From an uncultured Candidatus Saccharibacteria bacterium (GTDB lineage: Bacteria > Patescibacteriota > Saccharimonadia > Saccharimonadales > UBA7683), in NCBI GenBank assembly GCA_964632215.1, contig CAZWBG010000001.1, positions 241,776 through 305,775 on the forward strand: 64,000 bases of DNA, read 5' to 3'. How positions within the stretch are numbered: position 1 is the stretch's first letter; the number at the start of each line of letters is the position of its first letter. Position numbers and translations under genes: made by a program. Below are positions 1 through 64,000 of the stretch, in pieces. The notes beneath the pieces are model-generated. The model was not told the origin of the DNA. It saw nothing but the letters and a program-made list of their open reading frames with translations, and ran no database searches.

Positions 1-44
1 AGTCCTTTAATGTCAGCGTAGCAACCGGAATAGCCCTCTACAGC

Positions 45-3000
45 CTATTGAACAGCAACGGACTGCGGGTCAAAGAGTAGTTGTAGTTTCTGGGTTAGTT
101 CATCGTTAACACGTACCTTAAAAGGCATACGCAGAGCCGTTTTAGATGCATTTTCACCAAGCACAAGTATAACCTCGTCGTCCCCAGGATGCTCACTGGC
201 AGTTTGTTTGAGTGCTAGTAGCTTCTCGTTGTCGTTTGGATCTTTTAACTGCACGAATACTTTCTGGTTTTTGGGTGGTTCAGGTGTGCTCATAAGAGGT
301 GGTAAGCCCGAGGGCTTTGGCCTACTTGGCGTACCACCCTTTGGGGGCTTGGGTTTTTTGCCAGTCGTCTGATAGCTTTTAGCATCTTCTTCCGAGACGA
401 TATTTGCCTGGTCAACCAGAATCTTGAGTTCTTGACCCATATTACCTTCTCGGTCTTTATAGCTAACTTTACCCTTGGCAATAACAACCTGATCTTGCTG
501 CCATACAGAGTTGAGCTTTTCATAGACGCCTGGGAAGACAATAAGCTCGCACTCGCCAGTCTTATCTTCAATTTTCACAAAAGCCATCCGTGCCCCATTT
601 TTAGTATTAATAGAGCGAACGGTGGTTACTACGCCACCAATCGTGATAGCTTTGTTATCCATCGTGTTATTAATGGTGTCAATCGCGATAGTATTCTCCT
701 CTAGATAATCACCAAATCCATCAAGTGGATGACGACTAAGGTACAGCCCAAGCAGCTCTCGTTCGAAGAGTAACATATCGTGCTCCTTGAGTTGTTCAGG
801 TGCTTTTTCAAACGTAAACTGTGGCATAACACTTGGAGCGGCGGAATCCAGCCCACCAAATAAATCAGCCTGGTTCGTCTCCTTTGCTTTATGCAACTTT
901 GAGCCAAGGCTTAAGATATTATCTAGGTTAAATAAGAGGTCGCCACGTGATGCACTCATGGCGTCAAAGCCGCCAGATTTAATAAGACTCTCCCAAACTT
1001 TACGGTTTACTCGCCGCGTATCAACTCGTTGAATAAAGTCCATAAGATCCACAAATTTTTCACCCTCTTCTCGGGCTCGGATGATTTCTTCTACCGCACC
1101 AACGCCAACATTCTTGATAGCACTCATCCCGAAACGTATCTGTTTTTTGTCTTTCACAATAGCGAACTCAACATATGATTCATTTACGTCAGGGAGTAAC
1201 ACCTCAATGCCCATATGTCGGCATTCATTAATTTCAATTGCCAAACGGTCAATATCGTCTGCATCACTTGTCATCAAGGCTGCCATGAAGGCATCGGGGT
1301 AGTGTGCCTTCAAATATGCCGTCCAATAAGCAATGAGACCGTAGCAAGCAGCGTGTGATTTATTAAAACAGTAATTAGCGAACTCTTCGAGCTGATCCCA
1401 AAACTTCTCGGCAATTTCTTGCCTGGCACCACTCTGTTCCATAGCTCCTTGCACAAACTCAACCTTCACCTTACGCATAAGATCAATATTCTTCTTACCC
1501 ACCGCCTTACGGAGTGTATCTGCCTGACCACCAGTAAAGCCACACCACTCCTTAGAAATCTGCATAAACTGCTCTTGGTAGACTAAAATGCCGTAGGTAC
1601 TCTTGAGTGAATTTTCTAGGCCAGGGTGTAAGTAGGTAATCTGTTTCTGACCGTGTTTACGAGCAATAAAGTCACCGATGAACTGCATCGGACCAGGTCG
1701 ATACAGCGCCACCATAGCAACGATATCTTCAAACACTGTTGGCTTCAGTTCACGCAGGTATCGTTTCATACCGGCAGATTCCAACTGAAAAACACCAGTC
1801 GTGTCACCACGTTGAAAGAGCTCAAACGTCTTAAGATCATCTAGAGGAATCTCTTCTGGAACAATTGAGGTATTGTAAACTTTTTTAATTATACGAAGTG
1901 CGTTTCTAAGAATCGTTAAGTTGGAGAGACCCAAGAAATCCATCTTAAGCAATCCAAGATCCTCAACCGGACCCATAGGATACTGAGTAGAGACCACACC
2001 TTTTTGAGCCATTTCCAGTGGTATGAATTTCACTATGTCATCTGGTGCAATCACCACACCAGCCGCGTGAACACCGTGGCTTCGAACCGTACCTTCTAGA
2101 CGTACTGCCAGGTCTATAACCCGCTTAGCGGTTGGGTTGGTATCATACTCGCGCTTAAGATCAGGATCATCTTTAATACTGGTGGAGAGGAGTATGTGTC
2201 GGCCTTGTACGGGTGGCGGTATTAGTTTCGCAAGCTTATCAGCTTCGGCATAGGGCACTTCGAGCACGCGGGAAACGTCTCGCACAGCACCACGAGCAGC
2301 CATAGTACCAAACGTGACTATATTTGCCACCCTATCACGACCATACTTTTCAGCACAATATTCAATGACCTCATTACGGCGAGTATCTTGGATATCGATA
2401 TCAATATCAGGCATCGAGATACGATCTGGGTTGAGGAATCGTTCAAAGAGCAAATCATACTTAATTGGGTCTAACTCAGTGATACGAGTCGCGTAAGCCA
2501 CAATCGAACCAGCAGCAGAACCACGGCCTGGACCGAAGACAATACCCTGGTCTTTTCCCCAGTTGATGAAGTCCTGGACAATCAAGAAGTAGCCGTTAAA
2601 GCCCATGTTATCTATCACGCCAAGCTCAAACTTGGTACGCTCCAGGATCTCTGGCGGCAAAGTCTGTTGAGCTTCTTCCATAGTGATTCGCTTAGATCTT
2701 GCCTCTTCTACCCCCCCATAGCGCCAAGCTAGGCCTCGATAAACGAGCTTATGTAGGTAGCTCTTTTCGGTATCAATTTTAGGCACGGAGAACTTCGGAA
2801 TTAAAATCTTACCTAGCTCAAGCTCTACCTCACAACGATCAGCAATTGCCTTAGTATTTGTGATAACTTTCGGGTAGTCCTTACCCCATCGTTCAATCAG
2901 CTCTTCCGGGGTTGCTACGTGCAGCGGATAGTCTTTTAAGCTCATTCGGTTCTGGTCTGATAAATACGAGCCAGTTCCCACACAAAGTAGTGCCTCGTGG

Positions 3001-3695
3001 GCTTCTTGATCTTCATGCTTTAGGTAGTGCGCATCACAAGTCACCACCACGGGAATATCTAACTTCTTACCGAGCGCTAAAACACCTTCGTTAACCACTT
3101 GCTGTTCGTCACTGTGAATCGGGTTGTCTGGGTGCCCGTGGTCTTGAATTTCAAGATAATAGCGATCGCCCAGAATAGATTTGTACCAGCTTGCTAGTTC
3201 TTCAGCCTGCTTCGTTTGGCCATTCTTGATAGCCTGACCAATTTCACCACCCATACAGGCACTAAGCACAATTAAACCTTCGTTATATTGTTCCAGTAGA
3301 TCGTGGTCAATACGCGGATAGTAATAGAAGCCATCTAGGTTAGCGACCGTAGAGAGCTTCATAAGATTTTGGTAGCCCGTGTTGTTCATGGCTAAAATAA
3401 TCAGGTGGAAACGAGCCTTGTCTTTTTGAGGATCTTTATCGGTATGTTTACGCGAGGCAACATAGGCTTCGATACCAATAATGGGTTTTATTTTGGCTTC
3501 GTGGGCGGTCTTATAGAAGTCAATCGCACCTGAGAGCGTACCATGGTCGGTCATCGCCACTGCCTGCATACCGTGTTCTTTCACAAAGTCTATAAGTTGC
3601 GGAATTTTTGTCAGACCATCAAGCAAACTATACTGCGTATGGTTATGCAGATGAACGTAGTCACTTGGTTGTAGTGCTCCCCCACTTTTTGACAT
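45..3695 (-). CDS. dnaE: DNA polymerase III alpha subunit (DnaE) with a Pro/Lys-rich C-terminal extension
   Basis: The N-terminus has PHP-domain motifs (HLHNHTQYSLLDG, MTDHGTLSG) and the protein is ~1215 aa with polymerase-core similarity along its length. The ORF in the track starts at 3740, but the likely start is the internal ATG at 3695 (MSKSGG). Confidence 0.9.
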   Translation of the reverse strand: MSKSGGALQPSDYVHLHNHTQYSLLDGLTKIPQLIDFVKEHGMQAVAMTDHGTLSGAIDFYKTAHEAKIKPIIGIEAYVASRKHTDKDPQKDKARFHLIILAMNNTGYQNLMKLSTVANLDGFYYYPRIDHDLLEQYNEGLIVLSACMGGEIGQAIKNGQTKQAEELASWYKSILGDRYYLEIQDHGHPDNPIHSDEQQVVNEGVLALGKKLDIPVVVTCDAHYLKHEDQEAHEALLCVGTGSYLSDQNRMSLKDYPLHVATPEELIERWGKDYPKVITNTKAIADRCEVELELGKILIPKFSVPKIDTEKSYLHKLVYRGLAWRYGGVEEARSKRITMEEAQQTLPPEILERTKFELGVIDNMGFNGYFLIVQDFINWGKDQGIVFGPGRGSAAGSIVAYATRITELDPIKYDLLFERFLNPDRISMPDIDIDIQDTRRNEVIEYCAEKYGRDRVANIVTFGTMAARGAVRDVSRVLEVPYAEADKLAKLIPPPVQGRHILLSTSIKDDPDLKREYDTNPTAKRVIDLAVRLEGTVRSHGVHAAGVVIAPDDIVKFIPLEMAQKGVVSTQYPMGPVEDLGLLKMDFLGLSNLTILRNALRIIKKVYNTSIVPEEIPLDDLKTFELFQRGDTTGVFQLESAGMKRYLRELKPTVFEDIVAMVALYRPGPMQFIGDFIARKHGQKQITYLHPGLENSLKSTYGILVYQEQFMQISKEWCGFTGGQADTLRKAVGKKNIDLMRKVKVEFVQGAMEQSGARQEIAEKFWDQLEEFANYCFNKSHAACYGLIAYWTAYLKAHYPDAFMAALMTSDADDIDRLAIEINECRHMGIEVLLPDVNESYVEFAIVKDKKQIRFGMSAIKNVGVGAVEEIIRAREEGEKFVDLMDFIQRVDTRRVNRKVWESLIKSGGFDAMSASRGDLLFNLDNILSLGSKLHKAKETNQADLFGGLDSAAPSVMPQFTFEKAPEQLKEHDMLLFERELLGLYLSRHPLDGFGDYLEENTIAIDTINNTMDNKAITIGGVVTTVRSINTKNGARMAFVKIEDKTGECELIVFPGVYEKLNSVWQQDQVVIAKGKVSYKDREGNMGQELKILVDQANIVSEEDAKSYQTTGKKPKPPKGGTPSRPKPSGLPPLMSTPEPPKNQKVFVQLKDPNDNEKLLALKQTASEHPGDDEVILVLGENASKTALRMPFKVRVNDELTQKLQLLFDPQSVAVQ

Positions 3696-3766
3696 GATAT
3701 GTATAGTATACCAGTTAAGTCTCCCCGTGAGGATTATCATCGTATTGTAGCGTATACTTATAAGTA

Positions 3767-4852
3767 ATGTTGGGAGTTACATCATTATCGCTTAATCAGG
3801 TGCGTTCACATAAGAAGGCAGAATTTCACTTTACCCAGGGTATGAATGCAATTGTTGGGCCGAATGGTAGTGGTAAAACTACTGTTTTGGAAGCACTCTA
3901 TACTCTTATGAAGGGTAGTAGCTTTCGCGGTAGTATTGGTGAGCTTGCTCAATATGGTAGCAATGAATTTCAGATGCTCATGAATCTCACAACACCTGCC
4001 ACAACTCATAAACGCTCACTTGGTTACCAGCAAGTTGGAAGTTCTGCTCTTAAAAAATGGATGATTGATGAAAAAAAATATACTCGGTTACCGATTGCTC
4101 GGCGCCTACCAGTTGTACTCTTCGAACCTGATCTTGGGCGGCTTATTACCGGGAGCCCTGAGCGTCGCCGGCAGTACCTGGACCACATTGCTGCTCAGCT
4201 ATCGCTTGAAGCTGCGCAGAACCAAAGTCGCTTTGAGCGGACACTTCGGCAGCGCAACCAGCTGCTAAAAAAACTCTCGGGAAGAAGCATCACACAAACT
4301 CCTGACGAGCTGTTTGTATGGGATACACAACTCGTTCATCTGAGTGAACAAATTGTACTGAATCGACTAAAGGTTATAGATGCCCTGCGTGAACATATTA
4401 GTACTTATTACCGTCAACTCGGCGGGGTAGATGAAGTGTTCTTAACCTATGCAAGTAGTGTTGGTACCGATCCAGCATTTTACGCAGCTCGTTTGCAGCA
4501 ATTTCTTGAGACGAGTCTACCGCGCGACCTTGCTTTGGGATACACCAGCTTCGGCCCGCACCGTGACGATCTAGAGATACATTTAGCTGATCAGTTAGCA
4601 GTCGAACGTGCCAGCCGAGGAGAAATCCGCAGCATGGTACTAGCTTGCAAACTACTCGAAGCCGAGCTACTGGCTCAGCACTTTATGAATGAAGACTTGA
4701 AGCCGGTGTTGCTACTTGATGACGTACTCAGTGAACTTGACCTCGTTCATCAAGAGAGAGTCTTAGAAGGCTTTAAAGATTACCAGGTCTTCATCACTAC
4801 TACCGATGCCCACACGCTCACACCTGGCACCCACACCATCGCGCTTTCTTAA
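3767..4852 (+). CDS. recF: DNA replication/repair protein RecF
   Basis: N-terminal Walker A (GPNGSGKTTVLEA) in an SMC-like ~360-aa protein. C-terminal LLLDDVLSELD signature. Sits immediately downstream of dnaE. Confidence 0.85.
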   Translation: MLGVTSLSLNQVRSHKKAEFHFTQGMNAIVGPNGSGKTTVLEALYTLMKGSSFRGSIGELAQYGSNEFQMLMNLTTPATTHKRSLGYQQVGSSALKKWMIDEKKYTRLPIARRLPVVLFEPDLGRLITGSPERRRQYLDHIAAQLSLEAAQNQSRFERTLRQRNQLLKKLSGRSITQTPDELFVWDTQLVHLSEQIVLNRLKVIDALREHISTYYRQLGGVDEVFLTYASSVGTDPAFYAARLQQFLETSLPRDLALGYTSFGPHRDDLEIHLADQLAVERASRGEIRSMVLACKLLEAELLAQHFMNEDLKPVLLLDDVLSELDLVHQERVLEGFKDYQVFITTTDAHTLTPGTHTIALS

Positions 4853-4896
4853 TAGACAAGGTATCTCCGCCATGCCTGCTATTTATCACTTTAATA

Positions 4897-4925
4897 TTGA
4901 CATTTCATTATGCTTATGCTATAAT
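4897..4925 (+). promoter_or_regulatory. Near-consensus sigma70-type promoter (TTGACA-17 nt-TATAAT)
   Basis: TTGACA at 4897-4902 and TATAAT at 4920-4925 with a 17-nt spacer, ~50 nt upstream of the 4978 ORF. Confidence 0.4.
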
Positions 4926-4977
4926 TGATACCAGTTCATCAAATTGATGGGCTCGTACCTCAGTAGGAGCAGTCTTC

Positions 4978-5253
4978 ATGCTTACAAAGCAAGAAATGCA
5001 AGATAAATGCTTCAGGGCGACGTGCCGTGCTGTCTTGAGTGGCACATGTGCAGTCCTGATTGCCGCCTTCGCGATACTCACGATCGTGGGAAGTATCATG
5101 CGCAACAAGGAGCCGAATGCTTTCATAGTGATCTTCTGGCTAACAAGCTCGGTTCTCTTGGTGGCAAACACCGTAGTAATGATTCGCTATGTAGCAACAG
5201 TCGTCTACTGGACTATCCAGTTGGAGAAGCAAGCCGTAGACGAGAAAGTGTGA
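4978..5253 (+). CDS. Small two-TM membrane protein, hypothetical
   Basis: 91-aa ORF with two hydrophobic helices, preceded by the consensus promoter. Competing antisense ORFs are less plausible. Confidence 0.4.
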   Translation: MLTKQEMQDKCFRATCRAVLSGTCAVLIAAFAILTIVGSIMRNKEPNAFIVIFWLTSSVLLVANTVVMIRYVATVVYWTIQLEKQAVDEKV

Positions 5254-5448
5254 TGTTCCTAGAGGTACCCTTTGGGTAAAGACGACCAGAATGCGCAAGC
5301 AATTGCTGCACGAAAAACTGGAACCCCAAAGGACAAACCGTACGTATACTTCGTGATCCAAATGGATTGCACACAAGTACCACGTACGGTTTTTTCAATT
5401 TATAAGCTTTATTAATTTAAGTTTAGCTAGACTTTGCCAGAGTGTAAC

Positions 5449-5850
5449 CTAGCTCTTAAGCTTGGTTACTACTTTGGTCTTGAGAGCCATGAAGTCTTTT
5501 ACGAGCTGGTCGAGCGTTGCCTCGTCGTCTTCGTCGTCACCACTTTTAATAGAGGTGATTGCGGCCTTAGTTCGTTCTTTAAGCTCGTCCGCTTTTTTAG
5601 CAAGCTCGTTCAACTCTTCTTTAGCTTTGCCCTGCACGGTCTTTGCTTTTTCTTTAAGCTCCTCTGAGAGCGTACCCAACTCTTTGTGCGCGTCTTTCAA
5701 TTTCCGCTCAAGCGAACCTTTTACTTCTTGGGCTCTCTTCTTAATGTCTTCACGAGTTTCTTTACCGCTCTTAGGTGCTGTTAATAGTCCAGCTATAACA
5801 CCAACAACGCTACCGATAACAATTCCGAGTCCTAACTTTTGCTTTGACAT
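5449..5850 (-). CDS. YtxH-like (DUF948-associated) general stress protein
   Basis: N-terminal GxxxG-rich helix (GIVIGSVVGVIAGLLTAPKSGKETRE) followed by a long charged coiled coil. Typical YtxH architecture. Confidence 0.6.
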   Translation of the reverse strand: MSKQKLGLGIVIGSVVGVIAGLLTAPKSGKETREDIKKRAQEVKGSLERKLKDAHKELGTLSEELKEKAKTVQGKAKEELNELAKKADELKERTKAAITSIKSGDDEDDEATLDQLVKDFMALKTKVVTKLKS

Positions 5851-5852
5851 AC

Positions 5853-6113
5853 TTATTCTCCTTTTTTAGATCTATTATTCACAGCTTGCTGCACTGTATC
5901 AATAACAAACCGCGCTACCGCTGCGGGAGCTGCAGCCTTTCCAATAGTACTGGCAATATTGCTCGCGTTGGAAACGATGCTATTTGCCTTATCCGATATA
6001 TCTTTGAGATTCTTGACGAGTTTTAGAACGTAAACCAATATGATAATTGATAGTAAAAGAAAAATTGCTAGAAAAACCGAGAGTATGATAACTAAAATTC
6101 CGTATGCGTCCAT
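5853..6113 (-). CDS. DUF948-type membrane protein (YtxG-like)
   Basis: N-terminal TM segment then a short helical domain. Sits adjacent to the YtxH-like gene, as in ytxG-ytxH pairs. Confidence 0.5.
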   Translation of the reverse strand: MDAYGILVIILSVFLAIFLLLSIIILVYVLKLVKNLKDISDKANSIVSNASNIASTIGKAAAPAAVARFVIDTVQQAVNNRSKKGE

Positions 6114-6165
6114 GAAAATAGTATATCATTATAGGTCAATCTCCCCAAGCTGCTATTGTTTTATC

Positions 6166-7614
6166 TTACTCTAAGCCGAGTTGTTTTTTAATGATCTGCT
6201 GGGCTAAGCCTGGGTTAGCTTGTCCTTTTGATTCCTTCATAACTTGGCCAACCAAAAAACCAATTGCTTTCATTTCGCCGTTTTGTACGTCTTGAGCCGC
6301 CTGAGCATTGTCTTTAAGAACCTGAGCAACAATCTTATCGACTGCCGACTCATCTGATACTTGTAATAAGTTCTTCTGCTTGGCCACCGTTTCCGGATCC
6401 TTGCCAGCAATAACCTCAGGTAGCAGCTCTTTCGCAGCGGTGGAACTCAGTTTCTTATCATGAAACATCTGAGCCAGCTTTATGAAACCCTCGGGATGTG
6501 CCACAACTGCGTCCCAGTCATATACACCATCACTCACTGCCTTGAGTACATCACCCGTAAGCCAGTTAGCAATGATCTTGGTGGTCGGCGTATCATCTGT
6601 AAGTTGTACAACAAACTGTGCTACTCGTGGTTCGTCTAGCAGTAGCTCTATACGCGATTCATCTACACCCACTGCTTTAAGCTTTAATCTTAAGGCAGGC
6701 GGAAGTTCAGGCATAGCGGTTTTTACATCTTGAATATATGCCTCGCTAATTACAATAGGTGGCACATCTGGTTCTGGCATATATCGGTAATCATGGGCGT
6801 CTTCTTTGGTGCGTTGTGAGAACGTTTTTTGCTTAGCATCATCCCAGCCACGAGTCTCTTGCACTACTTCTTCACCTTTTTCGAGTAATTCAATCTGCCG
6901 ATCAATTTCATACTCAACTGCTCGTTCAACAGAGCGGAATGAATTCAAGTTTTTGGTCTCACTTCGAGTCCCAAGAGTATTCGGGTCTTTACTAACGCTG
7001 ACGTTCACATCAAAACGCATATTTCCGTGGTACAAATCAGCTTCACTGACACCCGCATATTTAATGAGTAGCCATAGCTCGTGAGCAAAGGCTCGGGCCT
7101 CAGCAGCACTATGCATATCAGGCTCAGAGACTATCTCTAGCAGTGGAGTACCAGCTCGGTTTAGATCTACCAGGCTGTAGTCAGCTCCTGCTGGGTGTGT
7201 TGATTTACCCGCATCTTCCTCTAGGTGTGCTCGAGTGATACCAATCCGCTTTGTTTCATCGTCCACCACAATATCTACATAGCCGCCTAAAATAATAGGT
7301 TCTTCAAATTGGCTAATCTGATAACCCTTGGGTAGGTCGGGATAAAAATAGTGTTTTCTATCAAACTTACTAAATTTTTGTGGCTCAGTTGCTAGCGCAA
7401 AAGCTGTTTTTGTAGCCAGCTCTACAACTTTTTCATTCAAGACCGGCAGGGCTCCTGGCACACCAAAGCTAATATGACCAACTACCGTGTTGGGTGGTTG
7501 CTCTCGAGCGTCGTTACTCTCACCCGCAAAAAGCTTACTCTTAGTATTAAGCTGCACGTGACACTCAATACCTATTGTGGGTATGTACTGGTTACGTGTT
7601 TCATTTGAGATCAT
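6166..7614 (-). CDS. gatB: Asp/Glu-tRNA amidotransferase subunit B
   Basis: 482 aa with the GatB N-terminal motif (PTIGIECHVQLNTKSKLF) and a C-terminal YqeY-like tail. Confidence 0.9.
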   Translation of the reverse strand: MISNETRNQYIPTIGIECHVQLNTKSKLFAGESNDAREQPPNTVVGHISFGVPGALPVLNEKVVELATKTAFALATEPQKFSKFDRKHYFYPDLPKGYQISQFEEPIILGGYVDIVVDDETKRIGITRAHLEEDAGKSTHPAGADYSLVDLNRAGTPLLEIVSEPDMHSAAEARAFAHELWLLIKYAGVSEADLYHGNMRFDVNVSVSKDPNTLGTRSETKNLNSFRSVERAVEYEIDRQIELLEKGEEVVQETRGWDDAKQKTFSQRTKEDAHDYRYMPEPDVPPIVISEAYIQDVKTAMPELPPALRLKLKAVGVDESRIELLLDEPRVAQFVVQLTDDTPTTKIIANWLTGDVLKAVSDGVYDWDAVVAHPEGFIKLAQMFHDKKLSSTAAKELLPEVIAGKDPETVAKQKNLLQVSDESAVDKIVAQVLKDNAQAAQDVQNGEMKAIGFLVGQVMKESKGQANPGLAQQIIKKQLGLE

Positions 7615-7690
7615 AGCTCCCCCTTACTGAATGCAATACCGACAACTTCTTTAAGCTGTGAATAGTAAACCGTAAGCGGTAAATGGATCT

Positions 7691-8083
7691 TCATAGTGCT
7701 CCCAGATCTTTTAAAGCTTTTTTAAACTGTCGCAAAGAGCGTTTGGTATCAGGTATGTTCAGTGTAGTGCCGGGTTCATGCACCGCACGGTTACGTAGTT
7801 TATGGGCAGCCCATGTACCATTAATGTCTCGCAAAAGTCCGCGAGAATTATTTAAGCGTTCGCCCATCGTGTCGCCCTTAATACCAGCTCGTTTGAGTGC
7901 TTCATCTACCAAGCTATCAGCATGCACCAAAGCAGCCATCGGATTCGATTCCTTTTCTATCTTATCCCAATGCTTAATAAAGTAAGTTTTGTTAAGACGT
8001 GGCTTCTGTAGGCGCGAGACGAGGAAGATCATTACCAATAAAAAAGCTGCTATGGCCAAGAGTACTAATAGGCTTGTATTCAT
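7691..8083 (-). CDS. Hypothetical membrane-anchored protein inserted between gatA and gatB
   Basis: 130 aa with an N-terminal TM helix. Its start overlaps the gatA stop by 4 bp. No recognisable family; an Rx4H-like RNRAVHEP motif was noted. Confidence 0.45.
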   Translation of the reverse strand: MNTSLLVLLAIAAFLLVMIFLVSRLQKPRLNKTYFIKHWDKIEKESNPMAALVHADSLVDEALKRAGIKGDTMGERLNNSRGLLRDINGTWAAHKLRNRAVHEPGTTLNIPDTKRSLRQFKKALKDLGAL

Positions 8084-9531
8084 GCAACCAATCCTTCGTA
8101 TGCGCGAGAAACTTCCAGTAGAGCACGGTCCCTATGTTGTGGCGCCATCAGCTGCAGGCCAACTGGCATGCCTTCGCTCGTACCACATGGCACGCTTATA
8201 GCTGGGATACCAACTAGACTTGCCGCAACAGTCATGATGTCAGTCAAGTAAATGGAGAGCGGGTCGCTGTGGGCACCAAGTTCAAAAGCAGTCTCTGGAG
8301 CCGTTGGTCCTGCCAGAAAATCAACTTGTTTGAAAGCCGTCTTAAACTCTTCAATTAATTTTGTACGAACAGTTTGGGCTTTTTTGTAATAGGCGTCGTA
8401 GTAGCCGCTAGAAAGTACATAGGTACCTATCATAATGCGCCGCTTGGCTTCTTGACCAAAACCTTGATCACGACTAAGTTCATAGCTCTCCTCAAGCGTT
8501 GTTGCCTCTTCGGCCGTAAAGCCAAATCGCTGTCCGTCGTAGCGAGCTAAATTGCTACTCACCTCAGCCGGACAAATAATATAATAGACAGCAAGTGCGA
8601 GTGGCAGACTTGGTAAACTAATATCGATAAGTTCAGCTCCAGCAGCTTCCATAGCTCCTAAACCTTTCTGGATCTTGCTCTTCACATCATCATCTAAACC
8701 TTCTTCAAAATACTCTTTAATCACCCCGATCTTTTTGCCCTTTAGATCTTCCGATTGACTCGGTAGCAAGTAACCAGCAGTATCTCGAGGGATGGTAGTT
8801 GAATCAAGAGGATCTTGCCCAGCAATAATATCGAGTATCACAGCTGCATCTCTGACAGTTTGGGTGAGCGGACCAACAACATCAGTACTACTTGCCATAG
8901 CAACCACACCACTCCTACTAACGAGTCCGTAGGTAGGTTTCAGACCTACCACACCACAAAAGCTAGCAGGTAGCCGAATTGAACCACCAGTATCAGTACC
9001 GAGCGCAAATGGTGCTAAACTCAGAGCCACTGCCGCAGCGGACCCACCACTACTACCACCAGGTACTTTGGTGATATCGTGTGGGTTTTTGGTTGTAAAA
9101 AAATCACTATTTTCAGTACTCGAACCGTGCGCAAAAGCATCAAGATTAGCCTTAGCCACACAAATTGCACCTTCAGCTTCCAGTTTCTCAATCACCGTTG
9201 CCTGATAAGGAGCTTCAAATCCCTTTAAGATATTGCTCGCCGCAGTTGTCTCGGCACCAAAGACTAAAAAGTTATCTTTCGCAATAAAAGGTATTCCAGC
9301 TAATCGGCCAACTTGTTCACCTTTCGCAACTCGTTCATCAACTTCTTTTGCCTGCATTCGAGCTTGCTCCCCAAGCGTTACAATAACTGACTGGAACTCT
9401 TTATGCTCCTCGATGTGCTCTAATGATTTCTCAACAAGTTGCGTGCTTGTATAGGTGCCGTCTTGTACTTTTGATGCAAGAACCTCAAGAGGTTCCCAAA
9501 ATAGCGTGCCGTCTTCTTGGTGATGACTCAT
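8080..9531 (-). CDS. gatA: Glutamyl-tRNA(Gln) amidotransferase subunit A (amidase family)
   Basis: Amidase signature GGSSGGSAAAVA, 483 aa. Confidence 0.9.
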   Translation of the reverse strand: MSHHQEDGTLFWEPLEVLASKVQDGTYTSTQLVEKSLEHIEEHKEFQSVIVTLGEQARMQAKEVDERVAKGEQVGRLAGIPFIAKDNFLVFGAETTAASNILKGFEAPYQATVIEKLEAEGAICVAKANLDAFAHGSSTENSDFFTTKNPHDITKVPGGSSGGSAAAVALSLAPFALGTDTGGSIRLPASFCGVVGLKPTYGLVSRSGVVAMASSTDVVGPLTQTVRDAAVILDIIAGQDPLDSTTIPRDTAGYLLPSQSEDLKGKKIGVIKEYFEEGLDDDVKSKIQKGLGAMEAAGAELIDISLPSLPLALAVYYIICPAEVSSNLARYDGQRFGFTAEEATTLEESYELSRDQGFGQEAKRRIMIGTYVLSSGYYDAYYKKAQTVRTKLIEEFKTAFKQVDFLAGPTAPETAFELGAHSDPLSIYLTDIMTVAASLVGIPAISVPCGTSEGMPVGLQLMAPQHRDRALLEVSRAYEGLVA

Positions 9532-9830
9532 GAGATCATCCTCTGCACCTTAATATGACCATCTTGTACTTTCGGAACGTTCTTCAAAAGCTCCTCACCA
9601 CTGCGTTGCTGAGTTACTTCGTCTTTGCGAGTTGCATTAGCATCGTTACTCGTAAGACCTGTCACTTGGTAAGTTGGCTTTAATCCCGCGGTATCAACAC
9701 CATCAAGTTGCTTTACATACTCTAAAATATCCCCAAGTTCTTCTTGGTACTGAACAACCTCTTCATCACTTAGATGGAGCCGACTCAAACGAGCCAATTT
9801 TAATATTTCTTCTTTCGAAAGCTTAATCAT
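9528..9830 (-). CDS. gatC: Asp/Glu-tRNA amidotransferase subunit C
   Basis: ~100 aa. MIKLSKEEILKLARLSRLHLSDEE matches the GatC N-terminus. The 4-bp overlap with gatA indicates translational coupling. Confidence 0.8.
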   Translation of the reverse strand: MIKLSKEEILKLARLSRLHLSDEEVVQYQEELGDILEYVKQLDGVDTAGLKPTYQVTGLTSNDANATRKDEVTQQRSGEELLKNVPKVQDGHIKVQRMIS

Positions 9831-9975
9831 ATAATTGACCATTATATCACCATTCTACAGATGTGTAACCTTGACAAAGTATTATTTTAGTACAATAATT
9901 TAGATTAAATTTTCGGGTATTCGCTGAAGGTTCGCTCTTTTACTCGCTAGCAAAACAGAAAGGCTCGTACAACCA

Positions 9976-10173
9976 ATGCTTTTCGTTCTTCTCCTAGTAG
10001 TAATTGCCGTTGCGGTCTACGCCATACTGGATACACTGGTGTACGGTATCAGATCACACTTAAACCCTAATGACACTGTCCTGTCAGAAAGATTCAAGTC
10101 AGACATGCGTATACTCATCCCTCTCGCGGTATTAGTGGCCTTTATCGGCTTTTTACAGACCATGCCACCTTAG
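9976..10173 (+). CDS. Small hydrophobic protein, hypothetical
   Basis: 65-aa ORF with two hydrophobic segments. Weak support. Confidence 0.25.
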   Translation: MLFVLLLVVIAVAVYAILDTLVYGIRSHLNPNDTVLSERFKSDMRILIPLAVLVAFIGFLQTMPP

Positions 10174-10319
10174 TACCACTCCATACTACGAAAGGAAGGT
10201 GCTATGAACGACGAAACCCCATAAGTAAAATCACTCTTAGGAGGACTTCTTCTATACCGCAGTTAACATATAGCTGTGATCTTGTCTCTTTTGGGTGATT
10301 TATAGATTGCGTTGCCCTG

Positions 10320-10372
10320 GTGGAGATGAGTGTGGTTGATCCGAATCGATCGACATGCACACTCATCTCCAC
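10320..10372. other. Perfect 15-bp inverted repeat (stem-loop) with a 23-nt loop
   Basis: GTGGAGATGAGTGTG at 10320-10334 and its exact reverse complement at 10358-10372. The loop contains the mini-palindrome GATCGATCGAC. Confidence 0.6.
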
Positions 10373-10498
10373 TACCAACTTTCTGTTTTGCTACTTTACC
10401 AAAGCCCTGAATTATTCAGTCTTTTGGCAAAGTAAGTCAAGTTTTGCAAAAATCTACAAAAGAGCTTATGATAATTCATATAACTTTTGGAGACAAAA

Positions 10499-11563
10499 AT
10501 GACATTGCTCGAGGGAATTCAGAGTTTAACCTCATTTGGTGAGAAAGCACCAGAGAGGAAGAGACTCCTAACCCCTGAATACCGTGCTCAGCTGCAAAGA
10601 GAGTCTGAGATCATTTGGATGGATGAGTTAGAGACCACAACTACACCTCACGGCGAGATTACACGGTTCGGCTTTGTTACCGAAAATGGCCATTCCTACG
10701 CTGCGCTCGTGACTAAACCTTTCGAACAACTCACAGACGTACCCGTACTGAGCACCACGCCATGGATTGCCAGTACAGAAGGTCACACCGAGCACATTGA
10801 AAGACACCTGCTTCAGATAGGCGCACCAGGCATATTAGTAGGTGCCGAGGGAAGCCTTCGCCCACCAAAAGAATATACGAAGGATAATCCTCGGCCTACA
10901 CTTGCAGCCTCAGCAGCGGCTATGTACCAATTCACAAATATAATAAAGCCACTGATGCCACACTTATCAGCTGAGTCCGTAACAGTCTTTGGCGAATCGC
11001 GAGCCGCCATGATTGGGCTTGGCCTAGTAGCACTTGAGGAAGATTTCAACCAGAAAGTACTCTACGCCGATTTAGTAGCGCCTTGCTTTCCGCGCGGATT
11101 AGAACCAGTAGACCTGCTTGAAATCCCTAAGCAGCTCGCCCGAGAGCCACTTTCACTCTTTAAACTTATCGGCCGAGTGAGCCAACGAGCAATTCTACAC
11201 TATCCTTCGACCATAGACCCACACCCCATGGCGATTAAGCAACAGATTCGGACTATACCAGCTTTGCTTGGTGCAGAGGCTGGTGATCTAGCTCGTGAGA
11301 TCACCAGTAGCACACCAATTCATATCACTTGTTTTAACGGTGATTTTATCTCAATGTGCCAAGAGTGGGAGGCTCTATTCACTCACCATCCAAACGTGCA
11401 AATAACCCCGCTAGACGGCCAGCATCTTACCATTTGCGATCCAGAAACTTTAGATTTCATAAAAGCTCGCTACCTAGCCTTTGCCACAGCATATCAAAGC
11501 AAGCTCCAGCTCAGTAAAACCAGTATTTTTAACCTCGCCCACTGGCACAAAAGAAAACTCTAA
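10499..11563 (+). CDS. Hypothetical protein (possible alpha/beta-fold)
   Basis: ~355 aa with no confident motif. GESRA resembles a degenerate nucleophile elbow. Stop codon overlaps convergently with paralog B. Confidence 0.4.
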   Translation: MTLLEGIQSLTSFGEKAPERKRLLTPEYRAQLQRESEIIWMDELETTTTPHGEITRFGFVTENGHSYAALVTKPFEQLTDVPVLSTTPWIASTEGHTEHIERHLLQIGAPGILVGAEGSLRPPKEYTKDNPRPTLAASAAAMYQFTNIIKPLMPHLSAESVTVFGESRAAMIGLGLVALEEDFNQKVLYADLVAPCFPRGLEPVDLLEIPKQLAREPLSLFKLIGRVSQRAILHYPSTIDPHPMAIKQQIRTIPALLGAEAGDLAREITSSTPIHITCFNGDFISMCQEWEALFTHHPNVQITPLDGQHLTICDPETLDFIKARYLAFATAYQSKLQLSKTSIFNLAHWHKRKL

Positions 11564-12267
11564 CTAGTAGGACTTACTATCCAGGATATGACTTGACTGT
11601 GTAGTCTTTTATATTCTGCTTCTTCAAATTGCATGTTAGCGATACAATACTGGCGACCCTTCATATTTGTACAGAACATACTGTCTTGCATATCACCACA
11701 ATCATGCATCATGAGACAGTTTGTGAGATTTGCTGAACGTGTGGCTCCAAAGCTATTGGAGCAATGTATACTGTCATCAACTCTCAGACAAAATGTGGAT
11801 GTCCCAGTACGTTGGCAGGCAGCCATGAATTCACTATCAAAAATTCCGTCACTATACAGTACGTTCTTTGATCTAGTTATATCTTGTGAATGAAATACGT
11901 TCTCAGACTGCATGATTAAGTCTGATTCGGCGACATTGAGCGAGTTAATCGCAAATTCGGTCGTCGTAAAGTTAATGTGGTCCCACTTAGAAAGTAAGTC
12001 GTTCAAGTCTGCGATTGGCTGCGTAGCATATAGCCCCTCTGAGGCCGTAGCTCCATTGTTTCGAGCATTATCCATCTTGATAAACTTTGTTGGATTGACA
12101 GAAGTAGCCCATGTAATAGACCCGTCTGTGGCATCTTTAACAGGCTGGGGTAGCCTAACGTCGAAAGTGAACTTTTCGACACATTGTTCAAATGTAAGCG
12201 GATTTTGAACCCCAAATATTTGCTTGATGATTTTGTCTAGGATTTTTTTAGCTTCGATATCATTCAT
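11560..12267 (-). CDS. Cys-rich protein, paralog B of a tandem pair (unknown family)
   Basis: 235 aa. Strongly similar to the 12277-12981 product at its N-terminus (EAKKILDKII..NPLT..FDVRLPQ..NPTKFI..DNARN) and C-terminus (HDC.DMQDSMFCTNM.G.QYCIANMQFE), with a diverged middle. Confidence 0.6.
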   Translation of the reverse strand: MNDIEAKKILDKIIKQIFGVQNPLTFEQCVEKFTFDVRLPQPVKDATDGSITWATSVNPTKFIKMDNARNNGATASEGLYATQPIADLNDLLSKWDHINFTTTEFAINSLNVAESDLIMQSENVFHSQDITRSKNVLYSDGIFDSEFMAACQRTGTSTFCLRVDDSIHCSNSFGATRSANLTNCLMMHDCGDMQDSMFCTNMKGRQYCIANMQFEEAEYKRLHSQVISWIVSPTS

Positions 12268-12276
12268 AATATGGCC

Positions 12277-12981
12277 TTAAGACGCTGGTGATAATATCCA
12301 CTGCACTACTTGCAGACGTAGCTTCTCGTACTCCTCTTTCTCGAACTGCATATTAGCAATACAGTACTGCTTACCACGCATGTTAGTACAGAACATACTA
12401 TCTTGCATGTCATAACAGTCATGGATAAAGAAGCTGTTAGTAATCTTGCTACTCCAAGACACCCCAAAGCTATTAGAGCATTCACCGCTATCTTCTATTC
12501 GAATACAGAATGCGTTGTTACCAGAACGCTGTCCTGCAGCAATGAATTCAGAGTCTTCAACCCCATCAGAAAACAATATATTTTTACTTCGGCGTATATC
12601 TTGTGACCTATAAACATTCTCTGAATTATAAATATTATCACATTCTGCAATGTTCAAAGAGTCAATTTGTCTCTCGGTTGTAGTGTAATTAATTTCATTC
12701 CACTGAGCCAAGAGATCCTGCAGTGAGTTGATCTGCTGCTTCTCGCGAAGTCCATCACCTGACCCGTGCTGGTTGCGGGCATTATCAATACGTATAAATT
12801 TCGTTGGATTCGTTGACTGTGCCCACGTAGGACTATTGTCAGTGGTATCAAAAACCTGCTGTGGTAAACGAACGTCAAAAGCAAATTTTTGCATAAACTG
12901 TTCAAGTGTAAGAGGGTTTTGGTAACCACAAACCTGTCCAATTATCTTATCTAGTATCTTCTTTGCTTCAGTAGCGTTCAT
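12277..12981 (-). CDS. Cys-rich protein, paralog A of a tandem pair (unknown family)
   Basis: 234 aa. Same conserved blocks as paralog B. Lies 12 nt downstream of the ATPase gene and 10 nt upstream of paralog B. Confidence 0.6.
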   Translation of the reverse strand: MNATEAKKILDKIIGQVCGYQNPLTLEQFMQKFAFDVRLPQQVFDTTDNSPTWAQSTNPTKFIRIDNARNQHGSGDGLREKQQINSLQDLLAQWNEINYTTTERQIDSLNIAECDNIYNSENVYRSQDIRRSKNILFSDGVEDSEFIAAGQRSGNNAFCIRIEDSGECSNSFGVSWSSKITNSFFIHDCYDMQDSMFCTNMRGKQYCIANMQFEKEEYEKLRLQVVQWILSPAS

Positions 12982-12992
12982 GTGGTACTCCT

Positions 12993-14993
12993 CTATTTCT
13001 TTAATTTCTTTCGACTTGATGACTGGCTAGCAAGTAGGTCCTGCAAATTCATGAACTGCTTCGGTGCGTCAGCAGGTGGTGCTTCTGGTTGGTATCCTAC
13101 ATTCATCGGTGACATAGCAGTGGCTGATTGCGCCTGAGCTATTTCGAGCTCTTTTTGTCGCTCGATAAACTTCTGTGGCAGCTCTTGCTGTTGATCATAT
13201 GTCTTTAGTTTCACGCCTGTACTAACAACTGGTGCAGCCGTTACATCTAGTGTGCGAGCTTTAATACACGGCAGTACTTGCCCATTCGCACTTAACCGTA
13301 GGAAACACTCACGGGGATGCAAAGATGTAAGCATCTGTACGCGCACATCGCTTTGTTTTAAGCCCTTGTCTTTCTCGGCTTCTAAAATCTCCTTCGGTAG
13401 TTCGATCGTTAAGTTACCCTCTAATGAGCGGGCATCCTCTTCAGAAACCTTAAAGACATAGTAGTTCATAACATTGGTAAAGATGGCTGCTTGCAGGTCT
13501 TTTTCAATTTGTCCAAAGTACTGCTGTGTCAAAATGACTGATAGATTAAATTTACGGGCTTCTGCCAAAATTGCCGCAAGAGCTGGATTTTGAATTACCG
13601 AGACCTCATCAATAACCAAAATAACTTTTTGATTAAACGCTCGCGCTTGTGCTAAAAGGAAGATCTGCTGAATTAAAAGCCCTGCTATGGTCTTAACTAC
13701 CTTTTCACCCATGCTTACCTTATTTAATGAGAAAGTGGTGAGGAAATTGCTGTTAATTATCTGTCCAAGCGATGTTGCATTTTGATCATTGCCTGCGAGC
13801 GAAGGCTGCATCTGCATCTCATCTACCAATGAAACGATAGGCGAGATTGCTTCGTTATAATATTTCGTTCTGATTTCATTAAAGTCAGTACCGAAGAAAC
13901 GGACAATGTTAGCAGGCACATATGACGAAACGTGATCAAGTAGCTGATTACGGTACTCTATATCAGTCACGAAGCGCTTCAGGGAATCAAGTGACATCAC
14001 TTGTGCTGTCATAAGCACGTAGAGCGAGAATCGTAAGACTCGCTCTAATTTAGGGTTGTGCTGGTCATTAAGAAGCGATTTGAAGAGTGTGCCCGTAAGT
14101 TCGGTGGCAGCTGAAATATCCGTGCCTGCACCACCAAATAACTCTGCTCCGTCATCCTGGCCCTTAAAATTAATGACCGTGCTGTCTTTAATACCCTTGA
14201 GATCGCCTTCAAGCGATGCATGCGGGTCAATAACAATTACTCGATAGTTCTGCTTAAGCCCTGGTGAATTAGCTAATTTATCAACAAGAAGCGTAATTAG
14301 CTTTGACTTACCACTTCCGCTGGCACCAATAATGAACGAGTGTTTATCAAAATCATAAGACGTAAGTGGTAAATAGTAATTCTTTGGTAAATATGGAAAT
14401 GTATCTACCTCAAAAATTGCGCCCATATCTTCACTCTGCATAATATGTAACGATTTTTGAATATCAAGATATTTACTCACTTTATTGCGCAAATATCTTG
14501 TATTTGTAGCAAAATCTACCTGAAGTAATTGAGCGGGGAAGAGTGGCATCAACTTATTACTTACCGACCACTGATTAGCACTGTCTTTAAAATAAAGTTG
14601 AAGCTTTGTAATTGCTTTATCAGCATTTACTCGACGACACTTTATTACTGCAAAACAAAGTTCTTTGGCTTTTTTAACATGATACTTCTCACGTATGTCC
14701 AATAAATTGGACCCCCCCCTAATCATAACGAGCCTCTCTTTGCTCGCTGTTGATGGCAAGCCAATATCAGACCTCTCCACGGGTCTTAAAACTCCAACTT
14801 CAATATTATTCGACAGTGTACTGATATCTTTACTGCTTAGAATAAAATAGCGAACTGTATTTTCATCAATCTTGACTATAACCTGAAATTCACTGAGTAA
14901 GCCGACGTATTGAGAGAAAACATTATAAAGTCGCTTCCAGTCAGTGTCAGTAATCTGATCAGTCAGTAAAAGGAATTCAAAAGCGTATTTCAT
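12993..14993 (-). CDS. HerA/FtsK/VirB4-clade (DUF87/AAA_10-type) P-loop ATPase with a unique ~220-aa N-terminal domain
   Basis: Walker A ([13 protein letters not shown]) followed by [12 protein letters not shown] (HerA-like DPHGEY-type motif), Walker B ([10 protein letters not shown]), and [18 protein letters not shown] (the TQ motif of HerA/VirB4 ATPases). Confidence 0.6.
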
Positions 14994-15318
14994 GTTTATT
15001 TAGATGACCTAATCTTATATATCATAGAACCTTCTGAAACTAGATTATACCCCAAGAGCAGCTATAAACGCTAATCATTAGATTCAGCCTGTACTACCTG
15101 ATAAGATTACCCGTCAAAAGCACAAATTGGATTGCTAGCTATTTTAGCTAACTATACCAATATACAATACTGCCTGTTGCGCAGTTTGCTTTATTTCATT
15201 ATTTTTGTTCTAATATACTATAGAAGGTGTTGAGCTAAGTTTTAAGCTCCATCTTTGCCCTTCAACAGAGTAGATAACCACAAAGTCCAAACCACCACTC
15301 ATAGAAAGAGTCTTCGAT

Positions 15319-15429
15319 ATGAGAAATCGAATCATTCCTCTTGCAGTGATCACGTTCATCCTATGCTTCTTATACAGGAACCACCGAAAACTGTACCCGA
15401 AAGAGAGTAATTTCAGCTACCCCAATTAG
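15319..15429 (+). CDS. Small hydrophobic peptide (36 aa), not in the ORF track
   Basis: ATG at 15319, MRNRIIPLAVITFILCFLYRNHRKLYPKESNFSYPN, single TM. Confidence 0.3.
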   Translation: MRNRIIPLAVITFILCFLYRNHRKLYPKESNFSYPN

Positions 15430-15447
15430 GAGGTAAGCCTGCCAATC

Positions 15448-15585
15448 TTGATTATAGTCTATACCGTTCTGACGGTACTAGTGATCGTTGTCTGGCCAAT
15501 CTTCCTCTACATCTACGTCACCGAGAAGACCAAGCCTAGGAAACGACCTATGCCAAGTACAGGTCAACTCAAAGACAAGAGGTAA
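15448..15585 (+). CDS. Small hydrophobic peptide (~45 aa, TTG start)
   Basis: AGGAGG at 15428-15433 precedes the TTG at 15448. Translation is LIIVYTVLTVLVIVVWPIFLYIYVTEKTKPRKRP. Its stop abuts the next ATG. Confidence 0.3.
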   Translation: MIIVYTVLTVLVIVVWPIFLYIYVTEKTKPRKRPMPSTGQLKDKR

Positions 15586-15586
15586 C

Positions 15587-15832
15587 ATGACACTCCTATG
15601 GATCTACCTTGCAGGCGTGCTTATCACCGGCAGTGTAATCACATACAAATTTTTCAAAAAAGGACCGCCTACTGATTTACAAGGTGAATATATACCACTG
15701 CCGTATGTAGTCGAATTCGTATCTCTTGTCACTCTACTGTGGTTTGTAGTCGTATTTGCATATGGAATTGTCGCATGCAGGTGGTTGATTGATGAAATCA
15801 GGTATATGGCTCATCAAAGAGCCCGAGGATAG
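15587..15832 (+). CDS. Small two-TM membrane protein (81 aa)
   Basis: Internal ATG at 15587 preceded by GAGGTAA. MTLLWIYLAGVLITGSVITY followed by a second helix. Confidence 0.4.
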   Translation: MTLLWIYLAGVLITGSVITYKFFKKGPPTDLQGEYIPLPYVVEFVSLVTLLWFVVVFAYGIVACRWLIDEIRYMAHQRARG

Positions 15833-16044
15833 GTATGCAACGAGATCATGTTTGAAAGTAACCTTCTGACACGGTCGGGGCACAAGTTTGAGCATATAGC
15901 TCATTGCCCCGACCCTAGTGATGATACGAATTTCTACTCTGTTGATACAACCAAAGTTTTCAAACTATTTTTGAAGGTTTTGGCTGTAAAGCCACCACAT
16001 AGAGTTTGTGTTTAACCTCGGTAAGGCTGATACACTTATGTCCA

Positions 16045-17166
16045 ATGACTAAAGTGATGCTTGAGAAACAATTTGGTCCACGTGAGATATTACCTGAGTC
16101 TATGTGGACTGGCCTCACACGCAGCGGTGAAGGTGTAAAAAGCTGGACCTCACCCATGCGGCGAGCTCAGTCTGGTTTTTTATCAAGTAATGCTGGTGTC
16201 TGGTTGCCAAACATAGGTGATTCTGAGGTAGATTTAAAACTACTTCAGACAAAGATCGTACATGGTCCGGAGGGAAGCCTTCTACTCGAAGGCACACAAA
16301 GAGAGCGGGTTATCACCACCCTTTCTGCACTAGCTATTACAGAGACTGGTTGCTGGCAAACAAATGAAGAGAGTAACCAGGCTAGTCTTGCAGAGCTAAC
16401 GGAAATAGACACAGGGCGCAATATTCTGGAAGCGCCAGAGAATCATATGGCGATTAATCAGTGCGGTAACACTCGTTGTCTATATCACAGGCATTACGAT
16501 GCAACACTTGATGTCCCCAGCGGGCGGCGCGAACTTCTGTACCCCAATCTTGACCTCTATCAAAACCACGATGACAGCGTTATTACTGCCTGGGGCAATA
16601 TTTTACCAAGTGTAGATGAAAGCCGAGAAAAGCTGAGAGAATTGCAATTGCAATGCCTACCTTACGCCACAAGAAAAGACGCACTCTTAACACTTGGTGG
16701 TATTTCCCAGCTCAGCCTACTACCCACTACTGGATGTTGGTTTACAAAAAGCTATTATATGACACCAGTTGGCGTGTCTGGCTATGAGCGTTGGCAGTAC
16801 GATGCCTACGGCAGACTCAAGATTCCATCACAAAAGGCACGTGAGGCCAATTATGTTGATTTTGCGATACTTGCACATCGTGCTGTTTGGATAGTACTTG
16901 GGAATAAAGTGCGAGATCCGAAGAAGTGGGTACTCAACCATACCTGTGGCTTCCGACCATGCGCCAACCCAGATCACCTAGAAGAGGTAAGCCCTCAGGC
17001 CAATAACCTGCACGGAAGAATGATGGATATTTCGTGCGACATGATTGATGGAACTATTCCAGTTGATGACGGTATAGCTCGCTTAAAAAAGTACACTCGG
17101 CGCCAAAAAATCAGCCGCCAAACTATCGACACATTCTGGTCAAATAATCTCAAAAGTCCACACTAA
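16045..17166 (+). CDS. Protein with a C-terminal HNH (His-Me finger) endonuclease-like motif
   Basis: NHTCGFRPCANPDHLEEV...ANNLHG matches the HxC..C.NP.HL Zn-binding HNH variant common in phage/mobile HNH nucleases. The N-terminal ~300 aa is unknown. Start is ambiguous (TTG 16006, ATG 16045 or 16057). Confidence 0.5.
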   Translation: MTKVMLEKQFGPREILPESMWTGLTRSGEGVKSWTSPMRRAQSGFLSSNAGVWLPNIGDSEVDLKLLQTKIVHGPEGSLLLEGTQRERVITTLSALAITETGCWQTNEESNQASLAELTEIDTGRNILEAPENHMAINQCGNTRCLYHRHYDATLDVPSGRRELLYPNLDLYQNHDDSVITAWGNILPSVDESREKLRELQLQCLPYATRKDALLTLGGISQLSLLPTTGCWFTKSYYMTPVGVSGYERWQYDAYGRLKIPSQKAREANYVDFAILAHRAVWIVLGNKVRDPKKWVLNHTCGFRPCANPDHLEEVSPQANNLHGRMMDISCDMIDGTIPVDDGIARLKKYTRRQKISRQTIDTFWSNNLKSPH

Positions 17167-17322
17167 CTACCTTAGGTTCATATCCTCTAATTGGAACATA
17201 TTATATCGACATATACAATAATTAATATCATAATATTGATATATAATAACTTAACTTGTATAGTATGTGACAGTTCTATCTGAACAGTTAGAAAGTCCCT
17301 TCAAACAATTAAGGCGGTTTCC

Positions 17323-18648
17323 ATGTCAACCAGGACTGAAACACAGGACCCAATCGCAGATGATTCACAAGCCCTGCTTCAGCTGTTCATACAACAGCCC
17401 GAACAAGGTTCAGTAGATGCAACGGTTCCCGTCCGCTGGTGTACCTCACCAGCGCTGGCTCAGATGCTCGAAGACAAGGGTGCAATTAACCCCTTCCTTT
17501 ACATCACCATTCGACCATACACCCAAGGAACATTCGATGATGCAGATGTAAGAATCTACAAGAGTGACTCAGCGAGGTATCTCGTACCGCTCACCCAAGA
17601 AATGCAGTATGTAAGCTTTAGTCGACCAGGCCACAATGAAGTGGCCGCAACCATCGTATGGAACCAAGAAGGCAAGGGAGTCCATACGCTCCAAGCCATA
17701 TTTGCACGTCGTAAGGATGATGACTGGACAAAGAGCTTTCAGGCCTACAGCGAGAGTACTTTTATGTCAGAGATGAACGTTACATACAAGACAAGATCAA
17801 GGCAATACTCAGGCTGTATACTTGGAGAAGCGAGTGACACAATCAGCGTAGATGTCCCGAGCGATATGTTCGCCAAGGAGCCTCCGCAGTGGGTCAAAGA
17901 CTACACGGGCAAGTTCAGTGATACCAAAGCATTTGACCAATGTCGAATGCGGCGCCGAGTACTGATCTCAATGATTTTTTTGCCACTGTTCTTCTTGATC
18001 GGCTATACGTTCAGGACAGCTCTAATGGTAGTTGGCTCATTCTGGGGTCTGAGGAAGATGCGTTTTGGCAATTTTGTGCATCCGTTTCGGGAACGCGCAG
18101 AAGATGTTATGGCTGATATTCACCGTAGTGATTGGAGAGAGCCATTTTGGTTTATCAAAGCTGATGGAAGCATCAGGTCTCCGATCCGATGGCCCATAAA
18201 CCCGATATCTATAGTACTGCTTGCAACTGGCCTCTGGGTGATTGGTTCAATCCAAACTGGTACAGATGAGAATATGGAGCGTCTACTGGGGTGGAGTTGG
18301 CTGCAGGCATTGAGCGTAAGCGTAGCTATTCACCTTTTGCTGATCGCACTTATAGCGGTTGGTTGTGTTCTGGTCTTGATATTTGGCGCCCTCATGGGAG
18401 TTGTTCCTGCTGAGAACATCTCAGCACGATTGACCACTAGGCGGCAACGCCGAGAGCTAGCCAAAGCAAAGCAACAAGAGTTGGACCAGAAGGAACAACT
18501 CGCTGAGCTCTCAAGACAACTTCGGGGCATGACCTGCACAATGGAATCAAGCAAAGTATCTGTTGATGCTTTGCCGGCAAACAAACGCAGTGTTCGCCTG
18601 AGACTCCAGATGACCAAGCAAAAGGTATGCAAGCCCTATGCTCGGTAA
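17323..18648 (+). CDS. Polytopic membrane protein, hypothetical
   Basis: 441 aa: an N-terminal soluble region, then several TM helices and a C-terminal coiled-coil/basic tail. Locally elevated GC. Confidence 0.45.
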   Translation: MSTRTETQDPIADDSQALLQLFIQQPEQGSVDATVPVRWCTSPALAQMLEDKGAINPFLYITIRPYTQGTFDDADVRIYKSDSARYLVPLTQEMQYVSFSRPGHNEVAATIVWNQEGKGVHTLQAIFARRKDDDWTKSFQAYSESTFMSEMNVTYKTRSRQYSGCILGEASDTISVDVPSDMFAKEPPQWVKDYTGKFSDTKAFDQCRMRRRVLISMIFLPLFFLIGYTFRTALMVVGSFWGLRKMRFGNFVHPFRERAEDVMADIHRSDWREPFWFIKADGSIRSPIRWPINPISIVLLATGLWVIGSIQTGTDENMERLLGWSWLQALSVSVAIHLLLIALIAVGCVLVLIFGALMGVVPAENISARLTTRRQRRELAKAKQQELDQKEQLAELSRQLRGMTCTMESSKVSVDALPANKRSVRLRLQMTKQKVCKPYAR

Positions 18649-18835
18649 ATCACCTTAAATGAAAAACATTCTAACCCCAGGATTAAGTAAGTGTGGAACG
18701 ACCACACTGAAGTAGCGTTATAACCCCACGCTCTCCTGGGAAACAGACCCGATGAATATTTCACTCTTTGTGACTATTTGGAGGGTCTTTTTAATTCCAT
18801 TTTAATAGATTCTAGGACTAATCGACCTTAAGGTT

Positions 18836-21400
18836 TTAAACTTTTTTATTCGATACTCGCCTGAATATAAGCCGTGCTACTAGTACCGCCCCGATCAAGC
18901 CGACTACGGCGCTTACACCTGCTACCCACCAGCTTTTCGGCTCTTGATTTTGATCTACGCTATACCCATAGCTCCCTGCTTCAGCAGTTAGCTGGAAAGG
19001 CGTAACGGAAGCAACACTCGTAGTTTGTCCAGGAGTCGATACAATATCTCGGGCCAGTGGTGGTATAAATTCTCCACCCGCGAGGCCATCTCGCATAGCG
19101 TTGCCTGAGTTTACCGAAACCGTCTCTGCCCTATTTGATACGGCATCTGACTCTATTGATTCAGACTTCAATTCGGGTGCTGATTGAACTTCACTGGTAT
19201 CTTCCGCCTGTAAGCTCATTGGCTCATATCCTTCTATACCAGGGGTAGTATCGCAGACATCACCCAATCCATCGCTATCAGCATCACTCTGATCCTCATT
19301 CCAATCTCCGGGACAGTTATCTTCCGTATCACTAACTTGATCGCCATCACTCGTTACCGTTATAGGAAACGTAGCCAGTGCTTGCTTAGACTGAGCGTTT
19401 GTCACACGCAAGGTTACGAGACCTCCGTACTGATACATGTACATATAGTCGCTGGTTGAACTTTCACTACTGATTTCGTATACTCCATCTCCATTCGTGT
19501 CCCATTCATAGAGAATTATACCGCTTGAGTCATACGATCCAGACCCATCAAGAGTAATCTTTTCTCCTATACGCGCATTCATACCTTCACCCGCCCAGGC
19601 GTAGGGAGTATCGTTAGCAAACCCATTCATCTGCGAGATAACTGTACTCAGATTATAGTTTTGTAGCGTCGTTGATTGAACCGTGATACCCCCAGTAGCC
19701 TCCGCTAGATAAGTAGCGTTCGGGTCAGGTTCTGCAACATCAGTCGCAGCCCTCAGGGGTATAATTGCAACAGGATCTATGGCTAACGCTTTTTGAACAA
19801 TCGGACCATAGGTTAGTTTCTGGTCTAGGGCAGTGTCGTCTAGTCGAGTCTTGCCTATAATATACACTAGCTTCTTCACACCTGGTCGCCACTTCAAACC
19901 CATGGCCATATTTAGCGCATCTTTCAGAGCACCAGGCGAAGTGTTGCCATGTGAATCTTGCGATATCGAACGAAGAGCCAAGGTTAGCTGACCCCCATCA
20001 GTTGGAAAGTTTGAAAGTAATTGGATTTTTGATTCAGTCCATCCCACCCTGCCAAGCCAAGTATTGTATTTAATGATTGCGAAGCGTGCTGTATTCGATT
20101 TTTGTGTTATTTTGTAGTGAAGACTACTGATAACGCTAGACTTCGTAGTCGTGTCGTCTTTTTTATATCTATCTGCATCATATGATTCGTTGAATATAAA
20201 TACAACATCGTAATCATTTGCTGTTCGTCCGGGTAATATACCTGTCTTCTGTGTTAACCTTTCGCTCAACACCTTCGCTACCTCTTCATGACCCTTAGGA
20301 TTAAAATGAAACCATTCTGCGGGTATACGATTATTAAAAGTATTCATCCATCTACCAGGATTATTAAAAACCGGATCACTCATATCAGGCTCGTGACCTG
20401 CAAAATGTGCCTTAACTTCATCAAAATAGTAGAAATTTGCCTTACTGCTACTCTGAGTAGGAATCACTGAACGATGCATTTGGTCTCCTAGCTCCCCAAG
20501 TAGCCTGATATCCTTACTTGCTTCATACATACTGAGATTAAGAAAATCATACAGCTTATAATTGTCATCTTTTGCAAGATGAGGGTAACCCAGCAACACG
20601 ACCTTTGCATCACTCCTCAGCTTAGATCTCATCTGAGTAAACACACTCTCTAGATTACTACGAAACACTTTCCCCTCTTCTGTATTAACCCGAGTAATGT
20701 CCTTGGAACCATTCACGCGTTCACTACAGCCACCAACATTCACTACAGCAGGTACCTTGAGAAAGCACTTTGACACAATTTCTGCAAACTTTACGTCATT
20801 TCCACCAAGTGTCATGAGTACTAAATCAAAACTGTTATCTATATGATCTAGCTGTGCTCGAATATATCGCCTACATTCGAACCGAACTATCGTGTCCGTT
20901 TTTTGAATAACATTAATTCTATACCGTTCCTCTTCGGCTTCTCGCGGGTCACAGTAACCTTTAGTAAGCAGTTTTGATTTCAGGGTTTCATCGCTATTCC
21001 CTGATACAGCCCCAATTGAATCTAGGCTAATAGCCTTCTCGAAATCCTGCTCAAAATCATTCTCATACAAAATGTCATTCGTCACCGCACCACTGCAGGC
21101 CCTATTAACTAAAGTTACGGCGTAACCTTGACTTTCAAGAGCTTTCGCGTACTTTTCTCCCCAGTTAGAATGACTCCTGTAACATTGGTCTGGTCCGTAA
21201 TAGTCTGTTCTATTGAACGACTTACGTGCACCATTACCAGCAGTATAAGAGTCACCAAGTAAGAGTATTTTAAGCCTACCCATAGAGGATTGCGCTGATA
21301 CTACTCTTCCTTCAACAGTATAGGCTATGAGTAAACATAATAAGAAAATGATGACCTGAATCGATTTTAACAAAGCTGTACGATGCATCATTTCATTCAA
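18836..21400 (-). CDS. Large cell-surface multidomain protein: SGNH/GDSL hydrolase, PKD-like domain, thrombospondin type-3-like Ca-binding repeats, C-terminal TM anchor
   Basis: Signal peptide. GDSYTAG (SGNH block I) and GGND (block III). A PKD-like LDGSGSYD..YEWDTNGDG segment. DTEDNCPGDWNEDQSDADSDGLGDVCD (TSP3-like). C-terminal hydrophobic anchor plus a basic tail. Confidence 0.6.
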   Translation of the reverse strand: MNEMMHRTALLKSIQVIIFLLCLLIAYTVEGRVVSAQSSMGRLKILLLGDSYTAGNGARKSFNRTDYYGPDQCYRSHSNWGEKYAKALESQGYAVTLVNRACSGAVTNDILYENDFEQDFEKAISLDSIGAVSGNSDETLKSKLLTKGYCDPREAEEERYRINVIQKTDTIVRFECRRYIRAQLDHIDNSFDLVLMTLGGNDVKFAEIVSKCFLKVPAVVNVGGCSERVNGSKDITRVNTEEGKVFRSNLESVFTQMRSKLRSDAKVVLLGYPHLAKDDNYKLYDFLNLSMYEASKDIRLLGELGDQMHRSVIPTQSSSKANFYYFDEVKAHFAGHEPDMSDPVFNNPGRWMNTFNNRIPAEWFHFNPKGHEEVAKVLSERLTQKTGILPGRTANDYDVVFIFNESYDADRYKKDDTTTKSSVISSLHYKITQKSNTARFAIIKYNTWLGRVGWTESKIQLLSNFPTDGGQLTLALRSISQDSHGNTSPGALKDALNMAMGLKWRPGVKKLVYIIGKTRLDDTALDQKLTYGPIVQKALAIDPVAIIPLRAATDVAEPDPNATYLAEATGGITVQSTTLQNYNLSTVISQMNGFANDTPYAWAGEGMNARIGEKITLDGSGSYDSSGIILYEWDTNGDGVYEISSESSTSDYMYMYQYGGLVTLRVTNAQSKQALATFPITVTSDGDQVSDTEDNCPGDWNEDQSDADSDGLGDVCDTTPGIEGYEPMSLQAEDTSEVQSAPELKSESIESDAVSNRAETVSVNSGNAMRDGLAGGEFIPPLARDIVSTPGQTTSVASVTPFQLTAEAGSYGYSVDQNQEPKSWWVAGVSAVVGLIGAVLVARLIFRRVSNKKV

Positions 21401-21431
21401 AATTTTTTACCCTTCTAGAAAGTGGCTCGTC

Positions 21432-21968
21432 TTATCCATCTGTTATTCTCAAAGTTAAGTATCCGCTATATTCCTCTAGGCTCATTACTAGCTGAAAAAT
21501 ATGTCCATGAATATCTTTATTAAAAACATACCTTTTCTTATCTTCTATCGCATAATCAGACTGCCCTAGCCAGCCCTGCTCTACGAGTACGTTTGATAGA
21601 ACTTTACTCATCTCTTCGTATGATTTTCCAGATTTTGATTTAAACCTTAGGTAAACAGCTGGGTCATTATAGACATTTTTCCAATCTAGGCCACCGTAAT
21701 CTTCACTGACTCTAACTCGCTTTATGTCGTCTGTCCTGTAGTTATATATCTCTTGTTCTCGTAGCAGTTTAACCTCTTGGGGTGCTTCGATATAGTGATA
21801 CGCATAGTACGCTTTATACCCAGCAAAGAGAATAACAATTAATAAAAGTACCTTTACGATACGCTTTGACCAAAGATTTCTTAGTTTTGTACCAAATGAG
21901 CGATAATTTTTGGGAATCTTACTCCTGGGCTGTACTTTCGCTTTTTTAACAGTCCGAGGTCTTGGCAT
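21432..21968 (-). CDS. Hypothetical membrane-anchored protein
   Basis: 178 aa with a basic N-terminus, one TM and a soluble domain. No family recognised. Confidence 0.4.
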   Translation of the reverse strand: MPRPRTVKKAKVQPRSKIPKNYRSFGTKLRNLWSKRIVKVLLLIVILFAGYKAYYAYHYIEAPQEVKLLREQEIYNYRTDDIKRVRVSEDYGGLDWKNVYNDPAVYLRFKSKSGKSYEEMSKVLSNVLVEQGWLGQSDYAIEDKKRYVFNKDIHGHIFQLVMSLEEYSGYLTLRITDG

Positions 21969-22059
21969 CCTGCTCCTTTAATAGCTTATGTAAAAACTGT
22001 AGCATTTAAAAAAAGTTGGCGCTAGTCTTGAATAGTTTGAGAAATGTTGTAACAATTAC

Positions 22060-24039
22060 CTATTTTGAGTCAAGTTTTTGTTGAATTTCGAGGATGTTGT
22101 CACGGAGCTCGGCGGCTTTTTCAAACTCTAGATTAGCGGAGGCAAGATCCATTTGTGCATTCAATTCTTTCAGCAAGTTCTTGTATTCTTCTTTTGGAAT
22201 CTTCTTTAAATCTAGCTTCGGCTTCTTGTCTTTGACTGGCGCACCTATGATTGCCCGGAGACCTTCATCTATAATCTTATCTATACCGGTTGGTGTGATA
22301 CCATGCTTTTTATTATAATCGTCTTGAATTTTACGGCGACGAATTGTCTCATCAATAGCGAACTGCATTGATTTAGTAGTATGATCGGCATACATAATCA
22401 CGTGACCCTCTACATGTCGTGCAGCACGGCCAATTGTCTGAATCAATGCTTGAGAGCTACGTAGGAACCCTTCTTTATCGGCATCAATAATTGCTACCAG
22501 GCTTACTTCTGGTAAATCTAAACCTTCACGTAGCAGGTTGATACCAACGAGTACATCGTAAATTCCGAGTCGCAGATCGCGAAGTATATCCGTGCGCTCC
22601 AGGGTGTCAACATCACTGTGTAGATAGGCAGTTTTAATATCTAGCTCACCCAAGTAATCACTTAGATCCTCGGCCATTCGCTTGGTGAGCGTAGTAACCA
22701 AAACACGCTGGCCTTTGGCGGTTGTGGCACGAATCTCTTTAATAAGGTCATCTATCTGGTTCGTGGTTGGTCTAATTTCAATAGGTGGATCAAGTAGGCC
22801 AGTAGGTCGGATCACTTGCTGAATCGGCTTGTCGCCGTGCGTCAATTCATACTCGGCTGGTGTGGCTGATACGTAAATAACCTGGTTTACATGTCGTTCA
22901 AATTCAGTAAAGGTTAAGGGTCGGTTATCAAGAGCTGAAGGTAGCCGAAAACCGTGATCTACAAGCACCTCTTTACGTGCCCTGTCGCCATTGTACATTC
23001 CTCGAACTTGCGGAAGTGTCATGTGACTTTCATCTATCATCATTAAGTAATCATCTGGAAAGTAGTCTAGCAGGGTTGCTGGTTGCTCACCTGGTTCACG
23101 ATTGGTTAAATAGCGTGAGTAATTTTCAATTCCCTTTACAAAACCAGTTTCTTCTAACATTTCTAAATCAAATTTAGTTCGCTGAGCTAATCGCTGGGCT
23201 TCGAGTAATTTATTCTGAGATTCAAACTGTTCGATTCGTTGGTTAAATTCTGAGCGGATCTTCTCAATGGCCACATTGAGTTTGTCGCGAGGCGTAACGT
23301 AGTGCGAACCAGGAAAGATGCGAAGTGTCTTGGGTTCACTTAATATTTCGCCCGTCAATGGGCTGATTTCAGTAATTCGCTCTACCTCATCACCAAAGAA
23401 CTCCACTCTAAAGGCAGTTTCACCACCAGCCGGGAAAACATCGACTACATCGCCGCGCACTCGAAAGATTGAGCGCTGAAAGTCAATATCGTTACGATGG
23501 TATTGAATATCGGTCAAATGACGAATAAATTTGTCTTGGCGGCGCTTTTCACCAACACTTACTTCAAGTGCCATCTCGCCGTAGTCCTCACGCGAACCAA
23601 TACCATAGATACAGCTTACGCTCGCTACAATTATACAATCACGTCGACTGAGCAGAGCAGCAGTTGCAGCATGCCGAAGACGGTCGATCTCTTCATTAAT
23701 TTTACTGTCCTTTTCAATATAAGTATCACTTGAAGGCATATAGGCTTCTGGCTGGTAATAGTCGAAGTAACTTACAAAATAATGAACTTCGTTTTCAGGA
23801 AAGAACTGTCGAAACTCGCTATAAAGCTGCGCGGCTAAGGTTTTGTTATGGCTCAGTACTAAGGTAGGTTTTTGAACGTTTTGTATGACATTAGCCATGG
23901 TAAACGTTTTACCTGAGCCTGTGACACCAAGCAAAGTTTGTTGTTTGCTACCTTTCTCAAGCCCATTGGTAAGTGCCTCAATAGCTGCTGGCTGATCACC
24001 AGTTGGTTGATAGTTAATCTTAAGTGAAAACTTCTTCAT
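22060..24039 (-). CDS. uvrB: Excinuclease ABC subunit B
   Basis: 659 aa with [15 protein letters not shown] Walker A, helicase motifs, and a C-terminal UvrB/UvrC interaction helix ([19 protein letters not shown]). Confidence 0.9.
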
Positions 24040-24078
24040 TACCTCTAGTATACAACATTATGAGCGTTGAGTTTTTGG

Positions 24079-24276
24079 CTATAAATCTATCTGCTCATGC
24101 GTCTGCTGCGTCGTAGTCTTCTCGCTCAACCCCTCCACAATATTTTTCGATCTTTCAGATTGAGATTTTCCAGTATTACTTGCCACAACACCCAGCGTAA
24201 TAGTAAGTACTATGAAGACACCAAATAATACCCGCGCAGTCTTGGAGGGTAGGCTTGGCGGTTGTATAGGGTCCAT
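24079..24276 (-). CDS. Small membrane protein, hypothetical
   Basis: 65 aa, single TM. Confidence 0.3.
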   Translation of the reverse strand: MDPIQPPSLPSKTARVLFGVFIVLTITLGVVASNTGKSQSERSKNIVEGLSEKTTTQQTHEQIDL

Positions 24277-24286
24277 AGTTCTCCAG

Positions 24287-24937
24287 TTACTTCTTTACAG
24301 CTGATGTTTGTGTATGTTTATTATGCTGAGTCTCTAAGATTCCTACCATCCTTGCCACTAAAGAGGTTGGATCACCTGAAAAGTATACCTCATGCTTACC
24401 ATCACACATACCATCATGGCACATACCCGCAGCCTTCATGAGGTACTCAAACTGTGAACTTACTCCACCACTATCTTGCAGCACTCCAACCGGTACATGG
24501 CTTTCGATTGCAATTGCAAATTCATGCACGGTACCCATACGGCCACCGATACTCAGGACTGCATCAGAACTTTGTACGAGCAATGTATCTCTTCCTACGT
24601 AATGAAGTCCTGTGTAGAGTATGAAGTCGTAGGCAGTTGTTGGTAGGCGATACTTCTTAACATGTTCTTGATAGCTTGCAGCGGGACTAATACCAATACT
24701 CAAACCACCCACACTCTTGGCACCTTGAGCAGCCCAATCTGGTAGACCCACGGTGGCACCAGTAATTAAAGCGTGCCCTGCAAGCGCAATTTGCTTACCT
24801 AGCTCGAAAGCACTGTTGTAGTGCTCTTCAACCGTTTGTCCACGAGCCGCACCGCTAACGCAAATAGTGAACCGGTGCTTAGCTGGTTGCGGAACGATCT
24901 TTTCTTCTTTAGGTGGTTGGATTGTCCGTGTTGGCAT
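24287..24937 (-). CDS. LOG/TIGR00725-like Rossmann-fold protein (SLOG superfamily)
   Basis: ICVSGAARG...ITGATVGLPDWAAQGA...GGRMGTVHEF resembles LOG/DprA-like nucleotide-binding proteins. Confidence 0.55.
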   Translation of the reverse strand: MPTRTIQPPKEEKIVPQPAKHRFTICVSGAARGQTVEEHYNSAFELGKQIALAGHALITGATVGLPDWAAQGAKSVGGLSIGISPAASYQEHVKKYRLPTTAYDFILYTGLHYVGRDTLLVQSSDAVLSIGGRMGTVHEFAIAIESHVPVGVLQDSGGVSSQFEYLMKAAGMCHDGMCDGKHEVYFSGDPTSLVARMVGILETQHNKHTQTSAVKK

Positions 24938-26175
24938 TAGTTAATCTCCTCTGGGTTTATGCTGCCGCTTTCAAGGTGCTGCAAAATTTGTTGCTGAAGC
25001 TTATCTTCACCGATATATCGACTGAAGATTTCATTCCACAAACTGTTTCTAAAATGTATGTACGAACGTTTGGTAAAATCTGACTGATTACTGTAGCTTT
25101 TGGCGACATCCATAAGATTAAAGGTTACAGGCAAACCATCTTCGCCCAAAACTGCTGTATATTCCATATCTTTCCAGTAAGCAAGCGTATTATCCATCTT
25201 ATGCAAAGCTGTTTCAGCCTTATGCCAAAAGAGATCTTCTAGCTGAACATGTGGCTCAAAGGCTTCTGGTAAAGTTTTCTTGTGCGTACCGAAGTGTCGC
25301 TGGATAACTCGCCAATGAATATCTTGACCAGCTATTTTTAAACCAGTATCAGTATCGGTGATTAACGTCTTACTGACTGTTTGACCAAAATCTGACCCAG
25401 TACTTTTGAGTTTAAAAAACGCCGAGTATGAACGTATCTCGTTCATGTACTGAAATATAAGTGGTATTACCAGCAGTGGTAGACCCTTCTTATGAGTAGC
25501 GTGTACAGGTGTCAAGGCGATAACACCAAGCTCCTTCGAGTGGACGACTGTGTGTTGCCGTTCACGCACAAAATTTGTAGCCAAATCCACCCATTTGTCT
25601 TGGTCCATAATACATATTTCGATATCACGGGTCTCAAAATCAGAAGGCAAAATACGCTTCTCAAATAGATCACCGTACCTATGAAGCCAGGTTGAATCCT
25701 CAGAGAATCGAAGCCCAGTATAAATTTCATTAATATTTTCGTTTTTGAGCATACTCTCAAGACTGCGATACCCAAGGTGCTTCATCATATTTTTAGGTGG
25801 TGCAGCTCTGAGTAGTTCTTTGGCGACAGACCGCTTAAGTACCCAGCATCGCCTAGATACATCTGATTCTTTTACAGCAGCTACTAACCTTGGTAATATC
25901 TCATTTACCGGAGCATCTTCACTCGTACCAAGCTTTTTAGCAAGTCGTTGGTTATCTTCACGCACCCGCTGAGCTAGTCCGTGGAATAATTCTTTACCTG
26001 TTGTGTCCTGACTATCTAAGCCAAGTTCTTGAGTAGCTCGATGTGTTTTTTCAAGAAGCTCTGCAATTAGCTGTACGTCGATTGCCTTCTTACCCGTTAC
26101 AACCTCGAGCTGACGCAAACTTTGCGTAAATAATGGTTCTTGTGCATCTAGTAGGTCTCTTAGTAGTTTACTCAT
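24937..26175 (-). CDS. Hypothetical protein (412 aa)
   Basis: No recognised motifs. Its stop overlaps the LOG-like gene start (ATGA), so the two are probably co-translated. Confidence 0.45.
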   Translation of the reverse strand: MSKLLRDLLDAQEPLFTQSLRQLEVVTGKKAIDVQLIAELLEKTHRATQELGLDSQDTTGKELFHGLAQRVREDNQRLAKKLGTSEDAPVNEILPRLVAAVKESDVSRRCWVLKRSVAKELLRAAPPKNMMKHLGYRSLESMLKNENINEIYTGLRFSEDSTWLHRYGDLFEKRILPSDFETRDIEICIMDQDKWVDLATNFVRERQHTVVHSKELGVIALTPVHATHKKGLPLLVIPLIFQYMNEIRSYSAFFKLKSTGSDFGQTVSKTLITDTDTGLKIAGQDIHWRVIQRHFGTHKKTLPEAFEPHVQLEDLFWHKAETALHKMDNTLAYWKDMEYTAVLGEDGLPVTFNLMDVAKSYSNQSDFTKRSYIHFRNSLWNEIFSRYIGEDKLQQQILQHLESGSINPEEIN

Positions 26176-26227
26176 AGTTTTTATGTTTTAGCTTATGCTT
26201 AAAGTATACGCCACTAGAGGTAGTTTG

Positions 26228-27190
26228 TCACACGATTTTTTGAGCTTTGAGTTCCATAGAGTGAATCTTGGTATGATAGGCTAGAACACCTTTATTGGCA
26301 CCAATCTGCGAGACCACGCTCGTTGAGTTGGCACTGGCGAACGTAATTGCTTCCTCTAAGCCCTTACCTAGGGCTATCATGGCAACGAAACCACTCGTAA
26401 AAGCATCTCCTGCACCAGTTCTGTCAATAACCGGTACATCTTCATACATTCCCGCTTCCACAATACTCTCACCATCCGTCGCTAGTGATCCATTCGGGCC
26501 ATCGCTCACAAGCACATACTTTACTGATTGTGAAAGATGTGCAGCCAGGCTCTTGAGTGTATCGCCCTTCACAAAAAGTTGAGCTTCTTCCTTGTTAACT
26601 GCAAAGAGCTCTACGTATGAGAGTAAATCAGCACATTTCTGTACATGTTGGAGCTCAAAAGTTGCAGGGTTAAAAGCAATCTTAACACCTCTTCTATGGG
26701 CTCGTTTCATCAGATCCGCAAGCACCTCCATAGAACCAAGCGAAGAAACGTAAAGCCAATCACAATCCAAAATATCATCGGTTAGAATATCGGCCCGAGA
26801 ACTTAGTGGTTCACTTTTATAATTTAAAATTGTGCGCTCACCCGAAGGCGCTAGCAATACCGTAGAATAGCTCGTAGTAAAGGATTCGTCGGTTATCACA
26901 TGAGCCGCGTGGATCTCTTCGTGGTCAAGTTGTCGTAAAATAGCCTGACCAGCAGGGTCGTCGCCTAGTAAACTTACGAAGCTCGTATCAAGCTTCTGGC
27001 GTGCAAAGGTAATAGCGGCATTCATGGCGTTGCCACCAGTTGCAAAAGTAAGTGATTCAACCGAAAGCTTGTCGCCAAGCTTGAGATGCTCGTAACATAC
27101 CCCTTCTTCACACTCAGGCGTAAAGACACTACCCTGCAAAAATACATCTTGTGCTGCACTACCTACACATAACATAATGGGCTTATTCAT
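26228..27190 (-). CDS. PfkB-family carbohydrate/nucleoside kinase (ribokinase-like)
   Basis: DRTGAGDAF motif near the C-terminus; N-terminal GG motif region. Confidence 0.8.
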   Translation of the reverse strand: MNKPIMLCVGSAAQDVFLQGSVFTPECEEGVCYEHLKLGDKLSVESLTFATGGNAMNAAITFARQKLDTSFVSLLGDDPAGQAILRQLDHEEIHAAHVITDESFTTSYSTVLLAPSGERTILNYKSEPLSSRADILTDDILDCDWLYVSSLGSMEVLADLMKRAHRRGVKIAFNPATFELQHVQKCADLLSYVELFAVNKEEAQLFVKGDTLKSLAAHLSQSVKYVLVSDGPNGSLATDGESIVEAGMYEDVPVIDRTGAGDAFTSGFVAMIALGKGLEEAITFASANSTSVVSQIGANKGVLAYHTKIHSMELKAQKIV

Positions 27191-27239
27191 AATTTTTGTT
27201 GTACCGATCGTTTATTATATTGCATACCGTAATAATCTT

Positions 27240-28151
27240 TTATCTAATTGCTTTATCACTCGAGCCAAAAGCTTCTATTTTTGCCTCAACTACCTCCTGT
27301 ACGGCTGTATAAACTTCAGGCATAAGTTTTACCACGGCGTACTCGTCAGGGTTTTCTTTTAGAACCTTCTCTAACGTATCACGAAAGGCTACCCGCATGT
27401 CAGTGTTGATATTGATCTTACTGATACCGATTTTTGCTGCTTCTTCAAAATAATGTAGCGGTGTACCTGAACCACCATGTAAGCTAATATTGCAATCGAG
27501 CACTTTGCGAATTTGCGTGAGTAGTTCAAGATCAAGCACTTTGGGTACTGGGTATTTGCCGTGCAAGTTACCAACTGCTGCAGCGAACGTGTCGATTTCT
27601 GTCATTGCTACAAACTCTTTAGCGGCAGCTGGAGTCGAGAATGTCTTTTTTACCTCTTGGTAGTCAATCTTTTCCTTAAACACGTTTGATCCACCACCAA
27701 AGTAGTGCGGCTCACTCTCTACTAGTGCTCCCGTGAACCGAGCATACTCTACAATTTCAACTGTTTCCTTTATTATCTCTTCTTCGGTCGCATCGTGACG
27801 AGCCTGAGAAATATCGATATGAATAAATTCAAAACCGGCGTCAATACCTCGTTTAGCACTTTCAACCGTCGGACTATGATCAAGATTAATATATATCTCT
27901 ATTCCATATTCATCTCGGTAGTTGTCTACCATGTCACGAATATTGTCCAGACCGAGTGCATCTACCTCACCCTGGCTAACCTCAACTAATACCGGTGAGT
28001 TCTTCGTCTGTGCTGCACGGCACACTGCAATTAACGTTTCCTGATTGTCTATATTAAAAGCACCCACAGCAAACTTTTGCTGGCGACTGCGCTGCATAAG
28101 ATGCCTGGCTTTGAGGCAACTTTCTCTAATTTCACGAATTGATAATGACAT
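27240..28151 (-). CDS. fba: Class II fructose-bisphosphate aldolase
   Basis: NLDHSPTVESAKR...FIHIDIS and SLHGGSGTP motifs typical of Zn-dependent class II FBA. Confidence 0.85.
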   Translation of the reverse strand: MSLSIREIRESCLKARHLMQRSRQQKFAVGAFNIDNQETLIAVCRAAQTKNSPVLVEVSQGEVDALGLDNIRDMVDNYRDEYGIEIYINLDHSPTVESAKRGIDAGFEFIHIDISQARHDATEEEIIKETVEIVEYARFTGALVESEPHYFGGGSNVFKEKIDYQEVKKTFSTPAAAKEFVAMTEIDTFAAAVGNLHGKYPVPKVLDLELLTQIRKVLDCNISLHGGSGTPLHYFEEAAKIGISKININTDMRVAFRDTLEKVLKENPDEYAVVKLMPEVYTAVQEVVEAKIEAFGSSDKAIR

Positions 28152-28165
28152 GTTTGCTTCCTTCT

Positions 28166-29146
28166 TTATGTATTTATAAGCTCGTGAGCTGCGAGAGCAA
28201 TGTGCGTATGCGTTAAGCCAAAAGCTCGTAAAAGTTCATCTGGCTCACCACTCTCACCAAAGCGATCTTTGATACCAATGCGCTTCAGCAGGGTTGGATG
28301 CTTCTCACTGAGCAATTCGGCAACCGCACCACCGAGTCCACCCGCAATCTGACCCTCTTCGGCAGTTATTATATAACCAGTCTTCTTTGCACTGCGCAAA
28401 ATAGTGTCCTCGTCTAGTGGCTTAATGGTTGCACAGTGGATCACTTCAGCCGAAACTCCATCTTTCTCTAAACTCTTTGCTGCAGCCAAGGCTTGGTAAG
28501 TCATGGTGCCCGTTGCCACAATAGTAACGTCGTTACCTTCTTTGAATACTTGAGCTTTACCAATCTCGAAAGGGGTTCTGTCTGTTGTGAAGATTGGCGT
28601 ACTCTCACGAGCAAGGCGAATATAGTTCGGGCGCTTGTCCTCACTCATTGCAACAGTAGCTTTTTCCGCTTCTTTACTATCACACGGGGCAATAACTACC
28701 ATATTAGGCAAACTGCGCATTAAAGTAATGTCTTCAAGCATCTGGTGTGTTGCTCCATCCGGCCCAACAGAGATACCGGCATGAGAACCTACTATTTTTA
28801 CTGGTCGATCATTCAAGCAAATAGTTGTGCGGATCTGCTCCCAGCAACGACCAGGGCAGAATGCTGCATAGCTTGAGCAAAATGGGATCTTCCCCATAGC
28901 TGCCATACCACTAGAAACAGTCACAAGATTTTGTTCAGCTACACCGACTTCAATGAATCGTTCTGGGAAAGTATCTTTAAATAAATTCATCTTGGTTGAA
29001 TCAGTTAAATCAGCGCATAACGCCACTACCTGGTCGTTTGCCTCACCAGCAGCTTTGAGTCCTCGGCCGAAACCACTACGAATTGGTTCAGATTCAATAG
29101 TGGGATCACCAATATGATCATTTAAATACACATTACTCATGTTCAC
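28166..29146 (-). CDS. Transketolase, C-terminal (pyrimidine-binding) subunit
   Basis: 326 aa. Aligns to the C-terminal half of transketolase. Overlaps the N-terminal subunit gene. Confidence 0.85.
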   Translation of the reverse strand: MNMSNVYLNDHIGDPTIESEPIRSGFGRGLKAAGEANDQVVALCADLTDSTKMNLFKDTFPERFIEVGVAEQNLVTVSSGMAAMGKIPFCSSYAAFCPGRCWEQIRTTICLNDRPVKIVGSHAGISVGPDGATHQMLEDITLMRSLPNMVVIAPCDSKEAEKATVAMSEDKRPNYIRLARESTPIFTTDRTPFEIGKAQVFKEGNDVTIVATGTMTYQALAAAKSLEKDGVSAEVIHCATIKPLDEDTILRSAKKTGYIITAEEGQIAGGLGGAVAELLSEKHPTLLKRIGIKDRFGESGEPDELLRAFGLTHTHIALAAHELINT

Positions 29147-30005
29147 CTCGAATCTTACCGTCCAAGCTACGCAGCTTCTTCATGGCAGCCTTAGCCTGTT
29201 CGCTATTTGGTGGTGCTCCATGCCAATGGTAATCATATTCCATAAAATCTACTCCTCTTCCAGGGACGGTATGCGCAATAATCACACTTGGGCGGTTCGT
29301 AATCGCCCGTGCCATTGAGCACGCGTCAATTACACTCTCAATATTATTGCCATCAATTTCTTGTACATGCCAGCCGAAGCTTTCCCATTTACCTTTTAGG
29401 TCCTCTAGCGGCATCACGTCTTCAGTAGTACCATCTATTTGAATATTATTTCTGTCGATAATTCCTATAAGGTGATCGAGTTTATATTTGCCGGCAAACA
29501 TGGCAGCTTCCCAAATATTACCCTCATTGAGTTCACCGTCACCCATAGCACAGTAAACCCAGCGATGCCCCATATCTCCCATCTTCATGGCATATGCCAT
29601 ACCTGCTGCTTGGCTCAAGCCGCTACCTAGCGGCCCGCTCGTAGTCTCAAGTCCTGGCAGTTTAGTACGCTCTGGGTGACCTTGCAGCCGAGATCCATAC
29701 CGTCTAAGGGTTAGTAGCTCTTTTTTGTCGAAGTAGCCTGCATGAGCCATAGCAACATACTGTACCGGTGCAATATGACCGTTAGAAAGTATGAACATAT
29801 CTCGTTCATCCCAATCGGGCTTTTTTGGATCGTATTTTAGAATATCGAAATAAAGTGCTGTCAGTACGTCTGCCATATCAAGTGGACCGGCAGAATGTCC
29901 ACTTCCTGCTTGTTCAAGCATTTTAATGATATCTTTACGAATATCATTTGCAATCTTCTCGAGTTGAGCAATGGTATATACTTTACGCTTCATCTTTTTT
30001 AACAC
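29133..30005 (-). CDS. Transketolase, N-terminal (TPP-binding) subunit
   Basis: 290 aa with the GDGELNEG TPP-binding motif and GHIAP. Split transketolase arrangement. Confidence 0.85.
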   Translation of the reverse strand: MLKKMKRKVYTIAQLEKIANDIRKDIIKMLEQAGSGHSAGPLDMADVLTALYFDILKYDPKKPDWDERDMFILSNGHIAPVQYVAMAHAGYFDKKELLTLRRYGSRLQGHPERTKLPGLETTSGPLGSGLSQAAGMAYAMKMGDMGHRWVYCAMGDGELNEGNIWEAAMFAGKYKLDHLIGIIDRNNIQIDGTTEDVMPLEDLKGKWESFGWHVQEIDGNNIESVIDACSMARAITNRPSVIIAHTVPGRGVDFMEYDYHWHGAPPNSEQAKAAMKKLRSLDGKIRGEHE

Positions 30006-30055
30006 TCACTTTCTTTGCTTAAAGTATACCATAAGCACTATAAGTAAAGTCTGTT

Positions 30056-30691
30056 TTAGGCTGCTAAGGCTTGGGCCAAATGAGCATATGCCAATGCTGG
30101 ATCTTGTGCTCCGTGGATAAATCCCCCGACATTCAGCACCTCTATACCACCATCGGATAGCTGTCTGATATTATGCTCATTAATACCACCATCCCAGCCA
30201 AAGGTAAGTTCCTGATTGTACACCTTTGCTTCCGCAACCTTTTTGAGTAAAGTCAGGTCTGCAGTACTACCGCCCTGATAGCCAAGGTTGCCGCTGAATA
30301 TCATTAGTTGCTGCACATGAGACAATATATCCGCAACTGAAGCAACCGATGTTTCAGCCAGCAAAGCAACACCACATAGGATATCGTGAGCGTTAATAAC
30401 ACTAGCAAACGCAGAAATATCACAATCAGCTTCAGCTTGCACAATTACCATACGAGGCTTCAGTGCAATTAGTTTTTCAAGGTATTCTTCAGGTCTCACA
30501 TACATCAGATGTATATCACAAACGATATTTTCGGGTAACCAAACTTGGCTAAGCTCTAGGCTTGTATTGGGCGTAAATTTACCGTCCATAAGATCAATAT
30601 GTAGATGAGCTGCGAAACTCTGGACTCGTTCTACTTGTTCACGGTAAATATGCGGATCTTGAGCCGTTATGGTAGGTGAAATAACTGACAT
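30056..30691 (-). CDS. rpe: Ribulose-phosphate 3-epimerase
   Basis: HLHIDLMDGKFTPN motif, 211 aa. Confidence 0.85.
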   Translation of the reverse strand: MSVISPTITAQDPHIYREQVERVQSFAAHLHIDLMDGKFTPNTSLELSQVWLPENIVCDIHLMYVRPEEYLEKLIALKPRMVIVQAEADCDISAFASVINAHDILCGVALLAETSVASVADILSHVQQLMIFSGNLGYQGGSTADLTLLKKVAEAKVYNQELTFGWDGGINEHNIRQLSDGGIEVLNVGGFIHGAQDPALAYAHLAQALAA

Positions 30692-30723
30692 ATTACAATT
30701 ATTATATCACCTTCGAAAGAGCT

Positions 30724-31173
30724 CTAGATACTGTCAAGTTCTTGGTTACGCCGCACATGCCGAGTGGCGCCAGAAAACTTAGTATTAAGCCATGCATTAA
30801 TAATGTCATAGACGTTGTTCATGTCGCCATCTAACACACGAGAAGGTAAGCAAAGTACATTACTATCGTTATCAAGTCGAGTCATCTTGGCTTCGTATTC
30901 GTCCCAGATGACTGCCGCTCGAATACCCTTAACCCGGTTGGCTGCTATAGCCATGCCCTGACCCCCACCGCAAATTAAAATTGCTCGCGGGTCATTGTCT
31001 TCGCTACCGATAACTTTAGTCGCTGCCATAAAAGCAAACTGCGGATAGTCATCATTCGGGTCAAGTACCCTGTCTCCTACATCTTCAACATCTAGATCTT
31101 TATTAGACAACCATGCAAATATAGCTTCTTTGAGGTGAAAACCTTGGTGGTCTGATCCAATATATACCTTCAT
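30724..31173 (-). CDS. rpiB: Ribose-5-phosphate isomerase B
   Basis: MKVYIGSDHQGF N-terminus and CGGGQGMAIAANR motif. Confidence 0.85.
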   Translation of the reverse strand: MKVYIGSDHQGFHLKEAIFAWLSNKDLDVEDVGDRVLDPNDDYPQFAFMAATKVIGSEDNDPRAILICGGGQGMAIAANRVKGIRAAVIWDEYEAKMTRLDNDSNVLCLPSRVLDGDMNNVYDIINAWLNTKFSGATRHVRRNQELDSI

Positions 31174-32199
31174 CTACTTATGCAGTCCTTTGCCTAGATC
31201 TACGGTCAGCTCTACGAGGCGGTTACTGTAGCCCCACTCGTTATCATACCAGGCAACAATTTTTAGAAGATTACCTCCAACTACATTCGTAAGTTTTAAA
31301 TCTACAATTGCAGAGTGGCTATTACCAATAAAATCGCTGGAGACAAGTTCTTCATCCGTCACAGTCAAGATTCCTTGATAGTATGGTTCAGCAGATGCTT
31401 TTTTGAAGACAGCATTAACCTCTTCTACCGTTACATCACGCTTGGTTACTATGACAAAATCAGAAACCGAGACTATAGCCGTTGGCACTCGAAGCGACAA
31501 GCCATCAAACTTACCCCTAACACTCGGGAGAGCCTCGCCGACGGCAATTGCTGCTCCAGTACTCGTTGGAATAATATTATGTGCGGCTGCACGAGCACGG
31601 CGTAAATCTGTGTGGGGTGCATCTTGTAAACGCTGATCGGAGGTATAGCTGTGAATTGTCGTCATCATAGCCTTTTCGATCCCAAAGGCGCTTTCGACAA
31701 CTGCAGCAACTGGAGTGATACAGTTAGTTGTACAAGATCCGTTATTCACGACGTCGCCAACACCTGCAATCTTGTCGTCATTCACACCAAGCACTATAGT
31801 CTCAGACCCCTCACCTTTAGCAGGAGCTGAGATAAGCACCTTCTTAGCACCGCCGCCCTCAACATGAGCCTTAGCCTTAGCTGGATCCGTGAAGAAACCA
31901 GTTGATTCTATAACCACATCAATGTCATGAGCTGCCCAAGGTAACTTAGCTGGTTCTTTTTCCGCAAAAACCAGAACTTCTTTACCGTCTACCTTAATAC
32001 CGTGCTCAGTAGCCTCGATCGACTGATACCAGTCGTGTGCTGGATAGTTCGAATCATGTTTAAGCAAGTGTGCTAGCGTCTTATTGTCCGTTAAATCGTT
32101 GATCGCGACGACATCAACATCATTACGTGCGTGCATAATCTTAAAGGCGTTGCGACCAATACGCCCAAATCCGTTAATTGCAACTTTCACTTTACTCAT
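31174..32199 (-). CDS. gap: Glyceraldehyde-3-phosphate dehydrogenase (type I)
   Basis: INGFGRIGRN N-terminus and SCTTNC active-site motif. Confidence 0.9.
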   Translation of the reverse strand: MSKVKVAINGFGRIGRNAFKIMHARNDVDVVAINDLTDNKTLAHLLKHDSNYPAHDWYQSIEATEHGIKVDGKEVLVFAEKEPAKLPWAAHDIDVVIESTGFFTDPAKAKAHVEGGGAKKVLISAPAKGEGSETIVLGVNDDKIAGVGDVVNNGSCTTNCITPVAAVVESAFGIEKAMMTTIHSYTSDQRLQDAPHTDLRRARAAAHNIIPTSTGAAIAVGEALPSVRGKFDGLSLRVPTAIVSVSDFVIVTKRDVTVEEVNAVFKKASAEPYYQGILTVTDEELVSSDFIGNSHSAIVDLKLTNVVGGNLLKIVAWYDNEWGYSNRLVELTVDLGKGLHK

Positions 32200-32277
32200 C
32201 CCACCCCCTTCATTTCAATTGTCATTCTGAACTGAATTCAGAATCTAGTATGGCTATCTACCAGCATTATATACTGC

Positions 32278-32823
32278 TTATGCTCCAGATGACAAGTAGC
32301 GCAGTAATACAAGTGCCGAACGTTCTTCACTCACCCGACCATCTAAGCACATGTCATGGGCTTCATCCCGACTTACTTTTACAACCTCGATTTCTTCACC
32401 ATCTTCAAGTTCCTGGCTTCCCTCTACATGGTTCTCTGCGACAAAATAATAAAGATCCCACTCCATAGTCGCCCCAAGCGTCGAGGTATGAAAGTGAGAT
32501 AGAGTTTGCACGGTAATGCCCGCTTCTTGCCGAGCCTCTTCTTCAGCTTTTGCGATCGCTGGTATTAATACATCCGTACCGGATCTTAAGAAATCATTGT
32601 ATTCACCAAGGGTATCGAACACCTTGCCACCAGGTAGACGAAAGTCGTAGCCGCCAACTTCTTGTCGGTGTTCGTGGGTCAGCAATATTTCATCTGTTCC
32701 AATTGGAATTATTAAACGAATGCCCGGTGCTCGCCGAGCCTTCTCGAAAGTCTTTTCACCATCCGAAGAAGCAAACTCCACTACCTCGACTATCTTGCCT
32801 TGGTAGGTAACAGTTTCACTCAT
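32278..32823 (-). CDS. NUDIX hydrolase
   Basis: Nudix box GG.V....E........REAKEEAGI-like: LPGGKVF...AIAKAEEEARQEAGI. Confidence 0.7.
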   Translation of the reverse strand: MSETVTYQGKIVEVVEFASSDGEKTFEKARRAPGIRLIIPIGTDEILLTHEHRQEVGGYDFRLPGGKVFDTLGEYNDFLRSGTDVLIPAIAKAEEEARQEAGITVQTLSHFHTSTLGATMEWDLYYFVAENHVEGSQELEDGEEIEVVKVSRDEAHDMCLDGRVSEERSALVLLRYLSSGA

Positions 32824-33212
32824 ATGGAATATTTCTCACTCACTAACCAATTCCCTCGAAGCTCTCTCAATGCTGCCACGATTTCGGTGATGTCACCCTC
32901 TGCCTTGAAAAGTGTGTACGACCCCTCTTCGAAAGGATTTGCATGTATGTGATACTGCCCTCTCTCCATACGAATTGTGTCTCCGTGGCTAAGTACCTTA
33001 TCAAACGACCCATCGCCATCAAGATCAAAAACTGTCATCTTGCATTTACCAGATACCTGCATTAAGTTCTCAAAAGCCTTTGGTCTATTATGTTTCGATA
33101 GGGTCACTCCAGGGGGAATATACATTACTCCAGTTGTAAATTTCTCGTCCGAGTGGCTAAAACAGAACTCTACTTTTGTTTCCGGATCTCGCCAAACCTC
33201 AAAAGGATTCAT
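32820..33212 (-). CDS. Cupin-fold protein, hypothetical
   Basis: Beta-barrel-like pattern with conserved His/Glu spacing (SKHNRP...ENLMQVSG...GQYHIHANP). 4-bp overlap with the NUDIX gene. Confidence 0.45.
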   Translation of the reverse strand: MNPFEVWRDPETKVEFCFSHSDEKFTTGVMYIPPGVTLSKHNRPKAFENLMQVSGKCKMTVFDLDGDGSFDKVLSHGDTIRMERGQYHIHANPFEEGSYTLFKAEGDITEIVAALRELRGNWLVSEKYSI

Positions 33213-33213
33213 C

Positions 33214-33744
33214 TTACTGCTCGTTCCAGCGGACTTGGCACTCTTCGATTATCTTTGTGGCGTCTTCTGTATTACCCCAACCTAGTACCTTGGTGCTACC
33301 TGGCTTCTTTAGATCTTTGTAGTGGTTAAAGTGATGTTCAATCTTTTGCTTCCACTGGTCGTGTAATTGATCGATACCCTGAATCTGGTCACCAGTATTT
33401 CTATCATCATCAGGCACGCAAACAATCTTGTGATCCATTTCGCCATCGTCTTCAAAGTTCAGCACTCCAATTACACGCGCCTTAAGATATACGCCTGTTG
33501 GAATTGGATCGTTAGTAATAACGAGTGTATCGAGTTCATCACCGTCTTCGTCAAGAGTTTGTGGGATAAAGCCGTAGTTAGTTGGTTTAGCGAAAATACT
33601 TGGCTCTACGCGGTCGAGTTCAAAAATTGCTAGCTTACGATTCCATTCGATCTTAAGAGTAGACCACTTAGGAATTTCAATAACAGTATTAATAACACCA
33701 CCCGTAACGTCACCTGCATCTAAAATTTGATTAAAATCAGCCAT
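33214..33744 (-). CDS. ppa: Inorganic pyrophosphatase (family I)
   Basis: DEDGDELDTLV and the EIPKWS motif region typical of soluble PPase. Confidence 0.85.
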   Translation of the reverse strand: MADFNQILDAGDVTGGVINTVIEIPKWSTLKIEWNRKLAIFELDRVEPSIFAKPTNYGFIPQTLDEDGDELDTLVITNDPIPTGVYLKARVIGVLNFEDDGEMDHKIVCVPDDDRNTGDQIQGIDQLHDQWKQKIEHHFNHYKDLKKPGSTKVLGWGNTEDATKIIEECQVRWNEQ

Positions 33745-33808
33745 TTGTTCTCCTTTATTTATTAGCTATTGTAACAGATTAAAGTACTATCGTGAAATAC
33801 GAAAACTC

Positions 33809-33838
33809 TTGACTTAATAGTATGTTTAATGATATAAT
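33809..33838 (+). promoter_or_regulatory. Candidate sigma70-like promoter (TTGACT-18 nt-TATAAT), possibly producing a leaderless mRNA
   Basis: TTGACT at 33809-33814 and TATAAT at 33833-33838. The ATG of the 33844 ORF lies only 5 nt downstream of the -10 element. Confidence 0.35.
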
Positions 33839-33843
33839 ATGGT

Positions 33844-35064
33844 ATGTCTAAAGTGGTTGAAAAGTTACCCTATTATCCCCGTGAAGTACTCGCAGAACGA
33901 GGTAGTATATTTGCTGAACTCTATTTTCAGGATCGACCTGAAGTGTCCGGCTTTGTCGTAGATTTACCCCAAACACGCTCCCACGAACAAGGAGTCTCAC
34001 TCTCGTCGGATGGCCGCAAAGCTATTTTGAGTATTTCCGATTCAACCATCTTTCCAGCTGGAGGTGCACTAGACAACTACGGCCTCAGCCGAGTCGAGTC
34101 TCGCTATGATTCCGAGGGTGAAGTATCACGGCTTTTCGCCGATCCCATATTTTACTCCAAACTTGACCTCTATTCAAAAGATGCGACACCTGTCGTATCT
34201 TTTACCTTTGAGAAAGACCAGCAAGATGCCTGGGAGCTCTGCGATATTGAACAAACATACTTTCACTGCAAAGGTAAAATCAGCAGGGCGCAAGGGGGTG
34301 ATCTTAACAAACATCCTCTTCAGCACCTAGAAGATAGCCTCGAGACAACCCTTTCTGAGTGGATACAAAATCAAGAGTCTACCCACCACGTTGGCTTCAT
34401 CCGAGATCCTCGAGGTAAAATAGCTGCCCATCGCCCGCTTAGACAATGGGCAGATTTTAAGAACCTACAGCTCATAGTAGACCTTTATAAAAAACAAACT
34501 ACAGAAAGTATCCTGGACGACGCAACACGTAGGCGTATACAAAACTACGTGAGCACTCCGCCTCATATCGCATCAGCTACCAAGAAAGGTCACGAGATAC
34601 CACGGACAGATGAACAGGAACAAGTAGATAAAGACCCTATCCTTGGTCTTCTAAGAATATTCAAAGCGCGTGATATCTCAAAGTTTGTACTGAACTCTAC
34701 AACCTTCAGCCTTTTATGTGGCGAGGTAGTTGAGGGAAACGTTGACACCGTGCGCCTGATTGGTATTGGTACAATCTTGGGAACAATCTCTGTTGAGCAA
34801 GTGGACGAAAGTACGTCTACATACAGAGCGGGCGGAAAGACAATTACTACCTCTGATCCTGAAGAATTTATCATTACACTACTACAATCTACACATCGGG
34901 AAAACGCTCGCAACCCACTTCGCCAACTTAGAGCTATGGCTGCAGAGCAACGCTTTCTCAACGACCTACCCGAACTCAAAGAAAAACTTGAGATTATAAG
35001 CAGAGCAAACGATAGCCTTAGGAGTCGGGCTTCACTCAGCAAAGCAAGACAACGACATAGGTAG
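33844..35064 (+). CDS. Hypothetical protein (406 aa)
   Basis: Long ORF with no recognisable motifs. Confidence 0.45.
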   Translation: MSKVVEKLPYYPREVLAERGSIFAELYFQDRPEVSGFVVDLPQTRSHEQGVSLSSDGRKAILSISDSTIFPAGGALDNYGLSRVESRYDSEGEVSRLFADPIFYSKLDLYSKDATPVVSFTFEKDQQDAWELCDIEQTYFHCKGKISRAQGGDLNKHPLQHLEDSLETTLSEWIQNQESTHHVGFIRDPRGKIAAHRPLRQWADFKNLQLIVDLYKKQTTESILDDATRRRIQNYVSTPPHIASATKKGHEIPRTDEQEQVDKDPILGLLRIFKARDISKFVLNSTTFSLLCGEVVEGNVDTVRLIGIGTILGTISVEQVDESTSTYRAGGKTITTSDPEEFIITLLQSTHRENARNPLRQLRAMAAEQRFLNDLPELKEKLEIISRANDSLRSRASLSKARQRHR

Positions 35065-35084
35065 AGTCTTTATTTGATGACTCA

Positions 35085-36032
35085 CTAAGAGTCTAGGTAC
35101 TGACGGATCTTGAGAGCGGCAGTAGCACCTTCGCCAACGGCTGAGGCGATTTGCATAGTCGCACCACTTCGTACATCACCACTGGCAAAGATACCAGCAA
35201 TGTTAGTCATTAAATTCTGATCGGTTAGGATAAAACCCGTGTCGTCTAATTTTACGTCAGTATTCTTGAGGAAATCAGTATTTGGGTCTAAACCAACAAA
35301 TACAAAGACACCATCAGTCTCAAATTCAACCTGTTTACCATCATGCGTGCCAAGAACCTTTGTAACTTTATTATCTTTTCCAATGATCTCGTCTGTTGAT
35401 ACACCCAAGTGTACAGTTATCTTACCAGCCTCTACAGCCTTGTCGAGTTCATGCTGCAACACCTCGCTGGCGCGTAGCTTAGAACGGACCAATAAATCAA
35501 TGTGAGTTGTAAATCGTGTGAGAAAAAGTGCTTCTTGTACAGCAGAGTTACCGCCACCCACCACCACAAGCCGTTTATCTCGATAAAAGGCGCCGTCGCA
35601 GGTTGCACAGTAGTGCACGCCGCGGCCGTAATACTCGTCTTCACCAGGCACGCCAATCTTGCGATAATCACTACCTGAGGCGATTAATACCGCTTTTGCC
35701 TTATATCCACCATCTAAAGTAGTGACCAAGATATTTCCATCTGCCTGTTTTGTGAGGTCCGTTACTTCACCGTAACGAATATCAGCACCAAAGCGATTAG
35801 CCTGTGCTTCAAGCTGCTCAGCTAATTTAAGGCCAGTAATTCCTTCTGGAAAACCTGGATAATTATCCACCTGATCAGTTATGGCTGCCAAACCACCGAT
35901 CACACCTTTTTCCAAAAGCACCGTACCAATATCCTCACGTGTCGTGTACACCGCCGCAGCTAGTGCCGAAGGACCAGCGCCGATCATGACAACATCATGT
36001 GTCTCTAACTTCGTGGGGGTATCTTGGTTCAC
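35085..36032 (-). CDS. trxB: Thioredoxin-disulfide reductase
   Basis: GAGPSALAAAVY FAD motif, CATCDG redox-active site, GGGNSA NADPH motif. Confidence 0.9.
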   Translation of the reverse strand: MNQDTPTKLETHDVVMIGAGPSALAAAVYTTREDIGTVLLEKGVIGGLAAITDQVDNYPGFPEGITGLKLAEQLEAQANRFGADIRYGEVTDLTKQADGNILVTTLDGGYKAKAVLIASGSDYRKIGVPGEDEYYGRGVHYCATCDGAFYRDKRLVVVGGGNSAVQEALFLTRFTTHIDLLVRSKLRASEVLQHELDKAVEAGKITVHLGVSTDEIIGKDNKVTKVLGTHDGKQVEFETDGVFVFVGLDPNTDFLKNTDVKLDDTGFILTDQNLMTNIAGIFASGDVRSGATMQIASAVGEGATAALKIRQYLDS

Positions 36033-36063
36033 GTGGTCTCCTCTGAATATAAAATTAGTCGGG

Positions 36064-36318
36064 TTAGGCTGCGAGCGCAGGCATTAACTGCCCTACATTA
36101 TAGCCGACAATCACTGTCTGATCATCAGACGTATCATCTTGAACAACAGTTACTGGTACACGAATCTGTCCACTCAACTGCATAACCTCTTGGTGGCGCT
36201 CAGGTGATTCGTCGATATTAACTTCGCTGTAATCATGGCCTTTCATGGCAAGCACACGCTTAACCATCTGGCATTGGCCGCAGGTGTTACTTGTATAAAC
36301 GGTGACTTTTTTAGACAT
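36064..36318 (-). CDS. Glutaredoxin/NrdH-like small redoxin
   Basis: 84 aa thioredoxin fold with a CGQC active site. Confidence 0.65.
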   Translation of the reverse strand: MSKKVTVYTSNTCGQCQMVKRVLAMKGHDYSEVNIDESPERHQEVMQLSGQIRVPVTVVQDDTSDDQTVIVGYNVGQLMPALAA

Positions 36319-36410
36319 TTCAGCCTTTCTTTATTTTTTATGTGCTTATGTTTAACTGTACGCCCCTAGTGTAGGTCTGTCAAGATCCTACGCTATATAT
36401 GTTGTACAAT

Positions 36411-36992
36411 TTACTGAGGAACTACTTCTATCACCTTAACTGTGAAGATAAGATCTGAGTTGGCTGGGATATCACCAGCTACTTGATCAGCGTAGGCGTC
36501 GGCTGCTGGTATAAAGATAGTCCGCTCACCGCCCTCCTTCACACCCACCAGACCTTGTGAGAATCCTGGGATAAAGTTCTCTGTGTTTGCCTGATAAGGC
36601 ACACCCTCTGCATAATTGCTGCCACCTTCGAAGGCGGTACCATCGGTAGCTAGTGTACCGTGGAAGAAGAGTAGTATACAGTCACCACTTTGTACTTCGG
36701 TACCAGTGCCTACTGTACTATCCTCGGTTTTTACCTCACTGAGTGTTTCTGAAGTTTGATTCTGAGGTATTGCTGGTGCTGGATCAACTTTTTTCGTCTC
36801 TATTGGACCTGGGGCACACTTAGCCGCAGCTTCAGCTTGAGCCTGCGATTGTTGTTGTGCTGTCTGTTGTTCGGTTTGTTGGTTTTTAGATTCAATAAAA
36901 TAGAGTATCGAGACTGCGACTGATGAAAATACAATCCCTACTATACCTATTAGAATAACGATGCGCTGAGCATTCTCTTTTACACGTGCCAT
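36411..36992 (-). CDS. FKBP-type peptidyl-prolyl cis-trans isomerase, membrane-anchored
   Basis: N-terminal TM, a Gln/Ala-rich linker, and an FKBP domain (FHGTLATDGTAFEGG...FIPGF..GLVGVKEGGERTIFIP). Confidence 0.75.
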   Translation of the reverse strand: MARVKENAQRIVILIGIVGIVFSSVAVSILYFIESKNQQTEQQTAQQQSQAQAEAAAKCAPGPIETKKVDPAPAIPQNQTSETLSEVKTEDSTVGTGTEVQSGDCILLFFHGTLATDGTAFEGGSNYAEGVPYQANTENFIPGFSQGLVGVKEGGERTIFIPAADAYADQVAGDIPANSDLIFTVKVIEVVPQ

Positions 36993-37095
36993 AAATTTTT
37001 ACCCTCCACCTGTCTGATTTTATTCAGGTTAATTCTCACTATACGCTCCTCAAAAACTCAAATCAAGCCTTGACTTTTCATACACTGTGCACTGC

Positions 37096-38877
37096 TTACG
37101 AGGCGGACATTTCATACTCTTTGAGCTTCTCTTTAGTCTTTGTATCTGTATGGTTTTGTAACTGCAACAGCTGTGCGTAAATACCCTTTGTATGAGCAAG
37201 ATCTGCTGGAGCACCCACTTCGTCTACGCGACCTTGCTTAAGGGTTACTATGCTATCTACGCCCGCAATGGTAGAAAGTCGGTGAGCAATAATAAGTGTC
37301 GTGCGGCCTTGCATCAACTTCTCCAGTGCCTTTTGTACTTCTGATTCTGCTTTACTATCTAGGCTCGAGGTAGCTTCATCTAATATGAGTATCGGCGCAT
37401 CTTTTAGAATTGCCCGAGCAATTGCAATTCGTTGTTTTTGCCCACCAGAGAGTTTAACGCCACGCTCTCCTACTAGAGTGTCCAAACCTTTCGGTAACTT
37501 TTCTATAAAACTCCAGGCGTTAGCGGCCTGGGCTGCGGTCCGAACATCTTTTTGGTTGGCTGAGGGGCGACCATAGGCTATATTTTCTCGTACTGTACCA
37601 CTAAAGAGCGCTGGGTCCTGAAATACAACAGCTATATTTTGACGCAAGCTTTTTTGGGTTACGTTAGCAATGTCTTTACCATCAATCGTAATAGTACCTT
37701 CTTGTGGTTCATATAAACGCAGTAGCAAATTTGTGATGGTCGTCTTACCCTCACCACTCTCACCTACTAATGCTAGTCTGGTTCCAGCCTTTAGCTCAAA
37801 GCTAACGTCCTTAAGTACCTGCTGGCTATCTTTATAGCTGAAATCTACATGGTTGAACATAACATCTGCCTGTTTTACACGCAAAGTTTTTGCACCTGGT
37901 GAATCTTCGATCTCAGACTCCTCTTCCATAGCCAAAAAATAGTCTTTACTGTCGGTAATAGCCCGCTGGGTCTGGTCTACCAAGAAACTCATACTAAAAA
38001 TTGGTAGCCTAATGAGTGCCCCGTATTGCAAGAACATAACAGTCTCACCCACACTAAACTTACCGAGAGCAGCCTGCCAGAAGATATACACGTAGACCAA
38101 GCCGAAAATGACGTTCAAAATTAAGCGTCGATAGATATCTTCTTTGTGCCACAATTTTGACTGAGGTCTGGTCAGCACAATGGTCTTTTTGAGCATTCTT
38201 CTAAAGAAATTTGACTCGGTTGTTTCGCTAGTATAGCTTTTGGTAACTTTAATCTCACTGACTACTTCTGAAAAACGGCCGCTCGCAATGTCACTTACTT
38301 CGTTAATATCCTTTTGATACACCTGCCACTTACTGCTCGTTCTTGTAGTAAACCACAGAAATACTGGATACAAGCTTGCGAAGAGAAGAGCTACTACCCA
38401 GCTATACCTGGCAACAATAATTAGCGTAAAAACAGTTGTTAGTAAGAACTGCAAAAAGTTGTTTGCGAACATGTTAATAAAAGCTGTGATACCTGTAATT
38501 GAACGACTGAGCCGACTAATGATCTTGCCCGTTAATTCCGTTGAGTAGTAGTTCTGGCTGAGCTTCAGCAGGTGGTCGTAGTACTTAGTTGAAAGGAAAT
38601 AGCGCAGCTTCACCGACATAACATCACCGTAATACCCAGCAACATTACTTACTAATGTAGAGCCTGCCTCGCTCAAGAAGATGACTACTACTATCAAAAT
38701 TATAGGTGCAAGCTTACCATTTCCGCCCACAACATCTGGTAGGCGGTCGATGGCGGCCTTGGTTAGAAGTGGCTGTACTTGGTTGAGCAATGCCAGTACT
38801 ACTGATGCTGCCGAGACCACTACATAGTATGGCCAGAGATGTTTAGCAAACTTGAGAATCTTTATAATCTGATTCAC
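37096..38877 (-). CDS. ABC exporter, fused permease/ATPase (MsbA/LmrA-like)
   Basis: Six-TM N-terminal domain, then Walker A (GESGEGKTT), the LSGGQKQR signature and Walker B (ILILDEATS). Confidence 0.85.
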   Translation of the reverse strand: MNQIIKILKFAKHLWPYYVVVSAASVVLALLNQVQPLLTKAAIDRLPDVVGGNGKLAPIILIVVVIFLSEAGSTLVSNVAGYYGDVMSVKLRYFLSTKYYDHLLKLSQNYYSTELTGKIISRLSRSITGITAFINMFANNFLQFLLTTVFTLIIVARYSWVVALLFASLYPVFLWFTTRTSSKWQVYQKDINEVSDIASGRFSEVVSEIKVTKSYTSETTESNFFRRMLKKTIVLTRPQSKLWHKEDIYRRLILNVIFGLVYVYIFWQAALGKFSVGETVMFLQYGALIRLPIFSMSFLVDQTQRAITDSKDYFLAMEEESEIEDSPGAKTLRVKQADVMFNHVDFSYKDSQQVLKDVSFELKAGTRLALVGESGEGKTTITNLLLRLYEPQEGTITIDGKDIANVTQKSLRQNIAVVFQDPALFSGTVRENIAYGRPSANQKDVRTAAQAANAWSFIEKLPKGLDTLVGERGVKLSGGQKQRIAIARAILKDAPILILDEATSSLDSKAESEVQKALEKLMQGRTTLIIAHRLSTIAGVDSIVTLKQGRVDEVGAPADLAHTKGIYAQLLQLQNHTDTKTKEKLKEYEMSAS

Positions 38878-41366
38878 TAAACGTGCTCCGCCTGCAAGGC
38901 TTCATGTGCCTGCCAAGTTAGATGCTTTATCAGCTCATTTACTTCAGAAGTTACGAGAGTCCTCTGAGTATCAGCCAGAGAGAGCCTGAAAGTAATATTC
39001 TTTTTAGTATCTGCTTCTTTTTGAAAGATGCCCATAGGCTGTAAAGTCCACTGAAAATCAACAGTCTGGAGATAGTCTCGTAGACACGCTTCTAATTGCG
39101 CAAATGATACCGTAGATTCTACGCGAAGCGTGATATCTTGTTCGGTCGAAGGATATTTGCTGAGCGCCCGATAGTTACTCTCGGGTAACTTCTGAACTGC
39201 TTCGAGTAACGCATCAAGTCCAATCTCAAAGCCAGCAGATTGTACGGGTAGCTTCAAGTTTTTTGCAACTTCTGTTTTATATTCACCGACAATACCCAAG
39301 AAAACATCAACCTCTTTAATTGTCACCAACGCTGAGCGCTGATAATCAAACGACGCGGTTACCGGAAACCCTGGTTCTTGCTCAAGCGGAACATAGATAA
39401 GCGTGAAACCGAGTGCTGAGGCTATATAGTCAAGATAACGACGGGCCATATAGTAGGCACTGCCTGTTGCAGATGGCTCGTTACTCGCGTAGCTCAGGGC
39501 GATCATATTAAGTTCACCTGGTAAGCCTTCTTCATCATTGCCGTGAACTTTATTGTGAGTTTTGTTCGGCTCAAAGATTGCAAACTCATTAAATCCAGCC
39601 TTGATGTTGCTGTGCACGAGATCGAGCAGACTTGGTGTAAGCGTCTGGCGGTAGTACTGCAGATCTGGCGAAAGCGCGTTTCTAATAGCGTATGAATTCT
39701 CGGATTTCTGCCCGACTTTTTCTAGGAGATTGCCATGTACAAAACTATAGGTAAGTACTTCATTCGCTCCAGCTCGACTAAGCGTTTCACGAATCTGTTG
39801 CTTTAACGCAAGTTTGGCTTCTGGCTTAACGGGAGCGATTGAACGACTAGGTAATTCAATAGGTAAACGGTTAAAGCCATAGAGCCGACCAACCTCTTCG
39901 ACAATATCTTCAGCAATCTCAATATCCGTCCGCCAGAATGGAGCAGTGATGGTCAGAGCCTCATCATTTTCAGCTACACTAAATTCAACATTTGTCAGCA
40001 ACGTAGTGATCTCTTCTACACTCAAATCACTTCCTAGTCGATCGTTAATAAATTTCGCAGTTGTACTAACCGGTTGGTTTACTTGTGGGTTAGAATTAGT
40101 ATCCGTTAGCCCACTAGATACATGAGCACCAACAATTTCATTGAACATTTGTACTGTTTTATGAAGCACTGGTGCAAGCTGTGCAGCTGGCTGACCTTTA
40201 GTAAAACGAGTTACAGCATCGGTAAATAGGCCGTGTATCATACTGGTTTTTCTGATATTGTACATATCAAATGTGGCACATTCTAAGATGATTCTTTTGG
40301 TGCTTGCATCAATTTCTGAGTTAGCACCGCCCATCACACCACCCAGTGCAATTGGACCATCAGGATTACAGATTAAAACTGCATCTTTGTGTGGCTCAAT
40401 CGTCTTACTATCGAGCAACGTCATTTTTTCGCCATCTTTTGGCCGACGTACAGTAATATCAACTCGACCATCTTTGGCAATCTTGTCAAAATCAAACGCA
40501 TGCAGGGGCTGCGCCGTCTCAAGCATCATGTAATTAGTGATGTCTACCACGTTATTGATTGGTCGAACACCAACCCGTTTTAGGTAACTCTGTAACCAAG
40601 TCGGGCTCGGCTTAACCTCAATGTTATCGATAACCACTGCCATATAGCGAGAACACAAACCTGGAATCTGATTATCAACCTCAAGACTGGCATTCTCTTC
40701 ATTTTTTATATTCCATTTTTCATATTCCTTGTTCACGTACCAGTCTGGGGACTTGAATGCTTTGTGCTGTATTCCCGCAATCTCACGAGCAACACCAAGC
40801 TGACCAAAACCGTCAGGTCGGTGTGTAAACATCTTATTTTCAATCTCTATAATGACATCATCCAGACCATATAGATCTTTAAAAGGCGTGCCGAGACTAA
40901 CTTCTTCAGTGATCTCTAAAATTCCTTCATGATCGTCATTCAAGCCCAGTTCTCGAGGGCTTGCTAACATCCCATTACTGAGTTCACCACGAAGGTCTCG
41001 CGCTTCAAGCACGAAGAGTTCCTTCTCACCGTAACTTGCTGGCACAATCGCTTGTGGTGGAATCCAGGCTACTAGCAATCCTTCACGGGCATTCGGCGCA
41101 CCACAAACTACTTGCACATGCCCGCTTTCATCACGGGCTACATCTTTCACTACGCCACCATCATCAACTTTGCAAATATTGAGCTTATCTGCATTCGAGT
41201 GCTTCTCGCAGCTCACGATTTTTGCCACTACAATACCTTCATAATGCTTGCCTAGCTCATCGTAGCCCTCAACCCCGCCTAGCCGCTCGGTAGCAAGTTT
41301 AACCAGCTCCTCTGTAGAAAGATCAATATCCGTAAACTGTCGTGCCCAATTTAAACTAACCTTCAT
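38877..41366 (-). CDS. pheT: Phenylalanine--tRNA ligase beta subunit
   Basis: 829 aa with N-terminal tRNA-binding, B3/B4, B5 and C-terminal FDX-ACB-like regions. Confidence 0.85.
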   Translation of the reverse strand: MKVSLNWARQFTDIDLSTEELVKLATERLGGVEGYDELGKHYEGIVVAKIVSCEKHSNADKLNICKVDDGGVVKDVARDESGHVQVVCGAPNAREGLLVAWIPPQAIVPASYGEKELFVLEARDLRGELSNGMLASPRELGLNDDHEGILEITEEVSLGTPFKDLYGLDDVIIEIENKMFTHRPDGFGQLGVAREIAGIQHKAFKSPDWYVNKEYEKWNIKNEENASLEVDNQIPGLCSRYMAVVIDNIEVKPSPTWLQSYLKRVGVRPINNVVDITNYMMLETAQPLHAFDFDKIAKDGRVDITVRRPKDGEKMTLLDSKTIEPHKDAVLICNPDGPIALGGVMGGANSEIDASTKRIILECATFDMYNIRKTSMIHGLFTDAVTRFTKGQPAAQLAPVLHKTVQMFNEIVGAHVSSGLTDTNSNPQVNQPVSTTAKFINDRLGSDLSVEEITTLLTNVEFSVAENDEALTITAPFWRTDIEIAEDIVEEVGRLYGFNRLPIELPSRSIAPVKPEAKLALKQQIRETLSRAGANEVLTYSFVHGNLLEKVGQKSENSYAIRNALSPDLQYYRQTLTPSLLDLVHSNIKAGFNEFAIFEPNKTHNKVHGNDEEGLPGELNMIALSYASNEPSATGSAYYMARRYLDYIASALGFTLIYVPLEQEPGFPVTASFDYQRSALVTIKEVDVFLGIVGEYKTEVAKNLKLPVQSAGFEIGLDALLEAVQKLPESNYRALSKYPSTEQDITLRVESTVSFAQLEACLRDYLQTVDFQWTLQPMGIFQKEADTKKNITFRLSLADTQRTLVTSEVNELIKHLTWQAHEALQAEHV

Positions 41367-41941
41367 CGTAAAATCTCCTCTAATAGTTCTGGGAATTCCT
41401 CTGTGCCAAGATCTTCAATGCAGAAATGTCCTTTATCTTGAAATTCTCGGTACTGTATATCATCAACTGACTCTTTAAGCATTTCCACACTTTTGTGTAT
41501 TGCAGTGAAATCGTCCGTAGAATTAAATATATATAGGCCATCGTGAGTTTGACTGACTAAGCTCCGCTTTGTGTCAAACTTGAAGAATGTGTGATCGTAT
41601 TCCTCATTGCCAAAACTAACACCCATCCATGGTGCTACTAGTATAACCTTATTCACACGAATGTCGTTCTCACTTAACCATCTGACCAAAAAACCACCGC
41701 CACAGCTATGACCAACCAAAATTGTCTCAGGTGTTATATCAAAACGTTCGAATTCTCGTTTCCATATTTCATATTCAGGATAATAACCACTAGGAACCTC
41801 TACGGCAACAGTGTGTATGTCACGAATTATTAATTGCTTACTAAGCCAAGGGAACCAATGGGAATTGCTGGCAGTTGGATACTTGGGACTGAAGAATTCT
41901 TCTTTTGGTTGCCAGCCATGAACTAAAATTGCATTCTTCAT
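41363..41941 (-). CDS. Alpha/beta hydrolase (Ser-hydrolase/RBBP9-like), small
   Basis: GHSCGG nucleophile elbow. Start taken at the internal ATG (MKNAILVHGW), which gives a 4-bp overlap with the upstream gene. Confidence 0.55.
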   Translation of the reverse strand: MKNAILVHGWQPKEEFFSPKYPTASNSHWFPWLSKQLIIRDIHTVAVEVPSGYYPEYEIWKREFERFDITPETILVGHSCGGGFLVRWLSENDIRVNKVILVAPWMGVSFGNEEYDHTFFKFDTKRSLVSQTHDGLYIFNSTDDFTAIHKSVEMLKESVDDIQYREFQDKGHFCIEDLGTEEFPELLEEILR

Positions 41942-42699
41942 GTCTTCTTCTCCTTTAGCTTGAGTTGGAAGAAGAGGTTGTCGCATTCCATCTGAGCACT
42001 TGTCATAGCGGCAAGCAAACGTTCTGGTTCAATTTCGTGGAAACCAGGTTTTCTCCACGGATCAGCAATAAGATAGGTACCCTGTTTATTCTTACCATAT
42101 AAGACCACACTGTGGTTAAAGAGCTTGCCTTCCAGATCGTCTGGTGTTGAGTCTCGCAACTTACTCTCATGCGTACTTCGGCCACCATCAAATAAAACAT
42201 TATTACAGACGCAGATTAGTAACGGACCAGTCATGAGTGCATCATCAATCAGTTTCGTGGTCATATATGGGTGGATATAGAGACTACCCCCAGCTTCAAG
42301 AAAATCAATATAGGATTGCATATAAAGATCGGTCCACATTTTCCCAATGGAAGGTACCTTTCGATACTGCTTTGCAAGCTTCATGCGTTCCAGCTGAGCA
42401 TTTGTATCCAACGATGCCCATGATAGGTCAATGACTTCAAAATCTGCTGTATGCATTTCAACTTCGTAACCCTGGGAAATACACCAAGTAGCAAGTCGCT
42501 GGTTAATGCTACCAAAATCTTCCCCGTTACCACCCTTCAGTACTGGTAGTTGCTCTATAAGTTGTTCGGGTGTACGTGTATCATCATAGGAAGAAAGAAG
42601 TATTGCCAGAGCTGCCTGACTACATGAATGGTTTGTCGGCTGATAATAATGAATGATCTCGTGTTTGGTGTGTAGCTTTGGGGTTGCTGGACTATTCAT
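41938..42699 (-). CDS. Hypothetical protein with a C39/papain-like peptidase-type Cys motif
   Basis: YQPTNHSCSQAALAILLSSY resembles the catalytic Cys context of C39-like peptidases. Tentative. Confidence 0.35.
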   Translation of the reverse strand: MNSPATPKLHTKHEIIHYYQPTNHSCSQAALAILLSSYDDTRTPEQLIEQLPVLKGGNGEDFGSINQRLATWCISQGYEVEMHTADFEVIDLSWASLDTNAQLERMKLAKQYRKVPSIGKMWTDLYMQSYIDFLEAGGSLYIHPYMTTKLIDDALMTGPLLICVCNNVLFDGGRSTHESKLRDSTPDDLEGKLFNHSVVLYGKNKQGTYLIADPWRKPGFHEIEPERLLAAMTSAQMECDNLFFQLKLKEKKT

Positions 42700-43115
42700 G
42701 CGAAGGTCCTTGTTTCAAAGATTGGTGGGTTTTGGGTGTAGTCAGTGAAGCGAAGCCAAATTGGAGTAATTAAGTAATACTGCTGTCCCTCATCACCTGC
42801 GAACCTTCTAGCAGCTGGGACATTCTCAAAATGGAACTCAATACGCTCCTGATACTGGTCTTTACTAATCTGCTCTGCTATTCCTTCAATCTGCACAGTC
42901 TTTGGAGCATCAAGACCAACCACCAGTGCAACTTTGTTATTTTCTGCAAGGTTAGTAGCCTTCCTAGTATTTTGGTTGGTTGCAACAAGAATTTTGAACT
43001 CTTCATCAACCGAGAAACCAACGGTTGCCGCTTCTGGGTGACCGTTCGCATCAACAGTTGCAATAACGCATGTTTCTAAAGTGCTCAAAAACTGCTTCGC
43101 GTCTTCGAGGTTCAT
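42696..43115 (-). CDS. Pyridoxamine 5'-phosphate oxidase-like FMN-binding protein
   Basis: 139-aa split-barrel protein (TCVIATVDANGHPEAATV...KILVATNQNTRKATNL). Confidence 0.6.
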   Translation of the reverse strand: MNLEDAKQFLSTLETCVIATVDANGHPEAATVGFSVDEEFKILVATNQNTRKATNLAENNKVALVVGLDAPKTVQIEGIAEQISKDQYQERIEFHFENVPAARRFAGDEGQQYYLITPIWLRFTDYTQNPPIFETRTFA

Positions 43116-44131
43116 TTGAATTGCCTCAAGAATGCCAACTTACCAGAGTTAAAGTGGCGGATATCTTCAATGTCGTATTTCATCATCACCAAGCGCTCTA
43201 CACCACCGCCCCAAGCAAAACCGGTGTAGATCTCAGGGTCGATGTCGGCCATCTTCAAAACATTCGGATGAATCATGCCACAGCCGAGCAGCTCTATCCA
43301 ATGTTCGTTGCTGCAGACTTTACAATCTTTGCCATCTTCGCAAAAAGGACAACTCAGGCTAAATTCAAAGCTGGGTTCAGTGAATGGGAAATAGAAAGGA
43401 GTAATTTTAACGTCAATTTCTTTCTCGTAATATGTCGTGAGAAAGAGCTTTAATGTCGCTACCAGCTGCCCGACAGTTACGCCCTTGCCAACATAAATAC
43501 CTTCGTGCTGTGTAAACGTATGCTCATGGCGAGCATCAAGATCTTCATTACGGAAAACTCTATCCATCGCAAGCACGGCAATTGACTCACCACCTTCTAG
43601 CTTTTCCTCACGTTCTTTTAAAATTCGATTCTGCATAGTTGAAGTGTGGGCCGGTGCCACAAAGCCCTCTTCAGTCATGAACGTATCGTAGTCGTCTCGC
43701 GCTGGGTGATCTTCAGGGAAATTGAGTGAGGTGAACATATGGAACTCATCGTCTATTTCGCGCGAAGGCGAGACCTCGAAGCCCATTCGATAGAATATTT
43801 CACTAACTTTTTGCATTTCACGAGTGATAGGGTGGATAGTACCGTTTTCGGTTGGCAAGAGTTCGGGCAATTTGGCATTTACATCAAAAGGGGCCGTTAC
43901 ATCAATTGGCGCTCTACTATCTACTGCAGGCTGCTCGTCATTCACAAGTTGCTCGAGCTCTTGTTTTAACTGATTGATCGCCTGACCATATGCAGCTCGT
44001 TGGTCTTCGGGCTGTTCTTTGATCTTGCCATATAAATCTCTGAGCTCAGGAGCACGCAAAATCGAACGCTTATCCTCAAGCGTTTCCATCTTGGCCAGTA
44101 ACTGTTCTTTGGTCTTTTGAATTTCTTCCAT
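43112..44131 (-). CDS. pheS: Phenylalanine--tRNA ligase alpha subunit
   Basis: 339 aa with class II aaRS motifs (FRNEDLDARHEHTFTQHEG, GFAWGGGVERL). Confidence 0.9.
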   Translation of the reverse strand: MEEIQKTKEQLLAKMETLEDKRSILRAPELRDLYGKIKEQPEDQRAAYGQAINQLKQELEQLVNDEQPAVDSRAPIDVTAPFDVNAKLPELLPTENGTIHPITREMQKVSEIFYRMGFEVSPSREIDDEFHMFTSLNFPEDHPARDDYDTFMTEEGFVAPAHTSTMQNRILKEREEKLEGGESIAVLAMDRVFRNEDLDARHEHTFTQHEGIYVGKGVTVGQLVATLKLFLTTYYEKEIDVKITPFYFPFTEPSFEFSLSCPFCEDGKDCKVCSNEHWIELLGCGMIHPNVLKMADIDPEIYTGFAWGGGVERLVMMKYDIEDIRHFNSGKLAFLRQFK

Positions 44132-44152
44132 AATACTTTTACTTATTCTACC

Positions 44153-44179
44153 TTATTTTAATGAAAAATCCTCGCCTGG
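44153..44179 (-). terminator. Intrinsic-terminator-like hairpin ~40 nt upstream of the pheS start (candidate attenuator)
   Basis: Perfect 9-bp stem (AATCCTCGC / GCGAGGATT) with a 5-nt loop. It is followed on the minus strand by UUUUCAUU, and a further GCGAGG copy lies upstream that could form an alternative pairing. Confidence 0.45.
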
Positions 44180-44434
44180 AGCGAGGATTGAGAAACTAGG
44201 TAACAGGCCTCGCTTTTAGCGGATTTCAAAAAAGTTAAAAAAGAGAACTTTTTGGGCCATTGACATAAGTATACTCTAAGCACTCGCTAAGTGCCATAAC
44301 TGGCAATGGCGACATTTATACACCTTCAGTTTTGTGCCATGCAGATACTGCGCATATGTTGCAGCACCTTGGGCCGCCTCTTTCGTGTCAAAGGCGAGTT
44401 TTTCATGGCAAGGTAGATCTTCCATAAGTTTGTA

Positions 44435-44989
44435 TTATGACTTAATTTCAACTTTTGCCGCAAGCGAATCTAAGACGGTCTTAGCTTCATAGTTATGGTA
44501 GTCTGCATGAGTTAATTTACCCGACTCATCAAAGGCAGACCAAATTTCCGGAATCCCTACTCGTGCATTGATGAGATTAAGATGTATCCAAGCTGCCACC
44601 AAAGCAAAGGCAGATTGCGAGTAAACTGCACCAGCCGCACCATAGCCTACGAAGGCTGCGGGTTTACCATTCCATTCATGATACAGATGATCTACGGCAT
44701 TCTTAAGCGAAGCAGGATAGCCGTGATTGTATTCTGGGCTCACAAACACTACTGCATCAGCTTCATTCACACGAGCAGCCCATCTAGTATCTTCTTCCCG
44801 ATCATAATGAGAATCTTCAACTTGTGACGCCAGCTTTTCAGGTAGTTCATATGAGAGGTTCAACTCTTTTAGATCCACCGAATCAATTTCGAAACGGCCA
44901 TCTGTCTCAACTTGTTCAGTAAACCAATCGGCTACTTTCTTACCCATTCTGCCGTCACGGACACTGGCCAATACAACTAATAGTTTCAT
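44435..44989 (-). CDS. NADPH-dependent FMN reductase (flavodoxin-like fold)
   Basis: MKLLVVLASVRDGRMG...VFVSPEYNHGYPASLKNAVDH. Confidence 0.7.
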   Translation of the reverse strand: MKLLVVLASVRDGRMGKKVADWFTEQVETDGRFEIDSVDLKELNLSYELPEKLASQVEDSHYDREEDTRWAARVNEADAVVFVSPEYNHGYPASLKNAVDHLYHEWNGKPAAFVGYGAAGAVYSQSAFALVAAWIHLNLINARVGIPEIWSAFDESGKLTHADYHNYEAKTVLDSLAAKVEIKS

Positions 44990-45067
44990 GAACGCTCCTT
45001 TTAAGCTTTAAGTAATTACTTAATTGTAGTGAACACTTAAGCATTTCGCAAGTGCTATAATATACAT

Positions 45068-45568
45068 ATGGCAAAAGATAATTCATTTGATATAGTTTCA
45101 GATTACGACATTGCAAAGGTTACTAATGCTGTTGAACAAACTCAGCGAGAAATAACTAGTCGCTATGACTTCAAGGGTACGAAAGCAAATTTAGAGTTTA
45201 CCGATGGCACTAAGGCCGGCGTTACTATAACGGGTGATAATCAGTTTCACCTAGATAGCATCATCGACATTTTACGAAAGAAATTAGCGGGTGCAGGTGT
45301 GAGCCAAAAAATTCTTGACACTTCAACCGAGCCAACGGAATCGAATATGCAGATAACCTGGATACTTACGTTTAAAAAAGGTCTCGACCAAGAAAAAGCT
45401 AAAAAAGTTACCAAATTGATCCGAGACACATATCCGAAAGTAAAACCCCAGATCCAAGGTGAAGAAATTCGGGTTTCAAGCGCCAAGCGAGACGAGCTGC
45501 AAGCAGTAATGCAATTAGTACAAGAAGCCGACTTCGACTTCCCGCTCAACTTCACCAACTACCGCTAA
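45068..45568 (+). CDS. yajQ: YajQ-family (UPF0234) nucleotide-binding protein
   Basis: SFDIVSDYDIAKVTNAV...RYDFKGTKANLEF is the canonical YajQ N-terminus. Confidence 0.8.
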   Translation: MAKDNSFDIVSDYDIAKVTNAVEQTQREITSRYDFKGTKANLEFTDGTKAGVTITGDNQFHLDSIIDILRKKLAGAGVSQKILDTSTEPTESNMQITWILTFKKGLDQEKAKKVTKLIRDTYPKVKPQIQGEEIRVSSAKRDELQAVMQLVQEADFDFPLNFTNYR

Positions 45569-45611
45569 TTGTGGCTAAATGTTACTCTGTGCAACGCTTA
45601 CTTTAGTAAAT

Positions 45612-45947
45612 TTACGTTGTACGACTATTTACTTTGTCCTGATCGCTTTTCATCATCTCATCCATCGCTCGGTTCATATCTATGCCTTTTTCGGAAGCAA
45701 TATACAGTACTTCGGCCAAGATGTCAGCAAGCTCATCACGAAACTCAGCCTCCAAAGCAACCTTGTCTTTACTATCTGCCCACCTGTCACCGGAAATTTG
45801 CAGCATAACTTTATTTAGACTACCAATCTGGTATGCAAGGTCTTGAGCGGCAACCTGCCATGTCCAATGACGTGTGCCTTGCTGATCGTATTTCTTAAAA
45901 CTATTTTTAACAGCTTCTGTGAGTTCAGTAATTTTGTAATCGTTCAT
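45612..45947 (-). CDS. MazG-like nucleotide pyrophosphohydrolase domain protein
   Basis: 111 aa with an EAEFRDELADILAEVL-type EExxE/D metal-binding helix pair. Confidence 0.5.
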   Translation of the reverse strand: MNDYKITELTEAVKNSFKKYDQQGTRHWTWQVAAQDLAYQIGSLNKVMLQISGDRWADSKDKVALEAEFRDELADILAEVLYIASEKGIDMNRAMDEMMKSDQDKVNSRTT

Positions 45948-46068
45948 CTCTTAAGTATAACAAAAGGTACTTCACAGATAGAATTCGTAGCCTACAAAAA
46001 TGGCCGACCTATGCTGCATATTTAATGCTGGAGATTACTTGAGTTAACTGTTCTATACTATAAGCACT

Positions 46069-47391
46069 ATGAACGGGCAGCAACAAAAACTTTTAGATGA
46101 CTGTAAGCTTGTGCTCAAGCTCAACGATCTCGGTGGCTGGACTCGCCCGGCACCTAATCTTTATCCTCATCAATGGCTATGGGATAGTTGCTTTATTGCA
46201 ATTGGCCGACGGCACTACAATATTAAACGAGCTCAAAAAGAGATCGAGAGCTTATTCCGAGGTCAGTGGGATAACGGGATGGTACCTAACATCGTTTACG
46301 GTAAAGATCTTTACTATGCTGATAACGTTTGGGACAGCAGACGCAGCCCCAATGCACCCCGTGACGTTGCGACAAGTGGCATTACTCAGCCACCCATGAT
46401 TGCCACTGCAATTACCAAAATTGGCGAATTGATGCCTGTGGTTGAGCGCAGAAAGTGGTATGCCAAGATGTACCCAAAAGTACTTGCCTATCATGAATGG
46501 CTTTACCGTGAACGAGATCCTCACGGCGAAGGCCTTGTGGAGCTTGTGCACCCTTGGGAATCCGGACTCGACAATACACCACCCTGGATGCATGAAATAC
46601 GCAAGAAAGTAGTACCGCTCTGGATACGTACCATTCACACACTGAAGCTTGATGTAATTATAGAGCTCATCAGAAAAGACACGCGCCATGTTTCCGCTAC
46701 TGAACGTACCACCACTGTTGAACAGCTCACTCTTTATAGCATCGCTCGCTTTTTACGTCGTAAACGCTACGATAGCGACAAAATACTCCCACATGCCTCA
46801 GTCTTAGTTGAAGATCTCACCTTCAACTGCATCCTCATTCACGCCAATAGAGAACTTATCAACATTGCCACCGAACTCAATATGACTCTACCGGGCTGGC
46901 TTTGGGAGCGGATGAAAAAGGCACCCCACGCCTTGGAACTACTTTGGAATGAATCACATCAGCAGTATTTCAGTAGAAATGCTCAAACCTTTAAGCTCAT
47001 CACCGAGCCTAGTATTGCAGCTTTTATGCCGCTCTATGCTGGCACTATAAGCAAGCACAAAGCTCAACAATTAGTCGATTTATTAAAAAATAAATCCTAC
47101 GACCTCCTATTTCCTGTACCGACTGCCCCAAAAAACTCTCGCTATTTTCAGCCAAAAAGATACTGGCAAGGACCAACCTGGATCAACACCAACTGGCTCA
47201 TTATAGAAGGCCTACGTTCTTACGACTTTCACAAAGAAGCCGACGCCTTAAGACTGAGGTCACTGGAACTAGTTAGGCAACACGGGAGCTACGAGTACTT
47301 TAACCCACTAGATGGTAGCCCAGCTGGTATTCATCCGTTTAGTTGGACAGCTGCTCTCACTATAGACCTCCTCGAATCAAAGTTTGAATAG
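46069..47391 (+). CDS. Six-hairpin glycoside hydrolase (GH63/MGH1/glycogen-debranching-like)
   Basis: HQWLWDSCFIAIG and ELVHPWESGLDNTPPWM motifs, typical of the (alpha/alpha)6 glucosidase family. Confidence 0.6.
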   Translation: MNGQQQKLLDDCKLVLKLNDLGGWTRPAPNLYPHQWLWDSCFIAIGRRHYNIKRAQKEIESLFRGQWDNGMVPNIVYGKDLYYADNVWDSRRSPNAPRDVATSGITQPPMIATAITKIGELMPVVERRKWYAKMYPKVLAYHEWLYRERDPHGEGLVELVHPWESGLDNTPPWMHEIRKKVVPLWIRTIHTLKLDVIIELIRKDTRHVSATERTTTVEQLTLYSIARFLRRKRYDSDKILPHASVLVEDLTFNCILIHANRELINIATELNMTLPGWLWERMKKAPHALELLWNESHQQYFSRNAQTFKLITEPSIAAFMPLYAGTISKHKAQQLVDLLKNKSYDLLFPVPTAPKNSRYFQPKRYWQGPTWINTNWLIIEGLRSYDFHKEADALRLRSLELVRQHGSYEYFNPLDGSPAGIHPFSWTAALTIDLLESKFE

Positions 47392-47392
47392 G

Positions 47393-48301
47393 CTAGTGTT
47401 GATGATCGGAGTGGTCATGATCTTCAGCTTGTGGCGCTAAGTCTTCCGATAACGCGTCTTGCGGCACCGACTCTTCGATAGCCTCCTGAGCTTCAGTATA
47501 CTCAGACGTCTGCTGTGTAGTTTCAGATTGGTGATCATGCGAGTCTATGTACTTATGAGCAATAGTAATAGAAAGACCCACTACGACTGCACCAAGCACA
47601 AGTAAGAACGGGCGCACGTCGAACAGGCGCTTGTGAGCGGTCTGCCCATGAATAGAAGGGATGATATCGCTGGCGGCAATGTAGAGTAAGAAACCTGCAC
47701 TTAAACCGAGTAAGATACCTGTCGGCAACTTTGTGTCACTCCCCAACCAAAACGTAAGTACTGCCATAAAGGTAGTAGCCAGAGCACTCAGAAGGTTAAT
47801 GAAGAGGACTTTTCTACGGCTCAAGCCCTTATTGAGCAATACGCCAAAATCACCTATCTCCTGCGGAATTTCGTGAGCTGCCACTGCCATAGTTGTGATA
47901 ATACCGGTTGGAATACTAACCAAAAAGCTCGCGGCAATCACGACACCGTCGAGCGCATTATGTACAGTATCGCCAATAATGACAAGGCTGGCTGTTGGAT
48001 CGATCTTTTTATCACTGTGTTGATGGTGGTGATGGAACCAGTGCAAAAAACGCTCAGCAAAGAAAAAGATGATCATACCTATTAAAGTAGCTAGCAGTAC
48101 GGTTCTTGGATCAGCTGCCTCAACCCCTTCGGCAAGCAGATCGAGAAATACTGCTGCTAACAGTGCTCCCGCTGCAAATGGCGTTGCATAACGCGCTAGC
48201 TTTTCAGCCCACTGCCGTTTACTTAGTAGAATTGCTCCGCCAAGCAGAGAGACGACTCCGCCAAGCAGAGAAAAGATGATTACATACCCATACGTTTCCA
48301 T
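47393..48301 (-). CDS. ZIP-family divalent metal (zinc) transporter
   Basis: HEIPQEIGDFGVLL signature, a His-rich loop (HWFHHHHQHSDKK), and a C-terminal His-rich tail. Confidence 0.8.
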   Translation of the reverse strand: METYGYVIIFSLLGGVVSLLGGAILLSKRQWAEKLARYATPFAAGALLAAVFLDLLAEGVEAADPRTVLLATLIGMIIFFFAERFLHWFHHHHQHSDKKIDPTASLVIIGDTVHNALDGVVIAASFLVSIPTGIITTMAVAAHEIPQEIGDFGVLLNKGLSRRKVLFINLLSALATTFMAVLTFWLGSDTKLPTGILLGLSAGFLLYIAASDIIPSIHGQTAHKRLFDVRPFLLVLGAVVVGLSITIAHKYIDSHDHQSETTQQTSEYTEAQEAIEESVPQDALSEDLAPQAEDHDHSDHQH

Positions 48302-48350
48302 AAATTTTCCTTTTTATACTTAATCTTATCGTATTCTAAAGTGGTTATTT

Positions 48351-48374
48351 AAATTTTACAAATTAGTCGCAATT
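48351..48374 (+). repeat. Direct repeat copy 1 (AAATTTTACAAATTAGTCGCAATT)
   Basis: 23 of 24 positions identical to the copy at 50254-50277. Lies in the ZIP transporter promoter region and is followed by TACTATAAT. Confidence 0.8.
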
Positions 48375-48461
48375 ACTATAATAAATTTTTATAGCAAGAG
48401 GGTGCACGGGTGCGCCACCAGGTCACAAGACCCTAGGCACACACCGGCACTCCTCTCGTCT

Positions 48462-49256
48462 TCAGCAGTCAGGTGTCAGTTGCTGTTTGACTTGTTCTTG
48501 CCACCGCAACCGCTCAAACTGAACACTGTCAGTAGCTGGCATCGTGGAGTAGATGCAGCAATTCACTGCACCCCCTTGCACACCATGGGTGCGCAACAAG
48601 TACTCATCGATGAACTTACGTGCTGGGGTAGCGCAAGCCAACATCAAGTACTGGACCTGCATGTCCCACTCATGCTTGCCACCCACCATATCTGGCCTCA
48701 CGACATACGAATAGAATGTACCTCTGCTCGATGACCTTTTTGCCGAAGCCTCGGCAATCTCAATTACTCCTGGCAACTCAACCTTCAGAGTGGCAATTAC
48801 CTCCGCAAGCGCATCGTCAGGAATGTCGGCACCCCAACTCAACCGAGCCTGGTACCGATCAGCCACTAGCACGAAGTTGGGCAGAAGGCTCTCGAGGCCC
48901 TCCCATCCGAAGCGCAACTTTTCGAAACCGTAGAGCTGCGCCATAACCGCACCAAAAGGTGAAGCCACCAAACGAAATAAGTTTCGCCGTACGGCCTCAC
49001 TCAACTTGGGTTCATCAACCTTCAGATGCACCGCCCCACACTCGCAGTGAAGTGATCTTGGAACGGCCTCATCGATGAAGTCGATAGTGTCATCACCGAG
49101 GTCATACCGGAAGCACTTGATCACTTCGGCAAGCTGCTCATTAGTCATTTCAGTGGGCAGCAAGCTATCCATTTCTCGCACGGCCGCAGCTGCACTGGGC
49201 ATTGTCATTCTGACTCCTGTTGTCAAAGATTCACTAGCCAGGGTTCTGGCTAGCAT
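48462..49256 (-). CDS. Hypothetical Cys-containing protein in a GC-rich cassette
   Basis: 264 aa with HCECGAV and NCCIYS motifs. Codon usage and GC differ visibly from neighbouring genes. Start is ambiguous. Confidence 0.45.
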   Translation of the reverse strand: MLARTLASESLTTGVRMTMPSAAAAVREMDSLLPTEMTNEQLAEVIKCFRYDLGDDTIDFIDEAVPRSLHCECGAVHLKVDEPKLSEAVRRNLFRLVASPFGAVMAQLYGFEKLRFGWEGLESLLPNFVLVADRYQARLSWGADIPDDALAEVIATLKVELPGVIEIAEASAKRSSSRGTFYSYVVRPDMVGGKHEWDMQVQYLMLACATPARKFIDEYLLRTHGVQGGAVNCCIYSTMPATDSVQFERLRWQEQVKQQLTPDC

Positions 49257-49297
49257 CAGTGAGACCTACCTTATAAACTCAATCTCACTGATGCTAG

Positions 49298-50227
49298 CTA
49301 CAACGCTCCTGCGGCCGTCTTTAAAGAAAACTTGTCATCGATATGGGCCAGTACCTCCTCGCCTGCCCAACTCTGCGCACTCTTTATGTGCATGCGTACC
49401 GCTCGTGCGTGCATGGCATCCCAGTCTCTATCTATACTGCTTATAGCATTGTATACGGCATCAAGCGCTTCTTTTAGCTCGGGTTCTGCCCCAGCAATAT
49501 CAGCGCCAGTGCCACGTTCACGTTTGCGTACAAACTGGGAATACGGCAGTATGATGGGTGTGGTACCGATCTCCGACTCGATATAGTCAAGGTCATCCCG
49601 ATCCTCTATCTTATTAGCTACAACTACTAAGGGAATACCAAAACCTTTGTTGTGCTTCACAAACTGGTCATACACTGCAAGCGACTTCTTGGTCGGTTCA
49701 ACCATCAATGCAAGCGCATCTACTTTAGTAAACAATGTGGACGAAAACGCATCTGCACCTGCGGTCATATCAATTAGAATCAAATCATCTGCCTGGTCAA
49801 CAAAGTGAGATAGCACCAATTCTATCGCGCCGTTCAAGCCGTGGTAGCATTTAACTCCCAGGTTACCCTTTGGTATCTCACCGGCTCCGGCTACACGCAC
49901 CCCTTTATCACCTTCAGCAGTAAACGCATCCATGAACCAGGTATCTTGCATAGTCAGTAAGCGTGACCCTTCCCCTGGTGGGGTAGTCTTTTGCATTGTT
50001 TCTGCGTCGAAGCGCGGGTTATCACCACGAAGGTATTGTTTGATGTCGCTCAGTGCGTCACCCATGCTCTTTGGCTCCTTGATCACAGATAGTGCATTCA
50101 TTAGGTGCTGGTTAATATCAGCATCAAATACTAAAACTGATCGATTTTGGTTAGCCATATGAAGCGCAAACAGCGAGCACACCGTCGTCTTACCGCTACC
50201 ACCTTTTCCAACAAATGCAACTCTCAT
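49298..50227 (-). CDS. CooC/MinD-type (SIMIBI-class) P-loop ATPase, metallochaperone-like
   Basis: MRVAFVGKGGSGKTTVCSLFA...VLVFDADINQHL closely parallels the CooC/MinD deviant Walker A plus the DAD motif. Start taken at the internal ATG at 50227. Confidence 0.55.
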   Translation of the reverse strand: MRVAFVGKGGSGKTTVCSLFALHMANQNRSVLVFDADINQHLMNALSVIKEPKSMGDALSDIKQYLRGDNPRFDAETMQKTTPPGEGSRLLTMQDTWFMDAFTAEGDKGVRVAGAGEIPKGNLGVKCYHGLNGAIELVLSHFVDQADDLILIDMTAGADAFSSTLFTKVDALALMVEPTKKSLAVYDQFVKHNKGFGIPLVVVANKIEDRDDLDYIESEIGTTPIILPYSQFVRKRERGTGADIAGAEPELKEALDAVYNAISSIDRDWDAMHARAVRMHIKSAQSWAGEEVLAHIDDKFSLKTAAGAL

Positions 50228-50253
50228 GAACATTACTATATGATAGCCAGTCA

Positions 50254-50277
50254 AAATTTTGCAAATTAGTCGCAATT
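50254..50277 (+). repeat. Direct repeat copy 2 (AAATTTTGCAAATTAGTCGCAATT)
   Basis: Sits in the divergent promoter region between the CooC-like operon and fur. Confidence 0.8.
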
Positions 50278-50287
50278 TTGTATACTT

Positions 50288-50701
50288 TTGTATATGGAAG
50301 AAGATATTAAATCTACACTCAAACTATCCGGGCACAGTGCTACCAAAACTCGTCTACAAATATTCAGGGCTCTTGTACAAACACAGCCTGCCACCATGTC
50401 CCAACTTGTAAGAGCCGTTCTGACTGCTGACCGTGCGACGGTATACCGTACGATTGACCTTTTTGAAGAACTAGATATCGCCAAGAAGATCTATACAGGG
50501 TTTAAATTTCGCATTGAGCTAGGTGATACCTTTCAGGAACATCATCATCACCTAACCTGTCTGCGCTGTGGAGCAGTGAGTGATATTCATACACCTGAAA
50601 TTGAACATGCTATTGCTCAAGTTGCCGCGGAACATAGTTTTCGAAGTATCCGCCACGATTTTGAGATCACTGGGCTCTGTGCCCAGTGTCAAAATATCTA
50701 G
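50288..50701 (+). CDS. Fur-family metalloregulator (Fur/Zur)
   Basis: Winged-helix N-terminus (TKTRLQIFRAL), HHHHLTCLRCG metal site and a C-terminal CAQC. Confidence 0.8.
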   Translation: MYMEEDIKSTLKLSGHSATKTRLQIFRALVQTQPATMSQLVRAVLTADRATVYRTIDLFEELDIAKKIYTGFKFRIELGDTFQEHHHHLTCLRCGAVSDIHTPEIEHAIAQVAAEHSFRSIRHDFEITGLCAQCQNI

Positions 50702-50717
50702 ATTACCTCTATTGTCG

Positions 50718-50733
50718 ATCACATATTTGTGAT
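50718..50733. promoter_or_regulatory. 16-bp palindrome ATCACATATTTGTGAT upstream of the aquaporin gene
   Basis: Perfect 6-bp arms with a 4-bp spacer. It lies 17 nt after the fur stop and ~60 nt upstream of the aquaporin start (AGGAGG at 50771). Confidence 0.35.
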
Positions 50734-50793
50734 TTGTAACATATACGGTATAGTAGTAGCCAGGTATAAATCAATCCAAGGAGGATCCCCTTT

Positions 50794-51606
50794 ATGAAAG
50801 TGAAAAATTTAAACGTACAACCAACAGCATTGTTGGCGGAGCTCGTAGGAACGTTCATTCTTGCTACGGTTGCCGTAACAGTAGCAAATCCACTTATTGT
50901 GGGCTTTACGCTTGTAGTACTCGTGTTTGCACTCGGTGCCATCTCAGGTGCGCACCTTAACCCAGCCGTTACTTTCGGCCTTTGGTCTGTGCGCAAGATT
51001 AACTGGGTTACTATGCTCTTTTACTTTGCAATGCAGTTTGCTGGTGCATTACTTGCGCTACTACTTGTAGAAGTATTTCAGGGTAAGCAGTTCGGTATCT
51101 CGTTCGCTAGCTTCGGCAGCCTTGACAGTAAAATATTGCTCGCGGAGCTCTTTGGTGCTGCAGCCTTCACCTTTGCAGTAGCTGCTGCGGTTCAAAACAA
51201 GTTTGCTGATGTTGCCAAAGCATTTACTGTAGGTCTCGGTCTGCTTGTTGGTCTTGCTATTGGTGGCGGTCTACTTGGCCAAGCAGCCGCTAACCTTTCG
51301 TATAATGCACAGGGTGAAGTTACATCACGTATCGCCAAGGTAGATGGTGTGGTTATCAACCCGGCTATTGCCCTAGCTGTATCTGAGCAGAAAGCTGAAA
51401 ACCCTTATCAACAGCAACTTGGACAAACCCAAACTGAAACCAACCGACCAGCAAGCCGCCTTACACTTGAGGTAATTGTTGGTGGACTCCTTGGTGGTGC
51501 GATCGGTATGAACCTTTACTCACTCATCAATGGTGTTAACCCTTTTGCTAAGAAGGAAACTGTTGCAGCTCAAGTAACGAAAGTTTTCAAAAAAGGTAAG
51601 AAATAA
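50794..51606 (+). CDS. MIP-family channel (aquaporin/glycerol facilitator-like)
   Basis: Two NPA boxes (HLNPAVTFG and NPAIALA), six TM segments, and a strong RBS. Confidence 0.85.
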   Translation: MKVKNLNVQPTALLAELVGTFILATVAVTVANPLIVGFTLVVLVFALGAISGAHLNPAVTFGLWSVRKINWVTMLFYFAMQFAGALLALLLVEVFQGKQFGISFASFGSLDSKILLAELFGAAAFTFAVAAAVQNKFADVAKAFTVGLGLLVGLAIGGGLLGQAAANLSYNAQGEVTSRIAKVDGVVINPAIALAVSEQKAENPYQQQLGQTQTETNRPASRLTLEVIVGGLLGGAIGMNLYSLINGVNPFAKKETVAAQVTKVFKKGKK

Positions 51607-51696
51607 CTCAAAGCACAAGTCGTGACTGACCGCTCTGATAGCCCTGGGTAAAACCAGGGCTTCTCTTTTTATAAAGGATCTGCCAAAATATCTGCT

Positions 51697-52149
51697 ATGT
51701 TGAAAATATTTATCTGCACCTCATTCTCTTCAAAAATTGATTCCAGCGGAGCTGTTCTGTCAGAACACCGAGCAGCAATAGAATCTCTTCTCGTGCTTAT
51801 TACGAAGTTAGGTCATACTTACTTCTGTGCTATTGAGGATGAAGGCTGGCGTATTACCGAAGGTAACCCTGCCACCGAATTCAAACGGGACTTGGACCAT
51901 ATTAAAGAATCTGACATTATGATTGCACTGCTTGAGGATTCAATTTCTGCCGGCGTACAACTTGAAATCGGTTATATGCTTAACGAAATCGAGAAGGTAC
52001 CTTCTAAAAAACTAGTCCTGGCCCACCCCTCTAATACTGAGCTGGCATGGAGCAACCAGGCAATTAGTACTCTACCAAATGTGAATAAGGTATCCTATTC
52101 TACAAACCAAGATATCATAAACCACCTAGCCTTACAGAATACTGCTTAG
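51697..52149 (+). CDS. Nucleoside 2-deoxyribosyltransferase-like protein
   Basis: DIMIALLED...GVQLEIGY matches the NDT-family active-site region. Confidence 0.45.
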   Translation: MLKIFICTSFSSKIDSSGAVLSEHRAAIESLLVLITKLGHTYFCAIEDEGWRITEGNPATEFKRDLDHIKESDIMIALLEDSISAGVQLEIGYMLNEIEKVPSKKLVLAHPSNTELAWSNQAISTLPNVNKVSYSTNQDIINHLALQNTA

Positions 52150-53231
52150 TCCTCTATGCTAGGTCGGTCGATTAGTAGAGGCTCAACCGATGGGGTAGTA
52201 GCAGCAATCTTCACCACGTCTTTATCTACCTTTTTTAGTTCTTTAAAGGCGTTGTTGTAGTGATTAACTGTTGTGCCAAGACTATTGCCAAGTTTACCCA
52301 TTAACTCATTTTGTGCTGTAATGTGTCGTCCTAATTCGCCAACACGCTTTTGAATATCTTTGGCCTGTTCTTCAATCTGCAAGCTTCTGAGACCCTGCAG
52401 AACCGTCTGAAGATATGCCATAAAGCTTGTCGGACTCACAATAATAACGTGCTTTTCTTGGAAGGCGTATTCTATGAGATCTCGCGAGTTGGTAGCGGTT
52501 GTGCCGACTTTATTTATGAGTAGGTCGTAATAAAGCGACTCACTTGGTATGAACATAAAGGCAAAATCCATCGTGTTTTCATTCGGGCGAATGTATTTGC
52601 TTGTTTCATCGATTCGGTTTTTTAAATCTATCTTAAACTTCTTCACGATTGCTTCTTTAGTCGCTTTATCAGCCTCTTCAATTAATCGATTGTAGTTTTC
52701 TAACGAGAACTTGGAATCAATTGGTAAAACCTGATTTCTGTCGAGAAAAATAACAGCATCGACTGTCTCGCCATCTTCAAATTTGTACTGCATCTGAAAC
52801 TTATTGGGTGGCATAACATTCTCTAGCACACTTTGCAGATAATATTCACCTACCACACCTCGTTGTTTCGGGTTTTGCAGTACATTTTGTAGTGTCTTAA
52901 GTTCATCAGCTACGTCCACTACCCGCCTATTGGTTTCATCTAGTTTAGTCAGACGCTGCGTGACATCGGCAATTATTTTAGCACTCTGTGCAAACTGCCT
53001 TTGAATAGATTCGTTAGTCTGGGCTTGGTTCTGCTGCAGCTTCTGGCTGATATTTTCCTGCAAGCTATTTTGTAATTCGTTGACCCCTTTATTTAAACTA
53101 TCGAGGTCAGTCTTTAGCAGCTGCGTGGCCTGGTCATCTTTTGGAGCAGAGAGTTTTTGATTCAATACAAATATCACTACGCCAAAACCTAGCACCAAAA
53201 GTACAATGACCGTAATCAAAAGCATTTCCAT
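52146..53231 (-). CDS. rmuC: DNA recombination protein RmuC
   Basis: N-terminal TM, a long coiled coil and the C-terminal RmuC domain (FLDRNQVLPIDSKFSLENY, FAFMFIPSESLYYD). Confidence 0.75.
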   Translation of the reverse strand: MEMLLITVIVLLVLGFGVVIFVLNQKLSAPKDDQATQLLKTDLDSLNKGVNELQNSLQENISQKLQQNQAQTNESIQRQFAQSAKIIADVTQRLTKLDETNRRVVDVADELKTLQNVLQNPKQRGVVGEYYLQSVLENVMPPNKFQMQYKFEDGETVDAVIFLDRNQVLPIDSKFSLENYNRLIEEADKATKEAIVKKFKIDLKNRIDETSKYIRPNENTMDFAFMFIPSESLYYDLLINKVGTTATNSRDLIEYAFQEKHVIIVSPTSFMAYLQTVLQGLRSLQIEEQAKDIQKRVGELGRHITAQNELMGKLGNSLGTTVNHYNNAFKELKKVDKDVVKIAATTPSVEPLLIDRPSIED

Positions 53232-53252
53232 ACCTACAGTTTACTATACATA

Positions 53253-53927
53253 CTAGTAATTGTGTTGGTCATAACCCGGGAACCAGTCTTGTTTGAGTTG
53301 GCTCTTATGTACACCAAATTCCTTGAGCTGATTTTCCATAGCATCTACCATTGGCTCAGGCCCTGAGATATATATCAGACTCTCACGCACATGCGGTGCA
53401 AGCATTTCCACACGAGATGCGTCTAGCCGCTCACCAACCACATAATGCATCCCGAACTCAGGGTGCAATTCATTGAGTTTATCAAGCTCTGCCTTAAAGA
53501 CGATATCTTCGTCACGGCTTCCATACAGCAGCGTAAGCGCCAAAGGTGCGTTTTCATGATGGCGCTGTTTGAGTATGCTATGGAACGGTGTAATGCCAAT
53601 CCCGCCAGCAATAAAGATTCGCGGAGCATCACTTTTAGTCCATATAAAATCACCGCCAAACTGATCTGCCTCCACTACAGCCCCGGTATCGAGCGAGTTC
53701 AATGCTTGTTTAAAGAGGCTCGGTGTTACACGAGTCGTAATTTGAATATGTTTCTCGTAAGGTGCCGCTGAGATAGTGAACATCCGCTCATTCTCAGCTG
53801 GTGGCAAACCAGGCAAAGTGAGGCTAAGATATTGTCCAGCCTGCCAGGTGAGCAACGATTCTGGCTCAAAAATAAAAGATACAGCGCTACCTGCTTCAGT
53901 AAATTTACGCACAAATTTCAGATTCAT
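53253..53927 (-). CDS. Ferredoxin-NADP reductase-like FAD/NAD(P)-binding oxidoreductase
   Basis: RMFTIS (RxYS FAD motif) and a GGIGITP NAD(P) motif. Confidence 0.55.
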   Translation of the reverse strand: MNLKFVRKFTEAGSAVSFIFEPESLLTWQAGQYLSLTLPGLPPAENERMFTISAAPYEKHIQITTRVTPSLFKQALNSLDTGAVVEADQFGGDFIWTKSDAPRIFIAGGIGITPFHSILKQRHHENAPLALTLLYGSRDEDIVFKAELDKLNELHPEFGMHYVVGERLDASRVEMLAPHVRESLIYISGPEPMVDAMENQLKEFGVHKSQLKQDWFPGYDQHNY

Positions 53928-54097
53928 GGGCGGCTCCTTTTATATACCGAGTATAGTCCAAGAGTCAGTATATATCATATACTTTAATTATAACACATAT
54001 TGTTACCTAATGTCAAGTATCGTATCTGCCTGCCCTCGATGCTTCTAGTGTACTAGTTGACAATATAAACTTTAGTCACTAAACTATTAAATGATTC

Positions 54098-54547
54098 ATG
54101 GAAAACAGTACGCAACGAATTCAACTACTCGAACAGCTCATGAAGGCCATGGGCCAAGTTCATCGGCATATAGCCACAACACGTGATACTTTTCTAGCAA
54201 AGTTTGAACTTACCCGCCCACAGATAGAACTACTCTTCTCTCTTAAGCACGGCCATCACTCCACTGGCGAGCTTGCCCAACTGTTCAATGTAAGTTCATC
54301 TGCGGTTTCACAAATGGTCGACCAGCTAGCTGAGAAAAGCTTGGTAGAGCGCATTCGAGATGAGAAAGACAAACGCATTACCTACGTTCAACTCAGTAAA
54401 GAAGGTGCGAAAGCCTTCAAACAAATCCGTACCCACTTTACCCAACACCTCAACGAACGTTTTGTTGGAGTTACCAACGCCGAACTTGAGACATTACTCA
54501 CCGTTGTCACAAAGATTACGAAACAAATTGAAAAGGAAATGAACTAA
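54098..54547 (+). CDS. MarR-family transcriptional regulator
   Basis: 149-aa winged helix (LTRPQIELLFSLKHGHHSTGELAQLFNVSSSAVSQMVDQL). Confidence 0.8.
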   Translation: MENSTQRIQLLEQLMKAMGQVHRHIATTRDTFLAKFELTRPQIELLFSLKHGHHSTGELAQLFNVSSSAVSQMVDQLAEKSLVERIRDEKDKRITYVQLSKEGAKAFKQIRTHFTQHLNERFVGVTNAELETLLTVVTKITKQIEKEMN

Positions 54548-56203
54548 ATGGAGAAAATAAAAGCACGCGTCAGACAAACTGGTATTTTAAAGTGGATGCC
54601 GCTCATTGTACTGAGCCTGGCGCTCATGATTATTGTAATTGATACAACGGTACTGAATGTATCTATTAAGGCGATTCTTTTTGATCTTGATACAACAGTC
54701 CAGAACATTCAGTGGGTCATAACAGGATACTCCCTCACACTAGCCGCCTTAACCGTTACCGGTGGACGCTTGGGCGATCTCTTCGGCAGAAAGCGCATGT
54801 TCATTGCAGGTGCTCTTCTGTTTGCACTCGGGTCCCTCATTACCTCTTTTGCGCCAGATATTGCTTGGGTAATCTTCGGTAACGCCTTGATTGAGGGCAT
54901 TGGTGCAGCGCTTATGATGCCAGCTACCGCCTCTTTGCTCGTCAGTAATTATAGCGGCAAAGATCGTACTATTGGTTTTGCGGTGTGGGGTGGTGTCGCA
55001 GCAGCCGGTGCAGCACTCGGGCCAATTGTTGGTGGATTCCTCACCACACACTATTCATGGCGCTGGGCATTTCGTATCAACCTAGTTGTAGTTGTATTTT
55101 TACTACTCGGCTCGTACTTCATTAAAGAAGCTCGCGATAAAAGTGAGAAAGCTGAATTAGATTTTATTGGTATCTTCCTCTCCGCGGCAGGACTTACGAG
55201 TGTGGTGTACGGGCTAATCGAATCTAGTACCTATGGCTGGTGGATGGCAACGAAAGACTTCGCGATTTTCGGGCACCCATTCGCACCACTAGGACTTTCG
55301 ATTACCCCTATAGCCATTGCAGTTGGTTTACTACTTCTAGCCTTGTTCGGCTGGTGGGAGTACCGCCATGAAATTAGGGGCCACACTCCACTTGTCTCAT
55401 TAGCCCTATTTAAAAACAAACAGTTTACCGCTGGAGCAGCTGTTACTACCCTCTTGGCACTTGGTCAGACTGGCTTAATCTTCTCAATCCCTATCTTTTA
55501 CCAAAGCGTGAGTGGACTGGATGCTTTCCACACAGGCCTCGGGCTACTACCCCTTTCGCTCGCAGTCATGGTCGGAGCACCGCTTTCTATCAAGCTGGTT
55601 AAAACATTAACCCCTAAGCGCATTATTCAAATCGGCTTCCTTTGCATGATACTCGGAATGACCTACTTAGCACTCACACTTAATGTTGCCAGCAACGTCT
55701 GGACACTCGCACCTGGTCTGGCCCTGTATGGCTTAGGTATGGGTTTTGGTATGAGCCAACTAGGTAATCTAACTCTCTCTGCGGTTAAGGTTGATAAATC
55801 TGGTGAAGCATCTGGCGTCAACAGTACACTACGCCAAGTTGGTGCTTCGTTCGGTTCAGCCATCATTGGAGCCGTTCTCATTACCACACTTTCCAGCACG
55901 CTTGTGAACAAGATTCAAGCTAACCCGTTCATACCAGGAGTTGCTAAGCCCGCAATTTTAGCTGGGGTAGCAGAAGCTGGTTCTAACATTGAGTTTGAGG
56001 CACCAAAATCACATACTGATATTCCTGAGGGTATCGCTCACCAGATAGCACAAAATACGCATGAGGCTACAGTGGATGCAAGTCGCCTTACTCTTTGGCT
56101 TACCGCTGGAATTGCCGTTGCGTCGCTAGCACTTTCGGTCATCTTGCCTAATATCCGCAACCTCGAAACAAGCGAAGATGTTAAGCTCAGCTCTGGGCAC
56201 TAA
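54548..56203 (+). CDS. MFS transporter, DHA2 (14-TM drug:H+ antiporter) family
   Basis: 551 aa. GRLGDLFGRKRM motif. Start is immediately after the marR stop. Confidence 0.8.
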   Translation: MEKIKARVRQTGILKWMPLIVLSLALMIIVIDTTVLNVSIKAILFDLDTTVQNIQWVITGYSLTLAALTVTGGRLGDLFGRKRMFIAGALLFALGSLITSFAPDIAWVIFGNALIEGIGAALMMPATASLLVSNYSGKDRTIGFAVWGGVAAAGAALGPIVGGFLTTHYSWRWAFRINLVVVVFLLLGSYFIKEARDKSEKAELDFIGIFLSAAGLTSVVYGLIESSTYGWWMATKDFAIFGHPFAPLGLSITPIAIAVGLLLLALFGWWEYRHEIRGHTPLVSLALFKNKQFTAGAAVTTLLALGQTGLIFSIPIFYQSVSGLDAFHTGLGLLPLSLAVMVGAPLSIKLVKTLTPKRIIQIGFLCMILGMTYLALTLNVASNVWTLAPGLALYGLGMGFGMSQLGNLTLSAVKVDKSGEASGVNSTLRQVGASFGSAIIGAVLITTLSSTLVNKIQANPFIPGVAKPAILAGVAEAGSNIEFEAPKSHTDIPEGIAHQIAQNTHEATVDASRLTLWLTAGIAVASLALSVILPNIRNLETSEDVKLSSGH

Positions 56204-56982
56204 TCTGCTTTTTGTTGGGCCATATAATCCCAGGTTAGCTGTAGTCGGGTTGCGACATACCTGCAGAACTTACAGTTAGGACTATTTTTGGGCATCACCT
56301 CTTGCTCCAGTAGGTCTTTGATCTCTTGAATCTTAGGCTCAACCCAGTCAGAGTTTCCCTCATAAGGAAACACATTGGTTCGGAATTCTACTTTATTAAA
56401 AAAACCGTCTATCGTTGCGTCACCGTTGGCGTACACAAAGTAGCCAACATTACTAACCTTAAAGTCTAATTGTCGTAATAACCACTGATAAACTTCCATT
56501 TGGCGGCGATACACGTCATGCCAACCCCCGAGTGTGTCTAGGTCGGTGATTTCTTTGTTCTTTGCCGTTGCTTTGTAGTCAACTACGAGTAACTCACCTG
56601 CTGGTGTCACCCATAAATCATCGATGGCACCAAATATAACAAGGTTAGTTGGTTGATGCTCGTACTGTATGCCTACAAAGTTCTCTCGCCATTCATTGAG
56701 CATTTCGTGCGCAAACGGCTTGGCATCAACCTTAAACTCAATTTGCCATGGATGCTGTTCACCTTTTTTTCGATATGTATCAAACTCAGATTTCAAAAGT
56801 GTATCCACCGCGCTATTAATTAAAAAAGGTGGGCCGTCAGGTCGTTTAATACCCTTAACGGTTTCCAGCCAAAAACAGCGTGGGCAGTCAATATACAGCT
56901 CGATTTTGCTTCGACTAATACGAAAAGGTTTCGTTGCTTTTTTGTTATATATCCCACGATATCCAATTTGTCCCATACTCAT
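56200..56982 (-). CDS. PD-(D/E)XK nuclease, Cas4/RecB-like, with a 4-Cys cluster
   Basis: GAIDDL...LLVVDYK (D..D/ExK) plus N-terminal CPRC and C-terminal CKFC, the Cas4-family Fe-S arrangement. Confidence 0.55.
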   Translation of the reverse strand: MSMGQIGYRGIYNKKATKPFRISRSKIELYIDCPRCFWLETVKGIKRPDGPPFLINSAVDTLLKSEFDTYRKKGEQHPWQIEFKVDAKPFAHEMLNEWRENFVGIQYEHQPTNLVIFGAIDDLWVTPAGELLVVDYKATAKNKEITDLDTLGGWHDVYRRQMEVYQWLLRQLDFKVSNVGYFVYANGDATIDGFFNKVEFRTNVFPYEGNSDWVEPKIQEIKDLLEQEVMPKNSPNCKFCRYVATRLQLTWDYMAQQKAD

Positions 56983-57045
56983 CAGTATACCACTACCAAC
57001 TAGGCGCTAAACTTGTTATGCTTAGTGTATATGAGCAAAGAAAAA

Positions 57046-58212
57046 ATGAAGATCGTGATAGTCGGTGGTGGTTTTGCTGGTATTAAAACTGCTCTACTAC
57101 TCGCCAATAAGCCACAGTTTGATGTGCAACTAATCTCGAACAACACCCACTTTGAATACCACGGCGCTCTCTACCGAAGTGCTGTCGGGCACTCTCCACT
57201 TGAAGTAGTTATCCCACTGAAAGAGATTTTTGCTGATGCCAAGAATGTTGAACTTATTTTAGATGACGTAACTACTATAGATAATAAAAAACGACTACTA
57301 TCTTCGAGTACCGACCACGTATACCCCTACGACAAGGTAATTTTAGCACTCGGCAGTACCGTCAACTACTTTGGTATTGAAGGACTCGAAGATCACACTG
57401 AAAACCTTAGCACCATCAGTAATACTATTCGACTGAGAAAACATCTCGTTGAGTTATTTCAAACAACACGTAAAACACCCGTAAGAATTGCGGTAATCGG
57501 AGCAGGACCATCTGGAATTGAACTTGTAGGAGAGCTGCAAACTTTTGCTAATTTTATTGCCAAAAAATATAATATCAAACCCGTACAGGTGCAGCCATTA
57601 CTTGTAGAAGGTTCAGGTAGGATACTGCCGAGTCTTCTGCCGAAAACATCTGAAAAAGTGACTCGACGCCTGCATAAACTAGGGGTTGAGATACACCTAG
57701 GAATAAAAGTTGAGTCTTGCAAGAAGAATGAACTCTGCCTGAGTGCTGGAAATCTCGGTGCGGATAGTATTATTTGGTCTGCGGGAAGTAAGCCGGTAGG
57801 CTTCTACGAGCAGAATCCAAGCGTTTTTGTACTGAGCAGAAACAGTAGGGTTGAGGTAGATGAATACCTACAGGCTCGTACACAGGAAGATGCTTTTGTA
57901 CTCGGCGATAATGCCAACACTCCCTATAGTGGTATGGCGCAGACTGCCCTGCACGATGCTCAGTTTCTAGCTCGTAACTTGCTACGAGAAGTATCTGGTA
58001 AGCCACCAAAGAAATATCGGGCAGTTCGGCCAACCTATGTTGTTACAGTTGGTAATAAATGGGCAGTTGTTCAAAAGAATAAAACCATTACCAGTGGCTA
58101 TCGCGGTTGGCTGATACGTCGTCAAGCTGACCTTGCAATATTTAAACACTTCAGGCCTTACGAGCAGGCTATCAAAACATGGCGACAGGCTCAAAGAATG
58201 TCGGATATCTAA
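57046..58212 (+). CDS. Type II NADH dehydrogenase (NDH-2) / FAD-dependent pyridine nucleotide-disulfide oxidoreductase
   Basis: MKIVIVGGGFAGI N-terminal FAD motif and a second VIGAGPSGIE Rossmann motif. Confidence 0.8.
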   Translation: MKIVIVGGGFAGIKTALLLANKPQFDVQLISNNTHFEYHGALYRSAVGHSPLEVVIPLKEIFADAKNVELILDDVTTIDNKKRLLSSSTDHVYPYDKVILALGSTVNYFGIEGLEDHTENLSTISNTIRLRKHLVELFQTTRKTPVRIAVIGAGPSGIELVGELQTFANFIAKKYNIKPVQVQPLLVEGSGRILPSLLPKTSEKVTRRLHKLGVEIHLGIKVESCKKNELCLSAGNLGADSIIWSAGSKPVGFYEQNPSVFVLSRNSRVEVDEYLQARTQEDAFVLGDNANTPYSGMAQTALHDAQFLARNLLREVSGKPPKKYRAVRPTYVVTVGNKWAVVQKNKTITSGYRGWLIRRQADLAIFKHFRPYEQAIKTWRQAQRMSDI

Positions 58213-58456
58213 TCTAGTCTAGTTATGTATCCTGATTAGTGCTATTATTCTTAAACTATTAGTTTAGTGAACTTTTAGCATACCGATGCTGTTCTTAGAA
58301 TTAGCTGTATTTTCCGAGTTCACTGCAACAAAAAACTCTCCCAGTAGTATATAGAGCTTATGTTTTAAAATATAGTTTACAAAAAATAAAGTAGATTGTA
58401 CTATGAAATTAGGCAATGGTGGTATGCCATTTTACTAATAAAAGGAGGGTACTCAT

Positions 58457-59131
58457 ATGGCTGCAACTGCAACCGCAACCCAAAACCAAAACGTTCAACT
58501 CATAAAAACATTCATTATTGCTTTTGGTGCAGTGCTACTTGCACTTCCAATTGTAACCGTTATTACAGCTTCTATTGTACAGGCACAATTTGGTGGCCTC
58601 GTACATGCAGCTGCAGAAACACCAACAAGCCAAGTCAACAGTCTTGCTGGTCCAAGTTGTGCTATTCCAGCGGAAGAACAACAGGCTAACGCTCAAGAAA
58701 AAGCAGCTCAGGCCAATAGTGGTAACTTTGTTGCGAAAGTTTGGAAATCTTTGCCAGTGATAAACCAAACAAACAACAGTACTTCAAACTCAACCACTAC
58801 AAACACGTCTAATGTTGAGATTAAGAACAATGGTAACACGGACAATCGCTGGAGTGGTAACACTAACATCGATAGCCGATTTAGTGGCAACACACTAAGT
58901 CTTACCGATAATCGCAACAGTGGTAACACTAACACTGATAGCCGACACTACCAGTACACTAATATTAGCGACAATGGTAACACCAACACCGATAATCGCA
59001 ACAGTGGTAACACTAACATCAGTGATAACGGCAACACTGACAATAGCAACAGTGGTAACACTAATGTGAATACAAATGTAAACACAAACATTATAGCTAC
59101 GAGCGACAACGACGGCATAGATCTTAACTAA
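58457..59131 (+). CDS. Secreted/membrane-anchored Asn/Thr/Ser-rich tandem-repeat protein
   Basis: Strong RBS (AAAGGAGGG), N-terminal hydrophobic segment, then degenerate SGNTN(I/T)D..R repeats that are also visible as nucleotide-level repeats. Confidence 0.55.
   Translation: MAATATATQNQNVQLIKTFIIAFGAVLLALPIVTVITASIVQAQFGGLVHAAAETPTSQVNSLAGPSCAIPAEEQQANAQEKAAQANSGNFVAKVWKSLPVINQTNNSTSNSTTTNTSNVEIKNNGNTDNRWSGNTNIDSRFSGNTLSLTDNRNSGNTNTDSRHYQYTNISDNGNTNTDNRNSGNTNISDNGNTDNSNSGNTNVNTNVNTNIIATSDNDGIDLN
58830..59090 (+). repeat. Imperfect coding tandem repeats (AGTGGTAACACTAACA... units)
   Basis: Repeated AGTGGTAACACTAAC / GATAATCGCAAC / GATAGCCGA units encode the SGNTN..DNRN blocks. Confidence 0.6.
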
Positions 59132-59165
59132 GATATTTTTAGCCGCAGGCATCGTACACGAAAGA

Positions 59166-59188
59166 GCCCCGTTCACTCGGGGTTTTTT
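59166..59188 (+). terminator. Rho-independent terminator
   Basis: CCCCG / CGGGG stem (59167-59171 and 59178-59182) with a TTCACT loop, followed by TTTTTT. Confidence 0.6.
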
Positions 59189-59199
59189 CATGCCGTGAT

Positions 59200-60219
59200 A
59201 TGATAAGCACAATGCGTATTTCTAACTTTTGGCACAAAACGCTCAATCGTCCTTACGTGCTTCATAACACAGCTACAGGTAGTGGGCCAACTGTTATCTT
59301 CTTGCACGGTATTGCCTCTTCTTCCGCTACCTGGAGCAACCTAGTGCCACTCCTAAGTCCTACGCATCGCTGCATCACCATAGATCTTCTCGGTTTTGGT
59401 GATTCGCCAAAACCTGCTTGGAGTAAATATACTATTAACGATCATGTACGAAATATCAGAAGAACCATCCTAGGCCTAGACCTCTTGGAGCCTTATATTC
59501 TAGTTGGGCATTCGCTGGGCGGCCTGCTCGCCAGCCGATATACGAGTTTGTATCCCCATGAGGTTTCTCAGCTTATTTTACTAAGCCCGCCAGTCTACCT
59601 TGATCCTAATCATCTACACACCAAGTGGGCTAAAAATCTTACCAACGCCTACTTGCGAGCCTATAAATTTTTACGAGCTCATAAAAAATTTACACTACGT
59701 AACGCCACATTTATATCCAGACTCTTGCCAGCAAATCTATTTGTGATTAATGAAGCCACCTGGATTCCATTTACCCGCTCATTAGAAGAATGTATTGAGA
59801 CACAGGCTATCTTAGTAGATATAAATAACGTATCTGCACCGATAGAAGTCTTCTACGGTACGCGCGATCAATTTATTGTGACCAGTAATCTAAAGATGCT
59901 TGGCTCGGTACCTGGCATTACTATGCATGAGCTTAAGGGTAGCGACCATGTGATTCGTGAACCATACGCCCAAGCAGTTGCAACTTCAATTGCCAGCAAC
60001 GAGAAGAAGCCAAGGAGTTCAGCTTACCAGCCACCACCACCTCCGCCCCCACCGCCACCACCAGAGAATCCGCCTCCTCCAGAAAAACCACTGGAGCCTG
60101 AACTTGTGGGCGATGAGAAACCACCGGCTGAGACCGCGCTAAAGTCGGTGAGCATACTGGAAAATACGACTGCACTAAAGGCACCGTTACCGACGTACCA
60201 TTCTGGAGGTTCGGAGTAG
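59200..60219 (+). CDS. Alpha/beta hydrolase with a C-terminal poly-Pro tail (tail possibly an over-extension)
   Basis: Hydrolase core with VIFLHG and GHSLGG. From ~60024 the ORF runs through PPPPPPPPPPPENPPPPEKP, antisense to the Gly-rich end of the DUF2207-like gene. Confidence 0.55.
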   Translation: MISTMRISNFWHKTLNRPYVLHNTATGSGPTVIFLHGIASSSATWSNLVPLLSPTHRCITIDLLGFGDSPKPAWSKYTINDHVRNIRRTILGLDLLEPYILVGHSLGGLLASRYTSLYPHEVSQLILLSPPVYLDPNHLHTKWAKNLTNAYLRAYKFLRAHKKFTLRNATFISRLLPANLFVINEATWIPFTRSLEECIETQAILVDINNVSAPIEVFYGTRDQFIVTSNLKMLGSVPGITMHELKGSDHVIREPYAQAVATSIASNEKKPRSSAYQPPPPPPPPPPPENPPPPEKPLEPELVGDEKPPAETALKSVSILENTTALKAPLPTYHSGGSE

Positions 60220-61823
60220 AGATCACCCAGTTGTTTTGACCACTGCTTCTCTATACCGAACAACATAGCATAAGGCAGTAACTTTTCATAAAGTTTTACA
60301 AGTTGGGTATTATCGCCGACATCTATCTTTTGAGCAGTTGTTGGTGCTTGCAAAAATTTAATTCGTTCAACCTCAGCAAGCTGCATGTACTCTTTTAAAC
60401 CTAGTAGCTGCTCTTTCGTAACGACGCCCTCAACTGTACGAGCTGGCATAATTCGACCGAATATCAACAGAATGATGCCGGAGATGCCAATTCCTAAGGT
60501 TATAAGCAGCGCTGGAGGAAAGAATAATAGTGGCGTAAACCCAATAACTAAAAGTGCTATGCCCCACCCAATATATGAACCTCGAGCCTTTTGAGGATTT
60601 GTCTTAAAGTACCCTCGCTCTACCACTCGTTGGTTCACGAAATTTGTGAGTGGTTTAACCTCTGTGTATAGCTTACTCTTCATGTTACTCAGATTAACTT
60701 TCGACCCTACTTGGGTACTATCTGAAAAAACCATATGCATCACCTTATGCTCTTCTGGCGAAAGCTGGTCGGTTACTTTTTGGATCTCAAGTTCATATTC
60801 CTTCTTTGCATTTGGCTTGTCGGGGTTACTTACTTCATATAATTTCAAGTATCCAGCAATACAAAGACCCAGTAATGTGGCGGTGATGGCACTTGTCCGC
60901 ATCGTTTCTCTAATGACTATCTCGGCCAAAAGTGGGTTCATGTCTTTTGGCGGGACATACTCTGGAATAATAATTCCCTTACCCTTTGGGTCACGCCCAT
61001 CTTTACGCCATTTTCGCCACATCAGAATCAAGACAAGTAAGGGTAGCCCAAGCATAAGCAAACCTCCAACTACAATCGCTGAAATTACAATCCACAGTGG
61101 AGTTTTATACGGTGTAAAAGTATTTGGTGCAAAACCTAATACGAAGCTTAAATTCTCATTCGCTGCCAACATCTTGTCTGAACTTATAGTTATCAGTATT
61201 TCGTCTCTACTACTCGCTCGGCTTACGGTACAATCACTTGCACTACTACCATACGAACCAGTGAAGCACTTTTCTCCCTGAAGCGTTGAGACAATATCTT
61301 GAGGAATATGTATACGAGCAGTGGTCTGACCAAATGGCTGTTGCCATTGGGTACCATTTACGTTCCAATACCACTCGTCGTGCTCATCGTAAAAAGTAAC
61401 AACGTTACGCTGCGTATAGGTAATAACATACGTCTGCAGGCCATGTACATAACGGTCTTTATCACCAATCTGAAGTATTAAATTATCATTTTCAGAAGTG
61501 GTGCTATAGTTCTGGGGATCTCCTGTTTCATTCGTTACGCTCTCTACCTTTAGGTTTGTGTTGTTCTTTTTGTATTCCTTGGGTAGAGCTCGCCTAATTC
61601 CATGATTCTGGTCATATTCAGGAAACTGGACCTGAATGACTTCGACAGTCTTAAGCTGAGAAACATTCTTGTCATCTTTATTTAGATAATAATCGGCAGT
61701 AAACGAGGATACCGTGAAGTTATCTGTAGTAGATTGTGCACGTAGATGAGGAGCGACTGATAGCGACACCAGAAAACTTACGAATATAGCGACGAGTACT
61801 GAAAGTATTATTTTCTTTGGCAT
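60024..61823 (-). CDS. DUF2207-like membrane protein with a Gly-rich C-terminus
   Basis: Signal/TM, a large extracytoplasmic domain, three TM helices, then GGFSSPTSSGSSGFSGGGGFSGGGGGGGGGGGW, the characteristic DUF2207 tail. Confidence 0.6.
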   Translation of the reverse strand: MPKKIILSVLVAIFVSFLVSLSVAPHLRAQSTTDNFTVSSFTADYYLNKDDKNVSQLKTVEVIQVQFPEYDQNHGIRRALPKEYKKNNTNLKVESVTNETGDPQNYSTTSENDNLILQIGDKDRYVHGLQTYVITYTQRNVVTFYDEHDEWYWNVNGTQWQQPFGQTTARIHIPQDIVSTLQGEKCFTGSYGSSASDCTVSRASSRDEILITISSDKMLAANENLSFVLGFAPNTFTPYKTPLWIVISAIVVGGLLMLGLPLLVLILMWRKWRKDGRDPKGKGIIIPEYVPPKDMNPLLAEIVIRETMRTSAITATLLGLCIAGYLKLYEVSNPDKPNAKKEYELEIQKVTDQLSPEEHKVMHMVFSDSTQVGSKVNLSNMKSKLYTEVKPLTNFVNQRVVERGYFKTNPQKARGSYIGWGIALLVIGFTPLLFFPPALLITLGIGISGIILLIFGRIMPARTVEGVVTKEQLLGLKEYMQLAEVERIKFLQAPTTAQKIDVGDNTQLVKLYEKLLPYAMLFGIEKQWSKQLGDLYSEPPEWYVGNGAFSAVVFSSMLTDFSAVSAGGFSSPTSSGSSGFSGGGGFSGGGGGGGGGGGW

Positions 61824-61828
61824 CTCGT

Positions 61829-62626
61829 CTAAACTCCAATATCACGTTTTGAAAATAGAATTAACGAGATAACAACCGTAATAACAGTCACGCTAAGTAG
61901 TACTAATACATCTCTTAGCTGTAAGCCTGTTTTTGCTAAAGCGCTCGTATTGTAATAATGAAAGAGTGAGATGAAGTCGTACGGCTCAAGCCACGACACA
62001 GACTTAGCAAACGACGAGAGAAAATAGCTGCCAAAAGCTACAAATGAACCGATAAGTATAGTGAAGCCACGACTACCCGTCGCAAAACCGAGCGCAAAGG
62101 TTACGCTCCCAATAGCTAATGTTAGTAAGAAACACATCAGTGTCAAATTAGCCAAGCTACCCAAGGGGAAGCTCTCATGTATAAGCCAAATGGTTCCTAC
62201 GGTTGAAGCAAACAGTGCAAGATGCACAAGTGCAAATATGCCAACAAGGGTGAGCCATTTTTCAAGCGCAATCCGACTACGTGAAACTGGTGCCGCAATG
62301 AGTTGGTACAGCTGTCCGCTCTTTTCTTCCGTAACCGTTAGTCCTACTCCCAACACCACTGCCATAATAAGCGTTAAGAGCGGCACACGAATATCAAAAA
62401 GTTGACTACTCACATAACCAGATATGGTATTAAAGCTGCTTGTATCACCCACAAATGCCTGTAGCTGCGTTGGCACATTAGCAAAGAGCTGGTTAATCGA
62501 TTCGTCTTGTTTGAAAGAAGGGAAAAAGATAATAATCAGTACAACCATAACAATGACTCCGATAACCCAGCCAAGGGTGAACCATCGCTTGTCGTAGAAA
62601 CCTTTGAGCATAATATTCTTAAACAT
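61829..62626 (-). CDS. ABC-2 type transporter permease
   Basis: 265 aa with six TM segments. Overlaps the upstream ATPase gene. Confidence 0.7.
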   Translation of the reverse strand: MFKNIMLKGFYDKRWFTLGWVIGVIVMVVLIIIFFPSFKQDESINQLFANVPTQLQAFVGDTSSFNTISGYVSSQLFDIRVPLLTLIMAVVLGVGLTVTEEKSGQLYQLIAAPVSRSRIALEKWLTLVGIFALVHLALFASTVGTIWLIHESFPLGSLANLTLMCFLLTLAIGSVTFALGFATGSRGFTILIGSFVAFGSYFLSSFAKSVSWLEPYDFISLFHYYNTSALAKTGLQLRDVLVLLSVTVITVVISLILFSKRDIGV

Positions 62627-63539
62627 GAGTGGGTACTTCCTTATTATTGTAAAGTTCCAAGAACATATCGTCTAAACTTGCCTCTTTAATCAAAACATCG
62701 CTAACAGGCTGCATCGCGAGCCAACCCAAAACCTCTTTAATTGGTTCGCTGGTAAGAAAACGGATACGTTCTTTTGTCTCTTCAAGGATCTCTAAGTTTT
62801 TAAAATGTGGTAGATGCATCGGCTTCGTACCAGTTTTACAGACGATAGTAATGTCTTTTTTAGACTGATTACGCACACTGTTCATATCTACCACCTTCAC
62901 TAAACTCCCTTCGCGCATAAAACCGACTCGGCTACATATCTCTTCTACCTCAGAAAGAATGTGTGACGAAATGAATACCGTTCTACCCTTGGCGCTGTGC
63001 TCGCGAACCAGCTCATAAAACTCATTTTGCATGAGTGGATCAAGTCCTGAGGTTGGCTCATCGAGTAGTAAAATATCTGGGTCATGCATAAGCGCCGCTA
63101 CGAGGCCAATTTTTTGTTTATTACCACGAGATAATGTGCGTATCTGTTGATGCAGCGTAACACCCAGCCGATCAGTAAGTTCACGAGTTTTCTTTGCAGT
63201 GTCAATCTTATATAGATGGCTCATAAAATCAAGATACTGAGCTCCGGTAAGGTTATCGTAGAGTTCAAAGTCACCCGCTAGGTAGCCTACCTTTTTATTG
63301 ATCTCCACGCTATGTTTTGTGCTCTCAAGCCCAAAAACTCGTACCTTACCACTACTCGGGTGTAGGAAATTCATAATAGTGCGGATAGTTGTGGTCTTGC
63401 CCGCTCCGTTAGGCCCAAGAAAACCAAAAACTTCTCCAGGTTGCAGCTGTAAGCTGATGTTTTCGATACCCCGAGCTTTACCATATCGCTTTGTTAGATT
63501 TATAAGCTCTAGGGGTGCTATTGAAGTATCATTTTTCAT
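62619..63539 (-). CDS. ABC transporter ATP-binding protein
   Basis: GPNGAGKTT Walker A, LSRGNKQKIGL signature, LLLDEPTSGLD Walker B. Start taken at the internal ATG (MKNDTS) at 63539. Confidence 0.8.
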   Translation of the reverse strand: MKNDTSIAPLELINLTKRYGKARGIENISLQLQPGEVFGFLGPNGAGKTTTIRTIMNFLHPSSGKVRVFGLESTKHSVEINKKVGYLAGDFELYDNLTGAQYLDFMSHLYKIDTAKKTRELTDRLGVTLHQQIRTLSRGNKQKIGLVAALMHDPDILLLDEPTSGLDPLMQNEFYELVREHSAKGRTVFISSHILSEVEEICSRVGFMREGSLVKVVDMNSVRNQSKKDITIVCKTGTKPMHLPHFKNLEILEETKERIRFLTSEPIKEVLGWLAMQPVSDVLIKEASLDDMFLELYNNKEVPTHV

Positions 63540-63684
63540 ATAGATATATATTCTTTTCTTGATTTTAGTATAGCACTTTTTGCTTATGCTGTACCTTAAT
63601 TTCCATGGTATGGAGCAGAACAATGACTGGGTACATAGCTACTGCTACTAGCAAATTAGCTTGTCGAACTATTGGTTGAACTAA

Positions 63685-63978
63685 TTAACTATCTGCTTGT
63701 GCTTCCTCTGTTTGCTCACGCCGTGTTAAGAAGGGTCTCATGACGATCGGCGTTAAAAAGAAGAGTATAAATGCTGCCTGACCCGCCCAGAGTGAAGCAA
63801 TTACTACACAAAAGGAGATTGTTATAATAGCCTTATTACGTGCCGCGGCGTAATCTTTATGCTGTTTCGTTAAACTATCTCCATAGAGTCTGTTTTTACT
63901 AGTAACTGCGTAGTGCCACTCCCAGCCACCTATGACTGCCATGACAAAGAAGTTGATTGGAAAAAGAACCTTCCCCAA
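63685..63978 (-). CDS. Membrane protein, hypothetical (may extend beyond the window)
   Basis: 97 aa with two TM helices, close to the window edge. Confidence 0.3.
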   Translation of the reverse strand: MGKVLFPINFFVMAVIGGWEWHYAVTSKNRLYGDSLTKQHKDYAAARNKAIITISFCVVIASLWAGQAAFILFFLTPIVMRPFLTRREQTEEAQADS

Positions 63979-64000
63979 GGGCAGATATGAGTACGTGCCT

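Follow-up and report, generated by a model that had tools for sequence, protein, structure and literature searches.

A predicted FtsK/HerA-superfamily ATPase linked to tandem hexad-repeat proteins in Saccharibacteria and DPANN archaea

ATPases of the FtsK/HerA superfamily power several described machines. In HerA-partner complexes (HerA-NurA in archaea, Deinococcus and Thermus; SIR2-HerA; DUF4297-HerA), an ATPase with a single P-loop and an N-terminal domain ahead of its core works with one dedicated dimeric partner encoded next to it. Type IV coupling proteins (T4CPs: VirD4, TrwB and TraD; TcpA-type proteins in Firmicutes) and archaeal CedD/TedD act in DNA transfer systems. Membrane anchoring is not universal: TdtA, a soluble or peripheral member of the superfamily, acts in DNA transfer (PMC5365140), as do CedD orthologues without a transmembrane domain (PMC11823120).

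Here we describe an operon of a Candidatus Saccharibacteria (CPR) bacterium, found in a 64,000-nucleotide stretch of DNA (the window), whose predicted ATPase shares with HerA the single P-loop and the N-terminal domain. Its dedicated partner is likewise encoded adjacent and probably co-translated, and a series of gene structures suggests that this partner, too, is dimeric.

Gene linkage and chromosomal setting

The three genes follow one another on the minus strand (Table 1), with 11 nt (12982-12992) between the ATPase gene and partner copy A and 9 nt (12268-12276) between the two copies; copy A has a Shine-Dalgarno sequence (GAGGAG) just ahead of it. A first-pass annotation of the sequence had recognised this tight operon, with all three ORFs exactly as in the ORF list, but gave the spacings as 12 nt and 10 nt; its description of the DNA as locally GC-richer does not hold, the locus having a GC content of 0.38-0.44 against 0.38-0.49 for the 1-kb bins of the window. 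No minus-strand ORF of at least 50 aa starts or ends in the upstream non-coding region, which contains a TATAAT at 15049-15044 and, in a promoter scan, a 9/12 sigma-70-like site at 15245-15217; promoter-like sites there are not enriched relative to shuffles. In the window, the locus is bordered by an HNH-like ORF and variable genes.

Table 1. Features of the locus, in window coordinates
Feature	Position	Strand	Remarks
ATPase gene (predicted motor)	12993..14993	-	666 aa; ORF and Pfam
Partner copy A	12277..12981	-	234 aa; slowly evolving 'first-copy' lineage
Partner copy B	11560..12267	-	235 aa; faster-evolving 'second-copy' lineage
Non-coding region, 494 nt, 5' of ATPase gene	14994..15487	.	presumed promoter region
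ATPase N-terminal family-specific domain, aa 1-212	14358..14993	-	without Pfam match
ATPase core, aa 213-590	13224..14357	-	invariant columns of alignment A3
ATPase variable linker and basic terminal motif (18 letters), aa 591-666	12996..13223	-	alignment A3
Hexad-repeat region of copy A, aa 104-212	12346..12672	-	Ser/Cys/Thr periodicity

In related Saccharibacteria the ATPase gene lies directly upstream of the partner copies in 76/76 informative loci (those with enough upstream DNA), and partner copy number differs among loci (1-4 copies), a point raised in the first-pass annotation. The linkage is strict and translationally coupled, with gaps mostly of -4 to +16 nt and a 4-nt overlap of start and stop codons in 21 loci. 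Averaged over the 74 loci compared, the ATPase is 59.6% and the partner 60.5% identical to its window counterpart (r = 0.70); both proteins are conserved at core-gene level. Housekeeping genes make up the flanks: uvrB (probably encoding the ~655-aa flanking protein) and gatCAB are common, as in the window, and ribosomal protein genes, rpoBC and dnaX/dnaB also occur. The immediate neighbours differ among genomes, but the module itself keeps a conserved position among housekeeping genes and is chromosomal and vertically inherited, so that the accessory setting read from the window is not supported. Three distant loci in bacteria (L089, L090 and L092) also show the pairing, and the module is present in one bacterium with free-living-type neighbouring genes.

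Is this a defence system? The first-pass annotation proposed an anti-phage or anti-plasmid system of HerA-plus-effector type, and HerA-type motors do drive SIR2-HerA and DUF4297-HerA defence; the HNH-like and variable flanking genes, an EndoU toxin-domain gene 3' of the partner in one lineage, and PADLOC matches of the ATPase to mad8 (across the core, E 1e-11) and to HerA models (best E 7e-7) would all be in keeping with it. We consider it improbable. Those matches are limited to the generic ATPase core or the Walker A region and the partner matches nothing, other mad genes are absent, there is no SIR2 or nuclease partner and no recognisable effector domain, and no known defence or nuclease gene is linked to the module. 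The pair is present and syntenic among housekeeping genes in every informative related locus, with the conservation and vertical inheritance described above, the partner is not found in plasmid and viral collections, and the defence-island setting, whose absence the annotation had named beforehand as refuting, is absent in related genomes.

The ATPase

By sequence, the 666-aa protein is a soluble P-loop ATPase of the FtsK/HerA/T4CP superfamily. The HerA/FtsK assignment made earlier is upheld by Pfam matches above cut-off (TrwB_AAD_bind, 35.3 bits against 20.5; DUF87, 33.3 against 23.2) and by catalytic motifs with little or no variation across the family alignment, namely Walker A (G223-K229), Walker B (D462 E463), E478/R480/K481 and Q491/Y492. 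Its homologues, 1550 of which were found, are labelled 'T4SS DNA-binding domain-containing' or 'DUF87'. Within the core, Walker A is followed by an all-alpha insertion and then Walker B (alignment A3), and the nearest PDB relatives in a profile search are HerA chains (8wiv, E 5e-8; 8xau; 8ziq) and TrwB, only around Walker A. VirB4/TraC, which the annotation had named as the alternative identity should T4SS genes accompany it, is not supported: the score with the NCBIfam VirB4 model is 13.6 bits (cut-off 643), and the window has no T4SS genes.

The N-terminal domain, about 210 aa, was left unplaced in the first reading and indeed has no Pfam match and, searched as a profile of the domain alone, no PDB match. 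It is kept in the archaeal orthologues, to which BLASTP aligns residues 4-585 (E 2e-48) and in which Walker A falls at residue 211-224 in 10/11 homologues and at 261 in the remaining one. The linker that follows the core is apparently disordered and differs in length and sequence, with the terminal basic motif kept across Saccharibacteria (alignment A3); the tail has a pI of 9.35, and in 10/11 archaeal homologues a long basic tail rich in Lys, Ala and Pro occupies this position. The archaeal ATPases, like all three proteins of the operon, have no transmembrane segment; the maximum for the window ATPase (KD19 1.65) falls at the Walker B strand.

Could the ATPase nevertheless serve a membrane channel? 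It would then be a T4CP-like receptor on a channel encoded elsewhere, with the solenoid proteins as exported substrates or adaptors, in parallel with the Esx pairs and EccC of type VII secretion. The TrwB_AAD_bind match speaks for such a role, as does the occurrence of its closest plasmid relatives in conjugation loci, the nearest being a coupling-protein-type ATPase in a Tcp-like locus; a candidate channel exists in the Saccharibacterial T4SS, which in Southlakia is essential and has no recognisable coupling and relaxase proteins (Wang et al. 2023; PMC10633639). Tandem paralog arrays also look like secretion-system substrate arrays, and single, paired and fused partners like substrates exported as dimers. 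We find this reading doubtful. The ATPase lacks a transmembrane anchor and the partner a signal peptide; the partner is conserved as much as the motor, unlike typical effectors; and neither the window nor about 80 bacterial loci nor the archaeal loci show a channel, relaxase or T4SS gene linked to the module. The module occurs, moreover, in DPANN archaea and in the bacterium with free-living-type neighbours, and in Southlakia the T4CP-like protein (SEML1_0293; 921 aa, non-essential) differs in architecture and has no adjacent partner gene.

A domesticated remnant of a virus or mobile element, with a packaging-type FtsK/HerA ATPase and capsid-like proteins of one or two domains, seems highly improbable. 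The ATPase does match phrog_5156 across its core (E 1e-18) and, weakly, a terminase family in PHROGs. Single and double jelly-roll capsid proteins pair with A32-type ATPases, and the single and double partner forms superficially recall them. Yet the partner has no relative in IMG/VR and no capsid match in BFVD or PDB, hexad repeats are not a jelly-roll signature, the locus has no integrase, repeats or tRNA, and chromosomal synteny is stable.

The partner family and its archaeal arrays

Copies A and B are 63% identical (E 4e-113), a similarity far beyond chance that supports their earlier description as paralogs, and the block DMQDSMFCTNM.G.QYCIANMQFE is identical in both, as had been noted. 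In an NJ tree copy A clusters with first copies, being 76-83% identical to those of the closest genomes, and copy B with second/third copies of other loci (L010, L047, L048, L011, L009 and L018), so the duplication is older than the clade; copy B retains every column invariant within Saccharibacteria. The family had been called Cys-rich, with five or more conserved Cys. Five are indeed common to the two copies, but only C198 and C207 are near-universal in the bacterial family and C207 is replaced in archaeal members, which makes the Cys richness a local trait.

The partner has three parts: an N-terminal alpha/beta domain, a run of about 16 hexad repeats (S-x-x-[IV]-[YF]-x) with Ser/Cys at each sixth residue, and a C-terminal helix. 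In copy A, conservation of Ser/Cys/Thr reaches 60% or more at positions 108, 114, 120, 126, 132, 138, 144, 150 and 156 and again at 165, 171, 177, 183, 189 and 195; autocorrelation values for the region are 0.69 (lag 6) and 0.66 (lag 12), and its hydrophobic pattern peaks at lag 12 (0.53). The protein is mildly acidic (median pI 5.5), its universally conserved polar residues are few (N210, R161, Q212 and Y218), and no catalytic, effector or DNA-binding domain is recognisable. That it belongs to no recognised family, as first suspected, agrees with the lack of matches in Pfam, NCBIfam, PADLOC or PHROGs, and the AlphaFold2 model of copy A (pLDDT 75, pTM 0.81) matches no solved (PDB) or viral (BFVD) structure. 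The partner represents a new, undescribed hexad-repeat family.

Clear homologues of both proteins occur in DPANN archaea (Micrarchaeota and relatives), the partner being assigned as orthologous by hhalign (probability 99.95%, E 6e-38). Archaeal partners are often fused double domains and lie in tandem arrays of 2-10 genes with the ATPase gene at the end, in at least nine independent long loci as well as shorter ones. The paralogs in these arrays are co-oriented and overlapping (translationally coupled) and mix single- and double-domain forms, and the family as a whole forms a series of single genes, tandem pairs and fused double domains.

Another reading is a structural polymer: the hexad-repeat proteins would build a cytoplasmic filament, tube or shell by end-to-end or side-by-side self-assembly, several paralogs would co-assemble where arrays exist, and the ATPase would assemble, remodel or load the product. 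Beta-solenoids typically show such a strict hexad/12-residue periodicity, and some of them, such as bactofilins, polymerise; coupled single- and double-domain paralogs are also seen in multi-paralog structural clusters, and the conservation of the partner is not enzyme-like. However, we detect no similarity to bactofilins or other polymer-forming families, and FtsK/HerA-type motors are not known to act in filament assembly; we judge a polymer unlikely.

A possible two-component machine and its relatives

Our favoured explanation, held tentatively and at less than even confidence, is that the operon encodes a two-component machine: a cytoplasmic hexameric translocase, probably tethered to DNA, with a dimeric solenoid partner. 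The translocase would be a soluble, presumably ring-forming ATPase that combines its family-specific N-terminal domain with a basic, flexible C-terminal tail, and the partner a dedicated protein with an alpha/beta head, a tight beta-solenoid bearing a Ser/Cys ladder, and a C-terminal helix. The gene series suggests that the partner acts as a two-domain unit, which would be a homodimer where there is one gene, an A/B heterodimer here, and a fused pseudo-dimer in archaea. This unit may dock on the ATPase ring, as NurA, SIR2 and DUF4297 do on HerA or adaptors on T4CPs, and choose or gate what the motor engages; with its basic tail on nucleic acid, the motor would then move DNA within the cytoplasm, a location suggested by the absence of membrane segments. 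The basic tails of the bacterial and most archaeal ATPases hint at nucleic-acid binding, although acidic membranes or the partner, itself mildly acidic, could be their target instead. A fixed subunit is not usually encoded by as many as ten paralogs in an array, and cargo or a structural heteropolymer fits these arrays at least as well; the lack of a recognisable catalytic or DNA-binding domain and the few conserved polar residues of the partner also weigh against the two-component machine, as do the solitary archaeal copies far from any ATPase and one Dojkabacteria copy without an adjacent ATPase.

How does the module differ from known systems? HerA chains are the best solved-structure matches of its ATPase, but the resemblance does not extend beyond the Walker A region. 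The partner is not a nuclease or a SIR2 protein, and its arrays reach 10 genes in archaea. The chromosomal position of the module is conserved and is not a defence island. With T4CPs and CedD/TedD it shares the TrwB_AAD_bind match, the all-alpha insertion between the Walker motifs, a nearest plasmid relative in a Tcp-like transfer locus and, with some CedD orthologues, the missing transmembrane domain. CedD and TraD are its top NCBIfam matches, at 24.7 and 21.4 against cut-offs of 600 and 521, and the module differs in having no linked relaxase, T4SS, Ced or Ted genes and in always adjoining its unique partner gene. Type VII secretion likewise sets an FtsK-superfamily ATPase beside small tandem paralogs (Esx/WXG100) in singles, pairs or expanded arrays, consistent with dimeric cargo; EccC/EssC, however, have three P-loop domains, with transmembrane or FHA domains that the module ATPase lacks (EccCa and EccCb models, 13.6 and 16.6 bits; cut-offs 509 and 347), and Esx proteins are 100-aa helical hairpins rather than 235-aa beta-rich repeat proteins. 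The Tenebrio molitor antifreeze protein is a tight 12-residue beta-helix with a Cys/Ser ladder, and it and the hexapeptide and pentapeptide repeat proteins may resemble the partner in the Ser/Cys/Thr sixth position and the 12-residue hydrophobic super-period. No sequence or fold match was detected, left-handed beta-helices follow [LIV]-[GAED]-x2-[STAV]-x instead, and the partner is predicted to be cytoplasmic, with an extra N-terminal domain and C-terminal helix. The module would add a further case of a HerA/FtsK motor with a dedicated partner, here from an undescribed family.

An ATPase-partner gene pair on an ordinary chromosome

The module consists of an ATPase gene and two copies of a partner gene on the minus strand, separated by 11 and 9 nt, with a GAGGAG ribosome-binding site ahead of the second gene and a gene-free stretch of 494 nt upstream of the first. 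The operon described in the first-pass annotation is real, because the three open reading frames are present, the partner copies share 63% identity (E 4e-113) together with the block quoted there, and the ATPase scores above cut-off for the Pfam domains TrwB_AAD_bind and DUF87 with its catalytic positions (nearly) invariant.

Module genes and neighbouring features in the window
Feature	Position	Strand	Basis
ATPase, 666 aa	12993-14993	minus	ORF
Partner copy A, 234 aa	12277-12981	minus	ORF
Partner copy B, 235 aa	11560-12267	minus	ORF
ATPase C-terminal linker and tail motif, [18 protein letters not shown] / [17 protein letters not shown]	12996-13223	minus	A3 (ATPase family alignment)
358-aa protein	10487-11563	plus	
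130-aa protein	7691-8083	minus	ORF
386-aa candidate HNH protein	16006-17166	plus	ORF
441-aa membrane protein	17323-18648	plus	
854-aa GDSL lipase-domain protein	18836-21400	minus	

The accessory, locally GC-richer setting proposed for this operon did not hold up. The locus is no richer in GC than its surroundings, and elsewhere the window consists of ordinary chromosomal DNA with dnaE, recF, gatCAB, uvrB, genes of glycolysis and the pentose-phosphate pathway, pheST, trxB and transporters; no T4SS or pilus cluster, tRNA or Rfam match was found within the 64 kb. A scan of one genome per species yielded 391 matching stretches, and nearly all of the best 80 bear record titles of Saccharibacteria, Saccharimonadales or Patescibacteria MAGs; homologues of both the ATPase and the partner likewise bear Candidatus Saccharibacteria or Saccharimonadales names. 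Wherever enough upstream sequence is present (76/76 loci), the ATPase gene lies directly upstream of the partner on the same strand, mostly at a distance of -4 to +16 nt, with a 4-nt overlap in 21 loci. Around the locus, no families other than these two are conserved. The arrangement in the window, with a gene for a ~655-aa protein, probably uvrB, upstream and gatC-gatA-x-gatB downstream, recurs in about a third of the loci, and ribosomal proteins, EF-P, dnaX/dnaB and rpoBC are found as other flanks. On average, the ATPases are 59.6% and the partners 60.5% identical to the window proteins, and the two identities are correlated (r = 0.70). The two genes form a strict, translationally coupled pair, conserved at the level of housekeeping genes and vertically inherited in Saccharimonadales. 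By comparison, HerA-based defence systems are patchy in distribution and reside in defence islands or mobile elements, whereas this module keeps its two genes adjacent in every informative locus, among housekeeping genes. The HerA-plus-effector defence system suggested by the first-pass annotation is poorly supported, and we consider it improbable.

Two Candidatus Nomurabacteria records and one Candidatus Limnocylindrales record (loci L011, L018 and L032) depart from this distribution by title, with near-identical module architecture. Their module proteins are 61-79% identical to those of Saccharibacteria, so these contigs may be mis-binned or mis-labelled. Three far more distant bacterial partners (L089, L090 and L092; 26-33% identity) also directly follow a DUF87 ATPase, and one Dojkabacteria copy does not. 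Partner copy number is mostly one, with two copies in six loci, three in two and four in one. In a distance tree, copy B groups with copies two and three from the closest genomes, so the duplication is old in the clade of the window; the B lineage evolves faster, and other duplications in the tree are independent.

Several neighbouring genes merit description in their own right. The 358-aa protein, encoded convergently with copy B with a 4-nt overlap of the gene ends, has no match in Pfam, NCBIfam or PADLOC, and a ~380-aa homologue occurs in 15 related loci. Between gatA and gatB, the 130-aa ORF overlaps the gatA stop by 4 nt and encodes an N-terminal hydrophobic segment; it has no Pfam match, a ~133-aa equivalent occupies the same place in 26 related loci, and it is a conserved insert in the gatCAB operon. 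The HNH identity previously proposed for the 386-aa protein is plausible, but its hits fall below the Pfam cut-offs (HNH_3, E 0.002; His-Me finger, E 0.012), and the gene is not kept beside the module in relatives. Between uvrB and the module, in a stretch where related genomes differ, lie genes for a probable surface enzyme with a GDSL lipase domain, a PKD-like domain, Asp-rich repeats and a C-terminal hydrophobic anchor, and for a multi-pass membrane protein with a charged C-terminal region. In one Saccharibacteria lineage only, a gene with an EndoU_bacteria toxin domain directly follows the partner gene (locus L001, 10807-11436; locus L002, 8701-9330).

Features of the ATPase and its partner

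Its domain matches assign the ATPase to the FtsK/HerA superfamily, with a nucleotide-binding domain like that of T4CPs: DUF87 scores 33.3 bits against a Pfam cut-off of 23.2, and TrwB_AAD_bind 35.3 against 20.5. Columns G223, S225, D462, E463, E478, R480, K481, Q491 and Y492, which correspond to Walker A, Walker B, the Arg/Lys after Walker B and the sensor positions, are invariant or nearly so in the family alignment, where an all-alpha insertion separates Walker A from Walker B. A hexameric ring is assumed from the family. The N-terminal domain (aa 1-212) is family-specific: it has no Pfam match, and its profile found nothing among PDB sequences, where searches with the ATPase sequence and the family profile matched only HerA and TrwB chains, around Walker A. 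At the other end of the protein, a terminal motif is kept across Saccharibacteria behind a linker of variable length (~40 to more than 150 residues). None of the three module proteins has a transmembrane segment; in the ATPase the maximum Kyte-Doolittle 19-residue mean is 1.65 and falls inside the Walker B strand.

Matches to the ATPase core include PHROG 5156, of unknown function (E 1e-18), and the PADLOC model mad8 (E 1e-11), and the nearest plasmid relative, of 966 aa, is encoded on pHT73, where a relaxase-family gene, TcpD and TcpE lie next to it. Plasmid and IMG/VR collections contain no match to the partner, and we reject a plasmid or viral origin; that the module is a remnant of a virus is poorly supported and very improbable indeed.

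Both partner copies carry an LP-containing N-terminal head, (S/C)-x-x-hydrophobic hexads and a [KR][YF].I[AG]N motif followed by a helix. The family is large, with 945 matches in a database clustered at 90% and 1234 representatives at E <1e-3 in a profile search at 50% clustering. Scans of Pfam, NCBIfam, PADLOC and PHROGs returned nothing meaningful, PHROG 15341 being a recurrent weak match (E 0.002-0.05), and neither the paralogs nor eight diverse relatives matched the Hexapep, Pentapeptide or bactofilin families of Pfam even at E up to 1. Ser, Cys or Thr occupies every sixth position of aa 100-212, some 16 times, with an autocorrelation of 0.69 at lag 6 and 0.66 at lag 12 and a maximum of the hydrophobic pattern at lag 12, as would be expected of a tight solenoid with two hexads per coil. 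An AlphaFold2 model from 20 aligned sequences (pLDDT 55) was discarded; a second, from 48 diverse sequences, reached pLDDT 75 and pTM 0.81, with only 50-67 in the solenoid half, and predicts an alpha/beta head (aa 1-100), followed by a stretch of very short strands (aa 100-212) and, near the C-terminus, a helix (aa 215-229). The partner profile found nothing below E 0.5 among PDB sequences, and the model nothing below E 2 by Foldseek against PDB and BFVD. As modelled, the partner has no detectable structural similarity to entries of either database; we do not claim a novel fold.

The paralogs had been called Cys-rich. Cysteines are indeed present, but only two are near-universal in the bacterial family, where most of the positions swap with Ser, Gly, Val, Leu or Ile, and archaeal partners lack an equivalent of C207. 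We therefore reject a metal-binding Cys cluster, and the interchangeable cysteines, together with the small number of universally kept polar residues (N210, R161, Q212 and Y218), argue that the partner is neither an enzyme nor a metal cluster. A role as a DNA mimic is weakened by the range of isoelectric points in the family (4.6 to 9.6).

Archaeal arrays and possible functions

The module is found in both bacteria and archaea. Many partner representatives are ~525 aa long, consist of two copies of the domain and come from Micrarchaeota, Parvarchaeota and Ainarchaeum MAGs. By alignment, archaeal homology is firm for both components: bacterial and archaeal partners align with an hhalign probability of 99.95% (E 6e-38), and the ATPases match by BLASTP at E 2e-48 over residues 4-585, which include the N-terminal domain. 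Of 11 archaeal ATPases, 10 have Walker A at residue 211-224, much where the window protein has it, and the eleventh has it at 261. All 11 lack a transmembrane segment and 10 end in long basic tails rich in Lys, Ala and Pro; these tails are histone-H1-like and stand in place of the Saccharibacteria end motif.

Archaeal partners are often arrayed. On a 629-kb Micrarchaeia contig (L006/L096), ten partner genes that overlap by 4 nt lead up to a convergent ATPase gene, and a metagenome scan gave 77 loci, with arrays of 2-10 genes in which double-domain (~530 aa) and single-domain (~255 aa) forms occur together. Besides L006/L096, arrays end at the ATPase in L111, L115, L119, L124, L141, L146, L147 and L156, and the ATPase also adjoins partners in L103, L104, L108, L134 and L140. 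Four arrays without an ATPase (L099, L132, L164 and L167) reach the contig end or come within ~3 kb of it, so the gene may lie just beyond. Solitary copies are scattered among housekeeping genes. Bat-like regulator genes (~244 aa), assigned to the HTH_10 type by their sequences, lie within or next to 7 of 14 arrays (L111, L115, L119, L124, L134, L141 and L156), and in L094 a solitary copy is preceded by a gene that Pfam annotates as HTH_10 (9239-9940). The regulators embedded in arrays suggest that expression of the arrays is regulated.

What might the pair do? The products of adjacent, co-translated and co-conserved genes usually bind one another, and known motors of this superfamily act as rings with a dedicated partner, such as NurA, SIR2, DUF4297 or the adaptors of T4CPs. 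The partner forms a series from a single gene through a tandem pair to a fused double domain, which suggests a functional unit of two domains, and the basic tails on bacterial and archaeal ATPases alike suggest that the motor holds on to nucleic acid. From gene linkage, superfamily precedent, the two-domain series and the basic tails, we tentatively favor, as one possibility among several, a soluble ring translocase that would act on DNA in the cytoplasm and that a solenoid dimer of the partner would guide or gate. The archaeal arrays fit two other readings at least as well. The partners could be exported cargo of a receptor resembling a coupling protein, which we think unlikely, or the subunits of a polymer, which we regard as more doubtful still. 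Beyond the translocase, we can also speculate, with little confidence, about a hitherto unrecognized machine common to ultrasmall symbionts among CPR/Saccharibacteria and DPANN/Micrarchaeota, in which the motor would act on or assemble a new class of beta-solenoids with 12-residue coils, arrayed up to ten in archaea, and might move protein or DNA, or build a structure, at the interface between symbiont and host.

Significance and relation to known systems

Much of microbial diversity belongs to the CPR bacteria and DPANN archaea, whose lineage-enriched genes mostly lack a known function. The two-gene module is sharply defined and easy to recognize, and within the top 80 matches it is present in all 76 informative loci of related Saccharibacteria. 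It pairs a well-understood class of motor with a family absent from current domain libraries and lacking a detectable structural relative, and is therefore a tractable target; the predicted solubility of both proteins adds to this, and Saccharibacteria are now open to genetic manipulation. Its distribution across CPR and DPANN makes it worth pursuing experimentally. The case also carries a caution: a HerA-type ATPase next to an uncharacterized partner should not be read as defence without a check of distribution and context. The module is real, ordinary-looking, previously undescribed and part of the core genome, and it is not a defence system.

Compared with established systems, the window ATPase lacks the features that define VirB4, EccC, HerA-NurA and the ATPases of HerA-based defence. 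The HAS-barrel of HerA proper is not detected in its N-terminal domain by Pfam or PDB searches, and its neighbor is a hexad-repeat protein gene rather than that of the NurA nuclease. With type IV coupling proteins (VirD4/TrwB/TraD) it shares the TrwB-type domain and its all-alpha part, but not the N-terminal hydrophobic segment that anchors them in the membrane; the TraD models score far below cut-off (TIGR02759, 21.4 against 521; SXT_TraD, 20.6 against 366), and no T4SS or relaxase genes occur in the window or among the conserved neighbors of 82 loci. The VirB4/TraC model also scores far below cut-off (TIGR00929, VirB4_CagE, 13.6 bits against 643). EccC/EssC of type VII secretion have multiple P-loops and transmembrane segments, in contrast to the single P-loop here, and the EccC models TIGR03924 and TIGR03925 score 13.6 against 509 and 16.6 against 347 bits. 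The companions of SIR2-HerA, DUF4297-HerA and MADS (SIR2, DUF4297 and other mad genes) are absent beside the ATPase; the HerA models of PADLOC match it at E 7e-7 or weaker, over Walker A, and the partners and neighbors match nothing in PADLOC. The sole T4CP-like gene in the Tn-seq tables of Southlakia, a Saccharibacterium that has been studied genetically, SEML1_0293, is non-essential, encodes 921 aa with a different architecture and has no partner gene adjacent. We found no description of the ATPase-partner module in the literature: the theme of a HerA/FtsK motor with a dedicated partner is already known, and what is new is the partner family.
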